Assembly: GCA_012455605.1 (NCBI GenBank)
Contig: GCA_012455605.1_3618.1
Source of the DNA: a phage
Length of the DNA: 64,000 nucleotides
Reading direction: 5' to 3' (one strand)
Shown: positions 1 to 64,000 of the stretch, in pieces
How the letters are laid out: each line of letters opens with the position of its first letter
How positions within the stretch are numbered: the first letter of the stretch is position 1
Notes under the pieces: model-generated
Seen by the model: only the letters and a program-made list of their open reading frames with translations
Database searches by the model: none
Told to the model about the DNA's origin: nothing
Position numbers and translations under genes: made by a program

Positions 1-108
1 TCGCTGGCGCTCTTTCCCCTTATGGTTAGATATGTGCTGATCGGTATTGTCCTGGCAGTCAGTGATCTATTGGAAACGGTTGGCACCTTGTTTTAAAGAG
101 CGGTAAAA

Positions 109-300
109 ATGAATATCGAACAAGTTAGAAAGGTATTGGCGGTACTGCGTTATCATAATCATAGAAAGGTTATAGACGATCCTGATTATGTTGATTCAAG
201 TCTGGAAGAGGATACGCTACAAGCCATAAGTAACATGCAAGAATTGCTAAAGCGCATGACAGAGAAAAACCGACCGGACTACATAGGCGAAAAAATATAA
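109..300 (+). CDS. hypothetical small protein (63 aa)
   Basis: ORF in track; followed by hairpin plus T-run terminator at 315-346. Confidence 0.4.
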   Translation: MNIEQVRKVLAVLRYHNHRKVIDDPDYVDSSLEEDTLQAISNMQELLKRMTEKNRPDYIGEKI

Positions 301-314
301 TATTTATAAACTAC

Positions 315-346
315 AAAACAGGGCTTGCTATGGTCCTGTTTTTTGT
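315..346 (+). terminator. rho-independent terminator-like hairpin
   Basis: aaacagg...cctgtt stem followed by TTTTTT. Confidence 0.5.
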
Positions 347-428
347 TATACTTATTACACGGCAGGCACCTGGCGACGGGTGGAGACAATCACCGGGCCT
401 GCCTGTCATATAAGAACTATAAAAACCG

Positions 429-457
429 TTGACATCTGCCAGGTGGTGGGGTAACAT
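429..457 (+). promoter_or_regulatory. sigma70-like promoter (TTGACA-17-TAACAT)
   Basis: TTGACA at 429-434, 17 bp spacer, TAACAT at 452-457, upstream of the 511 gene. Confidence 0.5.
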
Positions 458-510
458 TATCTTGAAGGGGCAAAAGTGCCCACACAACAACCAGAAGAGA
501 GGAAAACATC

Positions 511-783
511 ATGTCAAGCTGGATTAATCAAGAAGTCGAATCACGTTTTAATGCTATTTGGGATCTCATCGAAAAAGAGGACGGAACATCAAGCCCTTAC
601 CTCAATAATCTTGAATTCCATTTTGTGGAAGCGATGAACGCAGAACATGATCACGAAGGTGGCGCGGATGATTTCGCTAAAGGTTATGGCTTTAACAATG
701 CCAACGAAATGATCGAGGCGGTCGTACTCCAGGCTGAGGAAGATTATCAATTAAAAACGCTTGAATTCTGCCGCCATAAGTAA
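511..783 (+). CDS. hypothetical protein (90 aa, acidic)
   Basis: ORF with SD-like gagaggaaaacatcATG; same RBS context recurs at the 844 and 1252 starts. Confidence 0.5.
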   Translation: MSSWINQEVESRFNAIWDLIEKEDGTSSPYLNNLEFHFVEAMNAEHDHEGGADDFAKGYGFNNANEMIEAVVLQAEEDYQLKTLEFCRHK

Positions 784-843
784 TAAGATAATGACACGGG
801 CCAAAAGGCCCGCTAATCAGAACCGCATAAAGAGGTAAACATC

Positions 844-1107
844 ATGAAACGTCTTGATCAGCTCAAACTAGTTCAGTACATGGCCTACAAAGTTCTTGAA
901 GTCCAAAAAGGTAGCAAAAAAGAGGTTTGCGAGAAAGCATATAAGATCTTTACCCGTAAAAAAGATGATTGGATGTTACGCCAGACCAAAAAAGCCGATA
1001 TCCTGGGGTACCTGGAAGAAGAGATCCGACTTGAAGAGCAAGAAGAGATCCGCCGCAGTGAAGCAGATTATCAGGCAGCTTGGGAAAACTGGATGAGTAA
1101 CAAATAA
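844..1107 (+). CDS. hypothetical protein (87 aa)
   Basis: ORF with RBS aagaggtaaacatcATG; hairpin after the stop. Confidence 0.5.
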   Translation: MKRLDQLKLVQYMAYKVLEVQKGSKKEVCEKAYKIFTRKKDDWMLRQTKKADILGYLEEEIRLEEQEEIRRSEADYQAAWENWMSNK

Positions 1108-1173
1108 TACAACAAGTTGCACGATCAGGGGGCAATAAAGCCCCTTGATCACATAAAAATTATGCTATCCTTA

Positions 1174-1202
1174 TTGACAAGGATCGGCAGTTTTGCTATA
1201 TT
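1174..1202 (+). promoter_or_regulatory. near-consensus sigma70 promoter (TTGACA-17-TATATT)
   Basis: TTGACA 1174-1179, 17 bp spacer, TATATT 1197-1202, about 50 bp upstream of the 1252 start. Confidence 0.6.
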
Positions 1203-1251
1203 CTTTTTTGAAGGGAAGTTGTAAAAAAATTAACTAAGAGGTAAAAACACC

Positions 1252-1671
1252 ATGAACATTAAATCTAATAATCCGGCATATAGCTTTGATAACGCTTTTT
1301 GTCACGGCCCGGCGGCGAAAGGATTCGAAATCGATGGTAAACTAATTATTGTCAATGTTGACGGGGAAGAGGTTGCAGTATATCCGGTGGCAGACGTAAA
1401 AAGCCGTTTACAATGCCGCATTGATGTTACCGCCTATCAGCTTGATCCGGTCCGCATAGTTGCCCTGGTCCTGGAAGAAGAAATTAAAGCCATGCACCAT
1501 AGCAACAGGTTTATTGGTGACGCCCAGGATAATATGAAGGTATGCCGCCATAAAGTTAATGAAGTGCTTAAAGAATATGGCTTTAAAGATCTGATGATCA
1601 AACGTGAGGAAAAATTCCGCTACCGTAACGACCTGGCAAATCGAATCTATGAAATATACGAATCATTATAA
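1252..1671 (+). CDS. hypothetical protein (139 aa)
   Basis: ORF with RBS aagaggtaaaaacaccATG, preceded by consensus promoter and followed by terminator. Confidence 0.55.
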   Translation: MNIKSNNPAYSFDNAFCHGPAAKGFEIDGKLIIVNVDGEEVAVYPVADVKSRLQCRIDVTAYQLDPVRIVALVLEEEIKAMHHSNRFIGDAQDNMKVCRHKVNEVLKEYGFKDLMIKREEKFRYRNDLANRIYEIYESL

Positions 1672-1689
1672 TTTCTTAACTAAACTATC

Positions 1690-1717
1690 AGGGGCTTTAA
1701 AAGGCCCCTTTCTTTTT
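1690..1717 (+). terminator. rho-independent terminator
   Basis: GGGGC...GCCCC hairpin followed by TTTCTTTTT. Confidence 0.6.
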
Positions 1718-2324
1718 GTCTGTATTTCTCCTACCACAAACGGCCCAGCCTGGCAAGTGGAATAATTGACTAGCCATCAATCCCACACACTGTACAAACA
1801 TACATGTAAAATAACTATTGCATAATTTTTCATTGTGTGGTAGCAGGGCCATTTTTACCCGTTTTCTCTCTCAAAATTGCACGTAATGCCGCTATTGCAC
1901 AAAATTTAACCTGATGCACATCTTCAATATCTTGTCAACAACTAAAAATCTTTATAAGTCATACACTTACACACTCACAAAAGCGTGTTCTACGTGAAAA
2001 ATCGAGTATAACTATAGCCGCCAGATCTCAGAATTTACGTACGCTCACCATTCTATAGTCTGCTAAGTATTTATTCCAACCATAGAATAACGGAATAGTC
2101 AATACCTGCATAAAATAATTATTCGTGTAAACTGCATAACATAAATCAGCTTATGTGTCAACATTCTTGGTAAACAGTCCGAAATTGTAATGGTAAGTTA
2201 TAATAAACAGAGAAATCTTTAGTCGTCTAATGTTTACTGTACATAACTATACTGACTGGAATCATTAGATGACTAAGAGAAAGATAAGAAATCATTAACA
2301 ATGCAATTGTTTTATTCGTAACAA

Positions 2325-2700
2325 TAAGGCAACTATGCAAACGAATGGCATGGCGCGACGGAGTCGCGACATAATATAAAAGCAGTAACCATCACCCCCG
2401 TGATAGTTTGTCTGCAAACTATTAATCAGATCATAGTTGCCTTGTATTTAGTTAATCATGACATAACAAGCAAGGCAACTATAGATCTTCTAATAGTTGC
2501 CCTGCTTTTATATTATGTCATCTATTGTAAACAAGTTAATTATTGTCATGCAAACGAATGTCATGGCTTATCATTTTTGAGTAAACAATCTATGCGTGAA
2601 CAGTTAGCTATGTAAACTATTAGACATGTAAACTATTGAGAATGTAAACAGTAAAGGGAGTGAATAGTGATAGCGTAAACAGTCAGGCATGTCAATTATG
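2325..2700. repeat. iteron-like cluster of short direct and inverted repeats
   Basis: AAGGCAACTAT in 4 copies (2 forward, 2 inverted: about 2326, 2433, 2471, 2493); TGCAAACGAATG(G/T)CATGG twice (about 2335 and 2548); TGTAAAC(T/A) words at about 2525, 2580, 2609, 2626, 2642, 2672; many ATGTCA words 2687-2750. Confidence 0.5.
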
Positions 2701-3255
2701 TTCAGTGTCACCATTATGTCATATTGTGTCACAGTATGCCCAGTATGTCAGACAAGTTTTTCTCCTCTTTGTCAAGTGCTGCATGAAAAATTTACAATCT
2801 GGTATGGTAGCATTTTTGCGGCCCTGTTTACATTCAGTTGTGTATGTATAAGCCTTGTTGTGTGGGCGTTTAGACGTCTAGACGGTTGGAAGTCTACAGG
2901 TCAATATCTAATCTATTGGTTGCTAACTATATCCCACACAAATAGTAAGAAATATAATTGTTATGTGTGTAAACTGTAACTCATGTTATCAATCCCTGTA
3001 TGGATCGCCAGTGGTGCGCATAATGGGTATTATGTTAAATTGCCCGTAATGATAACAGTTCTCACAATGATAGGTATTCTCATTCAATCCCACAAGATAG
3101 GTTGCAAATGTTGTGCCACTGTGTGAACGGCCTCACCTATTAATTTGCCACACTGCCCCGATATTTGAGAATTGTTATAAGAATGAGAATGATTCCCATT
3201 TCGTCCGCCTGGCAGCACTCCAGTCGCTACCGCTCATAACAGGGCAGAACTAGAC

Positions 3256-3794
3256 CCTCTTCAGATATTTCTGGCTGACTCTTCAGGTCTGTGTGGGAAA
3301 AGCCAACCTCTCCGGCGGGAAGGGGGGGTCAATTAAAAAATTTACGGGGTATATGAAGCGCTCTTCAGGTAAGGCATGTATTATGGGATGAAACCCTCTT
3401 CAGGCAATGATATTTGTGGGTGTGATATTTGCTGGAAAGCCAGATATGACGGGACTCCCGGCGGGGCAGGGGTAGTACAGGAAGGGAAAATATGGGGATG
3501 TAGTTGGGGAAATTGATCAGACAGGTGGAGTATAGTATATGTTACAAGTATGTTAAATATGGATGGTGAATATCTATAGGATTTGTGTGTAAAATCAAAG
3601 ACTTAAGTGGTGTTGTGGTATTTTCTATAAATAATTCAAGTTTAATAGGGAATATTTGTCAGAAAGGTAGGTTCAGGTTATTTAAAGTTGTATTTCAGAT
3701 GCATGTTTACAGAAGCAGGTAACCCCCCTCCCCCTTCGGCTACCATTCACCTTTTCCTCTAACTGGTACTTAAACACTTATTCAGACTCTTCAG
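3256..3794. repeat. dispersed CTCTTCAG(G) 9-mer repeats with G-rich CGGCGGG-A-GGGG motifs
   Basis: CTCTTCAG(G) at about 3256, 3289, 3361, 3394, 3786 and again at 4435; CTCCGGCGGGAAGGGGGGG at about 3310 and CTCCCGGCGGGGCAGGGG at about 3466; no ORF over 60 aa in 2980-3930. Confidence 0.45.
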
Positions 3795-4146
3795 GTTATC
3801 ACCCATATATCATATGGCAGTGACTGGTGTCCTCAGGCCCCTCTTTCGTCACCCGTCCGCTTCGCCATGCTAATGCCATAGCCAGTGGTTCGGTTGTTCA
3901 CCCTGTTCACTCAGGTGTATCTCCATACCCCTTCAAACCGAAGAGAACAGAAAACCCGAATTACTCGGTAAAAGAAAAGAGAAGAACTTAATTTTATCAG
4001 GATAGGCAAGAATGTCAAGGCATGACTGCTCACTAAACAAGCAAACAGTCATGTGTGGGAGGTAAGTGATTGTGGTGGTAGGAAATTTAGTTGAAAGATG
4101 TGTTATAGGTGCTCCCAGCACTTTTAGCCGGGCAGCTAGTTGTGTG

Positions 4147-4362
4147 TCAGTCCAGCGGTTCATCCCCTACTTCACTGAAATCGATGTTCATGGTCTCCTC
4201 CCAACCATCGATCTCAGCACAAGAGTGGAGATCTTTAGGACTTACTCCCAAAGCCTCAGCAACAGCGTCTATATTTAACACCTCTGGCAGGTATGATTCA
4301 TCGAATTCAAGGTAAATCAGGCCACGAGTGTTGTCAGCTCCACCAAATATTTCTATCTTCAT
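4147..4362 (-). CDS. hypothetical acidic protein (71 aa)
   Basis: ORF; last gene of the minus-strand block. Confidence 0.4.
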   Translation of the reverse strand: MKIEIFGGADNTRGLIYLEFDESYLPEVLNIDAVAEALGVSPKDLHSCAEIDGWEETMNIDFSEVGDEPLD

Positions 4363-4483
4363 AAAATCTCCTCTGGAAATGAGAGTGTGAACTGGGTTTT
4401 ATACGTTCCAATACGTTGGAATTATGCACGTTTGCCTCTTCAGGCCATGCTTTAGCATGAGGAACCTGTGTGGGCTCGGTGCT

Positions 4484-4897
4484 TCATAGTCTACCACCTC
4501 TGAACTCTTCGTGCTCCGGCATGATAGAGAACCAGATATCTACGATGTCTTCCCACGTTAGGTCATCAGCCTCAGGATCTACCTGGAGCGAAGATGGAGA
4601 ATATTCAGAATCGAAGTTTTCCTCTTTCACTGGCTCAGCCAAGGGACATATAGTCACTCCTTTGGATGTCTCTTCAGATGCATGTGTGTTTATCATGTTC
4701 CACCCGTGAGTATTCCGGCAACAGCCGCTATGGACGTAATGATCATCAGGATCACCACTAAAACTTCGGACAATGTTCTCATTGTGTATCCTATATTCTC
4801 TAAACGATGTGTGGATAATATCACGAGGGCGGTAATGTGTCAACAGAAACGCCGCGAGGGTTTGGTTAAAATCCGAGCGTATGGTGATTTGGGTCAA
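4484..4897 (-). CDS. hypothetical protein
   Basis: ORF in track; start uncertain. Confidence 0.3.
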   Translation of the reverse strand: MTQITIRSDFNQTLAAFLLTHYRPRDIIHTSFREYRIHNENIVRSFSGDPDDHYVHSGCCRNTHGWNMINTHASEETSKGVTICPLAEPVKEENFDSEYSPSSLQVDPEADDLTWEDIVDIWFSIMPEHEEFRGGRL

Positions 4898-5056
4898 AAC
4901 GGACGTGCGTTCTCGCTACGCTCGAAAGAGAGACTTGTTTGTAGAAAGCTCTTAAACGCTCTGTAACGAGATTAACTACCAGAGGTATGCAATCGTGCAC
5001 CAGATAAAGAAAAGGACGCCATAGAGCGTCCTAGGTGTCTTAAATTTGATATTTTG

Positions 5057-5368
5057 CTATACCCACGAGGGCTTATCAAGGTTGGAGTAGCTGAAAGGTG
5101 TCAAAAGGTGACTGTCAAAATCTCTCAAACTATCCAGATCTTTTTCCTCGTCCTGACACCATCTGTGCCTACATTTATTGTTGTAGTGCATAGAATGCAT
5201 AGCGTTCTGCAACTTAACAGGCACAAGTGATTCGGGAGTAGATAGTATTGTTGGGTATGCCAGAACCACTTCAAACAGTGGAAACACATCGAAACTAAAG
5301 TCTACCTCTGCAGAGGTTGATGGCATGTAGGAGTATTTAGCCGCCTTTGTAGACATAATCCACCTCAC
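5057..5368 (-). CDS. hypothetical protein (103 aa)
   Basis: ORF, overlaps upstream stop by 4 nt. Confidence 0.35.
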   Translation of the reverse strand: MRWIMSTKAAKYSYMPSTSAEVDFSFDVFPLFEVVLAYPTILSTPESLVPVKLQNAMHSMHYNNKCRHRWCQDEEKDLDSLRDFDSHLLTPFSYSNLDKPSWV

Positions 5369-5691
5369 ACAGGTTTGATAATACCTTTACCGAATAACTC
5401 TTCGTATCTAATCTTATCCGGATCCCACTCCTGGATAATTTCGAAGACAATATCCAACCCTGGGATAATCACTTCTCCAGTGTCAAGTTTGGCAAGAACA
5501 AAACCAGAAGGTTGAATGGTTTCCCAGTTGCGACGATTGGAATAGAAGACCTCGAAAATATCACCGACCTTGATCTGTTGATCAAGATGTTCAAGGTTCT
5601 CTTTCATGTAGACGCAGCGTATTTTTCGTGCAGGCCATAGACCACCTGCATCACGTTCATTCAATTCTTTTACAGTGATCGGTATACCCAT
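5365..5691 (-). CDS. hypothetical protein (108 aa)
   Basis: ORF in tight minus-strand array. Confidence 0.45.
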   Translation of the reverse strand: MGIPITVKELNERDAGGLWPARKIRCVYMKENLEHLDQQIKVGDIFEVFYSNRRNWETIQPSGFVLAKLDTGEVIIPGLDIVFEIIQEWDPDKIRYEELFGKGIIKPV

Positions 5692-5710
5692 CTCAAATCT
5701 CCTTCATAGA

Positions 5711-5740
5711 TAGTAAAAAGAGGGGCCCAAGCCCCTCTCT
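5711..5740 (-). terminator. rho-independent terminator/attenuator (minus strand)
   Basis: AGAGGGGC-ttgg-GCCCCTCT hairpin followed by TTTTT on the minus strand, directly after the 5747-6052 gene. Confidence 0.5.
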
Positions 5741-5746
5741 TTGTCA

Positions 5747-6052
5747 TTATTCTACAGAGCGTTTGAACAGAATGTCTGCCTCGGACATGTGCTCAACCTC
5801 TTCTTCGATTTTAGCTCGACGTTTTTCAGCCTCATATCGAATATCGAACTCGGTAGCCACCAGAGATTTGATGAATTTAGGAGAATACAGATGATCCTGC
5901 TTCTCAACAAGAATGATATCCTTGATGGCATCTTTCAGATCTTTAATCTGAAGTTGGAGTTCCACCAGTTCTTCGATTGTTTTGCGAAGGCGATCACGCT
6001 CTGCAGTGTCAGAAGGAAGAGAGGTGAACAGTTCAACTTTAGATTTAGCCAT
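5747..6052 (-). CDS. hypothetical coiled-coil protein (101 aa)
   Basis: ORF; charged heptad-like composition. Confidence 0.45.
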   Translation of the reverse strand: MAKSKVELFTSLPSDTAERDRLRKTIEELVELQLQIKDLKDAIKDIILVEKQDHLYSPKFIKSLVATEFDIRYEAEKRRAKIEEEVEHMSEADILFKRSVE

Positions 6053-6080
6053 AGTAAGAGTCTCCTTATGTTGTTTTAAA

Positions 6081-6398
6081 TTAACGTTCTACAAAAATAC
6101 CGTTCAGTTCAATAACCAGGAATTTCTGGTCTTCACTATCGTCTCGTGCCAGCACCTCACAGACGTATCGGTCATCCCCATCATCATCGCAGTCAAATAC
6201 AAGACTGAGGACTTTATCATGGTAAACCTTCGCCACTACCGCCTCGTAAGTATTGCCGATTGTGAATCCAAGATAATCTCCGATGCATTTGACAACAACA
6301 TGGTCTCCAGCATTTAAGTCAATCTTCGTCATTACTGCGCTCCTTGGGTAATAATACTGTATGTAAAACTTTAACCAGAGATGTGAATAACGCCCCAA
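6081..6398 (-). CDS. hypothetical protein
   Basis: ORF in array. Confidence 0.4.
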   Translation of the reverse strand: MGRYSHLWLKFYIQYYYPRSAVMTKIDLNAGDHVVVKCIGDYLGFTIGNTYEAVVAKVYHDKVLSLVFDCDDDGDDRYVCEVLARDDSEDQKFLVIELNGIFVER

Positions 6399-6487
6399 AA
6401 CACACCGATAGCGCTAAAACAGACAAGGCCATCATTAAAGCTTCAGTAAAATCAGTCATTCCTCACCTCTTGTTAGTCACTATACTA

Positions 6488-6751
6488 TCATTTATCCTCG
6501 CCGTCAAGAACTTTTTTAAATCTTTCAGGTATATCACCCGTTCTTAGATAGTTCATGACCTCACAAGGTTCCCACTTGAATTTCTTACAGAGCAGGGCGG
6601 CTGAGATTGTTTCATTGCGAAAAGAAAGGATATTAATATCCCACTCTGAGAACCCCAACTTCCGAAGGGTAGCTACAGAAATCCTCACCGCAACCCAGCA
6701 GCAAAAACATGCAACAAACGCCACTGCTACAACCCACATCGGGATGTTCAT
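6488..6751 (-). CDS. hypothetical membrane protein (87 aa, N-terminal TM segment)
   Basis: hydrophobic N-terminus WVVAVAFVACFCCWVAV. Confidence 0.4.
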   Translation of the reverse strand: MNIPMWVVAVAFVACFCCWVAVRISVATLRKLGFSEWDINILSFRNETISAALLCKKFKWEPCEVMNYLRTGDIPERFKKVLDGEDK

Positions 6752-6840
6752 ATAAGCACCTTACTGAAATACAAGACATAGGGTTAAGGTTACTGACCAG
6801 CAAATAATTAACAGTGCCGTTGCAACCTTGGCAAGATTTA

Positions 6841-7128
6841 TCATAGTGCCTCTAAGATTTCATACCCTTCGGGTCGGAATACAAGCCACTCCGTGGCTCC
6901 GTTTGGTCGATATGCTTTATACAAAACAACCTGATCTCGGCACATGCACATAGCTACATAGTTTTCATCCACACCTGCAGCCTGCATTGCATCTTCTTCT
7001 CCGGCAACTGCTTTGCTTACAACCTCCTTGGTAGGCAGGTGTGCGATCAGCTCGTCACCATCATTAATTCCAAAATGGCTGAGTTCTCCATTGGTATCTT
7101 TAATCTTAATCTTAACCAGATCTTTCAT
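6841..7128 (-). CDS. hypothetical protein (95 aa)
   Basis: ORF; stop-start overlap with neighbour. Confidence 0.45.
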   Translation of the reverse strand: MKDLVKIKIKDTNGELSHFGINDGDELIAHLPTKEVVSKAVAGEEDAMQAAGVDENYVAMCMCRDQVVLYKAYRPNGATEWLVFRPEGYEILEAL

Positions 7129-7457
7129 TAGTCTTCCTCCAGGTTCAAAGGTCCTAAGATTTCATATGCCAGATTAGAAGTTACCAGAGGGTCTTCTGCG
7201 TCTTTAGTATTATACCACCCGTGAATAACCAGAGTCCCACTTTGTTTCATGTCCAACTGGAACTCTTCTGCCGTTTCCTCATCCAGCTCCAAGATTTCCA
7301 TAAGGTATTTGATGTTAGGGAGGTATGCAGCTGTTACAGTCCCCTCTACCAGACCTTCAGGCCAACCTACATCTGGATGACAAGTAGGAACCAGGTTGGT
7401 CAGCTTAATGGTGTACGCTTTTTCTGCACGAGCCTTCAGTAACGGGTCAATCTTCAT
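7128..7457 (-). CDS. hypothetical acidic protein (109 aa)
   Basis: ORF; acidic C-terminus. Confidence 0.45.
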   Translation of the reverse strand: MKIDPLLKARAEKAYTIKLTNLVPTCHPDVGWPEGLVEGTVTAAYLPNIKYLMEILELDEETAEEFQLDMKQSGTLVIHGWYNTKDAEDPLVTSNLAYEILGPLNLEED

Positions 7458-7807
7458 TATTCGTCCTCCTCTTCGGTACCTGCTTCCAGTAATAAGTTAA
7501 GAATATCTTCTGCACAAGGTTCATAGAACTCTTGGCCTTCATTATCGATGATTTTGTAGTCATCTCCACGAATAATCAGGGGATCACTCTCAAAATTATC
7601 GAGACCTTTAACAACGACAACACGATCGATTGCCATCATTGTAAGAACTTTATCGACATCTTCCTCTGCTACACCATACTGCAGCAGAATGTCTTTGGTA
7701 GGAGGAACAGCATCCACCACAACGCCGTTACCAAAACCTTCTGGAAGTTTAGCTAAAATATCTTCCGGAACCACATTCACATCAAAACCGGTAATTTCTA
7801 CTTTCAT
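7457..7807 (-). CDS. hypothetical acidic protein (116 aa)
   Basis: ORF; C-terminal EEEDE tail. Confidence 0.45.
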   Translation of the reverse strand: MKVEITGFDVNVVPEDILAKLPEGFGNGVVVDAVPPTKDILLQYGVAEEDVDKVLTMMAIDRVVVVKGLDNFESDPLIIRGDDYKIIDNEGQEFYEPCAEDILNLLLEAGTEEEDE

Positions 7808-8068
7808 TTACAGCACCTCTTCGTCAACTACTTCATAAAAATGGCCTGGGATTGCAATAGCGTTCTCACCTTCACCTACAAACACAGTTCCGTCAAGAAT
7901 CAACATCATAAGAATTTCTGTAATATCCTCTTCCGGAACGTTGCCAAAACCTTTAATCAGCTCGTAGGTTGGAATATTTACCTCTAAGATGTCACCATCT
8001 TTAGAACGGAAATCAACACCGTCCTGAATCTCTGCCGTTTCAAGGTTTTTCAATTTAATCTTCATCAA
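7808..8068 (-). CDS. hypothetical protein (86 aa)
   Basis: ORF with RBS. Confidence 0.45.
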   Translation of the reverse strand: MMKIKLKNLETAEIQDGVDFRSKDGDILEVNIPTYELIKGFGNVPEEDITEILMMLILDGTVFVGEGENAIAIPGHFYEVVDEEVL

Positions 8069-8099
8069 TCGGTCCCCCTGTCTTATTAAGATGAAGGTA

Positions 8100-8128
8100 T
8101 TATTTCACACAGGGTTGGCGTTGTCAAC
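8100..8128 (-). promoter_or_regulatory. sigma70-like promoter (minus strand, TTGACA -35)
   Basis: TTGACA (plus 8123-8128 reverse complement) with a weak AATAAT-like -10; upstream of the 8068 start. Confidence 0.35.
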
Positions 8129-8145
8129 ACCTGTGTGCAAGAAAA

Positions 8146-8541
8146 TTACTGAAACAGTGCGGATAAATTACCTTCTGGTGGGAACTTATCTGCCAAAAAC
8201 GGTGTTAGCACAGTAGCCTTCTGAAGATCTGGGGTCCACTCGTTGTTCAGAACATCCCAGTAGTACGCAATGTTGCTGTGTGGGTGCCGCATTACGAACT
8301 TTTTCCCTTCGTAGTCATCTGAAACCTCTACAGAAGAAATAACAACAGAATCTTCAAGGGTTTCTTCATAGAAAGATCCACCTTCAAATTTCCAACGAGA
8401 TGCAAGAGCCCCTGCCTTGAACGCTGCAGATAACGGACTGTCGGCAAGAACATACATTTCTTGCACTCTGTCGCTGCGATCTTTGCTTCTTACGTTGTAT
8501 ACAGTATCTGAGCTATACTCAACACGGTATAGGCTTACCAT
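8146..8541 (-). CDS. hypothetical protein, paralog family B (131 aa)
   Basis: shares the FVMRHPHS..YYWD...EWTPD...ATVLTP block with the 10353-10751 product. Confidence 0.5.
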   Translation of the reverse strand: MVSLYRVEYSSDTVYNVRSKDRSDRVQEMYVLADSPLSAAFKAGALASRWKFEGGSFYEETLEDSVVISSVEVSDDYEGKKFVMRHPHSNIAYYWDVLNNEWTPDLQKATVLTPFLADKFPPEGNLSALFQ

Positions 8542-8900
8542 TACCGCACCTCCTCAATAACTTCCACATCTGAACCTACCACAAATGCAAAAGGACAGGT
8601 TTCATGAAAGATATCCGGATCGCCGCCAAGCTTGCTAACAATTTCTCCACCACTAATAAACACAAGCTCACCGATATTCATCAGATTGCTGAAATAGTAC
8701 CCATAATGATTAAAGAATGCAGCAGGGTCAGGTAGACTAGTAGCCTCAAGCACTACATCGGTTGAGGTTACTTTCTTATCATAACCTCTCGCCTTTTGAG
8801 ATGCAAGATCTGCAGAATCCTCAGGCGACCGGAGATGCACAGGAATTGTTTCACCAATAAAGCGTACTTTCATATTATCACCCAACAACCATAGCTTCAA
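8541..8900 (-). CDS. hypothetical protein, divergent member of paralog family A
   Basis: C-terminal FISGGEIVSKLGG...VGSDVEVIEE resembles the DLIAAGA...EVVE family. Confidence 0.45.
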   Translation of the reverse strand: MKLWLLGDNMKVRFIGETIPVHLRSPEDSADLASQKARGYDKKVTSTDVVLEATSLPDPAAFFNHYGYYFSNLMNIGELVFISGGEIVSKLGGDPDIFHETCPFAFVVGSDVEVIEEVR

Positions 8901-9141
8901 AAGGAGTCATGAACGAATAAACGGCATCATCATCTGCTTCAGGGAATGCTCCCAAAGACTTCATATCCGAGCCCTTGACAAATACAAGGTTTTGATCAAA
9001 GGCTTCTTGGGGGTCAATCCGATACATATTTCGTAAAATATCGCTTACCTCCTCATCAAGAGGTGAGTATGCTGTGCACGTTTTTCCGATCAAGCTTTGA
9101 GAATCAGGGTATCCACCTGAAGTTTTAAAATAAACAATCAT
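8878..9141 (-). CDS. hypothetical protein (87 aa)
   Basis: ORF. Confidence 0.4.
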   Translation of the reverse strand: MIVYFKTSGGYPDSQSLIGKTCTAYSPLDEEVSDILRNMYRIDPQEAFDQNLVFVKGSDMKSLGAFPEADDDAVYSFMTPFEAMVVG

Positions 9142-9232
9142 ATAGTATCACCTCTGGTAAGAGATTGGGACTCCTTTCCCACAAATAATTACAAATCTTC
9201 CTTAGCGAGGAAGTATGCTAATCCAAGCAGGA

Positions 9233-9502
9233 TTATTCCTCTACAATCTCATACACATCGGGAGTTACAATCAACTCTTCTCCGTTACCCGGTGCAACAA
9301 ACACCACCAAACCTTCAGGTGTGTGCTTTTTAGCCATCTCGATAACATCTTCTCGCAGAGCTGGCTCCATCAGATCAAAACCTTCACCTAGGGCATCACG
9401 AACCACCTTCATATAGTCCACTGGTTGTGCTTCAACAATCATGCCTTCAACCAGTCCACAATTTTTGTCTGCCAGCTCAGTTTGGAATAATTTAATTTTC
9501 AT
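9233..9502 (-). CDS. hypothetical acidic protein (89 aa)
   Basis: ORF. Confidence 0.45.
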   Translation of the reverse strand: MKIKLFQTELADKNCGLVEGMIVEAQPVDYMKVVRDALGEGFDLMEPALREDVIEMAKKHTPEGLVVFVAPGNGEELIVTPDVYEIVEE

Positions 9503-9639
9503 TTAGAGGTCTCCTCAATTATTTGATATTAATAGCCGTAACCTAACACATTAACTACAACTGCGATTGCAAACATAATTTCAAAGCATGCAATCTCTAC
9601 ATTTGGGACTAATTTCTTAATCACACCCATTGTAGCACC

Positions 9640-9960
9640 TCATTCTCCAAAGTCAATCTTTACTTTGCCTTTCCCCTTACCTTTCTTTCCACCGCATTTA
9701 GCCAGCTGACGTGCTGCAACATCTACCATACGGTCAGTTGCCTCGTAAGCATCACTGCCTTTAGCCTTGGCAATAACTTCTTTTCCAGAATTGTCAAAAA
9801 TGAACGCCATAACTTCCTGGTGATCATTTTCAACTTTTACACTCACACGTGCATAGTTAACAGAGGGATGTAAACGCTCCAGCTTGGACATTTTGCGGGA
9901 AATAAAAGATACCATACCTTCTGTGATTTCTACATTGTTGCCAGTGATTTCAATTTGCAT
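9640..9960 (-). CDS. hpf: ribosome hibernation promoting factor / RaiA-family protein
   Basis: N-terminus MQIEITGNNVEITEGM and central SDAYEA...ARQL match the HPF/YfiA family as recalled from E. coli HPF (MQLNITGNNVEITEAL); basic Lys-Gly tail. Confidence 0.75.
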   Translation of the reverse strand: MQIEITGNNVEITEGMVSFISRKMSKLERLHPSVNYARVSVKVENDHQEVMAFIFDNSGKEVIAKAKGSDAYEATDRMVDVAARQLAKCGGKKGKGKGKVKIDFGE

Positions 9961-10009
9961 AACGTGTTCCTTTTAAGGAAGAGGGAATAACTATCTCTCT
10001 TTGAAAACA

Positions 10010-10038
10010 ATGATACTAAATCTGAAGCGTTGTGTCAA
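10010..10038 (-). promoter_or_regulatory. sigma70-like promoter (minus strand, TTGACA-17-TATCAT)
   Basis: reverse complement of plus 10033-10038 is TTGACA and of 10010-10015 is TATCAT; directly upstream of hpf. Confidence 0.5.
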
Positions 10039-10044
10039 CAGTTT

Positions 10045-10335
10045 TTACAGCTTGTTGTCGATAGTTTTTAAAATATCCACAGCAAGATCTGCCATTTTTC
10101 GAACATACTCTGCAAACTCAACAGGATCCTTGATCAAAGAATTCACAGGGTCGTACCCTAGAGCGTTTAAAATGGCTGCAGCATCTACAACCTTCTCATC
10201 ATTTGCGAAGATCTCTCCGTCAAACTTGTAGGTCCATTTTGAGTCAACCTTAGCAGAGCAGGGTTTGTCCATGCTTGTTACACCATCGTCTTTAAACTCT
10301 CCTGCGTTATCAATATTTAGAATTAAATCCATCAT
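10045..10335 (-). CDS. hypothetical protein (96 aa)
   Basis: ORF. Confidence 0.45.
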   Translation of the reverse strand: MMDLILNIDNAGEFKDDGVTSMDKPCSAKVDSKWTYKFDGEIFANDEKVVDAAAILNALGYDPVNSLIKDPVEFAEYVRKMADLAVDILKTIDNKL

Positions 10336-10352
10336 GGTGACACCTCACTGTT

Positions 10353-10751
10353 TCAGTTTAGCTTTTCTTCAACAACCCCATAACTTGGGGCAGAGTCAAG
10401 AGCTTTCTGGTTTAAAAGTGGCGTAGCAGAATCTGCAAACGGTGTCCAAGTTTTTGTTCTGGCATTCCAGTAATGCTTCACTCTGGAGTCTGGATGCACT
10501 ATAACAAAAACTTTTTCACTTGTCAACACATTAATTTCTTCTACACCCTTGCTGATAATTTCTCCGTCATAGCCCCCAGTCTGGTATCCTTCGTACCAGG
10601 TTCTTGCATAGGCATAGCCAGCCTGCCAGCATGCAGCCTCCTCCGAGGTGGAGACTACGTAGAAGTCTTTCTCAAATTCTGGAATACGCCCTTGCTTTAC
10701 GCTCCAAGCCCCGCGAATTTTCATTGTAACTTTAAACAGTTTATTTTTCAC
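10353..10751 (-). CDS. hypothetical protein, paralog family B (132 aa)
   Basis: FVIVHPDSRVKHYWN...TWTPF..ATPL block shared with 8146-8541. Confidence 0.5.
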   Translation of the reverse strand: MKNKLFKVTMKIRGAWSVKQGRIPEFEKDFYVVSTSEEAACWQAGYAYARTWYEGYQTGGYDGEIISKGVEEINVLTSEKVFVIVHPDSRVKHYWNARTKTWTPFADSATPLLNQKALDSAPSYGVVEEKLN

Positions 10752-10763
10752 AACGGTTACCCA

Positions 10764-11018
10764 TCACAGCTCTACAATATCTGCATCTGACCCTACCCCA
10801 AAGGCATAGTAGGACTCTTCCCCGAAATAATATTCAGGTGCACCAGCGGTGATCAGGTCTGATCCCAAGATAAACACCACGTTGTGGCCTACATAACTGT
10901 GATGTTGCCGCACAGGATCATCCCACGGCAACCCTTCAAAGTATACCGCAGGAACGACCTTTCCATTCAGGAAGGATTGTCCCAAGTAGACGTTAGAATC
11001 AAGAATTTTAACCTTCAT
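10764..11018 (-). CDS. hypothetical protein, paralog family A (84 aa)
   Basis: MKVKILD...GSDLITAGA...SDADIVEL pattern shared with 11008-11235 and 14561-14794. Confidence 0.5.
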   Translation of the reverse strand: MKVKILDSNVYLGQSFLNGKVVPAVYFEGLPWDDPVRQHHSYVGHNVVFILGSDLITAGAPEYYFGEESYYAFGVGSDADIVEL

Positions 11019-11235
11019 GATCGTCCTCCACTACCTCTACATCCTCACCTAGGGCAAAGTTATAGGTCCACTGACTGTCAAAGCATTCCTGAGATGCACC
11101 AGCGGCAATAAGATCTGCTCCTTTTATTTTTAAAAGGTCAGGGTAATCTTCGTTAGGGACAGCAGTAAACACTTTTCCTACTAAAGGCTCCTGACCAATA
11201 TAGAAGCTTGAATCTAAAACTTTAACTTTCATCAA
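11008..11235 (-). CDS. hypothetical protein, paralog family A (75 aa)
   Basis: MMKVKVLD...KGADLIAAGA...EDVEVVEDD. Confidence 0.5.
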   Translation of the reverse strand: MMKVKVLDSSFYIGQEPLVGKVFTAVPNEDYPDLLKIKGADLIAAGASQECFDSQWTYNFALGEDVEVVEDDHEG

Positions 11236-11519
11236 CGGTCTCCATCAGGTGGTTGTGGGACGTAAACACTGTTACGAATATCGTCAGCAGTGTAGTAATA
11301 AGTGGTTCCAACCCTGTCTCGGGCTGCAATGTACTCTGCTATACCAATAAGTGCCATTGATTTGGTGGCGTATCTTCCCAACTCGTTAGCTCCCCAGTAG
11401 AATTTAGACCAGTAGGGAATAAGACCGAACAAATATACCTTTTGACGAACTTCCCAGTAAGTGCCTTTTCCGACAAGTTTAAACTCTACTTCACTACTGT
11501 TAATCTTTTTCATTATCAA
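11232..11519 (-). CDS. hypothetical protein (95 aa)
   Basis: ORF with 4 nt overlap. Confidence 0.4.
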   Translation of the reverse strand: MIMKKINSSEVEFKLVGKGTYWEVRQKVYLFGLIPYWSKFYWGANELGRYATKSMALIGIAEYIAARDRVGTTYYYTADDIRNSVYVPQPPDGDR

Positions 11520-11812
11520 TCTCCCTCTACCGTGGTCGGATTGTCAGTAAGAAATTGAGCATTGGCTGGAGGCACGCCTGACATTTTCCACACAACCATA
11601 AGTTTGTAACCAGGCACTCTATTAAGTGCAGATCGAGTAGAGTTTGTGCACGTATACTTTCGCTTTCCAAACCCGTTCTCCATCATAATCCAGTACCCAG
11701 TATCTTTGTCACCAGGTATCGGTAGACCACCTTCATCAACCCACTGAATGGACCACGGCACGATGGCTACAGCTTTATATTTAAACTTTTTAAACCACTC
11801 AAAAAGTTTCAT
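11516..11812 (-). CDS. hypothetical protein (98 aa)
   Basis: ORF. Confidence 0.4.
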   Translation of the reverse strand: MKLFEWFKKFKYKAVAIVPWSIQWVDEGGLPIPGDKDTGYWIMMENGFGKRKYTCTNSTRSALNRVPGYKLMVVWKMSGVPPANAQFLTDNPTTVEGD

Positions 11813-11997
11813 AATTCAGCCTCGCTTGGCAACTCTTCTACCTTAACATGCCGAAAAGTGTTACCGTAATGGTTGATCCATGACATCAGCTCGCTTTCTT
11901 GCTCTTCCTCTGGGATGAACTCTCGAATGCTGACAAGTTTTAAGAAAACCCAATCACAATCTGCACCCATTCTACCAGACAGGCAATAGTGCTTCAT
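11809..11997 (-). CDS. hypothetical protein (62 aa)
   Basis: ORF. Confidence 0.35.
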   Translation of the reverse strand: MKHYCLSGRMGADCDWVFLKLVSIREFIPEEEQESELMSWINHYGNTFRHVKVEELPSEAEL

Positions 11998-12015
11998 AAA
12001 ACCCTCCTGCCTGGT

Positions 12016-12210
12016 TTAGAATATTGCTTCTTCCATTGCGCCTGAGAGCAACAAAGAGGTGATCTGGCTAACATTCATCTCAGACTCTACTTCCTCCCCT
12101 TTGAAAGGTTCGCGGCAGAATAGGACTGTTTCAGGACTTTTACTTCGAACAATATAATACAAATCATTCAATGTGTTGTAGTAATAAGTGTTAAAACGTA
12201 AGTTTTTCAT
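12016..12210 (-). CDS. hypothetical protein (64 aa)
   Basis: ORF. Confidence 0.35.
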   Translation of the reverse strand: MKNLRFNTYYYNTLNDLYYIVRSKSPETVLFCREPFKGEEVESEMNVSQITSLLLSGAMEEAIF

Positions 12211-12494
12211 TTTCTAGTCCTCTTCTTAGATTTTTGGGGAGAAACGCTTTCTGCAATACGAGACAGACGTTCTTCTGAAGCCTTACCTACTCCAGGTTTT
12301 TTAAGTGGATTATCTTTATGACCACAATCCAACTGGATATTGGATACCTCTCCAACTTTGTAAGTCAATTCTAGTAAAAGGTTGTCGTCCTTGTCAAATG
12401 TTTTTACGATAAATTTTTTATCGTTCTCCTGAACTTCATATCTGGTACCTGCAGTATACAGCATGGTGCCATCAGCATAGGATATCCAGATCAT
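12207..12494 (-). CDS. hypothetical protein (95 aa, basic C-terminus)
   Basis: ORF. Confidence 0.4.
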   Translation of the reverse strand: MIWISYADGTMLYTAGTRYEVQENDKKFIVKTFDKDDNLLLELTYKVGEVSNIQLDCGHKDNPLKKPGVGKASEERLSRIAESVSPQKSKKRTRK

Positions 12495-12838
12495 TGAGCC
12501 TCCTTTTGCTGCAACAGCATTAACTCTTTGTTAGAGATCTTTACTGCTGTTTTTATTGTTCCATCTTCACGAAACCACGACCAGAACTCTACAGTGTCAC
12601 CACTATCAAGTAAAGCATGCCCATGGTAAAAATCTTTGTCCTTAGACAGTTTCTCATCTATATCTGCATCAACACATTCGTGATCCATAGCATTTTGCCT
12701 GAACGCATCGGTTATGCCAATGCACGCCTTGCTCTCAAGACTGGTATATCCGATATCTTTTAATTCAGTTTCCCAAGTCCAGTACCCTATAAAAGCTAAA
12801 ACAGCTACCCACAGTAATAACGTTTTAATCTTTGGCAT
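12491..12838 (-). CDS. hypothetical membrane-anchored or secreted protein (115 aa)
   Basis: N-terminal hydrophobic segment LLLWVAVLAFIGYW. Confidence 0.4.
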   Translation of the reverse strand: MPKIKTLLLWVAVLAFIGYWTWETELKDIGYTSLESKACIGITDAFRQNAMDHECVDADIDEKLSKDKDFYHGHALLDSGDTVEFWSWFREDGTIKTAVKISNKELMLLQQKEAQ

Positions 12839-12900
12839 TCTCTCTACCTCTCTCTTAGTTTATTTCACTATGGCACATCCTTTGTGCCATATCTCAACTA

Positions 12901-13371
12901 CTACTTAAATAGTAGTTCAAAATAGTGCAAAATTAACAGAAGTTGAACTACACCTAGTGCAACGGCGAGTATGTTAATCTTAGAATCGAAAAACTTCTTA
13001 ACTTTTACTCTAAAAGGTTCCTTAATGTCCTTTACGATCCTATCTATAGATGACCTCATATCTCTGATTACCATCCTGAACATTAAAGACGGATGCTCCC
13101 CCATCTCTGTAACGGAATCGAAAACATACTCTCTTCGGTCATAAGGGCCGCCAGCTCTGCGTATTAACCTCTCCACAGAGACCTCGAACGTCACACCTGT
13201 AACGTAATCATCTATAACAAGTCGTGACGGGTCTTTACCTTTACTATCAAGAGGTATCAAAGTTATCTTTCCAGATTTTGTTAAAATTTCCCCTTTTTCA
13301 AGCAAGGTGTACCAATGCTCTCTGCCAAGACTGTTGAGGCACGTTTTTACATATTTAACAAACATCGTCAC
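12901..13371 (-). CDS. hypothetical protein with C-terminal TM anchor (156 aa)
   Basis: C-terminal ILAVALGVVQLLLILHYF. Confidence 0.4.
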   Translation of the reverse strand: MTMFVKYVKTCLNSLGREHWYTLLEKGEILTKSGKITLIPLDSKGKDPSRLVIDDYVTGVTFEVSVERLIRRAGGPYDRREYVFDSVTEMGEHPSLMFRMVIRDMRSSIDRIVKDIKEPFRVKVKKFFDSKINILAVALGVVQLLLILHYFELLFK

Positions 13372-13571
13372 CCCTCATCGCACGTCTGATATAACCACTC
13401 TATAAAATCTTGATACCATTCGCCCTCTGAGCGCTCCGTAGGCCAATAATCTTCACCCTCTCGTGCATTAAAATCTGAGTATTCAACTTTCCACTCCTTT
13501 ACCAGCTCGTGGAGAAGGTTTTCAGCCTGCTCTAAAGATTTATTTTTTACCATTGCTGTCTCCTTTTTCAA
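13368..13571 (-). CDS. hypothetical protein (67 aa)
   Basis: ORF. Confidence 0.4.
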   Translation of the reverse strand: MKKETAMVKNKSLEQAENLLHELVKEWKVEYSDFNAREGEDYWPTERSEGEWYQDFIEWLYQTCDEG

Positions 13572-13772
13572 GATAGTTATACATCAGAACTGCACCACCT
13601 AAGATGGCTACCAGTAACAATATCCCAGATAGCATCTCAATAAACATGGCTTGAAACACTGGAAGGTCTCCCTAAATTAACGCACCATTTTAAATACATG
13701 CTCTTTTCCCATAAAGGTGCCTGGCTAAGATCTGCGTAGAACGCAATCTCTTTAAGAACAGTATAGATAGTT

Positions 13773-14000
13773 TTAGGTGCGGTCTCCATCCCTACTCTCC
13801 TTCCTGATATTCTTGTAGTAATCAACTAGGCACATTATTACGATGAAGATAACAACAGGCCAAAAAGGTGCAGCAGTGATGATGGTGATAAAATCATCAA
13901 ACTTCACCCTTCGTCTGGACACGATGCATACACCTGTCAAGAATACCGCTGTTATAACGGATATTACCAGGTAACCTATTAACACAACATTTATACTCAT
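13773..14000 (-). CDS. hypothetical small membrane protein (75 aa, two predicted TM segments); possible holin-like
   Basis: two hydrophobic stretches and a charged C-terminus; holin assignment is speculative. Confidence 0.35.
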   Translation of the reverse strand: MSINVVLIGYLVISVITAVFLTGVCIVSRRRVKFDDFITIITAAPFWPVVIFIVIMCLVDYYKNIRKESRDGDRT

Positions 14001-14030
14001 TAGCCTTCCCTTTATAGGTTAAATTGTATA

Positions 14031-14564
14031 CTACAGATGGTTGCTTATGGTGTCAAGAAAAGTATCCCGTTCTTTCTTGGAGTTTTCACAGGTGTAGCTG
14101 AAAAACATATCTAGAATAACCTTATTGATATATTCCAGCTCCTCCGTGTTCAGGTACTTAGCAGGATCTACAATGACATCCCAAGTCTCATACAGACCGC
14201 ACTCATGATACCCCCAACGCTGCTCAATTGTCAAGCTGAGCGGCAAATCTTTACCGTCACAAACAACCTTCCATCTACAAATGCTGGTATCTGGGCGCAA
14301 CTGTGTACGGTATACCTGTACAAAATCCAATCTGAATTTGAGGTACTCGTCATACAATTTAAGCACAAAGCTCTCAATTTGTGGAGACACTTTTGCAGCA
14401 AACTGTGCGTATTTATACTTGCACTGGATGATCTTTCTGCGTTTCGCAGTTAAATTTTTTGCAGCCAGTTGTTCTTCAGTATATCTCCATCTACGATCAA
14501 CAAACGCAACAGGGTCTTTGTCCCCATAGAGGTCTTCCCAGTTAATAAGAAGCATACCTGTCAC
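14031..14564 (-). CDS. hypothetical protein (177 aa)
   Basis: ORF. Confidence 0.45.
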   Translation of the reverse strand: MTGMLLINWEDLYGDKDPVAFVDRRWRYTEEQLAAKNLTAKRRKIIQCKYKYAQFAAKVSPQIESFVLKLYDEYLKFRLDFVQVYRTQLRPDTSICRWKVVCDGKDLPLSLTIEQRWGYHECGLYETWDVIVDPAKYLNTEELEYINKVILDMFFSYTCENSKKERDTFLDTISNHL

Positions 14565-14794
14565 TCCTCCACAACTTCAAGGCCTTTGCCGCCTCGTTCT
14601 GGTAGATTACTTAAAGATAGGTAATATGTATAGTCAGGAGAGATCCTGCCAGACTCTGCACCTGCAGCTAATAAATCTTTTCCCTTAACCATGACAACAT
14701 TATCGTTTGCAGATAGCCGTTTTGCTTCCACAATTTTACCAATGCAGTCAACCAAAGAAGGGTACCCTAAATCTGTAAGAAATTTAACTTTCAT
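14561..14794 (-). CDS. hypothetical protein, paralog family A (77 aa)
   Basis: MKVKFLTD...KGKDLLAAGA...LEVVEE. Confidence 0.5.
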   Translation of the reverse strand: MKVKFLTDLGYPSLVDCIGKIVEAKRLSANDNVVMVKGKDLLAAGAESGRISPDYTYYLSLSNLPERGGKGLEVVEE

Positions 14795-14833
14795 GCTACC
14801 TCCTACTTCTACCGTCCCTGGTAAGATAAATTA

Positions 14834-15232
14834 TTACTGAACAGAGCGCGGAGCCGGGAAGGATAACTCTTCTAAAGAGAAGATTTCATTTCCCACAATC
14901 CATGTTGCCGGATCATCCGGGTTGACTGGATAGATAATCATCACCTCGTCCGTGCTACATACCCGCTTTTTACCTGTAGAGTTATCAGCAACTAGCATAC
15001 GAGGCTCTTCAGAGATACACAGGTATCCGCCACGTCCAACTGTCCCTTCTACAGGGTCCTGGCCTTTTATTACGATGATTATCTTCTCTCCTGAGACGAT
15101 ATTACCTTGCACACTAACAGTTTGACCAACTTTAGATGTGCCGAACTTGGTGGTTTCAAACATTAAATCTCGAATTACTGTTGCATAGTCTCCAGACACT
15201 TTCTTACCTTCTTTAGTGATCTCAATCTTCAT
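14834..15232 (-). CDS. hypothetical protein (132 aa)
   Basis: ORF. Confidence 0.45.
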   Translation of the reverse strand: MKIEITKEGKKVSGDYATVIRDLMFETTKFGTSKVGQTVSVQGNIVSGEKIIIVIKGQDPVEGTVGRGGYLCISEEPRMLVADNSTGKKRVCSTDEVMIIYPVNPDDPATWIVGNEIFSLEELSFPAPRSVQ

Positions 15233-15504
15233 ACACTGGGCTCCTTAAATGAATCTATATAGTCAATTAAATCCCAAGCATCCCTATGGCCTGTCATAGG
15301 GTATACTTCTCCGAGAGGGATCATAGCAATAAGTCTATCAAAAACCCAGTCTGGACGCAACATTTTATGGTGATATTCCCACTCACCTTCCACAGATTTT
15401 TTCTGAGTGATCAGGATCTCTGTGTAGTGTTTCGCCTGTCTTGAGTAGATTGAAAATGACTTGTACATAAATGACCCCCTCTTGTTGAAAACAACAATAC
15501 ACAA
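15229..15504 (-). CDS. hypothetical protein (91 aa)
   Basis: ORF. Confidence 0.4.
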   Translation of the reverse strand: MCIVVFNKRGSFMYKSFSIYSRQAKHYTEILITQKKSVEGEWEYHHKMLRPDWVFDRLIAMIPLGEVYPMTGHRDAWDLIDYIDSFKEPSV

Positions 15505-15858
15505 CTACCAGGTTACTGTCAAGTAGGCAACCGTATTATTTTTCTCTGGGGAGATGCCAACAACATCTACCTGCAGACCTCCTGCCCTTAAATCTCCAAC
15601 AATGTGCGGGAAGTAATCTGAGAGATGCGAGGGTAGATTTATCGAAAATCCGCACCCCAGAAAGCCTGCTAACGCTTTATTTTGTATCTCCCCCACAATC
15701 GCATCATAAATGGAGTTAAGCTCGTCAGGAAGCGTTACAGGACGTTTTAGCGCTAACTGGTGTAATTTGTCCTTAGCACTCATTTTCATTTCAGGTCTAC
15801 CTCTGGAGGTGCCAACCACATAAATGGCGGCAGGTCTAAACGGTTCTTCTTGTCCCAC
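15505..15858 (-). CDS. hypothetical protein
   Basis: ORF; start uncertain, overlaps the downstream methyltransferase ORF. Confidence 0.35.
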   Translation of the reverse strand: MGQEEPFRPAAIYVVGTSRGRPEMKMSAKDKLHQLALKRPVTLPDELNSIYDAIVGEIQNKALAGFLGCGFSINLPSHLSDYFPHIVGDLRAGGLQVDVVGISPEKNNTVAYLTVTW

Positions 15859-16319
15859 ACAAAATATGCATATGCTTGCCCGTCAGTTCTGCCATTCGAT
15901 TGGAATGATGGACGCTTAGATATTGTGATCACAGTGGTAGGTGCATTATCAAGCCACCATTCAAATCTGGCTTTGCTTTCCAAAAAATTAAGACGCAAAA
16001 GCATAATAACTACGTCAGCATCTTTCAACGCCTTGTCTACAAACTCACGAGCCAGGCTGTACGGTGGGTTGGTGATAATACAGTCAACATGGTTGTATTC
16101 TGTATTCAGATAGTCAACACCTTCTTGGATTTCTCCCCATGCAGATCCTAACGGCATACGGGAGTAGAACACACCTGAGGCGCTATTCCTGCAAGGCTCT
16201 AGGTAGGTCCAGTCTTCTGGGAACGGAATAAGGTCATACAGCCCTTCTGCACACCACTCCGGTGTCACATACTCATCGTAGGCGTTACGTTGTTCATCAG
16301 GTTTTCTAGCACAAGTCAT
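15786..16319 (-). CDS. DNA N6-adenine methyltransferase
   Basis: ITNPPYS (NPPY catalytic motif) plus LEPCRNSASG SAM-binding-like motif. Confidence 0.65.
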   Translation of the reverse strand: MTCARKPDEQRNAYDEYVTPEWCAEGLYDLIPFPEDWTYLEPCRNSASGVFYSRMPLGSAWGEIQEGVDYLNTEYNHVDCIITNPPYSLAREFVDKALKDADVVIMLLRLNFLESKARFEWWLDNAPTTVITISKRPSFQSNGRTDGQAYAYFVWDKKNRLDLPPFMWLAPPEVDLK

Positions 16320-16332
16320 GCAAATCTCCAGA

Positions 16333-16360
16333 TCATAAAAGCCCTCCGAAGAGGGCTTTA
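16333..16360 (-). terminator. rho-independent terminator (minus strand)
   Basis: AAAGCCCTC-ttcg-GAGGGCTTT hairpin followed by T-run, after the 16371 stop. Confidence 0.55.
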
Positions 16361-16370
16361 GAATTAATGT

Positions 16371-17420
16371 TTAAGCTTCTTCGACAATTCCTGCACCCAG
16401 GATTTTTTCATTGAGCTCTTTTGCTGTTTTAATAATATTGTCCACCAGACGCTTGCGGGTCTTATCTTTAACCTGAACTTCTTCACCTCCGTTCAGGGTG
16501 GTTTTCAATTGGGACAAAATGTCCTGAAGCTCTACCACAGAGAACCGCTGCAGATCTTCCGAGGTAATCTCACCCAGTGCAATCTTAATGGTCTCACCGC
16601 TCTCCATCTGCAGATTCAGGAACACAGTGTGAACATCACCTTTCATACCATTTGCTTTTGCAGACTCAACAGCATGAACCAGCTCGTCCAGAGATGTGCA
16701 TTGGTGAATCTCTGGCAGGCCTGCTTCACCTAGCACGCCTTCTTCATCACTTTTTGCCAAAAGCTTTTTCGGTTTCTGTCCATTCTGAATGCGCTGAATG
16801 TTTTCATCGTCCAGAATAATAGCACCAGTTCGAGATGCCAGCTCTTCCCCATCTAACCACACTTCGCCGCCAGCTGTGATGGATGCGATCTCATCTTCTG
16901 TTAGCACTCCACCGTAGTATTTTTCGATCAGGCGTTCAAAACGTTTCTTCCAGTAGTTGACCTGGGTATTCATGTTCACACCGTTACCATAGGTGCCACC
17001 TTGATAGTAGTGGAACATAAATTCTGTGTCCGGAGCCACAGTTCGTTCTTTGCAACCCAGCCATAAGATTGTTCCTGCCGAGCAGCACATCCCTTCAGCG
17101 TGTACAACAACGCTTGCCTGAGACTCGCGGAATGCCTGCAAATACGCCATAGCGATGTGAACGCAACCACCAGGACTGTTAATAATCACCCGAATGCTTT
17201 CTTCCGGCTGAGCCATACGGATCGTCTGCAGACGAGACATATGATCTTGTAAGTCTTCCAAATCGTCGATATAAAGAACGTGGTCAACAACAGGTGTTGG
17301 GTAGCTGTATGTTTCCATAATACCACCCGGCATACCGAACATTTTATTACTCATAGGTTCGAAACCGTTCTGTTTTTCTTTCGTGCCGTGTACCATGGTG
17401 CTGCGATGTGTTAAATTCAT
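16371..17420 (-). CDS. ClpP-family serine peptidase with long C-terminal extension
   Basis: VIINSPGG, MCCSAG and FMFHY resemble the ClpP Ser/His motifs; about 150 aa charged C-terminal domain. Confidence 0.6.
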   Translation of the reverse strand: MNLTHRSTMVHGTKEKQNGFEPMSNKMFGMPGGIMETYSYPTPVVDHVLYIDDLEDLQDHMSRLQTIRMAQPEESIRVIINSPGGCVHIAMAYLQAFRESQASVVVHAEGMCCSAGTILWLGCKERTVAPDTEFMFHYYQGGTYGNGVNMNTQVNYWKKRFERLIEKYYGGVLTEDEIASITAGGEVWLDGEELASRTGAIILDDENIQRIQNGQKPKKLLAKSDEEGVLGEAGLPEIHQCTSLDELVHAVESAKANGMKGDVHTVFLNLQMESGETIKIALGEITSEDLQRFSVVELQDILSQLKTTLNGGEEVQVKDKTRKRLVDNIIKTAKELNEKILGAGIVEEA

Positions 17421-17480
17421 GAGAAATCCTTAATATTGGAAGTTGAAAGCTGTTTATTTAAACCTGATTCACATTTACCT

Positions 17481-17792
17481 TTATTTAGCAATCACTATGG
17501 AATACTTACGATTGTCAGAAGCATCACAGCTCAGTGATTGCCAGTCTACCACATACCACGTATCATTGTCAACAATTACTTTATCGCCTGTTCTGTAGCA
17601 GGTGCTGCTTTCAATAATCCGAGACTCGATAAAGAATCTGTGTCGGCGCTCACGTAGCAACGCTAAGTTGATTATATTACCACCACTGTCCTTGATCCAT
17701 ACATTCTTGGATCCTTTATATGCCAGAATTGTCTCGCCGTTATAGACAAACAGGCAGTATATTTTATTCAGTTTCTCTTGTACTGTAGCCAT
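17481..17792 (-). CDS. hypothetical protein (103 aa)
   Basis: ORF with RBS ggagaaggagatagtATG and an upstream promoter. Confidence 0.45.
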   Translation of the reverse strand: MATVQEKLNKIYCLFVYNGETILAYKGSKNVWIKDSGGNIINLALLRERRHRFFIESRIIESSTCYRTGDKVIVDNDTWYVVDWQSLSCDASDNRKYSIVIAK

Positions 17793-17817
17793 ACTATCTC
17801 CTTCTCCTTGTCCGATA

Positions 17818-17846
17818 ATAATATCTAAAGCTTACCTGTTTGTCAA
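17818..17846 (-). promoter_or_regulatory. sigma70-like promoter (minus strand, TTGACA-17-TATTAT)
   Basis: reverse complement of plus 17841-17846 is TTGACA and of 17818-17823 is TATTAT. Confidence 0.5.
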
Positions 17847-17890
17847 CAAATGTTTTAGATATCTAAGGGTGGAATAACCACCCTTCTGTG

Positions 17891-18679
17891 TTACTCGGAA
17901 ACAGGGGTCCAAATATGATTTGCACGATCCTCAATAAGATTGAGTGCAATCTGACGACCCAATCCGGAACGAACGACATCGTCTGGACTATCAAAGCTGA
18001 TCATTCCAACCTCAGGATCTGGATGACGAGTAAAGAAATCCGTCACCCATGCAAGTCCAGATTTACCAGGGATGTCACGTTGGCTATTATCGCCCATGAT
18101 TACAAGGGTGGCCTGATCAGAGATCCTTGTGATAATTGACAACATTTCTTCAGGGTTAGTTTGCTGTGCCTCGTCAATCAGGACAAAGCATCGCTCATCG
18201 AAACTACGACCACGAATGCTTTCAACCTCACAAATCTCGATACGGCTGTTCTGACCATCTCCCAGCATTGCGGCAAAAGCACCTTTGCCAACACGACGAC
18301 AAATAGTGTCCATCATGCTTCGAAGATAAGGCCACAGTTTCTGCATTGCATTACCGGGTTTAAATCCTGAAGTCTTTCCTGTCTGAACGTAAGGACGTGC
18401 AACAATGATCTTATCAATCTCGTTCTTACGCAGAAGATCACCTGCATATGCAGATGCCATGAATGTCTTACCGGATCCAAACACACCGTTTACAATAATA
18501 ATCTTACGTGACCCTAGATAATCAAGATACTTTTGCTGCTTCTTATTCATTGGTCGGAGAGCTGGAGCGGTGTGCTCTCGTTCGTCAGCAAATTTCTCAG
18601 CAGCCTTACGCAGGCGATCAGATTTGCGAGCCTCTCTAGCTTCATCACGCATGCGTTTTGTTTCTTTAGCTCGACCCAT
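17891..18679 (-). CDS. phoH: PhoH-like ATPase
   Basis: Walker A GVFGSGKTF, Walker B CFVLIDEAQ and overall PhoH layout. Confidence 0.8.
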   Translation of the reverse strand: MGRAKETKRMRDEAREARKSDRLRKAAEKFADEREHTAPALRPMNKKQQKYLDYLGSRKIIIVNGVFGSGKTFMASAYAGDLLRKNEIDKIIVARPYVQTGKTSGFKPGNAMQKLWPYLRSMMDTICRRVGKGAFAAMLGDGQNSRIEICEVESIRGRSFDERCFVLIDEAQQTNPEEMLSIITRISDQATLVIMGDNSQRDIPGKSGLAWVTDFFTRHPDPEVGMISFDSPDDVVRSGLGRQIALNLIEDRANHIWTPVSE

Positions 18680-18717
18680 GTTGGGACTCCTTTCAGATTG
18701 AGATGTGCCAAGTACTT

Positions 18718-19068
18718 TTACTGCAACAGTTTTTCAATAGCCGCTTCCATGCTGCTTGCAACAGCCTGAACTCGGATATTCATCTCTTCTTGGTGGATCA
18801 GCTCCTTAAGCTCTTTAATGGTAAATTCTTTAGAGAAACCTTCCACCATAATCTTGTGTAAGGCTTCTTGCGTGCCTACTTGCAAGAACTTTTCCAGTTT
18901 GTTGGCAGAGGCTTCTAAATCAGCCCGAATACGAGGGTCATCTGTGCGATTCAGCATTAGGCGTAAGCCATCAAGATTAGTAGAAATAGCGTCTGCATGT
19001 TGAGTAACTAACCGTGGCAAAATGAGATCTACAAACTTATTAGCCAAATCGATACGTTCTTGTGTCAC
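18718..19068 (-). CDS. hypothetical protein (116 aa, GTG start)
   Basis: ORF; GTG start overlaps the stop of the upstream small ORF (GTGA). Confidence 0.4.
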   Translation of the reverse strand: MTQERIDLANKFVDLILPRLVTQHADAISTNLDGLRLMLNRTDDPRIRADLEASANKLEKFLQVGTQEALHKIMVEGFSKEFTIKELKELIHQEEMNIRVQAVASSMEAAIEKLLQ

Positions 19069-19178
19069 TGTTGCACCCCCTCTTCATCCTCATGATATTT
19101 CTTTTCACGCTTGTGTTTTTTCTTAAGCTCAAGCGCAATTTCTTTTTTGTACGCCTTCTTCAAGGCTTTTTTAGCCAT
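19068..19178 (-). CDS. small lysine-rich ORF (37 aa: MAKKALKKAYKKEIALELKKKHKREKKYHEDEEGVQQ)
   Basis: strong SD GGAGGAGGTG 5 nt upstream of the ATG; below the 60 aa track cutoff. Confidence 0.3.
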
Positions 19179-19209
19179 TTGGCACCTCCTCCGCTTTCAT
19201 TTTACGATA

Positions 19210-19239
19210 ATTATACCTATCTAAACAAAACTTTGTCAA
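19210..19239 (-). promoter_or_regulatory. consensus sigma70-like promoter (minus strand, TTGACA-18-TATAAT)
   Basis: reverse complement of plus 19234-19239 is TTGACA and of 19210-19215 is TATAAT. Confidence 0.55.
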
Positions 19240-19242
19240 CAA

Positions 19243-19716
19243 CTAGTCTACCTGAACCCAACCGCCTGGTACTTTTTTAAACATTCTTTGGTTATCACTG
19301 CCTCGGAACGGTTTCTTGGTTGGTAAATCTTTTACATACTTACCGTCAATGATGATATCAGCCAGTTTAAGAACATCACTAGAGATATGGTCAAATGTGA
19401 ACCCAGTATATACAAGAATAGTTTTCTTGTCACCAAATTTTTCCTTAATTTTCTCCATCAAGCTAATAATATCTGGCTCATTATAGTATGCTAAGGGTTC
19501 TCCCCCCAGCAGAGAGATACCGCACACAGATGGGTTATCTAAATCTGACAAGATTTTTTGTAAATCTTCTTCAGTGAACTCTCTCCCCTTATCTTTTGAC
19601 CAAAATGCCTGATTAAAGCAACCAGGGCAAGCGTGTGGGCACCCAGATACCCACAAGGCAGTTCTAATACCTGGCCCTTCGGTGTAAGATATTTCTGCGT
19701 ATCCGACAATATTCAT
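19243..19716 (-). CDS. nrdG: anaerobic ribonucleotide reductase activating protein (radical SAM)
   Basis: GPGIRTALWVSGCPHACPGCFN (CxxxCxxC cluster); start placed at the second in-frame ATG (MNIVGY...), which fits the usual NrdG N-terminal length. Confidence 0.8.
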   Translation of the reverse strand: MNIVGYAEISYTEGPGIRTALWVSGCPHACPGCFNQAFWSKDKGREFTEEDLQKILSDLDNPSVCGISLLGGEPLAYYNEPDIISLMEKIKEKFGDKKTILVYTGFTFDHISSDVLKLADIIIDGKYVKDLPTKKPFRGSDNQRMFKKVPGGWVQVD

Positions 19717-19829
19717 AGATACTCCGCATCGCATTCAGGGCAATGCCAAATAAAATCGTCCAGTGCCTTGCACCAACGAAGATTGCAACGACAACCGCAC
19801 TTGCAAATTTTATAAATACCTGTAGACAT
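19716..19829 (-). CDS. small Cys-rich zinc-ribbon-like ORF (38 aa: MSTGIYKICKCGCRCNLRWCKALDDFIWHCPECDAEYL)
   Basis: hand-translated ORF between nrdD and nrdG; its TGA overlaps the proposed nrdG ATG. Confidence 0.35.
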
Positions 19830-19890
19830 ACTGTACCTCCTAGCTCGCTGTGCCAACAATATGCCACATCCTTGTGGATTTTGTCAAGTA

Positions 19891-22014
19891 TCAGCAACCA
19901 CAACTTCCGTAGTGCTTAACCCGTTCTATAACTTCCGCTTGCTTACCTTTATTGTAAGGACGGGAGTTTGGACTAGACAGGTACCCGGATACACGTCTGA
20001 TCACACTGATCGTTCCCTCTTCATGGTTTCCACACTCTGGGCATACAAAGCCTTTAGCTGTTGCACTAAACTCACCAGAGAAACCACACTTGAGACATTT
20101 ATCCACAGGTTGGTTAATACCAAAATACATAATGTGTTTATACCCGAAGTCAACAAGAGCCTCTAAAGCATCTAAATTGTTTTTCAGATTTGGTGTCTCT
20201 ACGTATCCGATGTTGCCGCCAGAGGAGATCATAGCAAAACCCTCCTCATACTCCCACTTATCAAAAGGAGAGCTATTGATCCACACTGGCTGATGGAAAC
20301 TGTTGGTGAGATATTCATGCTCGTGCTTCAACACTTCAGGATATTCACGATCCAGACAGGTTGCAGCTTTATAGCATAGACTCTCAGAAGGGGTGCCGTA
20401 CAAGCTAAACGCTAGTCTACTTTCCTTCTTGTATCGCTCACAAGCATCTCTCATGTGCTGAAGTATTCCAAGAGCTAAAGCCTTGTCACCCTCCCTGCCC
20501 AAAATCTGACAGGTTTCATACACACCAATATACCCAATACTGATGGAAGCGTACCCGTCATAGAAGAGTTTATCAATACTCTCTTCAGGATCCAGGCGAG
20601 CAAGAGCGCCTTCACACCACATGATAGGGTTCTGCCCTGCTTTGGTGCCTTTCAGACGGTTAACCCTTACAAGGTGAGCTTCATATGCCAAATCCAGATA
20701 CTCGTCAAGAACGGCAAAGAAATCAACACCTTCCGTCTTAGCTTTTGCCGCAATCATTGGCAGGTTAAGACTAACAACACCCAAGTTGAATCTGCCGAGG
20801 TATTTCTCCTCACCTGTTTCCAAGTCATTGTATTTGCTAAGAAAACTCCGGCAACCCATGCTCGTTACTTTGCCATCTGTCGAGCCTGTCACTTTACGAT
20901 TTAGTGGAACAGAAACAAAGTCAGGATAAATCCGCTCTGCAGAGCATTCCAGAGCTAATCGTTTCAAATCATAGTTGGGATCTCCAGGGCTCATGTTGAC
21001 ACCCTCTTCTAGGAAGAACAGCACTTTAGGGAACACAGGTGTGATACGTTCTTCACCAAGACCCATTTTGTGGACTTTCAAATAGTTTTTGGTAATCATT
21101 CTACCAAAGACCGAGGTATCCAGTCCTAAACTTAATGTGATGAATGGAGTTTGCCCGTTGACAGAGGTTAACGTATTGATTTGATAGAGCAAAGTCTGCA
21201 TGCTGTCAAATACGTCTTTATCTGTCATTTGCATTGCAACAGTCTCAGCATCTGGCAACCAATGTTCCTGGCAAAATTTAAGGTTCTTCTCATAGGTTGC
21301 TTCAGCATACTGTGCCAGATAATGATCAATATGGCTCATAGTCTGACCACCATATTGAGCACTAGCTACCGCACTAGAGATTTGGCTAAGGATTGTTGTT
21401 GCAACCCCTATTGACTTCGGCTTACTGACATGGGCGTTACCAATGTTGAATCCGTTTTCCAACATATCTGGATAATTTACTAAACAACAGTTTGTTAACG
21501 GACTGATCAAATAGTCAAGGTCATGCACATGGATGAAGCCTTTATTGTGCTCTTCGGAGACACGGTCTGGCAGGATCTGTGTCGATGCAAGGTGTTTGCT
21601 AAGGATGCCTGCAAGCAGGTCACGATGAGTGTGTACATGATTGGTAGGCTTATTTGCGTTTTCTTTTGTAAATTCATCACAAGTGCGATCCAGGAAGCCA
21701 CTAATATCTGCAAGCAGTTTTCCACCTGCCTCTCTGTTATTATCTCTTGTCTGCCTATACTGGATGTATTCTCTGGCTGCACATTTTAAACCCATATCCA
21801 TAAGAGCGTCTTCAACAAGGATATGGATATTTTTTACAGAGATCGTGCACTGGTCGGTTGGTAGATTGTTAGCAACAACTTCATTAACCGCGCAGGCGAT
21901 CCGGTAAGCTTCTTCTTCAGTATGTCCAGACTCAAGTAAGGCGGACTCTGCCGCCTTGATCACCTTAATTCCGTTATAGAACTCTTCTCTACCGTCCCGT
22001 TTTACAACTTTCAC
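19891..22014 (-). CDS. nrdD: anaerobic ribonucleoside-triphosphate reductase (class III)
   Basis: N-terminal ATP-cone-like MKVVKRDGREEFYNGIKV; C-terminal glycyl-radical motif RRVSGYL and Cys-rich zinc site. Confidence 0.85.
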   Translation of the reverse strand: MKVVKRDGREEFYNGIKVIKAAESALLESGHTEEEAYRIACAVNEVVANNLPTDQCTISVKNIHILVEDALMDMGLKCAAREYIQYRQTRDNNREAGGKLLADISGFLDRTCDEFTKENANKPTNHVHTHRDLLAGILSKHLASTQILPDRVSEEHNKGFIHVHDLDYLISPLTNCCLVNYPDMLENGFNIGNAHVSKPKSIGVATTILSQISSAVASAQYGGQTMSHIDHYLAQYAEATYEKNLKFCQEHWLPDAETVAMQMTDKDVFDSMQTLLYQINTLTSVNGQTPFITLSLGLDTSVFGRMITKNYLKVHKMGLGEERITPVFPKVLFFLEEGVNMSPGDPNYDLKRLALECSAERIYPDFVSVPLNRKVTGSTDGKVTSMGCRSFLSKYNDLETGEEKYLGRFNLGVVSLNLPMIAAKAKTEGVDFFAVLDEYLDLAYEAHLVRVNRLKGTKAGQNPIMWCEGALARLDPEESIDKLFYDGYASISIGYIGVYETCQILGREGDKALALGILQHMRDACERYKKESRLAFSLYGTPSESLCYKAATCLDREYPEVLKHEHEYLTNSFHQPVWINSSPFDKWEYEEGFAMISSGGNIGYVETPNLKNNLDALEALVDFGYKHIMYFGINQPVDKCLKCGFSGEFSATAKGFVCPECGNHEEGTISVIRRVSGYLSSPNSRPYNKGKQAEVIERVKHYGSCGC

Positions 22015-22289
22015 TTTTTCTCTCCAAAACCATTCTTAACAAAAGAGATGAAATCGTCGGCACCGCCTATATGGACACTGTCAAGATCGCTTTCTAAGAA
22101 GATCTGCGGCAACGTTCTGGGGACAATTGGACTGCACTTCTCAATAAGCTCTTCTTTTGTGTAGCCCTCGCCAAGTGTCTTATATACAAAAGGCAGACCT
22201 TTGCTGATTGCAAATTCTTTTGCTCTGACACAATGTGGGCAGTTATCCTTACCGTAAATGATGATGAAAAAAGATTTTTCGCAGCTCAT
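22011..22289 (-). CDS. glutaredoxin-like redoxin (CPHC active site)
   Basis: YGKDNCPHCVRAKEF thioredoxin-fold motif; sits between nrdD and nrdB. Confidence 0.75.
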   Translation of the reverse strand: MSCEKSFFIIIYGKDNCPHCVRAKEFAISKGLPFVYKTLGEGYTKEELIEKCSPIVPRTLPQIFLESDLDSVHIGGADDFISFVKNGFGEKK

Positions 22290-22292
22290 ATA

Positions 22293-23381
22293 TTAAAACT
22301 CCCAAATTTCTTCTTCAGCGTCGTTAACAGTTGTGTTGACGCGGTAGTCAGTGTTCGACATTTCTTGGTTCGCCGTCTGTTGTAATGAAGGTTTCATCCA
22401 CACCTGCATAAACGGTAGCGGGTCCTTTGTTGGCGGCACAAAGTCTTTGTCGATGTCGTAGTAATCATAAATCGGTGAGCAGTTATAGTCAACCCACTCT
22501 TTAAGCAACGGTGAGTTAAGACCTATAATCGCTCTTCCTTCGCTGAAAATATAGTCACTCCAACCGTACTCTTTGGTTCGTACTTCATCAAGAATCTCTT
22601 TTAACTCCCCCTTTATCTCAAGGAAGCTTTTCTCCCATGCGGGATCATTAAGCAAGATATCAATGATGGCAAAATCACCTTTCGAATGTAGCATTTCGTC
22701 AAGCATGATTTTTTGAACAAGCTGCGCCACCTGAACAAAGATACCCTGTTCAGCTACTGCGAAAGTGCATGCAAAACTTGCAATAAACTCAATACTTTCC
22801 AGAGCTAAAAGCGCAAAAAGCGCTCTAAGAATGCATTTCCGCACAATATCTTCTTCAACACTAGAAGGATCCAGGCGGTATTTTGCACCAATAACCTCAA
22901 GCTCTTGCATGTATTTGACAATAACGCCGGATCTGCTCAGAACGTTTTGGTTTTCCTGAATCTCTTCTATAATCTCACGGGCATTGGGGAGGCATTGTCT
23001 AACAATCTCTGAGTAAGTTAGTGCGTGAAGAACTTCAATCTCTGACTGTTTCATCAATAGAGTGAAAAGCTCACTATTAGTGATGAATGGTGAAAAGAGG
23101 CAGATGATCGATCTTGCCGCAACGCTATCAGCCTCCCATTGCCACATCAAGGTCTGCACCATCACGTCATAAGTTGACTTTGAGCATGTTACAAAATCTG
23201 AAATAGATTGCGACAAATCCACTTCATCCTCTGCCCAATCTTGCTCTTTTTGTTTTTTGTATAGTTCAAACAGTTGTGGATATTTTTTGTTGATAGAGTC
23301 GTACATACCCATTTGCTGTCCCAGAAACAGCGGATAGTCACCAGTTTTATGAGCGGTGTTCTCAGCATTAAATACAGCCAT
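22293..23381 (-). CDS. nrdB: ribonucleotide reductase small subunit (class Ia beta)
   Basis: start at internal ATG gives MAVFNAE...PLFLGQ, like E. coli NrdB MAYTTF...PMFFGQ; adjacent to nrdA. Confidence 0.8.
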   Translation of the reverse strand: MAVFNAENTAHKTGDYPLFLGQQMGMYDSINKKYPQLFELYKKQKEQDWAEDEVDLSQSISDFVTCSKSTYDVMVQTLMWQWEADSVAARSIICLFSPFITNSELFTLLMKQSEIEVLHALTYSEIVRQCLPNAREIIEEIQENQNVLSRSGVIVKYMQELEVIGAKYRLDPSSVEEDIVRKCILRALFALLALESIEFIASFACTFAVAEQGIFVQVAQLVQKIMLDEMLHSKGDFAIIDILLNDPAWEKSFLEIKGELKEILDEVRTKEYGWSDYIFSEGRAIIGLNSPLLKEWVDYNCSPIYDYYDIDKDFVPPTKDPLPFMQVWMKPSLQQTANQEMSNTDYRVNTTVNDAEEEIWEF

Positions 23382-23392
23382 TATTCTACCTC

Positions 23393-23420
23393 TAAAATGG
23401 GGCCGAAGCCCCTTTAAAAT
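23393..23420 (-). terminator. intercistronic hairpin/attenuator between nrdA and nrdB
   Basis: AAAGGGGC-ttcg-GCCCC hairpin plus short T-run on the minus strand, between the nrdA stop (23420) and the nrdB start (23381). Confidence 0.4.
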
Positions 23421-25735
23421 TATAGTGCACAGCTTTCGCAATACGGATCTTCAACTGAACTATCTGCAATCAAAGGATAGTTCTTTCTGGTTTCATCTTC
23501 AGCCTGTTTCTTGGCATGAAGTTCCTCTGCCAAGGAGTCACCAGCACCAACCCTAGAGTTTAAATAATACCATGTCTTCATCCCGAATTTAGTGGCACGG
23601 ATAAGGTACCCTAACTGCTCCTTCATTGAAATTTTACCATCTTTCAACTTGGTGTAGTCTATGTATAAATCCGCGCTGATTGCCTGACCTGTGAATTTTT
23701 GAATCACGGCATACATATCGATCATGTCGTTAGTATCAACGTCCCAAGCCGAGGTGTAATACTCTTTCAACTCATCATAGTCAGGAACGATAAACAGCAC
23801 CTGCCCTTGTGGCGACTTTTTAAAGATAATGTGCTCACGGACAGGATAAACCCCGTTAGTGGTGTTTGTTGCCAGCGAAGAGCTTTCATTAGGCATATAT
23901 GCTTCAAGAACGCTATTACGTAGCCCACCATTCTCAATGATTTCTTTACGTAACCCTTCCCAATCCTGTTTAAGAGAAGGATCTTTCACCACGCTATCGA
24001 CCTCTTTGTTATAGGTGTCGATTGGTAACCAACCTTCTGGATATTTTGTTTTATGCATCCACTCGCAGACACCACGCTCTTTTGCCAACCGTAAACTTGC
24101 CTTATGCAAGCTGTAGCTGTGAAGTTCTGCAAGATCGTGAACGAGCTGTTTACTTTCAGGAGACCCGTAAGTAACCTTGTGGCTGGCAATAAAATGTGCA
24201 ACATTGGTAAGGCCAACCCCGATGGATCTGCGTTTTTTAACTGTGCTTTCCATATTTTCATACGGATATGTCATGATTTCCATAACATTGTCAATCATAA
24301 GCACCGTATAGTATGCAACATCCTCATACTCCTCTGGAGTAACCCTCCCAGCTACAAGAGATGACAGGAAGCACAATGCAACCTCTCCATCATCAGCATC
24401 GTACTTGAAGATATTACGCATATCTGAATAGCCTTTTGTCGGGAGGGCTATTTCTGCACACAGGTTGCTTGAATAGATCACATCTTTAAAAGGTGTATGT
24501 CTATTCATCTCATCTGTCCAGTATACGTACAGCCTTCCCACCTCAGTGCGCTGCGTGATCAGTTCAACAGCAAGATCTCTAGCTCGGATCCATGTTTTAG
24601 GAATACTGTCATCTTTAGCAATACGATCAACCTCTGCATCAAACTCCTCCATAGACATGGTGAAGATACCCTCATGCAGTTGAGGCGCGTGCTTATAAGA
24701 AACAAGCATCCAATCTAAATTCTTAGCCACACGGTTGATAAACGACCTATTAATACCGATGGAGTAGTCCATGGTGTTGATTCTTTTTGAAGCAACAGTC
24801 ATAGGGTTTCTCAAACGGATTAGCTCATCAATCTGCGGGTCCAGTGCAAGGAATGATACTGTTGCAGAACCACCACGTGATTGTTGTCTGTTCTCCTTAA
24901 CCCCAGCATCAATACCTCGATAATATGGAATCTTACCCATATGTTTAATAGTGTTACCACGAACACCATCGCCTGCAGATCTTGAGGATAAGTAGTAGCC
25001 GATACCTGCTTGGTTAACCGTCATTGTGTACGCAACTTCACGTGCCACACCAATAGATTTTGCTGTATCGTCAGCTTTTATTACACAACAAGATGCATAC
25101 CCTGTCTTACCTGTGCGCAGCCCGTTTAAGTACGGTGTTGGGGCATTGATCTTTAAGTCGGACAGATAAGTGTATAATTTTACAACATCGTTGATACGAC
25201 GTTCTTTCGGCATATTCTTCATGACAGCCATTGCTATCCCCATAAACATCATCTGGGGAGATTCAAACAAGGTGTCTTTAAGAGTATCCTTGATCCCGTA
25301 TTTGTCGCGAAACTGTTTAAGGACTGCATAGCCATAACCGAGATCTTTACTGTGGTCAATAACAGCGCCTAAAGTGTTTAGCTCGGTAAAGCTATAACCC
25401 ATATCCTCCCAATAACCTTTCTCAACCATGTCATTGTAAAATGATGGTAAGGAAGGGATCTTTGTAAACCCTCCAAAAGCCTCTTTATAGATCTGACCAA
25501 TAAGAACACGACCAGCCATACGGGAATGTGCTTCGTCTTTACGGCTAACACAAGAGTCTATAATAGCTTGGTTAACTTCTTTGGTTGTACATCCATCATA
25601 CAACCGCTTGTAGGCATCCAGTGCAATATGTGACCAATTGCCGTTACCATCGTCACCGAAAATAGCTGCCTTATTTAAACGTTCTGGATCGAATGCCACT
25701 TCACATCCGTTGCTTTTAATTACCTTGGTGATCAA
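23420..25735 (-). CDS. nrdA: ribonucleotide reductase large subunit (class Ia alpha)
   Basis: 771 aa; NLCAEIALPT active-site-like motif and C-terminal CESCAL cysteine pair. Confidence 0.85.
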   Translation of the reverse strand: MITKVIKSNGCEVAFDPERLNKAAIFGDDGNGNWSHIALDAYKRLYDGCTTKEVNQAIIDSCVSRKDEAHSRMAGRVLIGQIYKEAFGGFTKIPSLPSFYNDMVEKGYWEDMGYSFTELNTLGAVIDHSKDLGYGYAVLKQFRDKYGIKDTLKDTLFESPQMMFMGIAMAVMKNMPKERRINDVVKLYTYLSDLKINAPTPYLNGLRTGKTGYASCCVIKADDTAKSIGVAREVAYTMTVNQAGIGYYLSSRSAGDGVRGNTIKHMGKIPYYRGIDAGVKENRQQSRGGSATVSFLALDPQIDELIRLRNPMTVASKRINTMDYSIGINRSFINRVAKNLDWMLVSYKHAPQLHEGIFTMSMEEFDAEVDRIAKDDSIPKTWIRARDLAVELITQRTEVGRLYVYWTDEMNRHTPFKDVIYSSNLCAEIALPTKGYSDMRNIFKYDADDGEVALCFLSSLVAGRVTPEEYEDVAYYTVLMIDNVMEIMTYPYENMESTVKKRRSIGVGLTNVAHFIASHKVTYGSPESKQLVHDLAELHSYSLHKASLRLAKERGVCEWMHKTKYPEGWLPIDTYNKEVDSVVKDPSLKQDWEGLRKEIIENGGLRNSVLEAYMPNESSSLATNTTNGVYPVREHIIFKKSPQGQVLFIVPDYDELKEYYTSAWDVDTNDMIDMYAVIQKFTGQAISADLYIDYTKLKDGKISMKEQLGYLIRATKFGMKTWYYLNSRVGAGDSLAEELHAKKQAEDETRKNYPLIADSSVEDPYCESCAL

Positions 25736-26040
25736 TTTGCTTCCTCCACTTCACTAACGTATTTATCAAGGCAGGTATCAGTATCTTGCTGGATAAAAGT
25801 ATCCTCTTCTACAGAGATATTTATAATTTTACCTGTATACTCGTCATAATAGACATCATCATACATTTTAATATCGTTTGTCAGGCCATTGAACCAAAGC
25901 CAACCAACATACTCTGCCCGACTTGCAAAACCAAGATCCTTCCACTTGGAGTTATGACTCATCTTCACCACCTTAGCTTTCAATACCGAATAATTTTTCC
26001 AGGCGATGCAGATCTTCAAAATTGAAAGGTTCATCAACAA
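25732..26040 (-). CDS. hypothetical protein (102 aa)
   Basis: ORF; ATGA overlap with the nrdA start. Confidence 0.4.
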   Translation of the reverse strand: MLMNLSILKICIAWKNYSVLKAKVVKMSHNSKWKDLGFASRAEYVGWLWFNGLTNDIKMYDDVYYDEYTGKIINISVEEDTFIQQDTDTCLDKYVSEVEEAN

Positions 26041-26434
26041 TATGAATATCTTCAGCCTTTTCAGATTGTTTTGTATACTTTCTTACATTAACACGATCTT
26101 CTACAGGGATATCATACGGGAGATCTTGAACAAGCATTGCCTCACCAGGTGCTTTATCTACATCTAAAATATCTACACCGTTATACATTTGTGGGTATCT
26201 AAAGTCTGCACGCATGACACCAGCAAATACATCTGCCTTTCGATAATGTGTTGGCTTATTTTTGCATCGAACGTTTTTTCCACGAAGAACATCAATACTT
26301 TTTAAATCAAACCCTACGGCAAAGAGTGCAGCTCGGAGACCGTTTCGTGTGCGAACGTTAAACCCGGGGACGGTAGATAGAAAATCTAAAGTAACTGAAA
26401 TAAATGTCTTTTTAGGAATCATAACATTACTCAT
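25973..26434 (-). CDS. hypothetical protein
   Basis: ORF; start moved to the internal ATG (MSNVM) with RBS ggaga, because the promoter -10 abuts the first ATG. Confidence 0.4.
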   Translation of the reverse strand: MSNVMIPKKTFISVTLDFLSTVPGFNVRTRNGLRAALFAVGFDLKSIDVLRGKNVRCKNKPTHYRKADVFAGVMRADFRYPQMYNGVDILDVDKAPGEAMLVQDLPYDIPVEDRVNVRKYTKQSEKAEDIHIVDEPFNFEDLHRLEKLFGIES

Positions 26435-26474
26435 ATCTGTCTCCATTTCTGGCTCACCAACAAAGTGAGCCATT

Positions 26475-26503
26475 ATTATAGATTATCTAATACTATTAGT
26501 CAA
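26475..26503 (-). promoter_or_regulatory. sigma70-like promoter (minus strand, TTGACT-17-TATAAT)
   Basis: reverse complement of plus 26498-26503 is TTGACT and of 26475-26480 is TATAAT. Confidence 0.5.
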
Positions 26504-26532
26504 CACAAAAGTTACCTATCGCTGTGATAGGA

Positions 26533-27516
26533 TTAACCTTTCACGAAGTGGTTATTAAGCAGTTGTCTGTGCTGAACCCACCCACAAAAGTTGGCAGACC
26601 AGAATTTACCATCACGGTCTTGATGGGTTACACCTTCCTGCCAAGTACTGATGTCTTGTGTGATTTCACATGAAGACAGGTAGTAGTTTAAACGTTCCAT
26701 TGCGTTATCGTGATCCATAGGTGTTGCCTGGTGCTCGTAAGGGCTTGCATGAATACGATCCCCACCAATCAATTTTTTAGCCACACTATCTGCCTTTTCA
26801 AACGTGCTGTCAATATTTCGATAAGATACTTGTGCACAGCAACTAGCACTGATAGACAGAGCTTCTTTAGTATCGAGAATGCAGAGCTTTCCTTCTGTGT
26901 CACGTACAGCGTAGTTAAACTCTCCGTCCAAATAAACGTGCTCTACATATGGGGTGTGCCATTGACCCGGTTTAAGGATTTCAGGAGTGCTATTCTCAAG
27001 AGCCTCCCACATACAATTAGCTAACATCTGAATCGTAGGATCCGCATCGTGCCAGCAACGGAGGTGGAAAAAATTATTCCACTCGGTGCTTGTTACAACT
27101 GTTTTCATGCGCTGGAACGGCTCCACTAAGCGGTTACATACTTGCTTATGGTAACCAGCAAGGGCGAACTTCTCTGCATGCCAAGCGGCGTTTTTTGCAG
27201 CTTCTTTCCAAAACTCTTCAGGAGTTAGCTCCATGTCAGTGTACTCTACACGGATCTTTTGATCGTGTTCCCCACCATCTTCCATTCCTCGCTTATTTAC
27301 ACCGAAGCGAACTGGCATTGCCGGATTCTCCACAATCTGTTGCAGCATCTTGCCGACAGGTACTGCACGGGAAGACATGGCGTTTCGGCTGAACACTCGG
27401 TGCGTCATAAGCTCTGAGTGAATAATTCGAGGATACTCTAGTTCAAAAGTGGTGATACGCTTACCTTTCTCGGAAATGCTGTCAGCAATAATCTTTGCAG
27501 TGCACAGTTTTAGCAT
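26533..27516 (-). CDS. thyX: ThyX-like flavin-dependent thymidylate synthase (tentative)
   Basis: THRVFSRNAMSSRA resembles the ThyX RHR-x7-S-x-R signature; sits in the nucleotide metabolism island; longer than typical ThyX. Confidence 0.5.
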   Translation of the reverse strand: MLKLCTAKIIADSISEKGKRITTFELEYPRIIHSELMTHRVFSRNAMSSRAVPVGKMLQQIVENPAMPVRFGVNKRGMEDGGEHDQKIRVEYTDMELTPEEFWKEAAKNAAWHAEKFALAGYHKQVCNRLVEPFQRMKTVVTSTEWNNFFHLRCWHDADPTIQMLANCMWEALENSTPEILKPGQWHTPYVEHVYLDGEFNYAVRDTEGKLCILDTKEALSISASCCAQVSYRNIDSTFEKADSVAKKLIGGDRIHASPYEHQATPMDHDNAMERLNYYLSSCEITQDISTWQEGVTHQDRDGKFWSANFCGWVQHRQLLNNHFVKG

Positions 27517-27716
27517 TATTTAGCTCTCCTTGTTTTAATTTTGGAAATTTCGTCTGGGTTTATGTTGGCCTTAAATGCAAGGTATCTGTTGAACATGTCA
27601 GAGCACATATCTTGGGTGATCCTAGAGGCATACACTAGCTTACCTCCTAGATCATACACCTCTAGCCAGTCACCGTATCTGACTACAGGATCGCCACCTT
27701 TAGAACATCTGCCCAT
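27516..27716 (-). CDS. hypothetical protein (66 aa)
   Basis: ORF. Confidence 0.35.
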   Translation of the reverse strand: MGRCSKGGDPVVRYGDWLEVYDLGGKLVYASRITQDMCSDMFNRYLAFKANINPDEISKIKTRRAK

Positions 27717-27717
27717 T

Positions 27718-28311
27718 TCAAATACCTTCTAAAAATTTTCCTATTTTATACCAGCTATTAGCGGTATAGTCAACACTGACCTTTAACTCCTCGAATTGCT
27801 CATAAGGCGTATCTTTTAGGATTTTAATAACTTCAGGTCGTGAAGCGAATTGGTTCAGGTATTCATGCCTGTCGTCAATTATAACATCTACAGCCACATT
27901 CCCTTTGAAATGTGTGGCGTAGAAGCCGTGGCCCTGGGTGTGATCGTCCAGATCCATAAAATCACTGGTCCAACGCTTTAAGAACCTTGATTTAGATGCA
28001 AGGTGACCTTTCTTGCATACCGAGATAAATGCAAGCTTGTGACCACGAGCCACCAAATCTTTCATAACCTCAATAGCCCCCTCTTCAGGCTTAAGGAAGT
28101 CGTAGAGGAACGGATCACTCCAGAAATCAAAAGGTCCTATGATGTTTTCTTTGGGACGATCAGGCCAATACTTTGACAGATCGTAATACATTAGCCCATT
28201 AGAAGGTTTAGCTACTGTCTTACTGGCTGGACCATACAAACGCTCCAACCACTCCCACCATGCTGTTCCTGAATCTACCAGTGTCAGATCTACATCAATT
28301 CCGATTAACAT
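27718..28311 (-). CDS. HAD-superfamily phosphatase (possible 5-prime-deoxynucleotidase)
   Basis: N-terminal IGIDVDLTL (DxDxT motif). Confidence 0.5.
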   Translation of the reverse strand: MLIGIDVDLTLVDSGTAWWEWLERLYGPASKTVAKPSNGLMYYDLSKYWPDRPKENIIGPFDFWSDPFLYDFLKPEEGAIEVMKDLVARGHKLAFISVCKKGHLASKSRFLKRWTSDFMDLDDHTQGHGFYATHFKGNVAVDVIIDDRHEYLNQFASRPEVIKILKDTPYEQFEELKVSVDYTANSWYKIGKFLEGI

Positions 28312-28919
28312 TCTTCTTGGGCCTCTTTAGCATCAATATACTTGCACACAATCTCCGATGCACACTCCCAAGGTGCACCTTCAGGGTTTACAACATCAAA
28401 CTCAACCCCTTTTATTCCGTTCTTTTCCAGACTTAGATAGGTTCTGGAATCATTTCCCCAGTCATATCCTGCACGGTGAATACGGAACAACAACAGATCT
28501 CCACCTGTGCTGTATGCGTACTCGCTAAGGCATGCCAGCTCCTCTTTGAATCCCCCATCGGAGTAAACAATAACCCCTTTACCTTCAGGGAAATCTTTCT
28601 TCAAAGATGCGACTGCGGCTTTACCGAAAGCATCTTCACCAAAGATAGGTTTAATCAGATTTTCACTACAATGGATCATCCATTCTCGCGGAGAAACATG
28701 CTTGCCGTCTATCATTAAGAAAGGGCAAGGCTCTTCTTTGTAGTGGCGGTCATAAAGTGCATTCCAGAGTTGAGGAGTTACACCAGCTGCCTTAATTGCC
28801 ACACTGAAGAGCATTTCCTTAACCTCACGGTGGTGTGAGTTAGGAATAGCTTCCAACAAGAGATCTGCAATGTGATCCTTACCACTGCTGGGTGGGGCGT
28901 TAAGAACAATAATATCCAT
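28305..28919 (-). CDS. P-loop nucleotide kinase (dNMP kinase-like)
   Basis: MDIIVLNAPPSSGKDH Walker A at the N-terminus, like T4 gp1 ...GVKRSGKDT as recalled. Confidence 0.45.
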   Translation of the reverse strand: MDIIVLNAPPSSGKDHIADLLLEAIPNSHHREVKEMLFSVAIKAAGVTPQLWNALYDRHYKEEPCPFLMIDGKHVSPREWMIHCSENLIKPIFGEDAFGKAAVASLKKDFPEGKGVIVYSDGGFKEELACLSEYAYSTGGDLLLFRIHRAGYDWGNDSRTYLSLEKNGIKGVEFDVVNPEGAPWECASEIVCKYIDAKEAQEEC

Positions 28920-29122
28920 TAAAAACCTCCGTGGTATTCTTCAACTGCATCAATAATACTTTTACACTTATCTACCAGCTCGTTAGCCACTACAGCATCG
29001 TCTTCCCAAACAGCCTCCTCAATCTGATCAAGCAATGATCGCATCTTACTCATCATTTCTGGGATAAAGTTTTCTGAAAAGCTGTCTGGAATTGTTAACT
29101 CTAGTGTCATTTCGGTCTCCAA
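28919..29122 (-). CDS. hypothetical acidic protein (67 aa)
   Basis: ORF. Confidence 0.35.
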   Translation of the reverse strand: METEMTLELTIPDSFSENFIPEMMSKMRSLLDQIEEAVWEDDAVVANELVDKCKSIIDAVEEYHGGF

Positions 29123-29137
29123 TCATACTATGCGTTA

Positions 29138-29596
29138 TTAGAAGTTTGTTTTTACACGTCCCTTCTCATCAACCTCGTTGTTAGCTAAAAGCGTTACAAA
29201 GTCTGTGAAACGAACATGAAGAACCCTTTTCTTATCAAGGTATCCTAAAGCCACCCCTGAGAAATTTAGCATCAAAGGGGCTAAAGAAGCTCTGGCACTG
29301 AAATGCTGTTGTTCTACCCTTCCAACACCCTTAGTGTAGGATGGGTTAAGATTGTAAGTTCTGAATCCCAGTTTTGTTGGAGCTTTAGAATTAAAAACGA
29401 CTTTATAGCGTTTCTTACTCAACTTATGCTCCAGGATAAGCATTCCCTTATCACCTTTGATAAGTTGAAAATCTGTAAAGTGCTCTTTTAAGACGAAAGG
29501 TAGTGCCAGTCCCATCGCCTGTCCTCTTTGTACCGCTGTCTCACCAAAAGCTTTTGCATCAGTAAGTTCTTTGGTCAAGTCTATGCTTTTGATCAT
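29138..29596 (-). CDS. hypothetical protein (152 aa)
   Basis: ORF. Confidence 0.4.
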   Translation of the reverse strand: MIKSIDLTKELTDAKAFGETAVQRGQAMGLALPFVLKEHFTDFQLIKGDKGMLILEHKLSKKRYKVVFNSKAPTKLGFRTYNLNPSYTKGVGRVEQQHFSARASLAPLMLNFSGVALGYLDKKRVLHVRFTDFVTLLANNEVDEKGRVKTNF

Positions 29597-30407
29597 ACCT
29601 GGTCTCCAAAATGTATTGTAGTTCTTTCTTACCTATACTCTTCATTCCAGCAGTCTTACCTGCTTCTTCTTGAAAAGAAGAATAGCATTCAGCAAACACT
29701 CTGTCAACACCGTTAACTAAAGATTTTATGAAATATGTTGATTCTTCAGATTTTGGGTCATCATCCCCCAATACTTTTCCAGCATTATACCCAACACGTC
29801 TTACACAGAAGTCGTAGTCATCTGGTGTGCTAAAAGAAAATAACTTATTCTCTCCAATCTCTACAGGATCCCTATTGCACGCCTTTTTCTCCCAAATTTG
29901 GAAAACACATGGCACGTCATAAGGTTTGCCATTAAGTAAAAACGAATTCTTAGGGCACCTTTCGCTGTAGACAAGGTGCATCGACATGTCCAGTTTGTTT
30001 GCAAAAAATATTTTTTCAAATGTCCGTGGCAAGATGAAGGCTATAGCCCCTCCAAGCTCTAGCAATGATGCACAATGGTTAAAGAATTTGCAAGCTAAGG
30101 ATGAATTCTTGCCAAATGGTGGGTTACCTATGAAGACATCTGCCTTGGGATGCACCTCCAAGAAGTTTGCCTGAATGCACGGTGTTGGTCCTTCAAATTC
30201 AGGATCTGGTACTAAATCGTACGACAGTATCTCTGAAAATAGTTTTGAAAAAGAACCCCTTCCAGCAGAAGGCTCAACGTATGCACAATTCCCATACTTA
30301 TCTTTTACTTTACCAACAAGATATTCTGCATACTCAGGGTTTGTGTAGTATTTGTCGTTGGACTCTTTCTTGCTCAAAGTGCCTCCAAAAGGAAAAGGGA
30401 GGCGCAA
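29559..30407 (-). CDS. DNA N6-adenine methyltransferase
   Basis: VEPSAGRGSF (SAM binding) then FIGNPPFG (NPPF catalytic motif). Confidence 0.65.
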   Translation of the reverse strand: MRLPFPFGGTLSKKESNDKYYTNPEYAEYLVGKVKDKYGNCAYVEPSAGRGSFSKLFSEILSYDLVPDPEFEGPTPCIQANFLEVHPKADVFIGNPPFGKNSSLACKFFNHCASLLELGGAIAFILPRTFEKIFFANKLDMSMHLVYSERCPKNSFLLNGKPYDVPCVFQIWEKKACNRDPVEIGENKLFSFSTPDDYDFCVRRVGYNAGKVLGDDDPKSEESTYFIKSLVNGVDRVFAECYSSFQEEAGKTAGMKSIGKKELQYILETRYDQKHRLDQRTY

Positions 30408-30422
30408 GCCTCCCTATAATTG

Positions 30423-31406
30423 TTAGATTATCTGAATCAGGGTATTTTTCATTTCTTCTCTGGTGCGGATGTTGTTACGGTCACGAACAACAGATCCACA
30501 ACCTTCGCAGCGGTATGTTTTAAATGCACTCAGTTGAGTATATGCCAAAGCTTCTTCCTCGTGAAGGTGTTCTCCACCACATCGTGGGCAACGAACCTTT
30601 GGCTCCTCGTCCTGGTAGTACAATGACATGTTTGGGTGCTGCTTAGCAAACGGGCGAGCCAGCAAATACAGTCCTTCCAGAGACAGGATATCACCAACAT
30701 TATACTCCCGCATCTGTTTAAATGCCTCAAGATCGCCATGGACACACTTGATCCACATTTCAAATGTGTGATCAATCAGTTTCTGTCGGGCCAGTTGGAA
30801 GTATTTGCATGCATACTCCAAAGTGTTTGCATTCAAACGGAATGCCTTCTTGATCATTTTAAGGGTGTCAACCTCTTTGTAGGGGCTTGTTGGAGGCAAC
30901 CCGTGAAATGCAAATCGTTGGTTGGCCCACCCGCAGTCAAAACCTGAATTGTGGGCTACTGCGACATCGCATTTATCCAGATAATACCACAAATCCTGAA
31001 TCAATTCGAGATCATTGTGAATATCCTCATCCCACATTTTGTAATCGGGAAGAGCGCAGTCAACCACACTAGGGCTGTCTAACCACTTACCTGCGAAAGT
31101 TAGCATATAAGGCATAACTTCAATACCACAGGTTTGAATGTTGGTCTTATAGTGCCCAAAGAACCAGCCGTTTGTTGGGGATGTCTCTGTATCATACACC
31201 CAAACTTTAGCGCCTTTGTGCTCTTCAAGGAAGCGCTCCGTTGCTTCTCCTACAATCTCTGACATATTCTCTTGTGCACGTTTAAGCTGTAGTCGGATCC
31301 AGCTCTCACGTGACTCACGACCTAAAAATTCACGAGCAATTTGTCTATTAGTGTATCCCTGTTGCTTTAGTGTTAAAATTTGCTCAAGAGTTAACTTTGT
31401 CATCAT
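30423..31406 (-). CDS. DEDD-type 3-prime to 5-prime exonuclease with N-terminal HTH and C-terminal zinc ribbon
   Basis: VWVYDTETSP, VAHNSGFDCGW and YNVGDILSLEG match Exo I/II/III motifs; C-terminal CPRCGG...CEGCG. Confidence 0.6.
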   Translation of the reverse strand: MMTKLTLEQILTLKQQGYTNRQIAREFLGRESRESWIRLQLKRAQENMSEIVGEATERFLEEHKGAKVWVYDTETSPTNGWFFGHYKTNIQTCGIEVMPYMLTFAGKWLDSPSVVDCALPDYKMWDEDIHNDLELIQDLWYYLDKCDVAVAHNSGFDCGWANQRFAFHGLPPTSPYKEVDTLKMIKKAFRLNANTLEYACKYFQLARQKLIDHTFEMWIKCVHGDLEAFKQMREYNVGDILSLEGLYLLARPFAKQHPNMSLYYQDEEPKVRCPRCGGEHLHEEEALAYTQLSAFKTYRCEGCGSVVRDRNNIRTREEMKNTLIQII

Positions 31407-31418
31407 CGTTAAGATTCC

Positions 31419-31640
31419 TTAGTAAAACTGAAGAATGTCTTTTAAAGCGAAGTCACGATATTCGCCCTTGTCTACATCGAAGGCACGCATCAACCACTGC
31501 TCTTCTTTATGATACTCTGTAGAACCAAACCATAAATTAGGCTCAGTAACGCAGCGATCTGCAACAACACCTTTCCAGTTACGGTATTTCATCCTGATCA
31601 GGACCGAGTCGCAAGGATTGAATACCTTTTTCATCCCCAT
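31419..31640 (-). CDS. hypothetical protein (73 aa)
   Basis: ORF; overlaps the downstream gene, start uncertain. Confidence 0.3.
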   Translation of the reverse strand: MGMKKVFNPCDSVLIRMKYRNWKGVVADRCVTEPNLWFGSTEYHKEEQWLMRAFDVDKGEYRDFALKDILQFY

Positions 31641-32184
31641 AGAAATCTCTCTCCTCAGTTTTCTTTATAAACTCCTGCATGTAGAACTCAATAGCCTCAT
31701 GCTTGGTGCACTCCGGATCAATGACAAGATTGAGATCTGATTCTGCTCGTGCAATAATCGTAGCTTTAGAGCATCGCCTCAAGAACTTTGTCATATCATC
31801 TCTGTAGTTTTTGTGGAGCGGGAAGTCGCTGTAGTCTTTCTCCAAATAGTCAGCAATCCGGCGCAACGCCTCTGATAAACTGCAATCTGTATACTCGTTA
31901 CAGTATTTCATCCAGTATTTAAGCACATACCCCTCAAAGGTATTAGTGCATTGAGACAAAACACCCCTGCAACGACCAGTCAGATGATCATGATCTAAAC
32001 AAGGCTTACGAAGTGGCTCGCACAAGATCGGATCAAGACCATCCTGCTCCTCTGACAATTCTTTTCGAAAGTTGGCTATGTCCTTAGAATCTTTTAACCA
32101 CCCGTTATGAACTGGGGCTTTGACAGCTTTCTTTCTTATTTTACGCTTTGCGATAATCCCTCCAGATGAGCCCTGCCTATCCAA
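31579..32184 (-). CDS. endonuclease VII-like junction resolvase
   Basis: CEPLRKPCLDHDHLTGRCRGVLSQC matches the T4 endonuclease VII zinc/DHDH motif. Confidence 0.6.
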   Translation of the reverse strand: MDRQGSSGGIIAKRKIRKKAVKAPVHNGWLKDSKDIANFRKELSEEQDGLDPILCEPLRKPCLDHDHLTGRCRGVLSQCTNTFEGYVLKYWMKYCNEYTDCSLSEALRRIADYLEKDYSDFPLHKNYRDDMTKFLRRCSKATIIARAESDLNLVIDPECTKHEAIEFYMQEFIKKTEERDFYGDEKGIQSLRLGPDQDEIP

Positions 32185-32765
32185 TAAGCATCTGCGAGAT
32201 CGGCCTTACCTTGTACCAAATTGATCCCGTCTAGGAACCCAGGTTCAGATACTTCGCAGGCCTTAACCATCAACTTTTTATCCATTGTAACAGGTTTCTT
32301 CACAGTATGCTCTTTACCTGTCTTTTTGTCAAGCTTTTTCTTCTCCTCAAAAGCAAGTTCTTCAGGAAGATGACTACGAGCAAACTTTTTGGCAGTTGTT
32401 GGTGTCACTGTGTGGACCTTAAACAGGCCGTCATTTTCACAATCAGCTAAGGCATCCCAAAGCATAATTTCAAGACCGTAAAACAACCCAGCCAGTTCAC
32501 GTGTGGCATCCCCGCGTGATCCAAAGGAAAGCCCTTCCATAACCACGGTGTCAACGTGATGCGTGTGGATATAATATCTGACCTGTTTGCAGATCCAGTC
32601 AATACGCTCAGCAGCTGTTGCAAAAGAAACCGTCCCTGGTTTCTTCTCTTTTGCAGATGAGCTTTGAGTTCGTAACACAACCTTATGAACAGGCTTTCCA
32701 TCGTCCCATACAACGCAAGCTGTGTGTGTCAACGACTGGTCTATGGATAATAGACGCTCTCTCAT
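32136..32765 (-). CDS. RuvC-like Holliday junction resolvase (tentative)
   Basis: SIDQSLTHTACVVWDDG RuvC-like N-terminus, MEGLSF, C-terminal ADAYWIG. Confidence 0.45.
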   Translation of the reverse strand: MRERLLSIDQSLTHTACVVWDDGKPVHKVVLRTQSSSAKEKKPGTVSFATAAERIDWICKQVRYYIHTHHVDTVVMEGLSFGSRGDATRELAGLFYGLEIMLWDALADCENDGLFKVHTVTPTTAKKFARSHLPEELAFEEKKKLDKKTGKEHTVKKPVTMDKKLMVKACEVSEPGFLDGINLVQGKADLADAYWIGRAHLEGLSQSVK

Positions 32766-33097
32766 GCTTCCTCATCCTCCTCTCCTTCATCAGGAGCATA
32801 AGCCTTATCTTTGAACAAGACGAGAGAGCAAAGCTTAACATCTGTTTCCACACTGGTGAACATGCATAACCGCTCGCCCTCAATCAACTCACAATCCTCT
32901 TTTAAAACAGCAGACCATACACGGTCATCTGCGTAATCATCTGTGTACAGGATGTATGAAATAGTGTCATCTTCATACAACCGCCACATACCTGTGGCAA
33001 CAATAAATGTATTTTTTGTTTTAATGGTCCCTGTTGTATGATCATCCTCAAAAACAGCTTCCATAATTGCACTATCTACAGAATTTTTAGTCATCAA
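32762..33097 (-). CDS. hypothetical acidic protein (111 aa)
   Basis: ORF. Confidence 0.4.
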   Translation of the reverse strand: MMTKNSVDSAIMEAVFEDDHTTGTIKTKNTFIVATGMWRLYEDDTISYILYTDDYADDRVWSAVLKEDCELIEGERLCMFTSVETDVKLCSLVLFKDKAYAPDEGEEDEEA

Positions 33098-34233
33098 ATT
33101 GCTCCAACATTTCTAAGAACGTTAACAAGTTTTGTTTGATCATTGAATGTTCGCTTCATATACAAACAGTCAAAAATTATACTCATCCATTGACCTACGG
33201 AAATTCTACGATCAACACCATTGAAGTCAGTATACTTAACAACACCTTTCGGGAACCACTTCTTGTACTGATCAATAATAGCCACCCACATCTCCTTTGG
33301 AGTGCTGCACTGAGACAGTAGGTAGAATGCTGAGGCATCCCCGAACTTACCCTTACCGATAAGTCCTTGATACGGCTTGATGTTGTCAGCAGAGTCACCA
33401 CACAGCATTTGGTATCCGAAGAACAGCATTCCGTAACCACCAACCTCTCCATTAGGCTTCATGAAGATGTTACCCATACCGTTATCGATCAGCATAGGGG
33501 TTTCCCTTACAAAATCTCCCTTATCGTTTCGCATGGGATCGAACACAAGCCCCGGTAGTGTTCTTTGGTCCTTATCAATAGAGATAATAAACTTGTTGAA
33601 CTTACCTGTTTTTTGGTAGTGGTTCCAACCTTCAAATTGCTGGATAGCTAACCAGTCATCAGCCTCTATACCGTTGATCACTTGAGCATTATACTGCTTT
33701 TGGAGATACTGTCTTGCATCTCCAAGCAGCAGTGGTCGAAGAGTATTGTTACGGTTGGCTTTATATCTTTCCGGCATGGGAAGATCTAGTCTGAAATTAC
33801 CTGTGCCCCCAAGTACCCCCACGCACCGATCTTCCGGAATACCGAGATAATTAAGGACTGCATTAGCTTTACACTTAATTGTGTGCAAGCAGTTCTCTAC
33901 AGGATCAGGGGTTTGGATATCCAAGACATCGAAATCTTCCCGTGTCCACGGAATAAACTCCTTGCCAGCCTTTTTACATGCAGCTTCACGGTTGGTATTC
34001 TCAGCTTTTAACCAACCACCAACGGTGTTCTTCTGCCGCCCCCAGAACTCTGTTCGTGTTTTAAACATCTTCTTACGTCCGGAGGCTTTGTGTGTTACCT
34101 CAATTGTCCTTTTTTCACAACTTGCTGCAGCTTGATATGCAACCTGATCGAAGTCATAATAAACTATAGCGTCAGGTTCAAGAAGATCAGCCAGACAATC
34201 TATGGACTCAATAAGTGGATATTCTCTACTCAA
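33094..34233 (-). CDS. 5-prime to 3-prime exonuclease / flap endonuclease-like (tentative)
   Basis: YKANR and GDSADNIKP resemble FEN/RNase H family motifs. Confidence 0.5.
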   Translation of the reverse strand: MSREYPLIESIDCLADLLEPDAIVYYDFDQVAYQAAASCEKRTIEVTHKASGRKKMFKTRTEFWGRQKNTVGGWLKAENTNREAACKKAGKEFIPWTREDFDVLDIQTPDPVENCLHTIKCKANAVLNYLGIPEDRCVGVLGGTGNFRLDLPMPERYKANRNNTLRPLLLGDARQYLQKQYNAQVINGIEADDWLAIQQFEGWNHYQKTGKFNKFIISIDKDQRTLPGLVFDPMRNDKGDFVRETPMLIDNGMGNIFMKPNGEVGGYGMLFFGYQMLCGDSADNIKPYQGLIGKGKFGDASAFYLLSQCSTPKEMWVAIIDQYKKWFPKGVVKYTDFNGVDRRISVGQWMSIIFDCLYMKRTFNDQTKLVNVLRNVGAI

Positions 34234-34534
34234 AGACCCTCCTGTTAGTTATTCTGCAAGATGGTTGGATGCTGTAATGGAATGCATCATCACTTTCTGC
34301 AATAAGTGACTCAACATCCCAATACTTTTCAAAAAGGAACGGATTAGAACCCCAGTGATGAGTTATTTTCATCAAGGAGTCTGGTATCAGATAACCAGAG
34401 ATCTTAACTACATCGCCAGGTTGAATTGTGTTTTCATGAAGGTTGCTTGCCTTCTTCAGGATCATACCTTTATGATTCTCGTTTGCATACAACTGGACAA
34501 TATCTTTATCTTCAACAATAAAAATTTTAAGCAT
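34226..34534 (-). CDS. hypothetical protein (102 aa)
   Basis: ORF. Confidence 0.4.
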   Translation of the reverse strand: MLKIFIVEDKDIVQLYANENHKGMILKKASNLHENTIQPGDVVKISGYLIPDSLMKITHHWGSNPFLFEKYWDVESLIAESDDAFHYSIQPSCRITNRRVFE

Positions 34535-34593
34535 ATCTAGTTCTCCTGGTTTATAAATATCTGAACGATAATATCAGATTAATAACACTTTTG

Positions 34594-34887
34594 TCAAGAC
34601 TTTTTAGTCTTTCTTGGAGAGCTTTTTGTTGATCTTTTCCTTTTGTGGTAGATTCCAAGTGCAGCGTTTTCTTGGGCGCACGTTTTAACAGTTCTCAGAC
34701 AAGAACTTTCAGCTTTAGGCAGGTTTAACTCCCACCAACCAAGCCAGTAAAGTTCTGATTCAGACAACTGCTCAGATTCAGCCTTCCGATACAAGGCTTG
34801 CATACCTCTGATGATATCGTCCAGAGGTGTATCGAATACAAAAGCTGTCTTATCGAATTTCTCTTTTACAGGTCTCTTAGCCATCAA
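34594..34887 (-). CDS. hypothetical basic protein (97 aa)
   Basis: ORF. Confidence 0.35.
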   Translation of the reverse strand: MMAKRPVKEKFDKTAFVFDTPLDDIIRGMQALYRKAESEQLSESELYWLGWWELNLPKAESSCLRTVKTCAQENAALGIYHKRKRSTKSSPRKTKKS

Positions 34888-35392
34888 GGTAACCCTCTAT
34901 CCACGAAAAGTCAGTCTTCCATTCTGGAACTTTACTAAGCTCACGCCACTCTGCAAAGCAGTCTCGGTAATACGCCTCTGCCATACCTTTAGTGATCTTA
35001 TTCACCTTAGCCAACTGATTAACTGCCTGAGCATACTTTCCACGGATATTTGCTAACCCAGGATGCACCGATGTGTGACAATCTGGGCATAATGCTATCA
35101 GTCCGACAAGCCGGATCACTCCCTCTTCGAAAGTGTAAAGTTCATGACACTCCACTGGGTGTTTGCTGCCTTTACCGCCGCACACCTCACAGGTGTAGTT
35201 GGCTTCTCTATAGCACTTCTTGCGGATCTTATCCCACTCACTCTTCTTCACAGCGTTTCGGAGGTTATTATACCAAGCTGTTTCTGGGATCAGTTGCACA
35301 ATAAGCCTTCGTTCAGACTTCATTAAACGTCCGTCTTCCACGTGTTCTCCCTCATTCAAAGAAATGGGTGCGAGGGCAGGAACCTGCCTCAC
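34877..35392 (-). CDS. HNH/zinc-finger nuclease-like protein (tentative)
   Basis: CEVCGG...HPVECHE...CPDCH cysteine/histidine pattern. Confidence 0.4.
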   Translation of the reverse strand: MRQVPALAPISLNEGEHVEDGRLMKSERRLIVQLIPETAWYNNLRNAVKKSEWDKIRKKCYREANYTCEVCGGKGSKHPVECHELYTFEEGVIRLVGLIALCPDCHTSVHPGLANIRGKYAQAVNQLAKVNKITKGMAEAYYRDCFAEWRELSKVPEWKTDFSWIEGYLDG

Positions 35393-35558
35393 CTTGTTTC
35401 ACAAGCTCGTAGAGCTCACCTTGGCTTGTCTCATAAAGGCAAATACGTTTACCATTGTCACGATATACATCGACAATATACGCTGTTTCACCTGCAAACA
35501 CGACACCACAGGCCAGACATGCCGCCATGAACAAAATTGCCAACAGAAAATCTTTCAT
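35352..35558 (-). CDS. small putative lipoprotein (68 aa)
   Basis: signal peptide with lipobox-like FMAACLACG. Confidence 0.35.
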   Translation of the reverse strand: MKDFLLAILFMAACLACGVVFAGETAYIVDVYRDNGKRICLYETSQGELYELVKQGEAGSCPRTHFFE

Positions 35559-35621
35559 GGTTAAACCCCCTCAAACATTTTATGAGGTAACAATACCACG
35601 TCCGTGTGGTTATGTCAATGA

Positions 35622-36383
35622 TCAATCCTCAACACAAGGTCTTGGATAGCCTCTGGATAACTTCCACTCAGTTAGTGACATCCCTCCGTAGAGACAGTTT
35701 ACTTCCCAAGACTTTCTTGCACAAACTGCCTCCCACCACGGATTTAGCCACTTCCTGTCGTTGAAGCATCTTAAGTTTCTTCCTTTGTTATCTCGTGCCC
35801 TCCAACAGGTATCTTTCTTAGACCAATCAATACCTGGCAGGATATTATTCTTGTGCGGGTTTGGAACTATCTTTAAAGCCTCTTCCGGGTTGGCTATTGA
35901 CCATTCAACCCTAGACTTAGCCTCTTCGAAAGTGTCAAAATCTCCCAACCTAACATTTACCCTATTTATCCTTCTACTTGCCCTCCACTTACCCTCTCTT
36001 TTCAGCCATACCACACCAGTCACTGTAGAGGTGTTATTGCTTTGCACATTTTCCAAGGCTCTCTTACAGTAGTTATCCCAAGGCTTCAACATTTGAAGGT
36101 TTTCTATCTTGTCTACAGGCACTCCGTTAGTAGAATTTTTCTTAGAGACGATATGATCGATATGCCAAGTATCTGTGACACATCCGTAAAACATGTCAAA
36201 AATTTCCCTATGTCTGCCACGTTTAACATTTGTCAGCTTATTGTACACTTGGAAATATCCAGTCTTTTTGTTGTAGTGTCCAGCCCTATTTCCATTCCTA
36301 CTGTAGCCAGGTTTCCAAAAGATTAGATCACCATCCTTGTACCAATAAGGATAGTAATCATTAAAAAAGAAATGTATCTTCAT
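35622..36383 (-). CDS. HNH homing endonuclease with AP2-like DNA-binding domain
   Basis: HIDHIVSKKNSTNG HNH motif plus WRASRRINRVNVRLGDFDTFEEA AP2-like segment. Confidence 0.65.
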   Translation of the reverse strand: MKIHFFFNDYYPYWYKDGDLIFWKPGYSRNGNRAGHYNKKTGYFQVYNKLTNVKRGRHREIFDMFYGCVTDTWHIDHIVSKKNSTNGVPVDKIENLQMLKPWDNYCKRALENVQSNNTSTVTGVVWLKREGKWRASRRINRVNVRLGDFDTFEEAKSRVEWSIANPEEALKIVPNPHKNNILPGIDWSKKDTCWRARDNKGRNLRCFNDRKWLNPWWEAVCARKSWEVNCLYGGMSLTEWKLSRGYPRPCVED

Positions 36384-36437
36384 ATCTCAACACACCTCTG
36401 GTGTAGAAAGGTAGGCGAGTGGCCTACCTTTTGATCA

Positions 36438-36935
36438 TTAATCCAGAACAACACCTCCAAACTCTACAAATTTCTTAAGCAACTTGTCAATGGTTTTTGG
36501 ATTTTGGTCGTACTGGTTGTATGGGAACGAAGCCCAAATATTTGAGGTCTTACGTATAGCAGATTTAATATGACCGTTATCTATGTCTTCAAGTGCTTTA
36601 CGTTCCCTGATCAACTGGATTGCCCACTTATCCTGGCTATCTGGTCCAAAATCCGGCAACTTAAGCTGTTTTTTGTAGTGTTCCCAGTATTTGACAAGAA
36701 ATTGATATTTACCGCAGGCTGTAGTTCTTTGCCCTTTTGAGTTAAACACTTTACCAGGGCGACCGTTTGCAAAAGGGTGCGTAGAAAAATCTGTAAAGAT
36801 TTCAGGTTTTCCGTCCATCCCGTATGCTACAACATCGTATCCTCCACATTTGGTGGCAGGGTGGGTTGTTGTTCCCTCTGCCCAGCCAATAAGATCCAAG
36901 AAAGCTTTTCGTTGAATATTTTTATCAAGTTTCAT
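36438..36935 (-). CDS. endolysin, lambda R-type lytic transglycosylase
   Basis: NIQRKAFLDLIGWAEGT, CGKYQF and IWASFP align with lambda R (NNQRKAFLDMLAWSEGT, AGRYQ, IWASLP) as recalled. Confidence 0.85.
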   Translation of the reverse strand: MKLDKNIQRKAFLDLIGWAEGTTTHPATKCGGYDVVAYGMDGKPEIFTDFSTHPFANGRPGKVFNSKGQRTTACGKYQFLVKYWEHYKKQLKLPDFGPDSQDKWAIQLIRERKALEDIDNGHIKSAIRKTSNIWASFPYNQYDQNPKTIDKLLKKFVEFGGVVLD

Positions 36936-37060
36936 TTTTCATACTCTCCAGTTTACTCATAACTAACCCGATCAACAACACTGCATAGTGTGGTTATGTA
37001 GGTGCCAATTGAAAAAACCTTCATTCAATTGGCTACCGTTACCTACTAAACCTTCCTACA

Positions 37061-38344
37061 TCATTCCAGAACCTCCCAAGTATCTGGGTTAACATTTCGG
37101 ACGCAGATACCGACAGGGAATTGGTAGTTGTTGTCTTCTGTCCTTGCTTGATATTTGAAGGTGACAAACTTGCCGATCATTTCCTGCATCCTGTCATAGC
37201 TACGCTCCTCGTGCGTGCCTTTCATCTTCATTTTAACAACAACACCTTCCTTGTCAACACAGATAAGAACACCTTCATCATTCTTATCTTTCTCAACGTC
37301 AATAACTTTCACCTCTGCGTCGTTGAACTTTTTCCATTTCAATGCTTCAGATGTTCGCTGACCATACTCATATTTACCACAGAAGTTACGCATAATGGTA
37401 CCTTCATATCCTTCAGACATAAATATACCAACAGACTCTTCGCACCGATCAACCGTATATGCAAGCTCTGCGTCAACAACCTTGATATGGTCAAGCATCA
37501 GAGTGGTAACGGTATCCTCTGCATCCATAAGATCCTTGCAGCGTCCAGACTCTGTTTCTGGATCCCACCACACCTTGTCGCTAGGAATATCAAAAATGTG
37601 GTACTCCAGATCGTAGCTACAGTACCCACCGTAACGCAAATCATCACGAACAGGCTCAACATCGACAGGAATATCTACCTTGTTGAAGTTTTTGTATGTT
37701 GATAAGCCTGCCTTAATTGCGGCATGACGGCGTTTTTTATCTGCCTCATAGTCTTTATCGATCTCGGCCTGAATCTCTTCCTGTGTGCGCCACCGTTTAG
37801 CAAGAGACACTATTTTCTGCAAAGGAAGACCATGAATGTATAGTTCCCCATCAAGTTGTTTAATCCCAGTGGTAGAATGGAAAGAACGAAGTTGCTCTAA
37901 AAGCTTTCCTTGAATAGGGTAGGACTTATTACCACGGGAAATAAATTTAGGCTCACCATTTTGGAAAACAACAAGCAGACGAAGGCCATCTAACTTACGC
38001 AAGATCCAGCAAGGTAATTTAAGTGCCTTGCCACGCTTCAGATAGTCATGCACCAGCATGGGTAAAAGGTCAACACCCTGCTCGCAATCTTCCATGTTTT
38101 CAACATACCCCAGACGGACTTGTTTTTCCCACTTGCTGATAGCCTCAAGCTCGGCCTGTTGCTCAGCTGTAGTCTCATTGGCACGACCTACGTTCTTAGG
38201 TGTGCATACCGTCTCTTTGTACTGCAATTTACCGTCAAGCTTGCCAAACTCTACGATAACCTTTTCGCCATCAGTGAATACTTTCCACTGTTGGTAGCTG
38301 CCATCTTTGTTCAGTGCGTACAGTGTTGTTTTGATTTGATGCAT
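37061..38344 (-). CDS. ATP-dependent DNA ligase (nucleotidyltransferase superfamily)
   Basis: motif I KLDG (ILRKLDGLR), DGELY, EGTIMR, KWKKF. Confidence 0.6.
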   Translation of the reverse strand: MHQIKTTLYALNKDGSYQQWKVFTDGEKVIVEFGKLDGKLQYKETVCTPKNVGRANETTAEQQAELEAISKWEKQVRLGYVENMEDCEQGVDLLPMLVHDYLKRGKALKLPCWILRKLDGLRLLVVFQNGEPKFISRGNKSYPIQGKLLEQLRSFHSTTGIKQLDGELYIHGLPLQKIVSLAKRWRTQEEIQAEIDKDYEADKKRRHAAIKAGLSTYKNFNKVDIPVDVEPVRDDLRYGGYCSYDLEYHIFDIPSDKVWWDPETESGRCKDLMDAEDTVTTLMLDHIKVVDAELAYTVDRCEESVGIFMSEGYEGTIMRNFCGKYEYGQRTSEALKWKKFNDAEVKVIDVEKDKNDEGVLICVDKEGVVVKMKMKGTHEERSYDRMQEMIGKFVTFKYQARTEDNNYQFPVGICVRNVNPDTWEVLE

Positions 38345-38613
38345 TACTCGGCCTCTTCCTTAAAAATTTTAAACATCTCTTCTTTACTCATTACCAACCA
38401 GTCTCCCATAAAGTCAACTAGCCAATCCCCCTGGTACAAGACAAGGTTACCAAAAGGCTCGACAAGCTCACACATGCGACGAAGATCTCTGGTCCGAACA
38501 GGTGACGATGTAAACACACCTGTATCAATCCACCGTTGCAGATCAGATACTGATGAAGAGCTTCCGTCAAACTGGTGGGCTTCTACAGGTTTAGCAAGAT
38601 TAAATAACGGCAT
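38344..38613 (-). CDS. hypothetical protein (89 aa)
   Basis: ORF. Confidence 0.4.
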   Translation of the reverse strand: MPLFNLAKPVEAHQFDGSSSSVSDLQRWIDTGVFTSSPVRTRDLRRMCELVEPFGNLVLYQGDWLVDFMGDWLVMSKEEMFKIFKEEAE

Positions 38614-38938
38614 TGCAGTCCTCCTTCTGTAGTAGGTCTTTTATAGGATAAACAAGTAAGTGTGGATCGGAATAACGTATAGTCTTATTCTGCCACACTA
38701 TGAACTTAATTACAACTAAATTTACAACATCTTTATCTCCATGTAGTCCAACACACAGATTTGTCCATATTTTGTGGTTGAATACTTTGCTGTCGATGTA
38801 GATCTTAGTGTCAAACTTATCCTCTATCCTGCCTATGAGTTTAACCAACTCTTTCATCTGATCCCCAAACACAGCATCGTTTTCAAGATCTCTAGAGTGC
38901 TTGTACATAACTATCTGCCTCACTTGCATACTTTCCAC
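38600..38938 (-). CDS. hypothetical protein (112 aa)
   Basis: ORF. Confidence 0.4.
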   Translation of the reverse strand: MESMQVRQIVMYKHSRDLENDAVFGDQMKELVKLIGRIEDKFDTKIYIDSKVFNHKIWTNLCVGLHGDKDVVNLVVIKFIVWQNKTIRYSDPHLLVYPIKDLLQKEDCNAVI

Positions 38939-38971
38939 AACAAGTAAAGCCGGGTGATCCCGGCTATGTTG

Positions 38972-39685
38972 TTAAATATACTCTGTTACATCCTTGAAGC
39001 TTGAAGGCTTCATGATCTTACCTTTACTGTCAATGAATATGATAACTTTATTACCGTTGTAGAATTCTTCCTTAGCAACAAAACCTTCATATCGACCATC
39101 AAAGCGTCGCTCAAGATCTTTAATCTCCAACTCGATGAGTTGTTCAGCAGGCATATCTGCACTGGCACCGTGTGAATGCCGTAGATGGTTGACCCGTGCA
39201 AACTTGCTGTCATTCGATTTGAGAACCTTACGCATCATCCCGCACACATCGCCGCGAAGCTGGAACAGCAAAGCTGTTGACAACTCTGCTAAGCGGTAAG
39301 CAGACGCTCTTTGCTTAGAGGTGTTTTTCGCAGCGATCAGTGTATCATAGAACTCACCAATCTTGAACTTAATACCTCGTGGATTATCAAACAGGTTTGA
39401 CCACTTTTCGTGATTGTCATTAACAAGATAAGCGGCATAACTTGTGACAACATGAAGATCGCAGGCCTCTTTTAGCAAGTGATCTCCACCATCACCTTTC
39501 TCCAGCTCTTCCAAAACTTCATTGAACTCTTCCTCAATGAAGCTAAGCTGTAATTCGAATGGCGTGTATGATTTTTTCACCTTAGCTGCCACACGGTTCC
39601 AGTTTTCCACCCAGTTGGCAGACCAAAGGTAGTTTTCAGGCTGAGACAGTTTTTCCAAGTTGTCGATCAGTTTAGTATTCAGCAT
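38972..39685 (-). CDS. MazG-like nucleotide pyrophosphohydrolase (tentative)
   Basis: SFIEEEFNEVLEELEKGDGGDHLLKEACDL resembles the MazG/HisE EExxE...E..D metal-binding helix. Confidence 0.4.
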   Translation of the reverse strand: MLNTKLIDNLEKLSQPENYLWSANWVENWNRVAAKVKKSYTPFELQLSFIEEEFNEVLEELEKGDGGDHLLKEACDLHVVTSYAAYLVNDNHEKWSNLFDNPRGIKFKIGEFYDTLIAAKNTSKQRASAYRLAELSTALLFQLRGDVCGMMRKVLKSNDSKFARVNHLRHSHGASADMPAEQLIELEIKDLERRFDGRYEGFVAKEEFYNGNKVIIFIDSKGKIMKPSSFKDVTEYI

Positions 39686-39698
39686 TAAAGGTCTCCTT

Positions 39699-40460
39699 TT
39701 AAAGTTCCATAAAGTTTTCTACAGTTTCAATAAATACTTTATCAGAGAAAGCGTCAACAGCACCGTTAAACCATACAGGGATCCCGCGATCCTCATATTG
39801 ATAAAGGTCGCTACGTGAAATGCCACTTCCATCTGCACTCTGCGAATCATACTTGTTTACAATCAGCAGTTTTGTGCCTTTACAAGTAGCAGGAAACAAT
39901 TCCCAGTTAAAATTAATAACTGTGTTAGAACAACCTACCAGGATCACCATATCATTGCTTGTGAGAGATGTCAACAGGTCATACATGTCTGTATACTTAG
40001 GAGCAACCTCACCGAAGAACACTACATTGGGCTTAACCCAGGTATACTTGCCTGTATCTACCTCCGTGTATCCGATATTTTTAATTACATCATTACCTTC
40101 AGCATCTTCGTAGGTGATTTCAGGCAAATACCCGTGGACATGTAAAATATCTTCATGTTTTACACCAGCACGCTCCAGCAAATCATCTACATTGGTGGTA
40201 AGGTTGATCACACGACCAGACCAGCGGGAATACCACTCAGCGATCCGAAGATGTGCAAGGTTAGGATCAACACTGCCCAGAGCTACACGACGTGCATTGT
40301 AAAAGTCATGCACCTTATAGTAGTTCTTGGCAAAGGTGTGGATGTTGCACACCTCATCGATGCTGAAATTCTCCCACATTGCAGTGCTACCAGATCGGAA
40401 AGTGGGAATACCAGATTCAGCGCTCAAACCAGCACCGGAGATAATAATCAGTCGTCGCAT
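39699..40460 (-). CDS. Sir2-family NAD-dependent protein deacylase / ADP-ribosyltransferase
   Basis: ISGAGLSAESGIPTFR (sirtuin Rossmann motif), TTNVDDL, VHG. Confidence 0.8.
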   Translation of the reverse strand: MRRLIIISGAGLSAESGIPTFRSGSTAMWENFSIDEVCNIHTFAKNYYKVHDFYNARRVALGSVDPNLAHLRIAEWYSRWSGRVINLTTNVDDLLERAGVKHEDILHVHGYLPEITYEDAEGNDVIKNIGYTEVDTGKYTWVKPNVVFFGEVAPKYTDMYDLLTSLTSNDMVILVGCSNTVINFNWELFPATCKGTKLLIVNKYDSQSADGSGISRSDLYQYEDRGIPVWFNGAVDAFSDKVFIETVENFMEL

Positions 40461-40468
40461 AAGTGTCC

Positions 40469-40819
40469 TCAGTAGATGTTTTGTTTAATCTCTATTCCAA
40501 ACTTTTTAAACGAGTCAGCTGCAAGCATGAATTTACGAGCCGCTGATGGATTAGAAGTATGTACGAAAATCTTCACGTTGTCAACCACGGGAGGCTTACC
40601 GAATACAAATTTTTCCTCCAACATGGATAGGCAATCATATCCTTCGAATACTTCTCCTAGGTCGTTGTCCATATGCCACTCAGAAACGCGTCTGTAGAGC
40701 TTTCCCTTATCGTTAATAAAATCCATAAACTCGGAGGAATTCTTCAGCCAAACAGCGTCTGGGAGTCCATAATTTGACGGATCTCTCAAATCATCCAGCC
40801 ACACAATCAACTTCTTCAT
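40469..40819 (-). CDS. hypothetical protein with receiver/Rossmann-like N-terminus (MKKLIVWLDDLRDP)
   Basis: ORF; ATGA overlap with the RNA ligase stop; start placed at the internal ATG. Confidence 0.4.
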   Translation of the reverse strand: MKKLIVWLDDLRDPSNYGLPDAVWLKNSSEFMDFINDKGKLYRRVSEWHMDNDLGEVFEGYDCLSMLEEKFVFGKPPVVDNVKIFVHTSNPSAARKFMLAADSFKKFGIEIKQNIY

Positions 40820-41751
40820 TGCATATAGTCCTCGTTGTGGAAATAGTGGTCGAGTATCTCCCTGCGTTCCTGCTCCAGTAGGCAGTTCCACACATCTTCT
40901 GTGTAATTGCTACGAATGAAGTTTACCATGCCGTAAAACTCTTCGTCAACACGTTTAAAGATATCATCATCCCAAATCTTCCAAGCTTTACCCCTCATTA
41001 CGGCCTTCCGTGCCAGATAGTATGGAGACTTGATCTTCAGCTGCAGATCATAAGGGTAGTAAGGCTTACGAATCATATACCCTTCACCTCTTGTTTCTGC
41101 AGCTAATTCTTTTGCATAGCTGAACGGAATTTCACGCACAGTGTGAGGACGTTTTGCACCAAGGTATTTGGCAATCCCATCTAAAGCTGCCTCTGGGAGC
41201 ATTATTCCAGAATCATTATATCTGCAACCTATCAAATATGCGCCATGATCTTCCTGAACAATATGCGGATCTGAAGGGTGACAAATTTCAAACATGAATG
41301 TCATGTTTTCATTGCCCATAACCTTCTTGATAAGATCTAAATTACCACATTGCTCCTGGATGGTTTTCTTTGCGAGGTTACAATATGGGGAATCAAGAGA
41401 TCCGGTTGTTGAGAACAATAGTTCACCTTTATGAGATGATACCACACCGAGGAATCCGTTCTTTTTCTCTACCGCCGTCACAAGCTTATTGTCAGGCAGG
41501 TTGGTGGAATTTTCTCCCAAGTTAAACACTTTTGTGAAGGGCCATGCCACAACATTCCCTTCATTACCGACAACAATGCCTCGGCACTCCAGTAATCGAG
41601 GAGACAAATGCCATAAGTTGTTGTAGAATACTTTTCTGGCATATTTATAGATCTTTAACCCAAGATCTGGGTAATATCTGCTGGTTACAAGACCTTTGTC
41701 AACTAGGTCGTCTGCATTAAAATACTTCATCATACGTTCCTCATTTGTCAT
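40816..41751 (-). CDS. RNA ligase-like nucleotidyltransferase (tentative)
   Basis: EKKNGF (motif I Lys), EGYMIRKP (motif IV), LKIKSPYY (motif V). Confidence 0.5.
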   Translation of the reverse strand: MTNEERMMKYFNADDLVDKGLVTSRYYPDLGLKIYKYARKVFYNNLWHLSPRLLECRGIVVGNEGNVVAWPFTKVFNLGENSTNLPDNKLVTAVEKKNGFLGVVSSHKGELLFSTTGSLDSPYCNLAKKTIQEQCGNLDLIKKVMGNENMTFMFEICHPSDPHIVQEDHGAYLIGCRYNDSGIMLPEAALDGIAKYLGAKRPHTVREIPFSYAKELAAETRGEGYMIRKPYYPYDLQLKIKSPYYLARKAVMRGKAWKIWDDDIFKRVDEEFYGMVNFIRSNYTEDVWNCLLEQERREILDHYFHNEDYMQ

Positions 41752-41794
41752 TTTGTCCCTTTATCCTGCCACACAAATAACCCAGTGTCAACAC

Positions 41795-41823
41795 TTGAAA
41801 TTAACAAAACAGTTAGGTATACT
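41795..41823 (+). promoter_or_regulatory. sigma70-like promoter (TTGAAA-17-TATACT)
   Basis: in the divergent intergenic region upstream of the kinase gene. Confidence 0.5.
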
Positions 41824-41851
41824 ATCATTGAAATTAAAACGGAGGGTTACT

Positions 41852-42259
41852 ATGTCTAAAATGCTATATATCGTGCGTGGTCTACCAGGGTCTGGCAAAT
41901 CAACACTGGCAAATGCGCTATCTTTAGAAGGTCTGTACCCACATTTTGAGAACGACATGTTCTGGTACGACGATGACGGCAATTACAACTGGGATGCAAG
42001 TAAAGTAACACTTGCAGCAAAATGGTGCAAAGATAACGTAGAAGATATGATGCGTATGGGATACGACCGTATCGTGGTAAGTAATACGTTTACAAAAGAA
42101 AAATACGTGCAAAAATATATTGACATGGCAATCAGCTATGGGTATAGTTATACCGTAATCGTGGTTGAAAACCGCCACGGTAATAAAAGCATTCATGCTT
42201 CAGACGAGGTTGTGGATCGTATGGAGCGCCAGCTTAAAAACTGCATCAAACTTAAATGA
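41852..42259 (+). CDS. polynucleotide 5-prime-kinase-like P-loop kinase
   Basis: MLYIVRGLPGSGKST resembles the T4 Pnk kinase N-terminus (ILTIGCPGSGKST); start at ATG after RBS ggaggg. Confidence 0.55.
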   Translation: MSKMLYIVRGLPGSGKSTLANALSLEGLYPHFENDMFWYDDDGNYNWDASKVTLAAKWCKDNVEDMMRMGYDRIVVSNTFTKEKYVQKYIDMAISYGYSYTVIVVENRHGNKSIHASDEVVDRMERQLKNCIKLK

Positions 42260-42266
42260 GGAATGT

Positions 42267-42821
42267 ATGAAATACTTTGTAACAAGCGACACACACTTTC
42301 TCCACCAGCGGGTCATGGAGTTTGATTCATGTCAAAAACACAGATCTCAATATGATCACAATCTTGACAGTATGAATGCGGGAATCATCACCAAGTGGAA
42401 CTCTGTTGTGTCACCTGCAGACACTGTGTTCCACCTGGGAGATATTGCGTGCACTAATGATAAGAATATCAACAACTTACTTCCAGATATTCTAAATATG
42501 TTGAACGGACATATTATTCTTGTTCGTGGCAACCATGACACAAGGACGACTGTCAGAATTATGAAAGAGTTCGGTCATGAGGTTGTAGATTATTACGAGC
42601 TTCGCCACAACAAGAATTTGATCTGTATGAGCCATTACCAGTTTGCAAAGTGGAACAGAAAGCCTCACGGATCAGTCCAACTGTTCGGTCATGCTCACGG
42701 AACCACACAACAGTTGTTTGGCAGACAGCTTGATGTCGGTTGGGATGTGTGGGGGAGACTCTTACCATTAGAAGAGGCATACCGTATTGCAATGAGTTTT
42801 GCTATTGACAGCGGGGAGTAA
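42267..42821 (+). CDS. calcineurin-like metallophosphoesterase
   Basis: SDTHF, GDIA, GNHD and GHAHG metallophosphatase motifs. Confidence 0.65.
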   Translation: MKYFVTSDTHFLHQRVMEFDSCQKHRSQYDHNLDSMNAGIITKWNSVVSPADTVFHLGDIACTNDKNINNLLPDILNMLNGHIILVRGNHDTRTTVRIMKEFGHEVVDYYELRHNKNLICMSHYQFAKWNRKPHGSVQLFGHAHGTTQQLFGRQLDVGWDVWGRLLPLEEAYRIAMSFAIDSGE

Positions 42822-42868
42822 TCCCTGCTATTTTAAAGAAAATTGCCACACAAGGAGAATCAGGAGAT

Positions 42869-43219
42869 ATGAAAGATGGGGATAAGCTGCTATATCTTAA
42901 AGTCCCCCTTGAAATACTGTCTATGTCAAAAGTTTTGAATGACACAACTGGGGAGGTTGTTGTTCTTGACTTGTATGACAAGATCGTATACTGCTACCTG
43001 CACAACTGGTATAAACTTAGAGGAAATTCACGCTTCACACCCAGCACAAGGAAAATTGCAGCAGATGTTGGGATAAAGAAAACAAAAGCAGCAGCGTGCG
43101 TTAAAACTTTAGAATGTGCAGGAGTGGTTGAAACATCCACACAAGGGAGAGGTAAAAGATGCACATTTTCCAAAGTTTTGCCACCAGAAGAAGTTATTCG
43201 GATGTCAACAACTGGTTAG
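42869..43219 (+). CDS. hypothetical protein with HTH-like segment
   Basis: STRKIAADVGIKKTKAAACVKTLECAGVVE looks like a winged-helix/HTH. Confidence 0.4.
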   Translation: MKDGDKLLYLKVPLEILSMSKVLNDTTGEVVVLDLYDKIVYCYLHNWYKLRGNSRFTPSTRKIAADVGIKKTKAAACVKTLECAGVVETSTQGRGKRCTFSKVLPPEEVIRMSTTG

Positions 43220-43294
43220 ACCAGTAAAAACTTAAATATCTGTACTATAAGGATTCGTATGTTTTATGTTCGCCATGGAACGGATACTATTAAC

Positions 43295-43353
43295 TGTCCG
43301 TAATACGGACACTACTGTCCGTCACGCGGACACATCTGCCCGTAATACGGACA
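43295..43353. promoter_or_regulatory. three tandem palindromic operator-like sites at 21 bp spacing
   Basis: TGTCCGTA-A-TACGGACA (43295-43311), TGTCCGT-cac-GCGGACA (43316-43332), TGCCCGTA-A-TACGGACA (43337-43353). Confidence 0.55.
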
Positions 43354-43489
43354 CATAAAGAATATAACTAAAATAACTAAATAATAAAAAATAAAAGATC
43401 TAGTACTTATGGTACTAAGTACATATACTTAACTTATGTAGAATATACTAGATCCTAAGTACCATGTTTTAAATTTATTACTTACTATG

Positions 43490-43740
43490 GGCAGTGTCGG
43501 CCCTTCATTGGCACTCGCCTACGAGGGGCGAGATGCCGGGCCTCCTTGGTGCACACAATAACAGAAGTGCACACATGCAGGTCTGTTAACATGTGTGGGA
43601 GCGAAGCTATAGCGCAGGCCAAAGGCCGAGCACTGATGTGGACCACCGACGAAAGCTTGCCAGCGCCGTAAGGAGTCGGTTGAGAGTCTCCCGCGCGAGC
43701 TTGGATGAAGTTTATGTGTGGAAACTGACAAGAAGGTCCC
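43490..43740 (+). ncRNA. GC-rich structured element, candidate non-coding RNA or regulatory structure (strand unknown)
   Basis: local GC spike in an AT-rich genome; nested hairpins GGCA-CTCGCC...GGCGAG-TGCC, GTGCACACA repeated, CACATG...CATGTG, GGCC-aaa-GGCC; only a low-complexity antisense ORF. Confidence 0.3.
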
Positions 43741-43857
43741 TAAATCGCTCCACAGCTATATAAACTATACCAGGTAATGCAATCGCACCAGTTTGATAGA
43801 AAAGCTCGTTACAAAGCGATACAGTGAGTTTTTCTATAACTTGAAGAGGAGGCAGCT

Positions 43858-44436
43858 ATGGGTTCACGCAAAGATGACCGTGAAAAGATTGCAAAACGTT
43901 ATCAGAATGAAGAACAGATGGAGAAAACTTTCAAGTGGAAGCCAGGTTTCCAGCGTAATCATTCTAACGCTCGTGATCGTAAGCATCCGGATAAGTGGCT
44001 AACACCGCCAAATGATGGCATGCAGGTTGGGGATGAGAAGGAGATGTCGCCTGGAAAAGATGGCAACTACATTCGCACTAAGGACGCTGGTCCAAAGGAT
44101 GACAGCTATCTTGTAGATAAGGTTCTTGATGGTATCAATGTAGATGTTGACACTGCACGAAACCTTTTTCTTGGGTGGTATCGCACAGGTTTTTTCGACA
44201 TCAAGGCTATTCGTCGTGTTTGTGATATTAAAAAGTCTGCATATGATGACGACTCGTTACATCGCACCCTGAGACAATATTCAGAAAGATATGGTCATCC
44301 GGTTATCACTCTTGACGATGTTAACGAAGTGATGTATCATGCAGATGTTGTTGCAGGAAGATTTGGTGATGCATATCTTGATATCCTTTCTGCAAAGGAT
44401 GAGGTAATGTTAAATAAGATTTACTATGAACGCTGA
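43858..44436 (+). CDS. hypothetical protein (192 aa)
   Basis: ORF with strong RBS gaggagg. Confidence 0.5.
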   Translation: MGSRKDDREKIAKRYQNEEQMEKTFKWKPGFQRNHSNARDRKHPDKWLTPPNDGMQVGDEKEMSPGKDGNYIRTKDAGPKDDSYLVDKVLDGINVDVDTARNLFLGWYRTGFFDIKAIRRVCDIKKSAYDDDSLHRTLRQYSERYGHPVITLDDVNEVMYHADVVAGRFGDAYLDILSAKDEVMLNKIYYER

Positions 44437-44446
44437 GGGGTGATTA

Positions 44447-44635
44447 ATGAACAATCCGGTAGCAAAGAACTGTAATAAATTCAACAAGTCTGCTATTCAC
44501 ACTGACAGGAAAAAGAGTTGGTTTCCTGACATTGACGAGGAGCTTGAGAGTTACTTTGAAGATTTAGTCACCAATGCGGATGAGGTTGCGATTAAAGAAT
44601 ACGCAGACAGGCGAGATAAGGCCGGAATCTGTTGA
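44447..44635 (+). CDS. hypothetical protein (62 aa)
   Basis: ORF with RBS gagggg. Confidence 0.4.
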   Translation: MNNPVAKNCNKFNKSAIHTDRKKSWFPDIDEELESYFEDLVTNADEVAIKEYADRRDKAGIC

Positions 44636-44660
44636 CAAAAATAATGTTACCTGATAAGAT
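44632..44660 (+). promoter_or_regulatory. sigma70-like promoter (TTGACA-17-TAAGAT)
   Basis: consensus -35 with 17 bp spacer. Confidence 0.5.
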
Positions 44661-44711
44661 CTGCAATATGATGTGATACAATTTTAACTTACGAGGTCTA
44701 CAGGTAATGCT

Positions 44712-44954
44712 ATGTTTAAGGTTAAGCTCGTTTTTCGTTCCATGAATGAGGATTATTTAGAAGATGAAGGTGAATTTCGTGCACTGGATGATGCAATAGA
44801 TTTTGCCAACGACTTAGCTTGTATGAATACGGGTTATGGGCTATGCTGTTGGGATGGTGGTGTTCAGATCGGTGATAGCAAGATCTTCTACTTCTACCCT
44901 GAGCCTGATAACAAACAAATTAAGTATGTTTTATTTATTTGTGCTTTACAATGA
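44712..44954 (+). CDS. hypothetical protein (80 aa)
   Basis: ORF downstream of promoter. Confidence 0.4.
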   Translation: MFKVKLVFRSMNEDYLEDEGEFRALDDAIDFANDLACMNTGYGLCCWDGGVQIGDSKIFYFYPEPDNKQIKYVLFICALQ

Positions 44955-45241
44955 GGTTGTTTTCGTGTATCATGATGAATATCCAATTTAAAGATGAATT
45001 TGATGGCTTTATCTCTGGATGCTTTGAAACAGGGTTCGGAGAAGACTGAGTTCCCCTTAGAGGGCTTGATAGTGCACCACACTTAAAATGGTAGGGGCAG
45101 CCAGCACATGACGATGTGACCCAAGCCAACCTGTAATAAGGTCGAGCCAAAGTGCGGTAATGGGCTCTGGTAACCCACTTGTTGGGTCTTGCTGGTCCAG
45201 GACGCTGGACAAGTCGCAGGGAATACCACCCTGCGGCGAAC

Positions 45242-45270
45242 TTGACAATCAGTATTTGCTATGATAAAAT
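45242..45270 (+). promoter_or_regulatory. sigma70-like promoter (TTGACA-17-TAAAAT)
   Basis: consensus -35, 17 bp spacer. Confidence 0.55.
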
Positions 45271-45298
45271 CCACCTATCACGTGATAATGGAGGAAAC

Positions 45299-45637
45299 AT
45301 GGCGGATACAACTAAAAAGCGTCGCCGTAGAGGCAGACCTCTGAAAGAGGAGTCCAACGCCATTCAGCTAGAGAAGAACATCCTTGATATGAAGGAATCT
45401 TTTATAGCGATGGTTCCAGAAGCTCACAAAGTTTTAAGAGAGCTGATGTTGGACCCGAAAACCAAACAAAATATTCGTCAAAGCATTGCAGAGTATGTTC
45501 TTGATAAGGCAGACCGAATGCAGGAAGAATATGATGAGATGTTTGGTGAAGAGGAAGAGGTGGTAGTGGAAGAGGCTGAAAAACCAGCACCTTTTATGCC
45601 ATTTACTACAGAAATACAGCCTGTTAGCAATAGCTAA
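45299..45637 (+). CDS. hypothetical protein with basic N-terminus and acidic C-terminus (113 aa); possible DNA-binding protein
   Basis: KKRRRRGRPLKEE N-terminus; RBS ggagg. Confidence 0.4.
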   Translation: MADTTKKRRRRGRPLKEESNAIQLEKNILDMKESFIAMVPEAHKVLRELMLDPKTKQNIRQSIAEYVLDKADRMQEEYDEMFGEEEEVVVEEAEKPAPFMPFTTEIQPVSNS

Positions 45638-45646
45638 AATATTTTC

Positions 45647-45675
45647 TTGACAAACTTTGCTTAACAGTGTAATAT
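45647..45675 (+). promoter_or_regulatory. sigma70-like promoter for the tRNA cluster (TTGACA-17-TAATAT)
   Basis: consensus elements about 60 bp upstream of the first tRNA. Confidence 0.55.
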
Positions 45676-45733
45676 TGTAAACATGGTCTCCCACCTTTTC
45701 TGGCGGCTAAGGTGTAAAAGAAAGCCACCCAGT

Positions 45734-45805
45734 GCCCTGTTAGCTTAGTGGATAAAGCAGCGGCCTTCTAAGCCGTTGACACTGGTTCGAGTCCAGTACG
45801 GGGTG
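45734..45805 (+). tRNA. tRNA-Arg (anticodon TCT)
   Basis: hand-folded cloverleaf: acceptor GCCCTGT/ACGGGGT, anticodon arm GCGGC-cttCTaa-GCCGT, T-arm ACTGG-ttcgagt-CCAGT, encoded CCA. Confidence 0.75.
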
Positions 45806-45812
45806 CCAAATT

Positions 45813-45896
45813 GGGGAGTTATCCCGTAGAGGTAGCGGTGTAGACTGTAAATCTATTGTCATTGCGACTCGGGTGGTTCGACTCCACCACTCCCCA
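45813..45896 (+). tRNA. tRNA-Tyr (anticodon GTA)
   Basis: acceptor GGGGAGT/ACTCCCC, anticodon arm with CTGTAAATCT as in E. coli tRNA-Tyr, long variable arm, encoded CCA. Confidence 0.7.
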
Positions 45897-46013
45897 CCAA
45901 ATTTATATTTTTAGATGCATAAATAATACAGATAATGGCATTGATATTTATCGTCGTTTATACTAGTCACTAACTGCTCGAAAATCAGTGTCATTATCAG
46001 TATAATTTATAAA

Positions 46014-46101
46014 GGAGGGTAGGGAGCAATGGTGCTCAAGCGGTCTTGAAAACCGTCCCGTTGAGGATGACTCGATGATGGTTCGATTCCATTACTCTCC
46101 G
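46014..46101 (+). tRNA. tRNA-Ser (anticodon TGA)
   Basis: acceptor GGAGGGT/ACTCTCC, anticodon arm GCGGT-cttgaaa-ACCGT, long variable arm, discriminator G, encoded CCA. Confidence 0.7.
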
Positions 46102-46202
46102 CCACATTGTTGACCTTGTAATTAAGCGAAAGCCGGAAGCAGAACCGGATTATCAAATGTTACAGTCGTCATCGCCGACTAGCAACATGGTCAACATACT
46201 GA

Positions 46203-46299
46203 GCTAGGTAAGCCCTTTGGCAAGGGCGAGGATTTTTAATCCTGAAAATAGACGAGGTAGTCGTTGAATACATAGGTGGTTCGATTCCATCACCTAGCA
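46203..46299 (+). tRNA. aberrant tRNA-like gene (Leu-type body, non-canonical anticodon loop; possible pseudo-tRNA)
   Basis: acceptor GCTAGGT/ACCTAGC, D-arm GCCC-tttggcaa-GGGC, T-arm GGTGG-ttcgatt-CCATC, discriminator A; anticodon region AGGAT-tttta-ATCCT has a 5-nt loop (or UUU in the alternative fold); over-long variable region; no encoded CCA. Confidence 0.4.
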
Positions 46300-46306
46300 C
46301 CTTTTT

Positions 46307-46379
46307 GCTGATGTAGCACAATCGGTAGTGCAATTGATTTGTAATCAATAGGTTGTAGGTTCAAGTCCTGCCATCAGCA
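46307..46379 (+). tRNA. tRNA-Thr (anticodon TGT)
   Basis: acceptor GCTGATG/CATCAGC, anticodon arm ATTGA-tttgtaa-TCAAT, encoded CCA. Confidence 0.75.
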
Positions 46380-46383
46380 CCAA

Positions 46384-46455
46384 GGCCCTGTAGCTGGAAG
46401 GTTCAAGCAAGCGACTCATAATCGCCAGACGGTGGTTCAATTCCACCCAGGGCCA
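46384..46455 (+). tRNA. tRNA-Met or Ile2 (anticodon CAT)
   Basis: acceptor GGCCCTG/CAGGGCC, anticodon loop ctCATaa, T-arm GGTGG-ttcaatt-CCACC, encoded CCA. Confidence 0.7.
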
Positions 46456-46469
46456 CCAAATAATAAATA

Positions 46470-46543
46470 CTCCGCGTAGCTCAGCTTGGTAGAGCGCCTG
46501 ATTTGGGATCAGGAGGTCGAGTGTTCGAATCACTCCGTGGAGA
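46470..46543 (+). tRNA. tRNA-Pro (anticodon TGG)
   Basis: acceptor CTCCGCG/CGTGGAG, anticodon arm CCTGA-tttggga-TCAGG, encoded CCA. Confidence 0.75.
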
Positions 46544-46592
46544 CCACTTTCAGTTATACTTTAAACATATACAAACAAAAGGAACCTTTAAA

Positions 46593-46862
46593 ATGTATAC
46601 ACTTAAAATTGTAGAGCGTGTAAATCCAACCCATACCGTAGATTTTCGTGACGATTTCAATCCTCTGGCTGTAAATCTTCGAGAGTCATATCATGAACTC
46701 AGCTGCGATGCAGTGGTGGTCTTTTTTGAAGACAACTCTGAAGGGGCGGTAGCTTGTGTTGTTGATAGTGAGCAGAAGTTTTATATTTACAGAGATGTAG
46801 ATGCATACTTGATGAATGAAAACGCAGTTACTGTTAGAATCATCCACCGAGTGCCTCGATAA
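46593..46862 (+). CDS. hypothetical protein (90 aa)
   Basis: ORF starting at ATG 46593 with RBS aaaagga; the track ORF start at 46503 overlaps tRNA-Pro. Confidence 0.45.
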   Translation: MYTLKIVERVNPTHTVDFRDDFNPLAVNLRESYHELSCDAVVVFFEDNSEGAVACVVDSEQKFYIYRDVDAYLMNENAVTVRIIHRVPR

Positions 46863-46914
46863 GTATTAGTCTCCTTTTAGTTAGTTTCGATCTATTTAGG
46901 TTACTCAATTTTAA

Positions 46915-46950
46915 CCCGCCCCGTTAGCTGTATAGCTGCGGGGTTTTTTC
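46915..46950 (+). terminator. rho-independent terminator
   Basis: CCCCG...CGGGG hairpin followed by TTTTTT. Confidence 0.55.
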
Positions 46951-46967
46951 GTTTCTGGAGCCTTAAA

Positions 46968-47366
46968 ATGATTTCAGGTTTAACATGGCTGAGTAGATAT
47001 AGAGGGATCATAAAATGTTTAGTTTTTGCAGCTGCTATAGGTACAGCTTATCTTGGGGCCGTGTATTGGTTTAACTCTAAGCTTAATGAAGCCTACCAAG
47101 AAGGTGTGTTAGCAACAGAGTTGAAGTGGGAACGGATCCTTGATCAGCAACAAAAGCAGGCCGACAAAGTTAAAATGGGCCACGCAGAGGAGGTTAAAAA
47201 CCTTGAAAAATCCCTTTCTGACCTACAGGATAAATTAAATATGGCTGAGAAGGCAGGTAAAGAAAAGCAGATTATTTACCTCCAATCCACTGAGGGTAAG
47301 AAGTCAACACTCCCTGATCAGCTTATAGATATTTATAATGAGAGTATCAATCAGGAGGGTCGATGA
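46968..47366 (+). CDS. i-spanin-like (Rz-type) membrane protein
   Basis: N-terminal TM anchor then charged coiled-coil periplasmic domain; stop overlaps the next start (ATGA). Confidence 0.5.
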   Translation: MISGLTWLSRYRGIIKCLVFAAAIGTAYLGAVYWFNSKLNEAYQEGVLATELKWERILDQQQKQADKVKMGHAEEVKNLEKSLSDLQDKLNMAEKAGKEKQIIYLQSTEGKKSTLPDQLIDIYNESINQEGR

Positions 47367-47650
47367 GAGTTGCTACACTGTTTATTGTGTGCTTGTTATT
47401 ATGTGGGTGTGCAACCAGTGTTGAGAAAGAATACAAGATTGACCCTCCAGATGTAGGAAGGTTGATTGTTAAACCCCCAGAAGGTGCCATGAAACCACCT
47501 GCTAAAGCTATGCCTTTGAAGAAAGGTGCGCCAGATGCAGTAAATTCTGGCATTATGAGGGATAATAATCTGTCTTGTAGCAATGATAGAGCTAAATTGA
47601 TCATTTTGCAAGACTATATTAGAACACTTTTTCCAAAGGAGAGAGGTTAA
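47363..47650 (+). CDS. o-spanin-like (Rz1-type) outer membrane lipoprotein
   Basis: signal peptide with LLLCGCA lipobox-like motif; Pro-rich mature part. Confidence 0.5.
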   Translation: MRVATLFIVCLLLCGCATSVEKEYKIDPPDVGRLIVKPPEGAMKPPAKAMPLKKGAPDAVNSGIMRDNNLSCSNDRAKLIILQDYIRTLFPKERG

Positions 47651-48075
47651 TGTCTAAGATTTACGGACCGTGTTCTGAAAAGCAGAAGATGATCCTCGAA
47701 AACGATGCAGATATTTTGGTAATCGGCGGTGCCGCAGGGTCTGGCAAGTCGTTCCTCTTGCAGTTGATGCCACTTAAAATTATTGATGACCCCCACAGCT
47801 CTGTGGTTATGTTCCGAAGAACAACCCCACAGTTGGAAGGTGAGGGTGGACTATGGCCTAAAGCAGTAGCTATTTATAGTGATCTGCCTGAAAACATTAA
47901 GCCAAAGTTCAGAGAGAAGGATCATAAGTTCATTTTTCCACGGTTTGATCCGAACACTGGCAAGTGGGATAGAAGCAAAAAGGGAGCTGTTGTAAAATAC
48001 TGCCACATGGAGTATGTACAAGATAAGCTTAACCATCAGGGGCTTGAGTACACCATGGTTTGCTTCGATGAGGGT
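47650..48075 (+). CDS. terL: terminase large subunit, exon 1 (ATPase N-terminus: Walker A to Walker B)
   Basis: Walker A GGAAGSGKS; ends with YTMVCFDEG (Walker B-like) just before the stop; downstream ORF supplies the rest of the protein. Confidence 0.7.
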
Positions 48076-48394
48076 TAATTTGTAGCTCTCGTAAAACCTC
48101 CCTAATTGCGGGGAAATCTTTATTATTGACACCACCAGCCTGTTATGGTAACATAATAGAGGCTTCGAAGAGAGATCGAAGGTATGGTAACAGTGTGTTA
48201 ATTTAGATAATCCGCAGCGAAGCATCCGAGAGGATGAACGTTCAACGACTAGTCGAAAGACGTAGAATCAAGCGATTCGAAACGGGAGGGTAAGCGGTTG
48301 TTGTCGCTTATAAGATATAGTCTGGTCTGCATGGAGACATGCAGCTGCCTGAAAATGGCGGGGCAAGACTAGCGACCTTGCCCGAACATGAACG
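48076..48394 (+). mobile_element. group I self-splicing intron (IA2-like, no ORF) in the terminase large subunit gene
   Basis: core elements present in canonical order: P AATTGCGGGGAAA (48104-48116), Q AATCCGCAGC (48209-48218), R GTTCAACGACTAGTCGAAAG (48240-48259), S AAGATATAGTC (48312-48322); P1 pairing of exon GAGGGU (48070-48075) with intron GCUCUC (48085-48090) including U-G at the splice site; 3-prime boundary inferred from frame (alternatives to about 48430). Confidence 0.8.
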
Positions 48395-49516
48395 ACACAA
48401 TTCGAATGGGAGCAGATAGACTATCTGATGTCTCGTCTGCGATCTCAGTCAAAGTATCCATCAAGAATGGTTATCAGCTGTAACCCCGATTCAGAACACA
48501 TGCTTGCCAAACTGGTTAGATGGTGGTTGGACGATGAAGGGTATCCAGATCCGGAGAAATGCGGTAAGAAAAGATATTTTATCCGACGCGACGGTGAATT
48601 TATCTGGGGAGACTCTAAAGAAGAGTTGATAGAGAAATACACCACGGTTAACGGACTGGGTGTGGAGATCAAGCCAAGACCGTTGTCATTCTCGTTTATA
48701 GGCGCAACAATATTCGATAATCCTGTCTGCTTAAGAGACAACCCAGAATACCTTGCTTTCCTTGAAGGTCTGCCGGAACTGGAAAAAGCTCAGCTTCTTC
48801 ATGGTAACTGGTTTGCAAAGCCTGAGGGTGCAAACTATTTTCAAAGATCTTTCCTTCGTGATGCCGATAGAGTACCCATTGGATCAGTATCTTGCAGGGC
48901 ATGGGATAAGGCAGGAACCGAGAGAACTTCCGGTAATAAATTTCCTGACTTTACCGCCAGTATTAAGGTAAGTAAAGATAGCGACGGCTTTTATTACCTG
49001 TCCGGTGATTATTGTCCTGAGAACGTGGATGACGGGAGGTATTCCACAGGTCTGGAAGGCAAGTTCTGTAAAAAGGCTGGTGAACGAGATGTGATCATCA
49101 GGAAACAGGCGCAGTTTGATGGTGATGATTGCATAATCGTATTCTCTGTGGACCCTGGTCAGGCAGGTAAGAGTGAGTTCTTAACCTCATCCAGATCCTT
49201 GCTCGCCGAAGGGTTCAGGGTTGAAGAAGACCCAATGCCTTCCAACAAATCTAAACTGACAAGGTTCTCACCTTTTGCCAATCTTGCACAACAAGGAATG
49301 GTGAGGATTGTAAAATCCAGTTTCCATCCTGATACTCTGGAAGCATTTCTGACTGAACTTGAAAAATTCAACGGAGAAAGATCAACATTTAACAGAAAAG
49401 ACGACTGGGCAGACTGTGTAGCTTCTGCGATTAATTTCCTGGAGAAAGAGGAGGTAGCACTTCCTTGTGTGATTCCATCAATCTCATCACCTTCTATGTT
49501 CAAGCGTTTTATCTAA
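48395..49516 (+). CDS. terL: terminase large subunit, exon 2 (coupling motif and nuclease domain)
   Basis: frame open from 48392; contains RMVISCNPD (like T4 gp17 IIITTTPNG); exon start inferred. Confidence 0.65.
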   Translation, partial: TQFEWEQIDYLMSRLRSQSKYPSRMVISCNPDSEHMLAKLVRWWLDDEGYPDPEKCGKKRYFIRRDGEFIWGDSKEELIEKYTTVNGLGVEIKPRPLSFSFIGATIFDNPVCLRDNPEYLAFLEGLPELEKAQLLHGNWFAKPEGANYFQRSFLRDADRVPIGSVSCRAWDKAGTERTSGNKFPDFTASIKVSKDSDGFYYLSGDYCPENVDDGRYSTGLEGKFCKKAGERDVIIRKQAQFDGDDCIIVFSVDPGQAGKSEFLTSSRSLLAEGFRVEEDPMPSNKSKLTRFSPFANLAQQGMVRIVKSSFHPDTLEAFLTELEKFNGERSTFNRKDDWADCVASAINFLEKEEVALPCVIPSISSPSMFKRFI

Positions 49517-49519
49517 GTG

Positions 49520-49548
49520 TTGCCAATCTTAATTAGATGTGGTAGAAT
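49520..49548 (+). promoter_or_regulatory. sigma70-like promoter (TTGCCA-17-TAGAAT)
   Basis: between terminase and portal. Confidence 0.4.
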
Positions 49549-49565
49549 AGAGTAATCGGAGATAC

Positions 49566-49594
49566 TAGCCCTCTAACACGAGGGCTATTTTGTT
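49566..49594 (+). terminator. hairpin plus T-run, terminator/attenuator-like
   Basis: TAGCCCTC-taacac-GAGGGCTA followed by TTTTGTT. Confidence 0.45.
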
Positions 49595-49618
49595 ATACTG
49601 TTTTGAGGGGTAAAGCTT

Positions 49619-51175
49619 GTGTCCAAAAAGAACCGCAGGAAACACAACGCCACAGCCAAAACTGTGAATAAATCTGGGAACGCAGGCGCACCAACTCATA
49701 ATGTTCGTATGAGTGAGATCGGTTCTGGCGCACTTTCCCAAATTATGGCAGAATCGCAATCTATGATGGTTGAGGAATTGCGTTGGCCTCAGCTGATTGC
49801 TACAGTGGAGACTATGAAATGTGATTCCACAGTTGCTACTGCCTTAGATACAAAATATGTTTTCATCACGAAAGCATTCAATGATTTTAAGATCCTTTAT
49901 AATGTTAAAAGTGAAGACTCTAAGAAAGCTGCAGAGCTTATAGAGTATTCTTTGCGTAATTTGGCAAACCAACAAACTCTTCGAGATATTGCAAGAAGCG
50001 CAGCTACCTTTAACGAGTATGGTTTTTCACTGTTTGAGAAAGTATACCGCAGAGAGAAAGAAGGTAAATATGCCGGGATGCTTCTTATTGATAAAATTGC
50101 ATTCCGACCTCAGGCCAGCCTGTCCAGATCAGAGCCGTTTGTTTTTGACAAGAATAGTAGAACACTGACAGGTATTTATCAGTCACCTAATGCATTTCTA
50201 AACACTCAGAATGCACGCTGGGCTGGACCTCTTGCTGCAATGCCTTCAAAAGGCTTTAATGAGCCTGAAATTTTCATCCCTGCTAAAAAGCTTATGCTCA
50301 TGACCCTGTCAGGAACAGAATCTAACCCTGCAGGTGTGTCGCCGATGATAGGTTGCTACAGATCTTTCCGTGAGAAAGTTCTGATTGAAAACCTTGAGGT
50401 TGTTGGCTGTTCCAAAGACCTTGGTGGTGTGCTTGAGCTGAAAATTCCTTCCAATATTTTGAACAAGGCCAGCATTGACCCGAATTCAATGGAAGGGAGA
50501 ATGGTTGCAGATCTTATGCTTGACGCAGCAAACGCCCATAGTGGTGAGCAAAGTTTCTTTATACTTCCGTCTGATAGAGATAAGTCTGGTAAAGAGCTTT
50601 ACTCCATGACCCTGAAGGGGGTTGACGGTATGGGTAAGCAGTATTCCACTAAAGATTTGATTGATGCCCGTAAGAAGGCGATTCTTGACCGTTTCGGTGC
50701 TGGATTTATTAACCTCGGTAACGATAACGTTGGATCCTTCTCTCTGTCTGAATCAAAACAGTCTATCCATGGTCATTTTGTTCAGCGTGATATAGATATT
50801 ATCACTGAAGCCTTCAATAAGGATCTTATTCCACAGCTTTTGGCATTGAATGGTATCATCCTTGAAGATGATGATATGCCTAAACTGAAACCTGGTCTGA
50901 TTGAAGAGGTGGACATGGAGAGCTTCTCCAAATTTGTCCAGAGGATCGGTGCTGTAGGTTACTTGCCAAAAACTCCTGCAGTAATTAATAAGATTCTTGA
51001 AGTAGGCGGGTTTGATGAAAGATTTGACGAGGACATGGACCAGGAAGAGCTGATGAAGCTCTTGGGCCAGGACATCAGTAGGGCTGGTGATGGAATGGCT
51101 GCAGGATCCACTGGTAACGGCACTTCTAAGATGTCATCAACCAGAGATAATTCCATATCCAACATGGAAAATTAA
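49619..51175 (+). CDS. portal protein (putative, GTG start)
   Basis: 518 aa ORF immediately downstream of terminase; size and position typical for portal. Confidence 0.5.
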   Translation: MSKKNRRKHNATAKTVNKSGNAGAPTHNVRMSEIGSGALSQIMAESQSMMVEELRWPQLIATVETMKCDSTVATALDTKYVFITKAFNDFKILYNVKSEDSKKAAELIEYSLRNLANQQTLRDIARSAATFNEYGFSLFEKVYRREKEGKYAGMLLIDKIAFRPQASLSRSEPFVFDKNSRTLTGIYQSPNAFLNTQNARWAGPLAAMPSKGFNEPEIFIPAKKLMLMTLSGTESNPAGVSPMIGCYRSFREKVLIENLEVVGCSKDLGGVLELKIPSNILNKASIDPNSMEGRMVADLMLDAANAHSGEQSFFILPSDRDKSGKELYSMTLKGVDGMGKQYSTKDLIDARKKAILDRFGAGFINLGNDNVGSFSLSESKQSIHGHFVQRDIDIITEAFNKDLIPQLLALNGIILEDDDMPKLKPGLIEEVDMESFSKFVQRIGAVGYLPKTPAVINKILEVGGFDERFDEDMDQEELMKLLGQDISRAGDGMAAGSTGNGTSKMSSTRDNSISNMEN

Positions 51176-51243
51176 AAAATTATCAACACAGGGGGTTGCA
51201 AAACCTCCTTTGGCGTGATAAAATAATCCACATGGGGAATAAG

Positions 51244-51663
51244 ATGCCACAGGAAGAAATGATTTCCTACGAAATCATCTACGAGCCTGACACTAAAGAT
51301 GCTCACGGTGAGTGGATGAGTAAAGACACCATCAAAAAGGCTAAAGATAACTGGGACGCAGCATACGCCGCAGGCCTAGTTTCTGAAAACCTTTTTCACT
51401 TGACCTCTACAGATGCTTTCACTATTGAAAAGACGTGGATTCAAGAAGAGTTTGATGTTGTAGTAATTGGCACTGAGCAGGTCATCAAGGCTGGCTCTTG
51501 GGTTGCTAAAGTTAAATACAATAATCCTGAACTATGGGAAGCTAAGAAGGCTGGCATTGTTGGTGGCCTAAGCATTCAGGCAACAGGTAATGTTGATGAA
51601 GAAACTGGTGAAATTACCAACGTAAACTTCGGGATCAGTGTTGTAGAAGAGGGCAATGAATAA
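51244..51663 (+). CDS. hypothetical head morphogenesis protein
   Basis: ORF between portal and scaffold; start at ATG with RBS gggga. Confidence 0.35.
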   Translation: MPQEEMISYEIIYEPDTKDAHGEWMSKDTIKKAKDNWDAAYAAGLVSENLFHLTSTDAFTIEKTWIQEEFDVVVIGTEQVIKAGSWVAKVKYNNPELWEAKKAGIVGGLSIQATGNVDEETGEITNVNFGISVVEEGNE

Positions 51664-52640
51664 TGTCTGAAAAAACGATTACTATTAAAGAGAAGGGGAT
51701 TGCCCTGTGCCATAAGGCGCAAGGCTATAGCGCTAACAACAGACCTGTATCTCTTTTGATGAAGAGTGATCTTAAGCCTGAGCAGTTAACAGACGACATT
51801 GTTAAGGCACTTCGCCAAGTTACTGTGGAGCTTAGTTTTGAAGAATACCTGCGTCGTTTCTTCGATATGTGGTATGATGATGCTAAAGCACTTGCACACA
51901 TGCTTGGTTTTGAGATTGAAGAGGAGGCTTGGGCTAAAGAGCATCCTGATTGGGAATGGGCGCAAGCTGACGCAGAGTCTTGTATTGCATGGCTGGAAGA
52001 GCGTTGTGATAACGTGACCATTCATAAAGCTGCAAAAGAAGGCAAGCAGCTTAGTGTGGTAGATCAGTACAGTCTGTTAAAAACACAACAGATTTTTGAA
52101 CAAGTAACCGCTGATCTCTTCGATAAAGAAGGGAACCTGATCAAGGCGGTACAGGAACCTGCTGAGGTGGATAAAACTACCGAGGTGGATGATGTTGCAA
52201 AATCCGCAAATACCGAGGAGAATCCGGTGGACGTAACCAAAACTAAAGAGTATCTGGATCTGCTGAAGCAAGTAGAAGAGCTGAAAGCAACCCAGAGTAA
52301 AGCTGAAGAAATCATCAAGGCCCAGGTTGAAGTTGAAAAAGCTAAAATGCTGACTAAGGCTCAAGCTTTAAGCTTTGTTGGTGAAGAAGATCATGCAACC
52401 CTGGTTGACTTCATGCTGGAAAAAGCTAACGAACCTATCGTAGCTATGCTGGAGAAAGCTCAAGCAAAAATTGAAGAGCTGGAAGCAGAGGTGCATAAAA
52501 CCAAAGAAGAGTTTGCCACCACTGAACATGGTAATGATGGCGAACCTGTTGTGGATGATATTGCAAAATCCGCAGAAGAAATTCTTGCTGAAAACGTTGC
52601 AAAAGCACTTGCTCGTGCACGTGCAGAATCTAACAAATAA
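51663..52640 (+). CDS. scaffolding protein (putative)
   Basis: 325 aa, acidic, coiled-coil-like (KEYLDLLKQVEELKATQSKAEEIIKAQVEVEKAK); position before capsid gene. Confidence 0.45.
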   Translation: MSEKTITIKEKGIALCHKAQGYSANNRPVSLLMKSDLKPEQLTDDIVKALRQVTVELSFEEYLRRFFDMWYDDAKALAHMLGFEIEEEAWAKEHPDWEWAQADAESCIAWLEERCDNVTIHKAAKEGKQLSVVDQYSLLKTQQIFEQVTADLFDKEGNLIKAVQEPAEVDKTTEVDDVAKSANTEENPVDVTKTKEYLDLLKQVEELKATQSKAEEIIKAQVEVEKAKMLTKAQALSFVGEEDHATLVDFMLEKANEPIVAMLEKAQAKIEELEAEVHKTKEEFATTEHGNDGEPVVDDIAKSAEEILAENVAKALARARAESNK

Positions 52641-52660
52641 GACATTAACGGGGGAAATAA

Positions 52661-53050
52661 ATGATTACCGCTCAATATTCTGATATCGTGCTCGGCAAAG
52701 TTGATTCTAGCGATGCTGGCTACAATTTTAAAGAGATGGAAATTACACTGACAGAGCACCATCATGCTGGCACGGTTGTGACCAAAGATGGTAGCATTGC
52801 CAATCAGGACGGTTCAGACGCCTATGGCGTTCTGGTGGATCGTGCTTTAATTCCGGACGCTGCTGGTAAAGTACATATCGCTGAACCTCTTGGCACAAAG
52901 AAATATAAACTGGTTGTTGCTGTGCGTGGTGTTACTTTTGCCAAGGATAAATTGCTGGCAACTGGTGGTGCTAAAGCAGAACAGGCTGTGTTAGACAAGC
53001 TTGAGGCTCTGGGTAACAAGGTTCAGGTCCAGACTCTTGGTGAAGAGTAA
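52661..53050 (+). CDS. hypothetical head protein (129 aa)
   Basis: ORF with RBS; strong codon bias like neighbours. Confidence 0.4.
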   Translation: MITAQYSDIVLGKVDSSDAGYNFKEMEITLTEHHHAGTVVTKDGSIANQDGSDAYGVLVDRALIPDAAGKVHIAEPLGTKKYKLVVAVRGVTFAKDKLLATGGAKAEQAVLDKLEALGNKVQVQTLGEE

Positions 53051-53098
53051 GCCCTAAATTGTTCGGGAAAATATTTAAGTTTTACTTTGGAGAAATAA

Positions 53099-54106
53099 AT
53101 GATTACTCGTAAAGATGAATTTGGCATTGTTGATTTAGGTGCTACTCTGGACCTTGTTCCGCGTCAATTCCGCCTGATTACTGGTATGGATCTGTTCGAA
53201 ACCCGTCTCGGCACCTCAACAATTGCTCAGATTGAGCGTGTTGATGAAGTTGTAACCGACATTCCGGCACGCCGTCGTGGTGGTGAGCGTAACTACGTTG
53301 GTAGTGAACGTGCTCAGGTTAAAAACCTGAACATCCCGTTCTTCCCTCTGGACAAAGGCATCACCGCAGCAGATGTTCAGAACTTCCGTCGTTACTTCAC
53401 CCCTGATGCTCCGAAAACTGTTCAGGATGTAGTAACCCGCGTTGTTCGCCGTATCCGTGTTTCTCATGAAGCACTGCGTGAGAAAGCGCTGTTCCAGGCT
53501 ATTCTTGGTAAATCCTATGCACCTGGCGACACAACCTGTCAGTATGACTACTACACTCTGTGGGGTGTGTCTCAGAAATCTGTTGAGATCGATCCTGCAA
53601 AAGCAGATCAGGACCCGATGGAAGTTCTGGAAGACGCTCGTCTGCATATCGCCCTGCAAGCTGGTGACAACGCTGCTGGCTACCGTATCGTGGCTCTGTG
53701 CTCTCCTGAGTTCTTCAGTGCAATCACTCACCACCCGCTGGTAGAACTGGCATACACCTATTACGGCTCTGCTCAGGAACCTCTGCGTCGTCGTCTGGGT
53801 GCTGGCGGTCAGGACAGCGTTTATCGTGTGTTCGAACATAAAGGTATCACCTTTATCGAAGATATCTCTGGCAATATTCCTAAGAAAGAAGCTCGCATTC
53901 TGCCGATGGGTATTGATCAGATGTTCCAGCTGCACTTTGCTCCGGCAGATGATGTTAACGAAGCAAATACCCCAGCACAGGAACTGTATATGTGGTATAA
54001 ACACTCTGCATACCTGCGTGAAGAGAAGATTGAATCTGAAACTTCTATGCTGGCAGTTAACACCCGCCCAGAGCTGGTTGTTAAAGCAACTCTGAAAGGT
54101 GACTAA
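53099..54106 (+). CDS. major capsid protein (putative)
   Basis: 335 aa ORF after scaffold with marked high-expression codon usage (cgt, ctg, ggt) and a strong terminator downstream. Confidence 0.5.
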   Translation: MITRKDEFGIVDLGATLDLVPRQFRLITGMDLFETRLGTSTIAQIERVDEVVTDIPARRRGGERNYVGSERAQVKNLNIPFFPLDKGITAADVQNFRRYFTPDAPKTVQDVVTRVVRRIRVSHEALREKALFQAILGKSYAPGDTTCQYDYYTLWGVSQKSVEIDPAKADQDPMEVLEDARLHIALQAGDNAAGYRIVALCSPEFFSAITHHPLVELAYTYYGSAQEPLRRRLGAGGQDSVYRVFEHKGITFIEDISGNIPKKEARILPMGIDQMFQLHFAPADDVNEANTPAQELYMWYKHSAYLREEKIESETSMLAVNTRPELVVKATLKGD

Positions 54107-54130
54107 TCACTAAGGTGATTCATCCCATAT

Positions 54131-54160
54131 GGGGAGGGGGTTCTCCCCCTCCCCTTTTTA
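54131..54160 (+). terminator. rho-independent terminator
   Basis: GGGGAGGGGG-ttct-CCCCCTCCCC followed by TTTTT. Confidence 0.65.
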
Positions 54161-54187
54161 TTTATTAGGGTTTAACAGGAGTGTCCC

Positions 54188-55012
54188 GTGAAGAGAGCCG
54201 TATATCCAGTTGAGTATGATCCTCTATTAAGAGTTTTCAACAATCAGTTAAGTTTTTATCAATTTTTAGCACAATATAACCCAGAAATCAATGTTGGTTT
54301 ATCAGCCCTGCTGCCACCAACAGAATTCGTTATTGGCAGTGTTCACTATCCGTGCAGAACGATTGTAGACTTCTTCGAGAAGATTGCAAAACATACAGGC
54401 CTGCCAATTGATACTGGTATTTCAACTATCCGTATGGGTGTTATTCTTCTGTTCTTCACAGAGAACCTTGATGAAAGCACTTTAACACTTCGAAGTGGTG
54501 ATGTCAACATTACACTTACCCCTTCAGTGTTTAAAGAGGTAGATGCTGCTTTCAAGGTTTCCGTGGCAGAGGGCTATCTATGGGACCCTGCAGGAATGCC
54601 TAAAAAAGTGACCATAAACGATGAGCAATGCAACATTGTTTATGAAGAAGATACCCAAACTTTCACCATTGAGTGGCCTAAGAAACGTTCTCAGGTTATA
54701 AATCTGGGTTTGACTTCTACAGTAGCACCTGAACCAGAACCTGAGCCTGAACCAGAGCCTGAGCCGCCTGGAGAGGGTGACGGTGAAGGTCCTGTAGCAG
54801 ATCCACAAGATGTGGCTGTAGCCTCTTTCGCATCTGCAGCTGTTGAGAATAAGGATGAAATCCTTAAACAGGCCGCAGCTCTTAACAACGAAGATGACAA
54901 AAGTGGTTCAAAAGATGCACTCCAAACCTTCGCTAAAGAGCACGGTGTTACCTTAAGTAAGGCAAAAACTTTCCAAAATATGATGAAAGATTTTGAGGCT
55001 GCACTGGCATAA
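54188..55012 (+). CDS. hypothetical structural protein with (PE)n linker (GTG start)
   Basis: 274 aa; APEPEPEPEPEPEPPGEGDGEG linker encoded at about 54728-54769. Confidence 0.4.
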   Translation: MKRAVYPVEYDPLLRVFNNQLSFYQFLAQYNPEINVGLSALLPPTEFVIGSVHYPCRTIVDFFEKIAKHTGLPIDTGISTIRMGVILLFFTENLDESTLTLRSGDVNITLTPSVFKEVDAAFKVSVAEGYLWDPAGMPKKVTINDEQCNIVYEEDTQTFTIEWPKKRSQVINLGLTSTVAPEPEPEPEPEPEPPGEGDGEGPVADPQDVAVASFASAAVENKDEILKQAAALNNEDDKSGSKDALQTFAKEHGVTLSKAKTFQNMMKDFEAALA

Positions 55013-55022
55013 TTTTGTTAAG

Positions 55023-55055
55023 GCCCCTTCCAAATCAGGAATGGGGCTTTATTTT
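55023..55055 (+). terminator. terminator-like hairpin
   Basis: GCCCC...GGGGC followed by TTTATTTTT. Confidence 0.45.
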
Positions 55056-55071
55056 TACGAGGTATTTTCAA

Positions 55072-55692
55072 ATGGCATGGTATGAAGATGAAGATATTAT
55101 CCCGTCCCCGCCTAACCATGATGGTGTAGTCGATACCCCAGAAGAGCCACCAAAAGAAGATCCTGTACCTCCGGAACCTGATCCAGACCAACCTCTTATT
55201 GATATTATGAGGTTATTGCTTGGCAATGTTGATGAGGAAACACTCCCTGATGAGGTAATTAAAACATTCCTTGACATGGAGAAGCTGAAACTAAATTATC
55301 CGGCAGACCCTGATAAGCTACCACTGCTTAAGTACAATGTGCTTGTGCAGCTTGTGCGATGGCTGATGATGCAGGAAGTTTCCAGCGGTAATGCAAGTAT
55401 AACTTCCCGTCTGGAAAAAATAGGTGATGAGACGATAGAGATTCGTGGTGGATCTTCCTACGCCCAATGGAAAGATTTCCTTGATTGGCTGCTGGCACAC
55501 CCAGACTATGTAGATTCTGAGCTAGATGCTTACAGCAGAATGATTATCATTGGTGGTGTTCGTGTAGATGAAGGAATTCGGGTTAAATTTAATGAAAACA
55601 GCAACGGGCCGTTCGATGTCCAGGGTATTACACCTATCAGTGGTCTAAATAACCAACCTCCTCGCCACCCAAGACGCAAACGCAGTTTTTAA
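55072..55692 (+). CDS. hypothetical structural protein (206 aa)
   Basis: start at ATG 55072 (MAWYEDED) after the terminator, RBS gagg. Confidence 0.4.
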   Translation: MAWYEDEDIIPSPPNHDGVVDTPEEPPKEDPVPPEPDPDQPLIDIMRLLLGNVDEETLPDEVIKTFLDMEKLKLNYPADPDKLPLLKYNVLVQLVRWLMMQEVSSGNASITSRLEKIGDETIEIRGGSSYAQWKDFLDWLLAHPDYVDSELDAYSRMIIIGGVRVDEGIRVKFNENSNGPFDVQGITPISGLNNQPPRHPRRKRSF

Positions 55693-55745
55693 AAATTGTT
55701 GCTTTTGATGTATCTTTGTGGTAAAATACATTAGTGAGGGATATA

Positions 55746-56204
55746 ATGCTAAAGGTTAAATGTCAAACAAGGTTCAACCTAAAGCGTTTAGATAGCTTCT
55801 ACAAAGAACTTGTGAGACTTGAAAGTAAAACAATAACCTACGGCTTTTATGACGAACCTCACCCGTCAGGCTTAAATATGGCAACATTGGCAGCCATTCA
55901 CAACTTCGGTTGGAACGGGCTGCCTGTTCGCAATTTCATGGAGACAGCCTTTGCATTTCACAGCACTCAACTACAGACCTTGACAGAAAAATTGTTGAGA
56001 GCTATGGCTAGAGGATCAAGTGCAGAGGCTATTCTTAAGCAGATGGGGGACACAGGGGCCAAAGCTATCCAGTTTGTTATTGAGGCTGGTCAGTTTAGTA
56101 ATCCTACTGTTAGTGAGCAGTGGGCACAAGAAAAGGGCTTCAACGAGGCTATGCGGCATTACGATGTGCTGCTTGAATCTGCAACCTTTAAAATCGGACA
56201 GTAA
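55746..56204 (+). CDS. hypothetical head-tail connector/completion protein
   Basis: ORF; RBS gaggga. Confidence 0.4.
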   Translation: MLKVKCQTRFNLKRLDSFYKELVRLESKTITYGFYDEPHPSGLNMATLAAIHNFGWNGLPVRNFMETAFAFHSTQLQTLTEKLLRAMARGSSAEAILKQMGDTGAKAIQFVIEAGQFSNPTVSEQWAQEKGFNEAMRHYDVLLESATFKIGQ

Positions 56205-56219
56205 AAATAAGGGGGTTGA

Positions 56220-56645
56220 GTGGCAGCAGGTTATAAGCTGATAGGAAAGAACAGACTAATACCTCGTAAAACATTCAAAGGTCGCCACAGAGTGTATAAC
56301 AAAACAGTTGGTGGTCCTTTTGTCAACGAGGGGTTAGAGCTTGAGTATGAAGAGTTTGATGTCTTAGAGTGTGTTGTGCAGCCGTTGACAGGAAGGGCAG
56401 CTAAAGATTACTCCTCTCAAATAAACCCTGAAGGTGACAGACAGTACGAGGCTTTTACAGTTTACTCCTCAACCAAGTTGTATAGTCCGGACGAAGGAAC
56501 ATATGCAATGGCTGACCAAATTCAGCTGCCTGACATCCGTGGTGACTTGAAATGGTTTACCGTTTTAAAATGCGATGCATATGTTACCTCTGGTGGCGGG
56601 AGATATAGATTTTTTGTGGTAGAAGAGCCTGAAGGAGAGAACTGA
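56220..56645 (+). CDS. hypothetical head-tail connector/completion protein (GTG start)
   Basis: ORF; RBS aggggg. Confidence 0.4.
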   Translation: MAAGYKLIGKNRLIPRKTFKGRHRVYNKTVGGPFVNEGLELEYEEFDVLECVVQPLTGRAAKDYSSQINPEGDRQYEAFTVYSSTKLYSPDEGTYAMADQIQLPDIRGDLKWFTVLKCDAYVTSGGGRYRFFVVEEPEGEN

Positions 56646-57196
56646 TGGAAGCTTTCGAAAAAGTTTTTTCTGATCTTGAAACAACCATTGCTAAGCTCGT
56701 CAAGGTTGCCACAGGAAGAACTGTAGTTCTGGCAGAAAGCTCTACCATACCGAAGCCGGAAGGTGAGTTTGTACTTTTACAAACCTTGGCGATCAATCCC
56801 ACCACTTGGGAAGATAATGAGTTTCAAGATGCGGAGGGTAATGCTTACGTCACCCACAGCTACACTGTTACTTATCTATTAACAGCTTATCGTGGCAGGG
56901 CATATGCTGCACTTAGCAGAGTATTGCAAGCAATAAACCTTCCAATGTTTTATGACAAGTATTTCCCTCTGGGATCGTGCTTTGCCTACTCTAACAATTC
57001 AACAATCTCACCTCAAAGAGTGCCGTTGAATAAGCAGACGTATGAAAATAGAGCCACTGTGATGCTGACATTTAACGTAAGGTTTGTTGAAACAGACATT
57101 GGGGCTTTTGAGGATCTTCAGGGAATTAAGGCTGAAATAACCACACACTTCCCTTCACCCAATTCTGGTAAAGCGGTTACAGACAGTGGTCAGTAA
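56645..57196 (+). CDS. hypothetical tail completion-like protein
   Basis: ORF overlapping previous stop. Confidence 0.4.
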   Translation: MEAFEKVFSDLETTIAKLVKVATGRTVVLAESSTIPKPEGEFVLLQTLAINPTTWEDNEFQDAEGNAYVTHSYTVTYLLTAYRGRAYAALSRVLQAINLPMFYDKYFPLGSCFAYSNNSTISPQRVPLNKQTYENRATVMLTFNVRFVETDIGAFEDLQGIKAEITTHFPSPNSGKAVTDSGQ

Positions 57197-57268
57197 TCGT
57201 TATAATTGTGTAGTGTAATGATTACACTGCGTGTTTGATATCCGTGCACAGATATTAAGAGGAAACAA

Positions 57269-58645
57269 ATGCCATATTTAGATAAAGTGGTAGATGTTAC
57301 AGTTAACCTCGGAACCCAGCCTATTGACACTGTAGGTTTCGAAACTCCCCTGTTCATCGCTATCCACAATAACTTTACTGAGCGAGCTCGCGTATATGCT
57401 GAGCTGGATCAGATGGTGGAAGATGGTTTCGCACAAGGCTCTGCAGCGTATGAGTTTGCAGCAAAAGCTTTTGGTGGTGTATTCCCTCCACAATACGTTA
57501 TGATCGGCAGACAGGCCAAAGAAAAGACCACTGTAGATTTTAAAGGTATTGCTGCCGCAGCTGATACCGATGTTGTAATGACTATTGCAAAAGGTGACTA
57601 CAATACTGCCTTGATAGTCCCTATCTCTGGTGGAACAGGGGCAACTCAGATCGCAGAGGCAATGAAGGAAAAAATTGAGGCGGATGATAGCTTAGACGGT
57701 ATCACCGTACAGGCCGACGAAGGTGTTATCACCATCACTGGTGACTGCACTGTAGGTTATCATACTGGTAACTATACAATTAAAAATATCGCCAATGCTG
57801 AAAAACCTTCTACAGTAGTTGATAAGATCAATGCTGAGCGGGACAATTGGTACTTCCTGTGCCATGAAGACCACACCGACATTGAAGCATGTGCTAAGTG
57901 GGCTCAGGCCAACTACAAGCTGCACGTCTACTCTACTGCAGAAGATGTGACTGGCAAAGATAGTAACATCGCTACCAAACTGAAAGCTGCACAATATGAC
58001 AGTGTTGGCATGTACGATCCTCGTGCAGATAAGGACTTCCCGGAGGGTGGTATCATAGGTGCTATGGCATCCAACGATCCGTCCTACGGCGACAGCTTGC
58101 ACTTAAAACAGATGCCAGGTGTGATTGCACCGTCTCTGACTTTAACTCAGCGTATGGCTATTTGGGAAAACCACGTTAACTTCTACAGAATGATTAACGG
58201 TGTTGGCGCTTTCTGGGAAGGTAAGTGTGCTTCAGGTCAGTATGCAGACGCTATTCGTTTTGCACACTGGATCAAGTTCAGATCTGAAGAATCTATGTTT
58301 GGGTACATGCATCGTCGCTCCAACATGGGTTTAAGCATGAAGATGTCTGATGATGATCTTCCGGTTATCAAGTCTGTCCTGATGAACAACCCAATCAACA
58401 CTGGCATTAAGAATGGTGCGATCCTGACAGGTTTTGACGAAGACAACAATGTGTTCTACGACCCGATCATCACAGTTCCTAAACGTGCAGAGATTCCAAC
58501 CAATCAGTTGGCTGCTCGTGTTCTGGAAGGTGTGAAAGTAGAACTGGTGTATAACAACGCCCTGCACTTCGTTCGTATCCGGATCAACGTCCTTCTGGAC
58601 AAAGTTGGTTCTAAATCCACCAATGCTGTTGCAATGACTGAATAA
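57269..58645 (+). CDS. tail sheath protein (putative)
   Basis: 458 aa, high-expression codon usage, followed by a 157 aa tube-like gene, chaperone pair with frameshift, and tape measure. Confidence 0.5.
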   Translation: MPYLDKVVDVTVNLGTQPIDTVGFETPLFIAIHNNFTERARVYAELDQMVEDGFAQGSAAYEFAAKAFGGVFPPQYVMIGRQAKEKTTVDFKGIAAAADTDVVMTIAKGDYNTALIVPISGGTGATQIAEAMKEKIEADDSLDGITVQADEGVITITGDCTVGYHTGNYTIKNIANAEKPSTVVDKINAERDNWYFLCHEDHTDIEACAKWAQANYKLHVYSTAEDVTGKDSNIATKLKAAQYDSVGMYDPRADKDFPEGGIIGAMASNDPSYGDSLHLKQMPGVIAPSLTLTQRMAIWENHVNFYRMINGVGAFWEGKCASGQYADAIRFAHWIKFRSEESMFGYMHRRSNMGLSMKMSDDDLPVIKSVLMNNPINTGIKNGAILTGFDEDNNVFYDPIITVPKRAEIPTNQLAARVLEGVKVELVYNNALHFVRIRINVLLDKVGSKSTNAVAMTE

Positions 58646-58655
58646 GGAAGACTAG

Positions 58656-59129
58656 ATGGAAACTCAAATTTTAACTCCTTATGCTTATGATCCTAAAAAG
58701 GTCAAACTGTATCTGATGCAGCAGCGTGTCACTGGCTTCGCTGCTGACACCAAGATCGTTGTTTCAAGAAACGAAGACAACATCTACCCTCACGTTGGTG
58801 TGGATGGCGAAATGTCTGCTGCCCTGTCTCGTAACCAATCTGGTGTTATGACTGTATCTTTGCAGAACACTTCTGTATGGAACGCTTACCTTTCTGACTG
58901 GCAGAAACAGGCATCGATTACTGGCCTGGTATTCTTCCCGGTTCTGCTGGAAGGTAGCCAGGGCCCTGGTATTTCCACAATTGGTTGGATCCAGAAACAG
59001 CCTGACCTGACTTACGGAACCGAAGTAGGTCAGCTGGACTGGGATATCGGTATTCTGGATGCATGGCTCAACCGTGATAACATCACTGGTGCTCTTACTG
59101 GCCTCGCAGGTCTTGCAGGTATTATCTAA
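58656..59129 (+). CDS. tail tube protein (putative)
   Basis: 157 aa ORF directly after sheath; terminator follows. Confidence 0.45.
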   Translation: METQILTPYAYDPKKVKLYLMQQRVTGFAADTKIVVSRNEDNIYPHVGVDGEMSAALSRNQSGVMTVSLQNTSVWNAYLSDWQKQASITGLVFFPVLLEGSQGPGISTIGWIQKQPDLTYGTEVGQLDWDIGILDAWLNRDNITGALTGLAGLAGII

Positions 59130-59148
59130 GGGCACACTTTAGCATAAG

Positions 59149-59178
59149 CCTCACCTTCGGGTGGGGCTTTTTGCTTTT
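59149..59178 (+). terminator. rho-independent terminator (UUCG loop)
   Basis: CCTCACC-ttcg-GGTGGGG then TTTTTGCTTTT. Confidence 0.6.
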
Positions 59179-59219
59179 ATGGTTTTGACACACGTTCTTG
59201 AATTGCTTGAAAGGTTAAA

Positions 59220-59248
59220 TTGACAATGCACCATAATCATGGTAAAAT
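59220..59248 (+). promoter_or_regulatory. sigma70-like promoter (TTGACA-17-TAAAAT)
   Basis: inside the tail module, upstream of the chaperone gene. Confidence 0.5.
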
Positions 59249-59291
59249 ACACAAATATGGTGCACAACATGACTAATAAGGATGCTATAAA

Positions 59292-59765
59292 ATGGCTATA
59301 AACTTTAGACCTACAACAGAGATTGATTTAGCAGGGCACAACTTTGTGATCACCCACTGGGGACCGATGAAAGCAATGAAAAACATGCCTAAAATCGGTA
59401 AGATTGTGGCTGTCCCGCTAGGTGCTATCGGTGGATCTATTATCTCAGGCGGTCAGAACATGGCAGAGGTCCTTCCTACAGCTCTGGCTTACCTGTTCCA
59501 AGAACTTGATGATAACTCTATTGAAGAGCTATTTAAAATCTTGTTCGAAGATATTACCGTAGATGGTGTGGATAAGCTTAACCCGGATGTTGTGTTTGCA
59601 GGGCATCTGCTGGAGATGATTAAGCTGGCAGGTAAGGTTCTGGAGGTTAACTACGGCTGTTTTTTCACACAAGACGGTTTAGGAAGCCTTCTGGAGATGT
59701 TACAGCAGATGGGTATGATTCAGCAGGTGAACAACCTGGATCAGACTCCGGAAGAGCAGGAATAA
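59292..59765 (+). CDS. tail assembly chaperone (G-like)
   Basis: 157 aa ORF upstream of tape measure; contains the slippery site. Confidence 0.5.
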   Translation: MAINFRPTTEIDLAGHNFVITHWGPMKAMKNMPKIGKIVAVPLGAIGGSIISGGQNMAEVLPTALAYLFQELDDNSIEELFKILFEDITVDGVDKLNPDVVFAGHLLEMIKLAGKVLEVNYGCFFTQDGLGSLLEMLQQMGMIQQVNNLDQTPEEQE

Positions 59766-60025
59766 GCAAGGTTGTTGTGAGGGCCAGTGAGTGGGCAGCC
59801 AAGAACAGTTCACTCAACTGGTTCGACTTTCTTTGGTGCAGGGTGCTCAAGAATTTCAAAGGGGAAAATTTTGAATCGCTAAATCTTGCAGATATGGCGT
59901 ATTTCCTGAAGCTCTGTGAGTATCTTGATATCGAAGAATTCCTAGATACCGTCCAAAACAGGGAAATGGAGCGGGAGCAGAAGGCTGCCGCAGCTGCTGC
60001 GAAAGCTAAGCGCAGGAGAGGATAA
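59651..60025 (+). CDS. tail assembly chaperone -1 frameshift extension (GT-like)
   Basis: -1 frame open through the overlap; track ORF 59777..60025 is its GTG-initiated part. Confidence 0.45.
   Translation, partial: LRLFFHTRRFRKPSGDVTADGYDSAGEQPGSDSGRAGISKVVVRASEWAAKNSSLNWFDFLWCRVLKNFKGENFESLNLADMAYFLKLCEYLDIEEFLDTVQNREMEREQKAAAAAAKAKRRRG
59660..59666 (+). other. -1 programmed ribosomal frameshift slippery heptamer T-TTT-TTC
   Basis: X-XXY-YYZ heptamer in the 0 frame (tgT TTT TTC); the -1 frame is open from 59651 to 60025. Confidence 0.5.
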
Positions 60026-60030
60026 TCTAA

Positions 60031-60066
60031 GGGCCGGATTCCTTTTCTGGGATCTGGCCCTTTTTA
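60031..60066 (+). terminator. hairpin plus T-run, terminator/attenuator-like
   Basis: GGGCCGGAT...ATCTGGCCC followed by TTTTT, between chaperones and tape measure. Confidence 0.4.
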
Positions 60067-60079
60067 TTATGAGGAAACC

Positions 60080-62416
60080 ATGGCTACAAACAAAATAGTT
60101 GCCACAACAGTCAACAAGATTGGCTTTGAGATAGAGAACTCCTCCTACAAAAAAGCTGTAGAGAAAATTCGCAGTATTGGGAGGGAGTTCAGGAAACTGG
60201 GCGAGGATTTTAACTCAGCCAACCCCATGAGTAGATGGCAGGCGGTAGCTGTTAAAACCCAGCAGACAATGCAGAGGGTTGCCAGACAGCAATCTCAGGC
60301 AAATGCTAAACTGCACAGAGAGAGCGTAGCACAGGCCAAGAAAGAGGCTGCAGTAAGGGCTGCAATAGAACGTAGGGAGAATGCGAGACGTAAACAAGCT
60401 GTAGGTAATCTTACCGCTAAAAATCCAGAAATGGCTAGGATGCGTAAGTTCTACCAGCAGCAAGCTAAAGAGGCCAAAAAGGCTGCCAAATCTGCACCAG
60501 TGTCTTACGGTGGTTATAAGGCACCTAAGGCAAGAGTTTTGGCTAATGCCAAATCTTTCAAATATATCCCCGGTAACCCTAATATGGGTGGTGTGGCTTC
60601 CGACCCTAACCTTGTGAAAGCTCAGACAGCCGCTATGAATCGTTATCATAGACAGCTAAGAAGAGACAGTAAAGCTGGTATGGATAATAGGCTTATGTCG
60701 GATCGTGAGGCAAGGAGAACCCACCTCTACAACTCCGCGATAAGACTTTCTGCCAAGTATGGGGCCGGATTCCGTGGAAGCTTGCCAGGATACTCAGAGT
60801 TAGAGTCCAGGTTTGCTCGCGGGGAGATGAAGAAGTCAACCTTTAACGCCCACCTGTCAGCGCTGCAGTCTGGGTTTAAAAGCGCCACCAGTCAAACGCT
60901 TACACTAGGCGATGCCATGAGAGACTTACGTAGATCTGTTATTAATGCAACAGCTGCGTATACAGCTTTTTCTGGATTTGCTGCGGTTAACAGATCTGGT
61001 CACATGATGGAGGGGGCAAGTGCTGCTCTTACTGCTGTTACTGGAGATCCAAACAAAGCCAACAGTGAGGTTGCGTTTGTCCAGCAAGAGGCTATGCGTC
61101 TTGGTTTTGATCTCAAATCTGGTCTTCAAGGTTACGCCCAGATGTCGGTAAACGCCAAAAACCAGATGACAAATCAGGAAGTGCATGAGCTGTTTTCTGC
61201 ATACTCCCAGTATGCTGCTGCTTATGGTGCCGATGAGGTAAAATACCAGCGCGGTATTATGGCAATCCAACAGATGCTTGGCAAGGGACAAGTAATGTCC
61301 GAGGAACTGAAGCAACAGCTTGCTGAAGCATTGCCTGGTGCATACGAACCTTTTATCAAGGCCACCAAAGAGGCTTTTGGTCTTTCTGAACTCTCCATGG
61401 ATCAGTTCATGGATATGATGAAGAAAGGCGAGGTTAAAACAGCCAAGATCATGAAGTATGTGGCTAAGTACATGAACGAGGCATCTGCAGCTGGTTATGA
61501 AAGAATGCAGAAGTCTAACGTGCTGGCAGAAAACAGACTGAAAACCTTTATCGAACTGACTCGTCAGAAACTGTTCACCCGTTGGTCTGACGAACTAACA
61601 GAGTTCTATTATACACTAATCCGCACTGGTGAGACTCTGCAATTTGTGTGGGATGCCTCTGGTGATTTTGTTAGCGGGTTTGTGAGAGGCCTTAACTGGG
61701 TAGTTGGTGAACTAAACAACACTATAGTCAAGATCCGCATGTTTTTCCTTGAATGGGGGATTAAATGGGGGTTCATAACAGCCAAGACGAAGGAATATTC
61801 TGAAGAGCTTCATGACACCTTTAGCTATGCTAAATGGGCAGGGTTTGCTGCTGCCATCATGCTGGTCGTCAACGCCCTAACAAAAGGTTTTGTCATGGCA
61901 TCTATGCTTGTAAAAACCTTTAAATTCCTTAACTCTCTAAGGGGTGCAGCTGGAGCAGCGGGTGCCGCTACTACAGAAGGATCTGGTGGTGGAGCTCCGG
62001 CAGGAAAAGGTGGAGGTGGCCTCAAGACACCTGGTGGCAAAGTTGGTCTGCTCGGTAAGCTGGGCATTATCGGTACAATACTGAGCGCCGGGGAATTATT
62101 TAATGACCGTTACAACCCACTAAGTGAAAGAAATCAGCAGCTGGATACTATCAGCGATATGATTCGCAAAGATATCATATCGGGAGGTAACGGGTTTGTT
62201 AATCCTTTGGACACCTTACCGGGCGGGACTCTTCCGTTGCCGGGTGGCCCTGGTTTTGCTTCTCAATTAAGAACTATGGAAATGCTACCTTTAGAGATCA
62301 GTGATGGGAAAATCACGATTTCAATAGATGAGGGTGAGTTTAACAAAATATTTGATGCAAAACTTGAGTGGGAGAACAATAAAGATATCAACTTCATGTC
62401 TACCGACCTTTGGTAA
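60080..62416 (+). CDS. tail tape measure protein
   Basis: 778 aa; N-terminal basic coiled coil, central hydrophobic and Gly-rich (GAAGAAGAATTEGSGGGAPAGKGGGG) segments; follows frameshifted chaperones. Confidence 0.7.
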   Translation: MATNKIVATTVNKIGFEIENSSYKKAVEKIRSIGREFRKLGEDFNSANPMSRWQAVAVKTQQTMQRVARQQSQANAKLHRESVAQAKKEAAVRAAIERRENARRKQAVGNLTAKNPEMARMRKFYQQQAKEAKKAAKSAPVSYGGYKAPKARVLANAKSFKYIPGNPNMGGVASDPNLVKAQTAAMNRYHRQLRRDSKAGMDNRLMSDREARRTHLYNSAIRLSAKYGAGFRGSLPGYSELESRFARGEMKKSTFNAHLSALQSGFKSATSQTLTLGDAMRDLRRSVINATAAYTAFSGFAAVNRSGHMMEGASAALTAVTGDPNKANSEVAFVQQEAMRLGFDLKSGLQGYAQMSVNAKNQMTNQEVHELFSAYSQYAAAYGADEVKYQRGIMAIQQMLGKGQVMSEELKQQLAEALPGAYEPFIKATKEAFGLSELSMDQFMDMMKKGEVKTAKIMKYVAKYMNEASAAGYERMQKSNVLAENRLKTFIELTRQKLFTRWSDELTEFYYTLIRTGETLQFVWDASGDFVSGFVRGLNWVVGELNNTIVKIRMFFLEWGIKWGFITAKTKEYSEELHDTFSYAKWAGFAAAIMLVVNALTKGFVMASMLVKTFKFLNSLRGAAGAAGAATTEGSGGGAPAGKGGGGLKTPGGKVGLLGKLGIIGTILSAGELFNDRYNPLSERNQQLDTISDMIRKDIISGGNGFVNPLDTLPGGTLPLPGGPGFASQLRTMEMLPLEISDGKITISIDEGEFNKIFDAKLEWENNKDINFMSTDLW

Positions 62417-62425
62417 TAAACTGTG

Positions 62426-62452
62426 CAGGGGGGCTCCGGCCCCCTTTATTTT
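62426..62452 (+). terminator. rho-independent terminator
   Basis: GGGGGC-tccg-GCCCCC followed by TTTATTTT. Confidence 0.6.
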
Positions 62453-62459
62453 ATCGGTG

Positions 62460-62488
62460 TTGTAAAAACGGCTATTTTATGATACAAT
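62460..62488 (+). promoter_or_regulatory. sigma70-like promoter (TTGTAA-17-TACAAT)
   Basis: directly after the tape measure terminator. Confidence 0.45.
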
Positions 62489-62521
62489 ATCTAGATGGTA
62501 TCGGAGTGTCCTGGAGAGGTT

Positions 62522-63406
62522 ATGCCAAGCAATATAGTTGATGAAAAAGACCTGTACAAGCCTCAAGAGGTTAAATCTCCAAAGGCTGAAAAGGCAGAGC
62601 AGCAAACTGAAAGCGATGTAAAGTACACTATGTTTGTCAGCGGTCTTAACTATGGCGGTCGCAATACGGAGATGAAGGGTAAAAACTTTACTAACGATCT
62701 TGCCATTATCTTCGATCAGGTTGAGAATTACTCTTTCAAACATTCTGTTGATAAGACTGGGTTTGCGGTGGAAGATAAATCTACCCTGTCAGACCACGCT
62801 GTAATTAAAGATGGTGTATTTTCTTTTACTGGTAGGGTAAATACATCCCCACACATAATTTATGAGCAAAACTACATTGATAGGAATACTGACTCTAAAA
62901 ACCCTGCAGCATCTATGCGACCAGGCGCTGCATTGGAGGCTTTGACTGAGATTATCAATAAGCGACAGTTGGTTTCTTTGGTTACCGAGGAGAGACTTCT
63001 TGAGAACTACATCATAACCAGTCTTTCTGCCAACAAGTCTGTTGGTGAAGGCGCTGCAATGGTGTTTGATGTAGAGCTTACAGAGTTCCGCACATTCTAC
63101 TTGAATAAGGTTGTTAATGCAACTGTATACAGCAATCCTAAGAAAGTAGGCAAAACCCAGCAAAAAGGTGCTGTCAACGACTGTAAGAATGGCAGTAACG
63201 TGGGTAACAAGAGGGACACAGGAGCATTCGCAGACACTGCATCCACAAACGCTGCAGAGGAGTGGCAGCCATACAAATCTATGATGTGGACAGATGAAAA
63301 CGGTGTTACCCAATCGGCTGCGGATTGGTATTATCAGGAATATGGAAGACCTTCTACCATAGTCCCCTCTGAGCAGGGAAACTACAACAAAGTTAACGGG
63401 AAATAA
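62522..63406 (+). CDS. hypothetical tail/baseplate protein
   Basis: ORF after tape measure; start at ATG with RBS ggagagg. Confidence 0.4.
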   Translation: MPSNIVDEKDLYKPQEVKSPKAEKAEQQTESDVKYTMFVSGLNYGGRNTEMKGKNFTNDLAIIFDQVENYSFKHSVDKTGFAVEDKSTLSDHAVIKDGVFSFTGRVNTSPHIIYEQNYIDRNTDSKNPAASMRPGAALEALTEIINKRQLVSLVTEERLLENYIITSLSANKSVGEGAAMVFDVELTEFRTFYLNKVVNATVYSNPKKVGKTQQKGAVNDCKNGSNVGNKRDTGAFADTASTNAAEEWQPYKSMMWTDENGVTQSAADWYYQEYGRPSTIVPSEQGNYNKVNGK

Positions 63407-63418
63407 GGAGAGCGTATA

Positions 63419-63799
63419 ATGGAGCTTAAAGATTGGTGCATAATTACCTTTGTGTGGGACATTGACGGCTTTCCTGATCAAACCATGCGTGTTGTTTTAG
63501 ACAATGAAACGTATGAAATGCGTATGCAATGGAATGAGAGGGATGAGTCCTGGTGGTTATCTCTTGGTCCAGTAGGTGACAGCCCTTTAGTAACCAGAAA
63601 AGTAACAGCTTGTCAAGATATTTTAGACGGACTGCATTACAGAGATGATTTACCGAAAGGTAGACTGATGGCGCTGTCGTTTAAAGACGATCAATATTGG
63701 GGTAGGGTTGGAAGATATAACCTTGGGGCGAGATCTGAGCTACAACTTGTATACGGCACCCCGGTTGATCTTTACAAGGAACAGCAAGGGTTAGAATAA
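63419..63799 (+). CDS. hypothetical tail/baseplate protein (126 aa)
   Basis: ORF with RBS aaggagag. Confidence 0.4.
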   Translation: MELKDWCIITFVWDIDGFPDQTMRVVLDNETYEMRMQWNERDESWWLSLGPVGDSPLVTRKVTACQDILDGLHYRDDLPKGRLMALSFKDDQYWGRVGRYNLGARSELQLVYGTPVDLYKEQQGLE

Positions 63800-64000
63800 T
63801 GGCAGAGTACAGACGTAGAACATGGCGATTATTGTTTGGTCGTCCGGTAGAGCATGGCGGTAAATCAAAAACCAATATCCCAAAATCTGTTGAAAAGAAA
63901 GGGGAGAGTGATTCCGGAGTTTATGAAGTTAGCTCAGACACTGGTGCCGCCAATATAGAGTTTGACATACAAAAGGACAATACCAAAGAGCCAAACAAAG
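63799..64000 (+). CDS. hypothetical protein (partial, runs off the window)
   Basis: ATG overlapping previous stop (TAATG); open to window end. Confidence 0.3.
   Translation, partial: MAEYRRRTWRLLFGRPVEHGGKSKTNIPKSVEKKGESDSGVYEVSSDTGAANIEFDIQKDNTKEPNK

Follow-up and report, generated by a model that had tools for sequence, protein, structure and literature searches.

The minus strand of the window (the whole stretch of phage DNA analyzed here, 64,000 nucleotides) carries at 16371-17420 an open reading frame of 349 amino acids plus stop, with a Shine-Dalgarno-like AAGGA 8 nt 5' of its first ATG. The frame coincides exactly with the interval in which the first-pass annotation had reported a ClpP-like peptidase far from the head genes. 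The source phage is a Vequintavirus (rV5/FV3-like). The gene, orthologous to rV5 gp122, has long been known: its annotation goes back to the rV5 genome paper, and it has its own PHROG family, phrog_5410. Orthologs within Vequintavirus are 96-99% identical, 349 amino acids long and set among the same neighbors (PhoH, a small ORF and a methyltransferase). PVP-SE1 gp151 and the 4MG protein are further Vequintavirinae orthologs, and nothing substantive sets the product of 16371-17420 apart from them. In other genera, members of the phrog_5410 family are 40-48% identical overall and 16-28% identical in the C-terminal domain.

The similarity to ClpP is far beyond chance. The profile search proposed in the first-pass annotation places the protein above threshold in Pfam CLP_protease (PF00574; E=4e-13, 50.1 bits against a cutoff of 20.2, residues 59-168), phrog_5410 is a full-length family match (E=6.6e-155, residues 24-345 on profile positions 4-322/323), and Foldseek against solved ClpP structures gives E ~1e-10 with a target TM of 0.65-0.7 at an identity of ~17-24%. 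Orthologs bear the label "ClpP ATP-dependent protease subunit" in more than 100 genome records, and for the Vequintavirinae orthologs this name stems from BLAST and Pfam similarity. In the literature searched we found no experimental characterization (expression, activity, oligomer or substrate) of any phrog_5410 family member, and publications on phage-encoded ClpP, ClpP-like prohead proteases, ICP1 and ClpP, and Vequintavirinae transcriptomes yielded no functional characterization; nor did a transcriptome come to light.

The upstream partner of the ClpP-like gene in a predicted transcription unit is a 103-amino acid ORF (17481-17792, minus strand) that matches phrog_5456 (E=7e-39) and no Pfam family; in Seunavirus EC152, too, a phrog_5456 member stands between PhoH and its ClpP-like gene. 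A defense or anti-defense identity was rejected for both the protease and the 103-amino acid ORF, neither of which has a PADLOC match. A sigma70-type promoter-like site (17818-17846, minus strand; TTGACA-17 nt-TATTAT, 11 of 12 consensus matches) lies 5' of the two-gene unit. Promoter-like sites are no more numerous in this region than expected from shuffled sequence, and this one is a consensus match only; its sequence is the same as that of P121, a promoter predicted in rV5 (PMC3606486 Table S4). An intrinsic terminator (16335-16356, minus strand; GCCCTC-TTCG-GAGGGC followed by TTTTAT) begins 15 nt past the stop codon of the ClpP-like gene. It was read directly from the sequence (a simple scanner did not list it) and is identical to the rV5 terminator t122, with a deltaG of -14.9 kcal/mol (PMC3606486 Table S4).

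Upstream of the bicistron, and parted from it in the window by a promoter and a hairpin, lies a gene for a PhoH-like P-loop ATPase (17891-18679, minus strand; Pfam PhoH, E=4e-47). The two-gene unit is placed in an arm with PhoH, ribonucleotide reductase and genes of nucleotide metabolism and replication, and there is no AAA+ unfoldase gene in the neighborhood of the ClpP-like gene. Exact late-promoter motifs are confined to the structural arm and none is found at the ClpP-like gene, although a late motif with one mismatch, TGGTAATATA, occurs at 17673-17682, 250 nt upstream of its ORF. Sigma70-like promoters are predicted before some late genes of rV5 too (PMC3606486 Table S4). Because of these late-gene promoters and the one-mismatch motif, we only infer the timing at which the ClpP-like gene is expressed.

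The protein begins with a region predicted to be disordered (residues 1-43, 17292-17420; pLDDT ~30), of which residues 1-22 are confined to Vequintavirus, and F28 and G29 are conserved in the family alignment. The core that follows (residues 44-200, 16821-17291; pLDDT ~90) has the ClpP fold and is matched by Foldseek to ClpP structures. Ser114 (17079-17081) and His137 (17010-17012) align with ClpP Ser97 and His122, and all 20 of the 20 family members compared have both, so that the lack of a catalytic Ser/His on alignment, which the first-pass annotation had named as evidence against its reading, does not apply. The GG motif of the oxyanion region does not vary either, although core identity between the genera is only ~55-60%, and the AlphaFold2 monomer model retains the handle helix (residues 150-169). 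Fold, Ser and His positions, GG motif and handle helix are shared with E. coli ClpP (1TYF; MEROPS S14). In contrast to Asp171 of E. coli ClpP, the third triad position is occupied by Glu186 (16863-16865) and is Glu in 5 and Gln in 15 of the 20 family members, so the Ser-His-Asp triad of canonical ClpP is not preserved. The phage protein also differs in having a helix B that is five residues shorter and in adding a 43-amino acid N-terminal region and a 149-amino acid C-terminal extension to the E. coli plan. Its scores against canonical ClpP equivalogs are far under the cutoffs (33.4 vs 308.6 bits for TIGR00493; 38.1 vs 249 for PRK00277), and the same is true of every NCBIfam ClpP cutoff.

The surface on which an unfoldase would dock is extensively remodeled. 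The alignment to E. coli ClpP was made on the core only, with the E. coli numbering checked against 1TYF. Five replacements are invariant in the family (Y60 to R77, F82 to E99, I90 to H107, M92 to E109 and F112 to T127), L114 is replaced by Ala or Ser, and L48, F49 and A52 fall in the five-residue deletion that removes part of helix B in the phage family. The only pocket positions that are still hydrophobic are V28, F30 (as Tyr), Y62 (as Ile or Val) and L189. F112 is included here as a further docking-pocket residue; the others are as listed in bioRxiv 10.1101/2023.03.01.530711. The hydrophobic pocket for the IGF/LGF loops, which docks ClpX, ClpA and ClpC in canonical ClpP, is accordingly not present in this form. 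As neither the docking pocket nor the triad Asp is conserved, the widely propagated "ATP-dependent" Clp subunit name is, judging from the alignment, probably misleading. An analogy for an extension that holds the apical face is provided by ClpP1 of M. smegmatis, whose C-terminal extension covers the hydrophobic pocket and blocks unfoldase docking (PMC6889138). The two extensions are not homologous, and whereas that of ClpP1 is short and its pocket is still hydrophobic, the phage protein has a remodeled pocket and a folded domain in its extension.

That extension (residues 201-349) is, as the first-pass annotation had described, about 150 amino acids long and charged: 149 residues, ~30% of them charged compared with 21% in the core. 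The further description of it as helix-like and resembling a scaffold domain was not confirmed, since it consists of a short helix, a linker and a compact domain, matches no scaffold family, and the ORF contains no internal in-frame start with a Shine-Dalgarno sequence for a nested scaffold. Judged from sequence, a pair of its helices could still bind the capsid. The first part (residues 201-243, 16692-16820) is a conserved segment and then a variable disordered linker. It carries the motif LLDxxNIxRxQxGxxP at 203-217, with a helix at 205-212 and nearly invariant columns at L203, D204, N207, I208, R210, Q212, G214 and P217; residues 222-238 have a pLDDT below 50 in AlphaFold2. The family-specific C-terminal domain (residues 244-349, 16374-16691) is modeled as a compact alpha/beta fold comprising a helix, a beta-hairpin and three helices, and an extended coiled coil is not predicted. 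F293, E297 and R322 are invariant in it, and it contains a weak HeH-like motif, of a type that often goes with nucleic-acid-binding proteins. An exhaustive profile search among 1.84 billion representative proteins found the domain in none outside the phrog_5410-type family. Standalone or differently fused forms were rejected, the candidates P0041 and P0043 being fragments, and weak multi-stretch matches in three very long proteins (E ~3e-4) were taken as compositional.

The head module lies at 49.6-54.1 kb on the plus strand, so the placement of the ClpP-like gene far from the head genes is confirmed: 32 kb separate it from the portal gene, and it belongs to the opposite transcription arm. The accompanying statement that the head module has no obvious protease was mistaken. 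The portal gene (49619-51175) is directly followed by a prohead protease of the Peptidase_S78_2/XkdF family (51196-51663, plus strand; PF14550, E=6e-18, 65.4 bits against a cutoff of 24) and then by an ORF annotated as scaffold, and the canonical places of protease and scaffold between the portal and major capsid protein genes are thereby filled. In curated relatives, homologs of 51196-51663 are annotated as "prohead protease" (BASEL phages) and "capsid protease" (ICP1), and virions of CB7 and W70, two related phages, have been found to contain members of the S78_2 family. The CB7 and W70 virion proteomes are used here for head association of the S78_2 protease only and were dropped as evidence for the absence of the ClpP-like protein; no Pectobacterium record of the long-form ClpP-like gene was found at E<=1e-40. 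Mass spectrometry of rV5 virions detected 19 proteins, gp122 not among them, an absence that weighs little because prohead proteases are often gone from the mature head and only 19 proteins were detected. Since the head cluster has its own protease, it is very unlikely that the ClpP-like gene is the window's missing head protease. The suggestion of a displaced prohead protease-scaffold fusion rested on a head module devoid of a protease and, with the S78_2 protease and the scaffold-annotated ORF in place, is not supported as a present-day function.

An ancestral link to head maturation is another matter. Among named relatives of the core, ClpP-related head maturation proteases (NF045542, phrog_1684 and phrog_94) score best once the phage "ATP-dependent protease" PHROGs are set aside. 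NF045542 is matched with 62.9 bits (E=3e-17), under its cutoff of 120, NF045540 with E=7e-15 and phrog_1684 with E=2e-23, the last reaching residue 258. The core thus scores higher against ClpP-type head-maturation models than against cellular ClpP (62.9 bits for NF045542 vs 33.4 for TIGR00493) and, on these profile scores, may descend from a ClpP-type head-maturation protease. Like head-maturation proteases and lambda gpC/Nu3, a known protease-scaffold fusion, the protein follows a general plan of a protease core with a C-terminal non-protease part, but the ClpP-like gene lies outside the head module and has no nested scaffold start. ClpP-type head-maturation proteases are likewise without the ClpX pocket, and loss of the pocket alone therefore does not exclude a capsid role.

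More distant cousins are found in two Vibrio phages, PWH3a-P1, which encodes a 321-amino acid protein, and ICP1, which encodes gp211. Both have a ClpP-like core, 29-36% identical and with the same CCSA serine motif, and each has a C-terminal extension of ~150 amino acids, like the product of 16371-17420. No homology was detected between the C-terminal domain and these extensions (hhalign probability 0.4%). The ICP1 and PWH3a-P1 genes have PhoH upstream and are located between genes for ribonucleotide reductase and DNA ligase, with intervening ORFs unrelated to that of the window, and ICP1 has a separate S78_2-type "capsid protease" beside gp211. The order of PhoH followed by the ClpP-like gene recurs in Seunavirus EC152, PWH3a-P1 and ICP1, and in each of them the head genes are far off.

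We favor, with moderate confidence, the view that the gene encodes a nonstructural, phage-specific ClpP-fold serine peptidase that is not the head maturation protease. It has to be weighed against a role as a second or auxiliary head-maturation protease acting from outside the head module, with a capsid-targeting or scaffold-like C-terminal domain that docks it within the procapsid in the manner of the C-terminal parts of lambda gpC/Nu3 or HK97 gp4. The closeness of the core to ClpP-type head-maturation models (NF045542, NF045540, phrog_1684) and the resemblance of the core-linker-helical C-terminal plan to known protease-scaffold fusions speak for such a role, with which absence from mature virions is also compatible. 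We nevertheless consider it unlikely. The canonical slots are taken by the scaffold-annotated ORF and an S78_2 protease of a family seen in virions, the NF045542 score is about half its cutoff, and in every lineage examined the gene is placed among nucleotide-metabolism genes, away from the head module; ICP1, with a similar arrangement, has its own capsid protease. There is neither an exact late-promoter motif nor a nested scaffold start, the C-terminal domain has no coiled coil and matches no scaffold family, and gp122 is not in the rV5 virion data. It is also formally conceivable, but quite unlikely, that the protein is a true ClpP subunit which works with host ClpX or ClpA, either by itself or in mixed assemblies with host ClpP, and boosts or redirects ATP-dependent proteolysis during infection. 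The Pfam match above threshold, the overall fold including the handle helix, the intact Ser and His and the name in more than 100 records would agree with this; the pocket does not: six of its positions are occupied by polar, charged or small residues, invariantly so at five, and part of helix B is missing. Nor do the unconserved triad Asp, the scores far below the NCBIfam ClpP cutoffs, the low identity to solved ClpPs and the exit of the C-terminal extension from the core at the docking face.

The neighborhood raises the prospect of a module of two or three components, in which the peptidase would act with the PhoH-like ATPase and perhaps the 103-amino acid protein, PhoH providing nucleotide-dependent substrate handling or a link to nucleic acids. 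The order PhoH, one to three small ORFs, ClpP-like gene is kept in Vequintavirus, Seunavirus, PWH3a-P1 and ICP1 even though the proteases are only 29-36% identical, and the weak HeH-like motif is of a type tied to nucleic-acid-binding proteins. However, the synteny may simply be inherited with a wider backbone common to these phages (NrdAB, ligase and the S78_2 protease), PhoH and the bicistron have a promoter and a hairpin between them in the window, the ORFs in between show no conservation across lineages, a 182-amino acid ClpP-like gene of Pakpunavirus has no PhoH neighbor, and PhoH is no known unfoldase; we regard such a module as rather improbable. A catalytically weak or inactive ClpP-like binder, for example one serving as decoy or inhibitor against a host protease or a defense sensor, would be consistent with the replaced triad Asp and with a new binding surface, as suggested by the conserved polar residues at the former pocket. 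The invariance of Ser114, His137 and the GG motif across genera with such divergent cores argues for retained catalysis, and we give this possibility very little credence.

For the nonstructural peptidase that we favor, the following mechanism can be proposed. With the handle helix retained, the product of 16371-17420 would assemble into a ClpP-like ring, and the peptidase would work without a host AAA+ unfoldase. By the alignment, the extension appears to begin immediately past the pocket residue equivalent to L189, and because of this starting point the seven C-terminal domains of a ring would be positioned on its apical face, the normal docking place of the unfoldase. In that position they might gate the pore or determine which substrates or partners are engaged. 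Host or phage proteins in the cytoplasm would be the probable targets of the peptidase, either ahead of replication or while it proceeds. The first-pass annotation had offered a host-proteostasis effector as its other possibility, and this is compatible with the early/middle neighborhood, with the unit's own sigma70-type promoter-like site and terminator and with the intact Ser-His pair. More tentatively, and with less chance of being right than wrong, phrog_5410 and its ICP1-type cousins could represent a distinct class of unfoldase-independent chambered peptidases of phages, in which lineage-specific C-terminal domains replace ClpX or ClpA at the apical face and select host or phage targets (defense or stress proteins, for example), perhaps with the PhoH-like ATPase. 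If true, such a class would be a self-contained phage proteostasis or counter-defense effector, conserved from rV5-like coliphages to the Vibrio phage ICP1.

The value of the locus lies in the doubtful "ATP-dependent" name and in a C-terminal domain that is found only in the phrog_5410-type family. A second, non-head ClpP-like protease beside PhoH recurs as far as ICP1, which is a heavily studied model. CBASS systems that sense proteases restrict Bas48-59 (PMC12991175), and in two papers on CBASS proteases the Vequintavirinae trigger of CBASS is not identified. Work on the peptidase described here could show which phage protease trips the protease-sensing CBASS that restricts these phages, and in what way large lytic phages may use a protease of their own early in infection.

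The ClpP-like ORF (16371-17420, minus strand, 349 aa) is the ortholog of rV5 gp122. The window derives from a Vequintavirus, an rV5/FV3-like myophage of E. coli, and the 3.2-kb stretch around the gene is 95-97% identical to more than 100 rV5/FV3-like genomes. AAGGA lies 8 nt 5' of its first ATG. gp122 was described as a "ClpP (ATP-dependent) protease subunit" of 349 aa and 38.5 kDa (Kropinski et al. 2013, Table S3, PMC3606486); most related genome records carry a similar ClpP annotation, and 188 phage records encode the long form at E<=1e-40. The ORF and its ClpP similarity, both reported in the first-pass annotation, are upheld by Pfam CLP_protease (E=4e-13, 50 bits against a cutoff of 20.2, residues 59-168) and by PHROGs phrog_5410, "ATP-dependent protease" (E=7e-155), which matches over the full length and marks the protein, at sequence level, as a full-length family member. 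Judged from these matches, the gene, its ClpP similarity and its C-terminal extension (residues 201-349) are real but not new, having been annotated already. All NCBIfam ClpP and ClpP-like models match, every one below its own cutoff. The phage head-maturation models of the ClpP type outscore cellular ClpP on the protease core: NF045542 gives 62.9 bits and NF045540 54.8 bits, against 33 bits for TIGR00493, and phrog_1684 matches at E=2e-23.

The gene is far from the head genes, as had been noted. It lies in the leftward arm among genes for class I and class III ribonucleotide reductases, glutaredoxin, thymidylate synthase, PhoH, DNA methyltransferases, exonucleases and ligase, whereas a canonical head module (48428-54106) occupies the plus-strand arm; the GC skew changes sign near 42 kb. 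The head module comprises the C-terminal part of TerL (48428-49516), portal (49619-51175), a 155-aa ORF (51196-51663), a 325-aa ORF of phrog_2970 called "head scaffold protein" in BASEL phages (51663-52640), a decoration protein (52661-53050) and the major capsid protein (53099-54106), with the tail genes beyond. The statement that this module has no obvious protease does not hold: the 155-aa product matches Pfam Peptidase_S78_2 (XkdF) at E=6e-18 (65.4 bits, cutoff 24) and is named "prohead protease" in curated BASEL phages. In two related phages, virion mass spectrometry detected homologs of this small protease: CB7_5 in CB7 (PMC7344957), and W70_136, which falls in the PHROG of the window ORF (phrog_1530), in W70 (PMC11370258). 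An rV5 virion mass-spectrometry file of 19 proteins has neither a locus 122 nor a 38541 Da entry for gp122. This absence is weak evidence, because the data set is shallow and proteases frequently leave mature heads.

Several observations concern the same arm. The label of phrog_1530 is "DNA methyltransferase", and several RefSeq records name the S78_2 protease likewise; Pfam, BASEL, ICP1 and the W70 paper identify the protein as a capsid protease, and the former name looks like a propagated mis-annotation. In mature W70 virions the 325-aa protein is plentiful (913 spectra), and CB7 yielded it too; it may be a component that stays in the capsid and not a transient scaffold. The TerL ORF aligns just with residues 285-621 of the phrog_979 terminase profile, which makes the gene look split; ORFs lie upstream of it at 46968-48078 (plus strand), and the paper on rV5 devotes a section to terminase introns. 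A tRNA cluster (45734-46546, plus strand) gave seven ARAGORN calls, for Arg, Tyr, Ser, Thr, Met and Pro plus a 99-nt call (46203-46301) whose anticodon, "atcc", has four bases and to which no amino acid is assigned; six tRNAs were reported in rV5.

The family alignment has 20 members, each encoded by a phage with a genome of roughly 130-150 kb. Ser114 (GxxCSAG) and His137 (MFHxYQGG) are invariant in it and align with Ser97 and His122 of ClpP, so the proposed check of the catalytic Ser and His found both in place. Where ClpP has the triad residue Asp171, five members, including the window ORF (E186), have Glu and 15 have Gln. We also aligned the protease cores to E. coli ClpP, its sequence having been verified against PDB 1TYF. 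The pocket that binds ADEP or the IGF loop is formed in E. coli ClpP by V44, L48, F49, E51, A52 and F82 of one protomer and R22, L23, V28, F30, Y60, Y62, I90, M92, L114 and L189 of the adjacent one (bioRxiv 10.1101/2023.03.01.530711). In the phrog_5410 family Y60, F82, I90 and M92 are replaced invariantly by R77, E99, H107 and E109, L114 by A or S, and L23 by P or H, and L48, F49 and A52 fall inside a 5-residue deletion. F112, which we take to be a pocket residue although it is absent from the bioRxiv list, is invariantly T127. The canonical ClpX/ClpA docking site is therefore not conserved, which leaves the label "ATP-dependent" unsupported and probably a misnomer. ClpP-type phage head-maturation proteases likewise make no use of ClpX; loss of the pocket alone therefore cannot separate a cytoplasmic from a capsid role. 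The protein departs from canonical ClpP in its third triad residue, in its docking pocket and in scoring below the equivalog cutoffs, and from ClpP-type head-maturation proteases in gene position and in scoring below their cutoffs.

AlphaFold2, run on the family alignment, predicts a disordered N-terminus (1-43), a ClpP core (44-200, pLDDT ~90), a short helix (205-212) that forms part of a conserved LLDxxNIxRxQxGxxP segment, a disordered linker of variable length (222-238) and a folded C-terminal domain (~244-342, pLDDT 80-94) of a helix, a beta-hairpin (267-281) and helices at 295-309 and 322-342; a separate model of residues 240-349 recovered the same domain fold. The extension of about 150 aa, described earlier as charged, helix-like and scaffold-resembling, is real and its domain is ~30% charged, but the predicted fold contains no coiled coil. 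F293, E297 and R322 are invariant across genera, between which domain identity is just 16-28%. Pfam gave nothing near threshold for the domain, merely faint HeH/SAP-type matches, and the sole Foldseek match among viral models is a 303-aa protein, probably a sister-genus ortholog judging from its length. A HMMER profile search of 1.84 billion representative proteins found the domain only in the family, its fragments and three weak matches in very long proteins; on these searches it is restricted to phrog_5410. No in-frame internal start before the domain has a Shine-Dalgarno sequence, so a nested scaffold gene in the style of lambda C/Nu3 is not indicated. L203 aligns with L189 of the pocket, and the extension starts directly after it; in a ClpP-like ring the C-terminal domains would thus be expected to extend outward from the apical face. 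A precedent is M. smegmatis ClpP1, in which a C-terminal extension shields the pocket (PMC6889138).

The flanking signals suggest that the ClpP-like gene is the second member of a separate bicistronic transcription unit. A promoter-like TTGACA-17-TATTAT (17846-17818, minus strand), identical to rV5 promoter P121, precedes a 103-aa ORF (17481-17792, minus strand; phrog_5456, no function assigned), and a terminator hairpin, GCCCTCTTCGGAGGGC followed by TTTTAT (16356-16335, minus strand), identical to rV5 t122, begins 15 nt past the ClpP-like stop codon. The rV5 late motif TGGTAAAATA is matched exactly at just two places in the window, 55719 and 59240, both within the structural arm, and a one-mismatch copy lies within the 103-aa ORF; in rV5, sigma70-like sites are also found in front of some late genes. 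Our literature search found no transcriptome for the rV5-type group, and we infer the timing of expression from these signals. Between the stop codon of PhoH and the TTGACA, close to the former, a hairpin GGGTGG-TTATTC-CCACCC (17864-17885, minus strand) with no clear T-run may be a weak terminator or processing site.

The order PhoH, one to three small ORFs, ClpP-like gene is found in the window, where the PhoH-like ATPase lies upstream (17891-18679, minus strand), and in Seunavirus EC152 and the Vibrio phages PWH3a-P1 (321-aa protein) and ICP1 (gp208 to gp211; 326-aa protein), among nucleotide-metabolism or ligase genes in these three. The ClpP-like cores of the two Vibrio proteins are 29-36% identical to that of the window; their C-terminal extensions are also of ~150 aa, with no detectable homology to the window's. 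ICP1 has, in addition, an S78_2-type "capsid protease" ~40% identical to the 155-aa protein and roughly 43 kb from gp211, so a dedicated head protease with a separate ClpP-like gene is, judged from these genomes, an old and conserved arrangement. As an aside, "Campylobacter phage" records MG065652-MG065689 (C11, C15, A12a, A13b and others) match rV5-like phages of E. coli at 95-99% identity in both regions tested, which suggests host mislabeling or contamination.

We lean toward a non-structural ClpP-fold serine peptidase that would use Ser114 and His137 with Glu or Gln as third residue and would be expressed from a transcription unit of its own, within the arm that carries replication and nucleotide-metabolism genes. 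It probably forms rings, because the handle helix is retained, and probably needs no host unfoldase; the C-terminal domain specific to the family would probably serve in gating, or in substrate or partner selection, at the apical face. The earlier idea of a displaced prohead protease-scaffold fusion finds no support, whereas the other earlier proposal, a host-proteostasis effector, is compatible with these findings and may apply. An auxiliary head protease with a capsid-targeting C-terminus is unlikely: the core does score better against head-maturation models than against cellular ClpP, but the head module has its own protease, and the two-protease arrangement shared with ICP1 fits poorly with the ClpP-like protein as the head protease.

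Slightly less probable still is a genuine ClpX/ClpA-dependent ClpP, against which the loss of the docking site argues, and we give the same low credence to a module with PhoH, for which the recurrent gene order speaks. The linkage may be functional or may have been inherited with a shared genome backbone, and Pakpunavirus PaoP5 has a 182-aa ClpP-like gene without a PhoH neighbor. That the protein is a non-catalytic binder seems very improbable.

In host defense, a CBASS CD-NTase is activated when a phage protease cleaves a loop, and it also restricts the Vequintavirinae Bas48-59 with a specificity different from that toward T4 gp21 (PMC12991175). The S78_2 head protease and the ClpP-like protein are candidate triggers in this subfamily, for which that study names none. 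For the family itself, the name "ATP-dependent" is probably wrong and the C-terminal domain appears family-restricted, and the conserved second protease that these phages have in common with ICP1 would be easy to test genetically.

Follow-up and report, generated by a model that had tools for sequence, protein, structure and literature searches.

The 64,000-nucleotide stretch of phage DNA analysed here (the window; contig GCA_012455605.1_3618.1 of NCBI GenBank assembly GCA_012455605.1) carries on its minus strand the genes nrdD and nrdG for the catalytic subunit and the activase of a class III (anaerobic) ribonucleotide reductase (RNR), with a small Cys-rich open reading frame (ORF) lying between them (Table 1). 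The identities of both enzymes, as originally predicted from the letters of the sequence, were confirmed by Pfam and PHROG profiles; NrdG matches Fer4_12 at 9.5e-43 together with Radical_SAM, as well as PHROG 626 ('anaerobic RNR small subunit'), and NrdD has a C-terminal CxxC...CPEC zinc site of its own. The same strand holds, further upstream, ORFs sized like grx, nrdB and nrdA, in an order that agrees with annotated relatives, which places the small gene within a nucleotide-metabolism string, nrdA-nrdB-grx-nrdD-small gene-nrdG. At 90-99% identity, 122 phage records match the nrdD-nrdG region; they come from Escherichia phages in Vequintavirus, a genus of rV5-like myoviruses, and the window is from an rV5-like coliphage of this genus. 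The label 'Campylobacter phage' is borne by 19 of the 122 matching records.

Table 1. Features of the nrdD-nrdG interval and its flanking genes in the window.
Feature	Position	Strand	Details
nrdD, class III RNR catalytic subunit, 707 aa	19891..22014	minus	Pfam NRDD 7.8e-161, Gly_radical, ATP-cone
Sigma-70-like promoter candidate, TTGACA-18 nt-TGgCATATT	19858..19887	minus	Within the 61 nt that follow the stop of nrdD; consensus scan
Shine-Dalgarno AGGAGG of the small ORF	19836..19841	minus	6 nt 5' of the ATG; read from the sequence
Seven-Cys mini-protein CDS, 38 aa	19713..19829	minus	ATG 19829-19827, stop TGA 19715-19713; PHROG 20137 member
Weak hairpin and T-run inside the small ORF	19760..19776	minus	Scan; 'terminator' annotation in phage Murica
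Upstream ATG in the nrdG frame	19732..19734	minus	Alternative start named in the original prediction; not conserved
nrdG ribosome-binding site (RBS) GGAG	19722..19725	minus	5 nt 5' of the nrdG ATG, inside Ala-Glu codons of the small ORF
nrdG, class III RNR activase, 157 aa	19243..19716	minus	Pfam Fer4_12, Radical_SAM, PHROG 626; start set from relatives

Translation of minus-strand positions 19829 to 19716 gives MSTGIYKICKCGCRCNLRWCKALDDFIWHCPECDAEYL, followed by the TGA stop codon, in agreement with the ORF as it had been predicted. The peptide contains one His and seven Cys residues (positions 9, 11, 13, 15, 20, 30 and 33), not the eight Cys of the earlier hand translation. In Cys content it ranks first among the 200 ATG-initiated ORFs of 30-60 aa in the window, corresponding to a binomial probability of 1.4e-4 per ORF and of about 0.03 after multiplicity is taken into account; this enrichment is beyond chance, but taken alone it is modest evidence. 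The length of the ORF is unremarkable in itself.

The coding status of the interval was assessed by comparing the window with the homologous interval from 16 related loci (17 loci altogether). The Cys-rich frame is the sole one of the six frames that is free of stops in all 17, and insertions and deletions are in-frame throughout, with +6 and +3 nt in phage SophiaRose yielding a protein of 41 aa, a 15-16-codon Lys/Glu-rich N-terminal extension in a separate lineage yielding 53-54 aa, and podovirus copies measuring 36 aa. Nei-Gojobori counts, which drew on 13 distinct core sequences, gave a pS of 0.7-1.0 (near saturation) against a pN of 0.04-0.11 for distant pairs over a 27-codon core, i.e. 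a pN/pS of about 0.05-0.1, and several pairs differ by 4-5 synonymous changes with zero non-synonymous ones. The conservation of the frame in related phages, which had been proposed as a check on the ORF, is thus borne out. The strong Shine-Dalgarno sequence of the small ORF is kept as AGGAGG or AGGAGA among Vequintavirus relatives, and in SophiaRose (after a GIY-YIG insertion) and phage ACG-C91, where DNA similarity to the window begins at the ATG of the small ORF, the unrelated upstream DNA still supplies an RBS, AAGGAG or GAGGA, at proper spacing. In three lineages (L006, L009 and L010) the 30-aa core of the small protein is 87-97% identical, against just 52-56% for NrdG (pN 0.32-0.36) and 77-87% for the C-terminus of NrdD. 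Since the open frame, the in-frame indels, the pN/pS values, the re-supplied RBS and the core identity all agree, this comparison of sequences shows minus-strand positions 19829-19713 to be a genuine protein-coding gene under very strong purifying selection. The gene offers a clean case of an ultra-conserved phage micro-protein, with a core more conserved than the flanking enzymes.

The original prediction also held that the stop of the small ORF overlaps the most plausible start of nrdG, and this is the case: the TGA shares two bases with the nrdG ATG at 19716-19714, forming an ATGA at 19716-19713. An ATGA-type junction is found in 13 of the 16 related loci; the junction reads GTGA in L010, and in L014 and L015 the small ORF ends with TAA without an overlapping start. 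The GGAG of the junction is retained at every locus compared. At 13 of the 17 loci the nrdG frame (or the frame of a ligase gene, where that gene follows) is closed by a stop that precedes the ATGA start by four codons; the conserved nrdG start is accordingly placed at 19716, and the interval does not code for NrdG. The further upstream ATG at 19734, named earlier as the alternative that would make the interval part of nrdG, occurs solely in genomes whose small protein has Glu (GAATGC) at residue 32, and it is not conserved. Translational coupling of the small ORF to nrdG is plausible from the ATGA overlap only; it is not required and may contribute little, because nrdG owns a GGAG site. The arrangement resembles ATGA coupling in phage and bacterial operons in that the stop of the upstream gene overlaps the start of the downstream one, with nrdG in Vequintavirus and with a ligase gene in the podovirus genus Vectrevirus, but it differs in that the downstream genes retain their own GGAG and in that the overlap is absent in rV5-type genomes.

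The ORF had been described as unannotated, which does not apply to the near-identical phages, many of whose records hold a CDS at this place. The small protein was detected by tblastn in 122 phage records, with about 120 Vequintavirus records carrying the gene, and in a sample of 60 records about three-quarters of the annotated ones hold a CDS under the tblastn match, variously named 'hypothetical protein', 'ribonucleotide reductase' or 'putative anaerobic ribonucleoside-triphosphate reductase'. Relatives annotate the small CDS at the equivalent position and coordinates, and the frame agrees in JES2013 gp108 (YP_008530353.1), Bas59_0164 (QXV77858.1), SophiaRose_118 and PMBT16. Several records miss the gene, among them those of Murica (where a 'terminator' is annotated), Gotham and some others (where the interval is empty) and rV5 (where ORF114 is called in another frame). 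An identical protein is deposited as GenBank AXU22564.1 (phage Pr121LW, 'hypothetical protein'), equivalent to UniRef100_A0A385F1U0, and occurs on 39 contigs. The peptide matches the HMM of PHROG 20137 from end to end (residues 1-38 against positions 1-38 of 38, E=2.3e-31), this family being the same gene without structural difference. The gene is therefore already in public annotation as an uncharacterised protein and is not new. The family label of PHROG 20137, 'ribonucleotide reductase', is a name by association, because the protein has no similarity to any RNR subunit, and it should go. The main value of the present analysis lies in annotation, as the ORF deserves calling in every Vequintavirus genome and several records miss or misframe it. 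What the sequence comparison appears to add is the proof of coding, a fixed start for nrdG, a core more conserved than NrdG, and a probable transfer between myoviruses and podoviruses into a variable small-gene slot. No study of the ORF was found in literature searches.

Searches of larger collections returned the same narrow set of relatives. A search of 5.8 billion proteins, queried with an alignment headed by the homologue of 41 aa from SophiaRose, returned 14 cluster representatives, all of them on phage contigs of roughly 135 kb or 45 kb. Three clusters of the family were examined and contain 46, 62 and 8 distinct sequences. When 1.84 billion representative proteins were scanned exhaustively with an HMM, three matches resulted, namely two family members and one spurious repeat protein. 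The genomes of 185,579 bacterial and archaeal species (GTDB) held zero relatives, scans of IMG/VR and of metagenomes confined the protein to the same two phage groups, and searches of PDB sequences, Pfam and NCBIfam gave nothing significant. Judging from these searches, relatives of the small protein outside these phages appear to be absent from the databases covered.

The invariant pattern of the family, C-x(1,2)-C-G-C-x-C-N-L-R-W-C-x9-C-P-x-C, includes all seven Cys. The first knuckle is of the CxC type in the window (C9-K-C11) and CxxC in the family members of 41-54 aa, the second knuckle is C30-P-E-C33, and three Cys in addition to those of the knuckles are invariant. An AF2 model built from a 13-sequence alignment places strands at residues 16-20, 25-30 and 35-37, with low confidence (mean pLDDT 66). 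When this model was compared with the PDB by Foldseek, the top matches were zinc ribbons of the Rpb9 type, of Thermus ZifS and of the N-terminal part of the Nudix hydrolase NudC (TMq 0.67-0.75, rmsd 1.1-1.5 Å over 33-34 residues), at E-values of about 0.6-1, which are not significant; in a fold search against viral models one family member alone was significant, the remainder being assorted small phage zinc fingers. Individual members gave sub-threshold Pfam matches to Zn_ribbon_NUD and zf-LITAF-like, and weak sequence matches were obtained to the haloarchaeal CPxCG mu-protein HVO_0758. With the zinc-ribbon mini-proteins (Rpb9/TFIIS, ZifS, NudC and HVO_0758) the peptide has in common that it is small, that its two Cys knuckles are spaced by about 18 residues and that a three-stranded sheet is predicted, but it has seven Cys instead of four, its first knuckle is CxC, and no match is statistically significant. 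Of the zinc-ribbon-like Cys/His arrangement originally proposed, the Cys part is in keeping with the knuckles, the predicted strands and, weakly, the ribbon matches; the His is not conserved and is unlikely to be a metal ligand, because Tyr replaces it in several members. It is moderately likely that the peptide is a small metal-binding module of the zinc-ribbon type, and 'zinc-ribbon-like' is a reasonable name for a predicted fold whose support is weak.

Other metal-binding families were considered. Rubredoxin has CxxCG...CPxCG knuckles about 29 residues apart and an aromatic core, whereas the knuckles of the small protein are spaced by 18 residues, and no match to the rubredoxin profile PF00301 was obtained at E-values up to 10 with any of the 13 members. 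A likeness by eye to the N-terminal zinc-finger part of the bacterial metallothioneins SmtA/BmtA (CxCxxCxCN[VL]...KA[IL]D...CxE(x)C), for which hhalign picks the same register, is at most a lead and is unsupported as a relationship to PF02069, with an hhalign probability of 1.2% and no Metallothio_Pro match. The idea that the ORF arose from a duplicated NrdD zinc ribbon was likewise rejected, as BLASTP against the NrdD of the window aligns 'CPEC' alone; no NRDD or Gly_radical Pfam match was found in the small protein.

The genomic surroundings of the gene fall into three types. In the window type, in which the ORF overlaps nrdG by ATGA (GTGA in L010), NrdG is at least 90% identical to that of the window in about 86 records. 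In the type represented by rV5, PMBT16 and L015, the small ORF ends with TAA and is followed by a 34-aa Lys-rich ORF, a 78-81-aa ORF and a divergent nrdG, whose product is about 52% identical to the NrdG of the window, the small protein itself being identical or nearly so. In SP6-like podoviruses (Vectrevirus ACG-C91, L011 and metagenomic contigs of about 45 kb) the gene is present without nrdDG; its 36-aa product is 83% identical in the core, and the gene lies between a nucleotide-kinase-like gene and an ATP-dependent DNA ligase gene, overlapping the latter by ATGA in ACG-C91 and L011. The link to nrdG that had been proposed as part of an anaerobic reductase operon is, given these arrangements, not obligatory. 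DNA similarity between podovirus and Vequintavirus copies extends from the ATG to 'TATGAATAT', i.e. over the ORF and the first codons (Met-Asn-Ile) of the downstream gene; the small gene appears to have moved between myovirus and podovirus lineages as an exact gene-sized cassette. In sister Vectrevirus genomes with identical flanks, the same slot is filled either by a four-Cys ribbon ORF of 38 aa that is unrelated (MTCPNCGSEETEHVVMSDTYHFYFCHSCDTTIEEEEAV) or by a Cys-free ORF of 57 aa, the kinase-ligase slot thus holding one of three cassettes including the small gene. The four-Cys slot ORF of SHAK7163 was rejected as a homologue of the small protein, since hhalign aligned one knuckle only (36% probability) and the DNA inside the ORF is unrelated. 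The presence of alternative cassettes at a fixed position in Vectrevirus is reminiscent of the variable small-gene slots of T7/SP6-like phages, with the difference that in Vequintavirus the gene is nearly universal and not sporadic. Where homing endonucleases have inserted after nrdD (GIY-YIG in SophiaRose, HNH in L010), the small ORF remains beside nrdG.

In other phages the interval looks different. Among the records listed in the NrdG tblastn search, those of phi92-like, Certrevirus and T4-like phages show nrdD immediately beside nrdG, without an annotated gene in the interval, and in RB16 the small ORFs that precede nrdG are not Cys-rich; a general pattern of a small Cys-rich ORF before nrdG was rejected from these loci. 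A single-protein locus scan with NrdG gave only two loci. Because the gene precedes the ligase gene in SP6-like podoviruses and is unchanged beside two very different nrdG alleles, its distribution suggests a self-contained, horizontally exchangeable accessory cassette in place of a dedicated NrdG subunit.

Several other explanations of the ORF can be weighed against these observations. The interval might not be a separate gene at all, being either the N-terminal part of an NrdG that starts at the ATG at 19734, which is in frame with nrdG in the window, or part of a 79-aa ORF in another frame (19664-19903, the frame of rV5 ORF114), the original rV5 record indeed annotating a 75-aa ORF across the interval in a different frame. 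With the nrdG frame running into a stop four codons before the ATGA at 13 of the 17 loci, stops in the alternative forward frame in eight of the 17, and neither frame accounting for the codon-position substitution pattern, the other-frame ORF and the N-terminally extended NrdG are both excluded by frame conservation, and this reading is scarcely credible. A decayed homing endonuclease, of which the ORF would be an HNH zinc-finger remnant in an insertion hot spot, would suit an interval that, like nrdD itself, has been invaded repeatedly by HNH and GIY-YIG genes in relatives, and the CxxC...NL..C...CxxC of the small protein presumably bears a loose resemblance to HNH zinc sites; strong purifying selection and a fixed length over hundreds of contigs are unlike a decaying fragment, no Pfam or PHROG endonuclease match was found at E-values up to 10, and such an origin is regarded as highly improbable. 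It is also very unlikely that the ORF is only a translated leader, serving to deliver ribosomes to nrdG or to govern an internal terminator hairpin by Cys-sensing attenuation, with the peptide as a by-product. The ATGA overlap, the seven Cys codons, which recall amino-acid-rich leader peptides, and the internal hairpin and T-run, which the Murica record labels a terminator, would all be expected of such a leader; but the amino-acid sequence is far more conserved than the synonymous sites, and the AEYL C-terminus and the whole core are kept where the stop does not overlap a start (L014, L015 and PMBT16). The hairpin folds at about -9 kcal/mol, its stem and T-run are both lost in L009, L010 and L011, the fold stability of the whole region is not unusual (z = -1.2), and no alternative antiterminator structure is evident. 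A reading as an RNA element, terminator or leader-peptide attenuator was rejected on the z-score and the lack of conservation of the hairpin and T-run, which probably just reflect the coding sequence.

A third component dedicated to the anaerobic RNR of the phage, which would bind Zn or Fe and assist NrdG or NrdD (perhaps by donating electrons as a rubredoxin does, or by acting as a cluster or zinc chaperone for glycyl-radical activation), is the reading suggested by the location of the gene, which virtually every Vequintavirus record places between nrdD and nrdG, by its staying beside nrdG where homing endonucleases have entered behind nrdD, by the overlap with nrdG in the window type, by the rubredoxin-style knuckles CxxCG and CPxC of the long variants, and by the name of reductase protein given by some annotators. 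However, synteny among the close relatives of a single genus counts for little, the phi92-like, Certrevirus and T4-like records listed have no annotated gene separating nrdD from nrdG (the small ORFs before nrdG in RB16 not being Cys-rich), and rV5-type genomes separate the small gene from nrdG. The gene is under selection before a ligase gene in podoviruses that lack nrdDG, and an identical peptide is found beside NrdG alleles that are only 52% identical to each other, so that the small protein and NrdG do not co-vary; nor is there a Pfam rubredoxin or NRDD match, 'CPEC' alone being common with NrdD. A dedicated accessory role for NrdG or NrdD is accordingly not supported, and a third RNR component is considered unlikely. 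A related possibility is that the seven-Cys protein is a metal-binding or redox partner that helps NrdG to install the glycyl radical on NrdD. Such a partner would act on conserved surfaces and could therefore also serve the NrdDG of the host in the anaerobic gut, where SP6-like podoviruses would bring in its gene. Because NrdDG is supplied by the E. coli host, the Vectrevirus case leaves room for a functional link to nrdG; host NrdDG and the near-universal synteny in Vequintavirus are the reasons for keeping this partner role in consideration, at a low probability and as a rather improbable one.

The explanation preferred here, and held to be probable in its full form, is that the ORF is a genuine accessory gene that encodes a predicted zinc-ribbon module, may pass ribosomes to nrdG by re-initiation, and belongs to an exchangeable cassette. 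An independent accessory function is argued for because phages without nrdDG carry the gene, because NrdG co-variation is absent, and because ORFs intervene before nrdG in rV5-type genomes. Of the seven Cys, the outer ones would pair as Cys9/Cys11 and Cys30/Cys33 to make the two knuckles, the three extra Cys could make a second or shared metal site, and the peptide would work by binding a partner, either a protein or a nucleic acid, in the phase of infection when DNA precursors are made and DNA is replicated. It is an ordinary yet well-supported small accessory gene and a reasonable candidate for functional study; if it proved to act in the activation of class III RNR, or to target the host, interest in it would rise, and no finding requires either.

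With regard to expression, the small ORF is likely to be co-transcribed with nrdG and, to judge from the overlap, at least partly co-translated with it. Ribosomes that finish the small ORF would re-initiate on nrdG, so that both proteins would be made together, from mRNAs that would arise by read-through of nrd transcripts and probably also from the sigma-70-like promoter candidate just downstream of nrdD. This candidate scores 10 of 12 consensus matches and has an extended -10 TG, and a predicted promoter is annotated at the equivalent place in the Gotham record.

The neighborhood of the small seven-Cys gene differs between related phages. In the second Vequintavirus arrangement, the rV5 type, the small ORF ends at a TAA stop and is followed by a 34-aa Lys-rich ORF, a 78-81-aa ORF and NrdG, in that order, and the NrdG of this type is only ~52% identical to that of the window. 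The rV5-type locus looks like one in which the nrdG end has been replaced by recombination. The 78-81-aa ORF is annotated as 'putative minor capsid protein' in rV5, a name that is probably a misnomer. Two variant products of the small gene were also found. P0014 (62 aa) begins with residues 1-20 of the small protein and continues with the C-terminal portion encoded by the 78-aa ORF, and is therefore a deletion variant. P0003 (61 aa), from phage Alma, results from a frameshift close to the C-terminus. Both are occasional disruptions of the small gene.

In SP6-like Vectrevirus, a nucleotide-kinase-like gene and the gene for DNA ligase enclose a slot with identical flanks and three alternative contents, and each of the three ORFs shares 4 nt with the start of the ligase gene. 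The four-Cys zinc-ribbon ORF of SHAK7163 is unrelated to the seven-Cys ORF. In relatives, both nrdD and the gap between it and nrdG are insertion hot spots for genes of HNH and GIY-YIG homing endonucleases, by which nrdD is broken up into two or three separate ORFs; in the window, nrdD is uninterrupted.

The 79-aa ORF overlapping the small gene in another frame corresponds to the frame called ORF114 in the original rV5 record, and is probably not a gene because it contains stops in 8 of the 17 loci compared (16 related loci and the window). Downstream of nrdG, the rV5 annotation designates the sigma-70 consensus as promoter P118 and the 37-aa ORF, which overlaps a following 116-aa ORF in the window, as a hypothetical protein.

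Features of the small-gene locus in the window and in relatives (L-numbers, extracted loci)
Feature	Position	Strand	Remark
Perfect sigma-70 consensus, TTGACA-18-TATAAT (12/12)	window 19210-19239	-	just 3' of nrdG
Conserved 37-aa Lys/Glu-rich ORF, MAKKALKKAYKKEIALELKKKHKREKKYHEDEEGVQQ	window 19065-19178	-	after sigma-70 consensus
79-aa ORF, other frame	window 19664-19903	-	spans entire small gene
Second Vequintavirus arrangement	L015 3117-3974; L017 (rV5) 1314-2175; L020 (PMBT16) 816-1674		downstream of small gene
Seven-Cys ORF	L004 (ACG-C91) 3998-4108		Vectrevirus slot
38-aa four-Cys zinc-ribbon ORF, MTCPNCGSEETEHVVMSDTYHFYFCHSCDTTIEEEEAV	L023 (SHAK7163) 673-789		Vectrevirus slot
57-aa ORF without Cys	L024 (vB_EcoP_B) 673-846		Vectrevirus slot
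Homing-endonuclease hot-spot examples	L005 1779-2939; L010 3279-3971 and 1-541; L009 2467-3261		also records MaxBurger, FFH2

Nineteen GenBank records (MG0656xx) are titled 'Campylobacter phage', with Campylobacter jejuni given as the host. Over the nrdD-nrdG region, these share 95-98% identity with E. coli Vequintavirus genomes, and their host labels look doubtful.

What the first reader, a model, noticed from the sequence alone, without database searches (positions are those of the whole stretch)
38972..40819. Sir2-family enzyme in an operon with a MazG-like pyrophosphohydrolase and a small receiver-like protein
A clear sirtuin-fold protein (GAGLSAESGIPTFR) is translationally coupled upstream to a 116 aa protein (MKKLIVWLDDLRDP...) that starts on the RNA ligase stop, and is followed by a MazG-like protein. 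Sir2 domains in bacteria are frequent NAD-consuming defence effectors; a phage copy beside nucleotide-hydrolysing and RNA-repair genes suggests NAD or nucleotide-signal manipulation or anti-defence, none of which is established here.
Basis: inference. Interest (0 to 1): 0.7.

Follow-up and report, generated by a model that had tools for sequence, protein, structure and literature searches.

The report
Phage RNA-repair operon containing a sirtuin
An rV5-like E. coli phage carries a sirtuin inside a cluster of RNA-repair genes, an arrangement already described in the literature and predicted, but never tested, to use NAD+ to clean up cut tRNAs.

Summary
On the minus strand, 38972-40819 holds three tightly packed genes. 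They are a 116-aa cREC receiver-fold protein (PF20274), whose ATG overlaps the RNA ligase stop codon, a 253-aa Sir2, and a 237-aa all-alpha NTP pyrophosphohydrolase of the MazG/HisE/dimeric-dUTPase type. A terminator-like hairpin follows. Together with the upstream Rnl1-like RNA ligase and a divergent P-loop kinase and calcineurin-like phosphoesterase, they form an RNA heal-and-seal cassette.

The window is 99% identical to Vequintavirus JES2013. This exact neighbourhood, "prototyped by Escherichia phage V5", was described by Iyer et al. 2022. They predicted that the sirtuin acts like KptA/Tpt1 and removes RNA 2'-phosphates using NAD+. I found no experimental test of that prediction.

The Sir2 is CobB/SIRT5-like, not a defence NADase. 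It keeps the catalytic His and the class III Tyr/Arg pair, but has lost the zinc-ribbon cysteines and reads TTNVD where canonical sirtuins read TQNxD.

My locus survey adds one nuance. The Sir2-to-MazG-like adjacency is specific to Vequintavirus. In relatives the MazG-like gene follows the DNA ligase, and in Phapecoctavirus-like genomes Sir2 lies about 27 kb from the repair block.

Verdict: already known as a prediction. The enzyme's function remains open and can be tested directly.

The parts
40816..41751 (-). Rnl1-like (T4 RnlA-type) ATP-dependent RNA ligase, 311 aa. An alternative start at 41730 is used in the JES2013 annotation.
   Evidence: PF09511 E 5.9e-15; phrog_562 E 2.2e-66; TIGR02308 E 3.6e-10, below its cutoff.
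40469..40819 (-). cREC (cyclic-phosphate processing receiver) protein, 116 aa. Its start codon overlaps the ligase stop codon (ATGA).
39699..40460 (-). Zn-less class III-like sirtuin, 253 aa. Key motifs: G9AG, F21R22, Y54/R57, T88TNVD92, catalytic H109, F148GE.
   Evidence: PF02146 E 7e-28. Best PDB matches are E. coli CobB and SIRT5. Motifs are conserved in 120 and in 80 homologues. No PADLOC hit. Below every NCBIfam CobB cutoff.
38972..39685 (-). All-alpha NTP pyrophosphohydrolase (MazG/HisE/dimeric-dUTPase superfamily) with a conserved C-terminal beta-hairpin module (GRY...GKIMKP), 237 aa.
38948..38965 (-). Terminator-like hairpin (AGCCGGGATCACCCGGCT followed by TTACTTGTTG) that closes the four-gene unit.
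   Evidence: scan and sequence. The Murica record annotates a terminator under the matching region.
41846..42259 (+). Divergently transcribed P-loop kinase, 137 aa, probably a polynucleotide 5'-kinase (GLPGSGKST, Asp35).
   Evidence: AAA_33 E 3.8e-10; phrog_505 polynucleotide kinase E 3.7e-10. It stays beside the RNA ligase in relatives.
42267..42821 (+). Calcineurin-like metallophosphoesterase, 184 aa, a candidate 3'-end healing enzyme.
   Evidence: Metallophos and Metallophos_2; phrog_547; PDB 1xm7 E 5.5e-11. Conserved within the block.
37061..38344 (-). ATP-dependent DNA ligase, 427 aa, downstream member of the same syntenic block.
   Evidence: PF01068 and PF14743. It lies beside the NTP pyrophosphohydrolase or the Sir2 in nearly all related loci.

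Best explanation
The three genes belong to a phage RNA (most likely tRNA) heal-and-seal cassette. [quoted passage not shown]

Inferred steps:
1. The P-loop kinase phosphorylates the 5'-OH.
2. The cREC protein opens or removes the cyclic phosphate, alone or together with the calcineurin-like phosphoesterase. cREC has a receiver fold with the DD/D/T acidic pocket and an invariant His.
3. The Rnl1-like ligase seals the break.
4. The Zn-less sirtuin uses NAD+ to deal with a phosphate left on the RNA. Its most likely reaction is Tpt1/KptA-like. The RNA 2'-phosphate attacks C1'' of NAD+ and releases nicotinamide. [quoted passage not shown]
5. The all-alpha pyrophosphohydrolase either degrades that ADP-ribose by-product, the role Nudix enzymes play in jumbo-phage versions, or simply sanitises the nucleotide pool.

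What is shown: gene order, translational coupling, domain identities, residue conservation and conservation of the neighbourhood. What is inferred: every enzymatic step. My sub-confidences are about 0.8 that the cassette repairs RNA, about 0.3 that Sir2 removes RNA 2'-phosphate, and about 0.25 that the pyrophosphohydrolase works on Sir2 products.
For: The operon anatomy is an ATGA overlap, 8- and 13-nt gaps and a terminator hairpin. The domains are assigned.

The same gene set, with rearrangements, occurs in Mydovirus-like phages and in 13 of 80 IMG/VR Sir2 loci. A further 28 of 80 Sir2 loci, the T5-like ones, place the same Zn-less Sir2 about 1 kb from a HAD_SAK_2 RNA-repair phosphatase (PF18143, 5e-20). 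The subclade therefore sits next to at least two unrelated RNA-end phosphoesterases. A third neighbourhood, with 2H, Nudix-cREC and PIN, is reported in PMC9503650.

cREC stays with the RNA ligase, kinase and phosphoesterase across Vequintavirinae and Stephanstirmvirinae.

The Sir2 subclade shows signs of a functional shift. In 60 of 80 loci it has lost the Zn-ribbon cysteines and changed Q to T in TQNxD, while keeping the His and the class III anion-binding Tyr/Arg pair.

The sirtuin and Tpt1 mechanisms are chemically parallel: attack on NAD+ C1'' followed by attack from the ribose 2''-OH. This is established enzymology, and the Tpt1 mechanism is summarised in PMC11417386. The prediction itself is published (PMC9503650, section 3.7.3).
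Against: - I found no experimental data for any of the proteins.
- Sir2 keeps the full deacylase signature, including the FGE loop, and is acidic (pI 4.9, clade median 5.1). That is unusual for an RNA-binding enzyme.
- The cassette already has a metallophosphoesterase. Rnl1-type ligases do not need a 2'-phosphate (my own knowledge of T4 Pnkp/Rnl1), so a 2'-phosphotransferase may not be required.
- In Phapecoctavirus-like genomes the repair block lacks Sir2, which lies about 27 kb away. In my survey, T5-like Sir2 loci had no RNA ligase within 10 kb.
- 39 of 80 Sir2 loci have no detectable RNA-repair neighbour.
- Much of the adjacency may be inherited synteny among related large myoviruses rather than repeated selection.
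- The pyrophosphohydrolase tracks the DNA ligase more closely than it tracks Sir2.
Confidence: 0.45

Rival explanations
1. The Sir2 is an ordinary NAD+-dependent protein deacylase of the CobB/SIRT5 type. It would remove acetyl or succinyl groups from host or phage proteins to reprogramme metabolism. On this view it sits in the nucleic-acid-metabolism gene block only through shared ancestry.
For: Its best relatives are CobB and SIRT5. GAGxS, FR, the Y54/R57 desuccinylase pair, N90, D92, H109 and the FGE substrate loop are conserved. The protein is acidic. Sir2 is not linked to the repair block in Phapecoctavirus-like genomes, and 39 of 80 loci lack RNA-repair neighbours. A deacetylase role was proposed for the Vibrio-phage homologue (PMC5107563).
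Against: The Zn-ribbon cysteines that shape the peptide-binding small domain are lost, and Q is replaced by T in the NAD pocket, in 60 of 80 loci. Scores fall far below all NCBIfam CobB equivalog cutoffs. The subclade is repeatedly next to RNA-end phosphoesterases of unrelated folds (PMC9503650).
Confidence: 0.3
2. Sir2, cREC and the pyrophosphohydrolase would manipulate NAD+ or nucleotide second messengers such as cADPR variants or cyclic oligonucleotides, blunting signalling-based defences instead of repairing RNA.
For: Its authors also predict that cREC linearises cyclic ADPr derivatives (PMC7824862, PMC9503650). Pyrophosphohydrolases can destroy nucleotide signals. Some Sir2 loci have NadR-type kinase-like (AAA_28) neighbours, and phi92 carries NAD-salvage genes beside its repair block.
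Against: There is no similarity to defence-type Sir2 NADases. Consuming NAD+ would harm the phage. cREC's most constant partners are an RNA ligase, a kinase and a phosphoesterase. None of the six proteins matched any PADLOC defence model except weak P-loop hits for the kinase; PADLOC holds no counter-defence families, so known signal-degrading phage families were not tested.
Confidence: 0.12
3. The 237-aa protein is a stand-alone house-cleaning (d)NTP pyrophosphatase, for example a dUTPase or dCTPase that supplies dUMP to the phage ThyX. It would serve DNA replication and have no functional link to Sir2. This rival concerns that gene only and is compatible with the RNA-repair reading of the other genes.
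Against: In Vequintavirus it is 13 nt downstream of Sir2, inside the same terminator-bounded unit. Its counts in phage records, broken down by taxon, nearly match those of cREC: 325 against 348 records, with very similar breakdowns. A Nudix pyrophosphatase occupies the analogous place in jumbo-phage sirtuin neighbourhoods (PMC9503650).
Confidence: 0.4

Closest known systems
Type-2 sirtuin-centred phage RNA-repair neighbourhood of Iyer, Burroughs, Anantharaman and Aravind 2022 (Viruses 14:1977, PMC9503650, section 3.7.3)
   Same: The gene set is identical: sirtuin, T4-like tRNA ligase, cREC, nucleotide kinase, MazG-superfamily pyrophosphatase and calcineurin-like phosphoesterase. The paper names Escherichia phage V5 as the prototype, and the window is a Vequintavirus 99% identical to JES2013.
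   Different: Nothing substantive differs. My survey adds that the direct Sir2-to-pyrophosphatase adjacency and the four-gene terminator-bounded unit are specific to Vequintavirus, and that the Sir2 subclade is defined by joint loss of the Zn ribbon and a Q-to-T change.
Fungal/plant tRNA ligase pathway: Trl1 (ligase, kinase and 2H cyclic phosphodiesterase) plus Tpt1/KptA
   Same: The proposed logic is the same: open the 2',3'-cyclic phosphate, phosphorylate the 5'-OH, seal with an Rnl1/Trl1-family ligase (both fall in PF09511), then remove the junction 2'-phosphate with NAD+.
   Different: No 2H domain and no Tpt1/KptA-family protein is present. cREC (receiver fold) and Sir2 (Rossmann fold) would be non-homologous replacements. 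The enzymes are separate small proteins, and no activity has been shown.
T4 Pnkp plus Rnl1, and bacterial Pnkp/Hen1, tRNA repair
   Same: All combine a P-loop 5'-kinase, a 3'-end phosphoesterase and an ATP-dependent RNA ligase to counter anticodon nucleases. As in Clostridium thermocellum Pnkp, the phosphoesterase is calcineurin-like.
   Different: There is no HAD phosphatase domain and no Hen1 methyltransferase. The extra cREC, Sir2 and pyrophosphohydrolase genes have no counterpart in those systems.
Class III sirtuins (E. coli CobB, human SIRT5)
   Same: The sequence is closest to these enzymes. The NAD-binding motifs, the catalytic His and the Tyr-x-x-Arg pair that binds negatively charged acyl groups are all present.
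   Different: The four Zn-binding cysteines are absent, TQNxD has become TTNVD, scores fall below the CobB equivalog cutoffs, and the subclade is restricted to phages.
Defence-associated Sir2 NADases (ThsA, DSR1/2, SIR2-HerA, SPARSA)
   Same: They share the Sir2 superfamily fold and the use of NAD+.
   Different: No PADLOC model matches. The protein has a single domain with no sensor or partner domains, and it is encoded by a lytic phage.

Membership tests
Sir2 family (PF02146) | Profile score above the Pfam gathering threshold | tested here: met
   98.2 bits against a cutoff of 24, E 7e-28.
Sir2 family (PF02146) | NAD-binding GAGxS and xFR motifs, N and D of the TQN(I/V)D motif, and the catalytic His | tested here: met
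   G9AG, F21R22, N90, D92 and H109 are present and invariant in the 30-sequence alignment A4, and are kept across 120 homologues and 80 loci. The Q of TQNxD is replaced by T88.
Sir2 family (PF02146) | Four-Cys zinc ribbon in the small domain | tested here: not met
   There are no cysteines between H109-G110 and K143. The same holds for 47 of 80 related loci, and another 13 of the TTN(V/I)D loci have only 1-2 Cys. This was also noted for Vibrio-phage homologues in PMC5107563.
Class III sirtuins / CobB equivalog | Tyr-x-x-Arg acidic-acyl pocket | tested here: met
   Y54 and R57 align with SIRT5 Y102/R105 and with the matching CobB residues. They are conserved in 70 of 80 loci.
Class III sirtuins / CobB equivalog | NCBIfam equivalog or subfamily score cutoffs | tested here: not met
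   The best score is 122.6 bits against a cutoff of 243 (NF001753). All seven models are below cutoff.
Defence-associated Sir2 NADases | Match to PADLOC Sir2 effector models | tested here: not met
   No PADLOC family at E<=0.01.
cREC (PF20274) | Profile score above threshold and a receiver fold | tested here: met
cREC (PF20274) | Conserved receiver-type aspartates, and no histidine kinase partner but linkage to an RNA ligase | tested here: met
   D9/D10, D51/D53 and T88 are conserved. cREC lies beside or near the RNA ligase in Vequintavirus, Mydovirus, Phapecoctavirus and phi92.
cREC (PF20274) | Cyclic-phosphate phosphodiesterase activity | not testable with these tools
   The activity is only predicted (PMC7824862). 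I found no experimental paper.
All-alpha NTP pyrophosphohydrolases (MazG/HisE/dimeric dUTPase) | Pfam match for the protein itself | tested here: not met
   No Pfam or NCBIfam family for the 237-aa protein.
All-alpha NTP pyrophosphohydrolases (MazG/HisE/dimeric dUTPase) | Four-helix-bundle fold with the ExxE...ExxD metal-binding motif, and family-level profile links | tested here: met
Tpt1/KptA RNA 2'-phosphotransferases | Homology to the KptA/Tpt1 fold (PF01885) | tested here: not met
   None of the nine proteins scanned against Pfam, which include all six cassette proteins, matches that family. Any similarity would be functional only.
Tpt1/KptA RNA 2'-phosphotransferases | [quoted passage not shown] | not testable with these tools
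   This needs biochemistry or tpt1-delta complementation.
Iyer et al. 2022 type-2 sirtuin RNA-repair neighbourhood | Sirtuin together with a T4-like ligase, cREC, kinase, MazG-superfamily enzyme and calcineurin-like phosphoesterase | tested here: met
   All six lie within 38972-42821.

The most novel reading that the evidence does not exclude
The Zn-less, TTNVD sirtuin subclade may have left protein deacylation altogether and act on nucleic-acid phosphates. It occurs in about 2% of deposited phage genomes (988 of 50,697 records). On this reading it would be a sirtuin-fold, NAD+-dependent RNA 2'-phosphotransferase, or an enzyme that removes terminal phosphate, working with cREC as a receiver-fold cyclic phosphodiesterase. 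That would give both folds new enzymatic activities and define a non-homologous replacement of the Trl1-CPD/Tpt1 pathway in phages. The idea is published as a prediction (PMC9503650) but has not been demonstrated.
Probability: 0.3. Interest if true: 0.7.

Novelty: already known. Interest (0 to 1): 0.33.

Why it matters
If the prediction holds, two very well-studied folds, sirtuin and receiver domain, gain new catalytic roles in RNA repair. Phages would then have a second, NAD+-dependent route for undoing tRNA cleavage by host defences. This bears on why NAD+ depletion is such an effective defence and on why many of these phages carry NAD+ salvage genes.

As a scan result, however, the locus is not a discovery. 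The genes are annotated in RefSeq, cREC is a Pfam family, and this exact neighbourhood in rV5-like phages has been described and interpreted in print. What remains is a clear and tractable experimental question.

Tried and rejected
- Defence-type Sir2 NADase: rejected, because no PADLOC model matches.
- Pairwise searches of solved structures for the 237-aa protein, cREC, the RNA ligase and the kinase found nothing useful. Profiles and fold searches were needed instead.
- I looked for experimental work on phage Sir2 or cREC with six literature searches. Only computational papers turned up. NARP3 (PMC13464706) and the aRES/phosphatase preprint concern other genes.
- I tested whether a hypothetical 217-aa ORF upstream of the Phapecoctavirus Sir2 is the MazG-like homologue. 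It is not: tblastn found no hit.
- Burroughs and Aravind 2016 (PMC5062991) is not held in the library.
- The afdb50 fold library was unavailable.
- The search for related loci with the broad 60-sequence alignment failed for lack of a conserved stretch. A narrower alignment worked.
- I considered a role in healing tRNA 3' ends pyrophosphorylated by toxSAS/CapRel-type toxins, with the pyrophosphohydrolase acting first and Sir2 or a phosphatase second. This is pure speculation with no supporting data, so I did not adopt it.

Full report
**What the window is.** The window comes from an rV5-like myovirus. The 2.9-kb stretch 38900-41800 is 99.1% identical to Escherichia phage JES2013 (Vequintavirus). 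It matches 121 phage records at 90% identity or more. RefSeq already annotates the genes as RNA ligase, hypothetical protein, Sir2 and nucleotide pyrophosphohydrolase.

**Checking the observation.** Four minus-strand ORFs run head to tail:
- RNA ligase, 41751..40816, 311 aa.
- A 116-aa protein, 40819..40469.
- Sir2, 40460..39699, 253 aa.
- A 237-aa protein, 39685..38972.

The 116-aa ATG overlaps the ligase TGA as ATGA. The next two junctions are gaps of 8 and 13 nt. A GC-rich hairpin followed by a T-run lies at 38965..38948, directly after the last stop codon. On the opposite strand, 94 bp upstream of the ligase, a 137-aa P-loop kinase (41846-42259) and a 184-aa calcineurin-like phosphoesterase (42267-42821) are transcribed divergently.

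**The Sir2.**
- It scores 98 bits on PF02146.
- It is closest to E. coli CobB and human SIRT5.
- It matches no PADLOC defence model.
- It falls far below the NCBIfam CobB cutoffs.
- Across 120 homologues, the GAGxS and FR motifs, the class III Tyr/Arg pair (Y54, R57), N90, D92, the catalytic H109 and the FGE loop are conserved. There is no zinc-ribbon cysteine quartet, and the canonical TQNxD reads TTNVD.
- In 80 IMG/VR loci these two changes go together. Sixty loci have TTN(V/I)D, and none of these has the four cysteines (47 have none, 13 have one or two). Sixteen of the 19 TQNxD versions, mostly the most distant relatives and many from contigs above 140 kb, keep them.
- The loss of zinc binding in phage Sir2 was already noted by Skliros et al. 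2016 (PMC5107563).
- The protein is acidic, with pI 4.9.

**Genomic context.**
- The Sir2 subclade occurs in 988 phage records, cREC in 348 and the pyrophosphohydrolase in 325. The last two have nearly identical taxon breakdowns.
- Mydovirus-like phages have this order: phosphoesterase, RNA ligase, cREC, kinase, Sir2, DNA ligase, then the pyrophosphohydrolase.
- Phapecoctavirus and phi92 have cREC, phosphoesterase, RNA ligase, kinase, DNA ligase and the pyrophosphohydrolase, with Sir2 about 27 kb away on the same contigs.
- T5-like phages pair Sir2 with a HAD_SAK_2 RNA-repair phosphatase (PF18143, 5e-20) and have no cREC or RNA ligase nearby.
- Of 80 Sir2 loci, 13 are V5-type, 28 are T5-type and 39 have neither kind of neighbour. 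Some of the 39 have NadR-type kinase-like, metallophosphatase or DprA/SLOG-like neighbours.
- The pyrophosphohydrolase is most constantly found next to the ATP-dependent DNA ligase.
- The four-gene unit seen here, and the direct Sir2-to-pyrophosphohydrolase junction, are therefore a Vequintavirus-specific arrangement of a broader syntenic block.

[quoted passage not shown] They propose that the sirtuin removes 2'-phosphates as KptA does, and that the associated enzymes open the cyclic phosphate or process ADPr>P. Six searches found no experimental follow-up.

**Mechanism.** The best-supported reading is an RNA heal-and-seal cassette; I put this at about 0.8. The kinase heals the 5' end, cREC and/or the metallophosphoesterase heal the 3' end, and the Rnl1-like ligase seals the break.

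The Sir2 step is the uncertain one; I put it at about 0.3. In its favour:
- The subclade recurs next to RNA-end phosphoesterases of unrelated folds.
- It is tightly embedded in the operon here.
- The Zn loss and the Q-to-T change suggest a shift in function.
- Sirtuin and Tpt1 chemistry are closely parallel.
- An anion-binding Tyr/Arg pair is retained.

Against it:
- The deacylase signature is intact.
- The protein is acidic.
- A phosphoesterase that could make 2'-phosphate removal unnecessary is already present.
- Sir2 is not linked to the block in Stephanstirmvirinae.
- T5-like phages have no ligase nearby.
- Inherited synteny may explain much of the adjacency.

The main rivals are a conventional protein deacylase (0.3) and NAD or signal manipulation (0.12). 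For the 237-aa gene alone, an independent dUTPase-like house-cleaning role (0.4) is also possible. That last rival is supported by the absence of any annotated dUTPase in the stretches of JES2013 that I listed, in a genome that encodes ThyX and ribonucleotide reductases.

**Verdict.** The locus is already known, both as annotation and as a published prediction, so it is not a new discovery from this scan. The biochemical question it poses remains open, is interesting and can be tested directly.

Noticed in passing
window 48066-48344 (+): A group I catalytic intron (Rfam RF00028, 84 bits, E 6e-20). By offset from the JES2013 annotation it lies inside what should be the terminase large subunit gene.
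   Followed up: no
window 45734-46546 (+): A cluster of seven tRNA calls about 3.5 kb from the RNA-repair cassette. One is an odd 99-nt tRNA-like element with a four-base anticodon call (46203-46301; Rfam tRNA 35.5 bits). Here the JES2013 RefSeq record annotates only four tRNAs. Phage tRNAs and tRNA repair may be complementary ways to counter anticodon nucleases.
   Followed up: partly
window 35622-36383 (-): A 253-aa ORF with a weak AP2-domain hit. It lies between the endolysin and a small ORF, where JES2013 has no gene, and is probably a homing-endonuclease insertion.
   Followed up: partly
window 41752-41845, and the GC-skew minimum near 42 kb: A divergent promoter region between the RNA ligase operon (minus strand) and the kinase/phosphoesterase genes (plus strand). 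It coincides with the switch of coding strand and the cumulative GC-skew minimum. An ORF-free gap of about 640 bp follows the HTH 'replication initiation' gene at 43220-43857.
   Followed up: no
Related records: MN850597 (isim), UniProt A0A7H0XDZ2, NC_052661 gp198, NC_048627 gp118: Annotations have slipped onto neighbouring genes. The pyrophosphohydrolase is labelled 'Sir2-like' in some records. cREC is labelled 'RNA ligase and tail attachment protein' in phage ukendt. The HAD_SAK_2 phosphatase of SP15 is labelled Sir2.
   Followed up: partly
GenBank MG0656xx 'Campylobacter phage' records: About 18-25 unannotated records named Campylobacter phage are 96-99% identical to this E. coli rV5-like phage. 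The host labels are probably wrong, or the samples were contaminated.
   Followed up: no
L008 (phage phi92) 1-1456: In phi92, a nicotinamide phosphoribosyltransferase-like gene and a PRPP-synthetase-like gene lie directly beside the cREC/phosphoesterase/RNA-ligase/kinase block. This hints at a link between NAD+ supply and the repair block.
   Followed up: no
L002 4001-4777 and 4777-6081, and about 12 further loci: In Mydovirus-like phages the Sir2 stop codon overlaps the start of the ATP-dependent DNA ligase. There Sir2 is translationally coupled to a DNA ligase and not to the MazG-like gene.
   Followed up: partly
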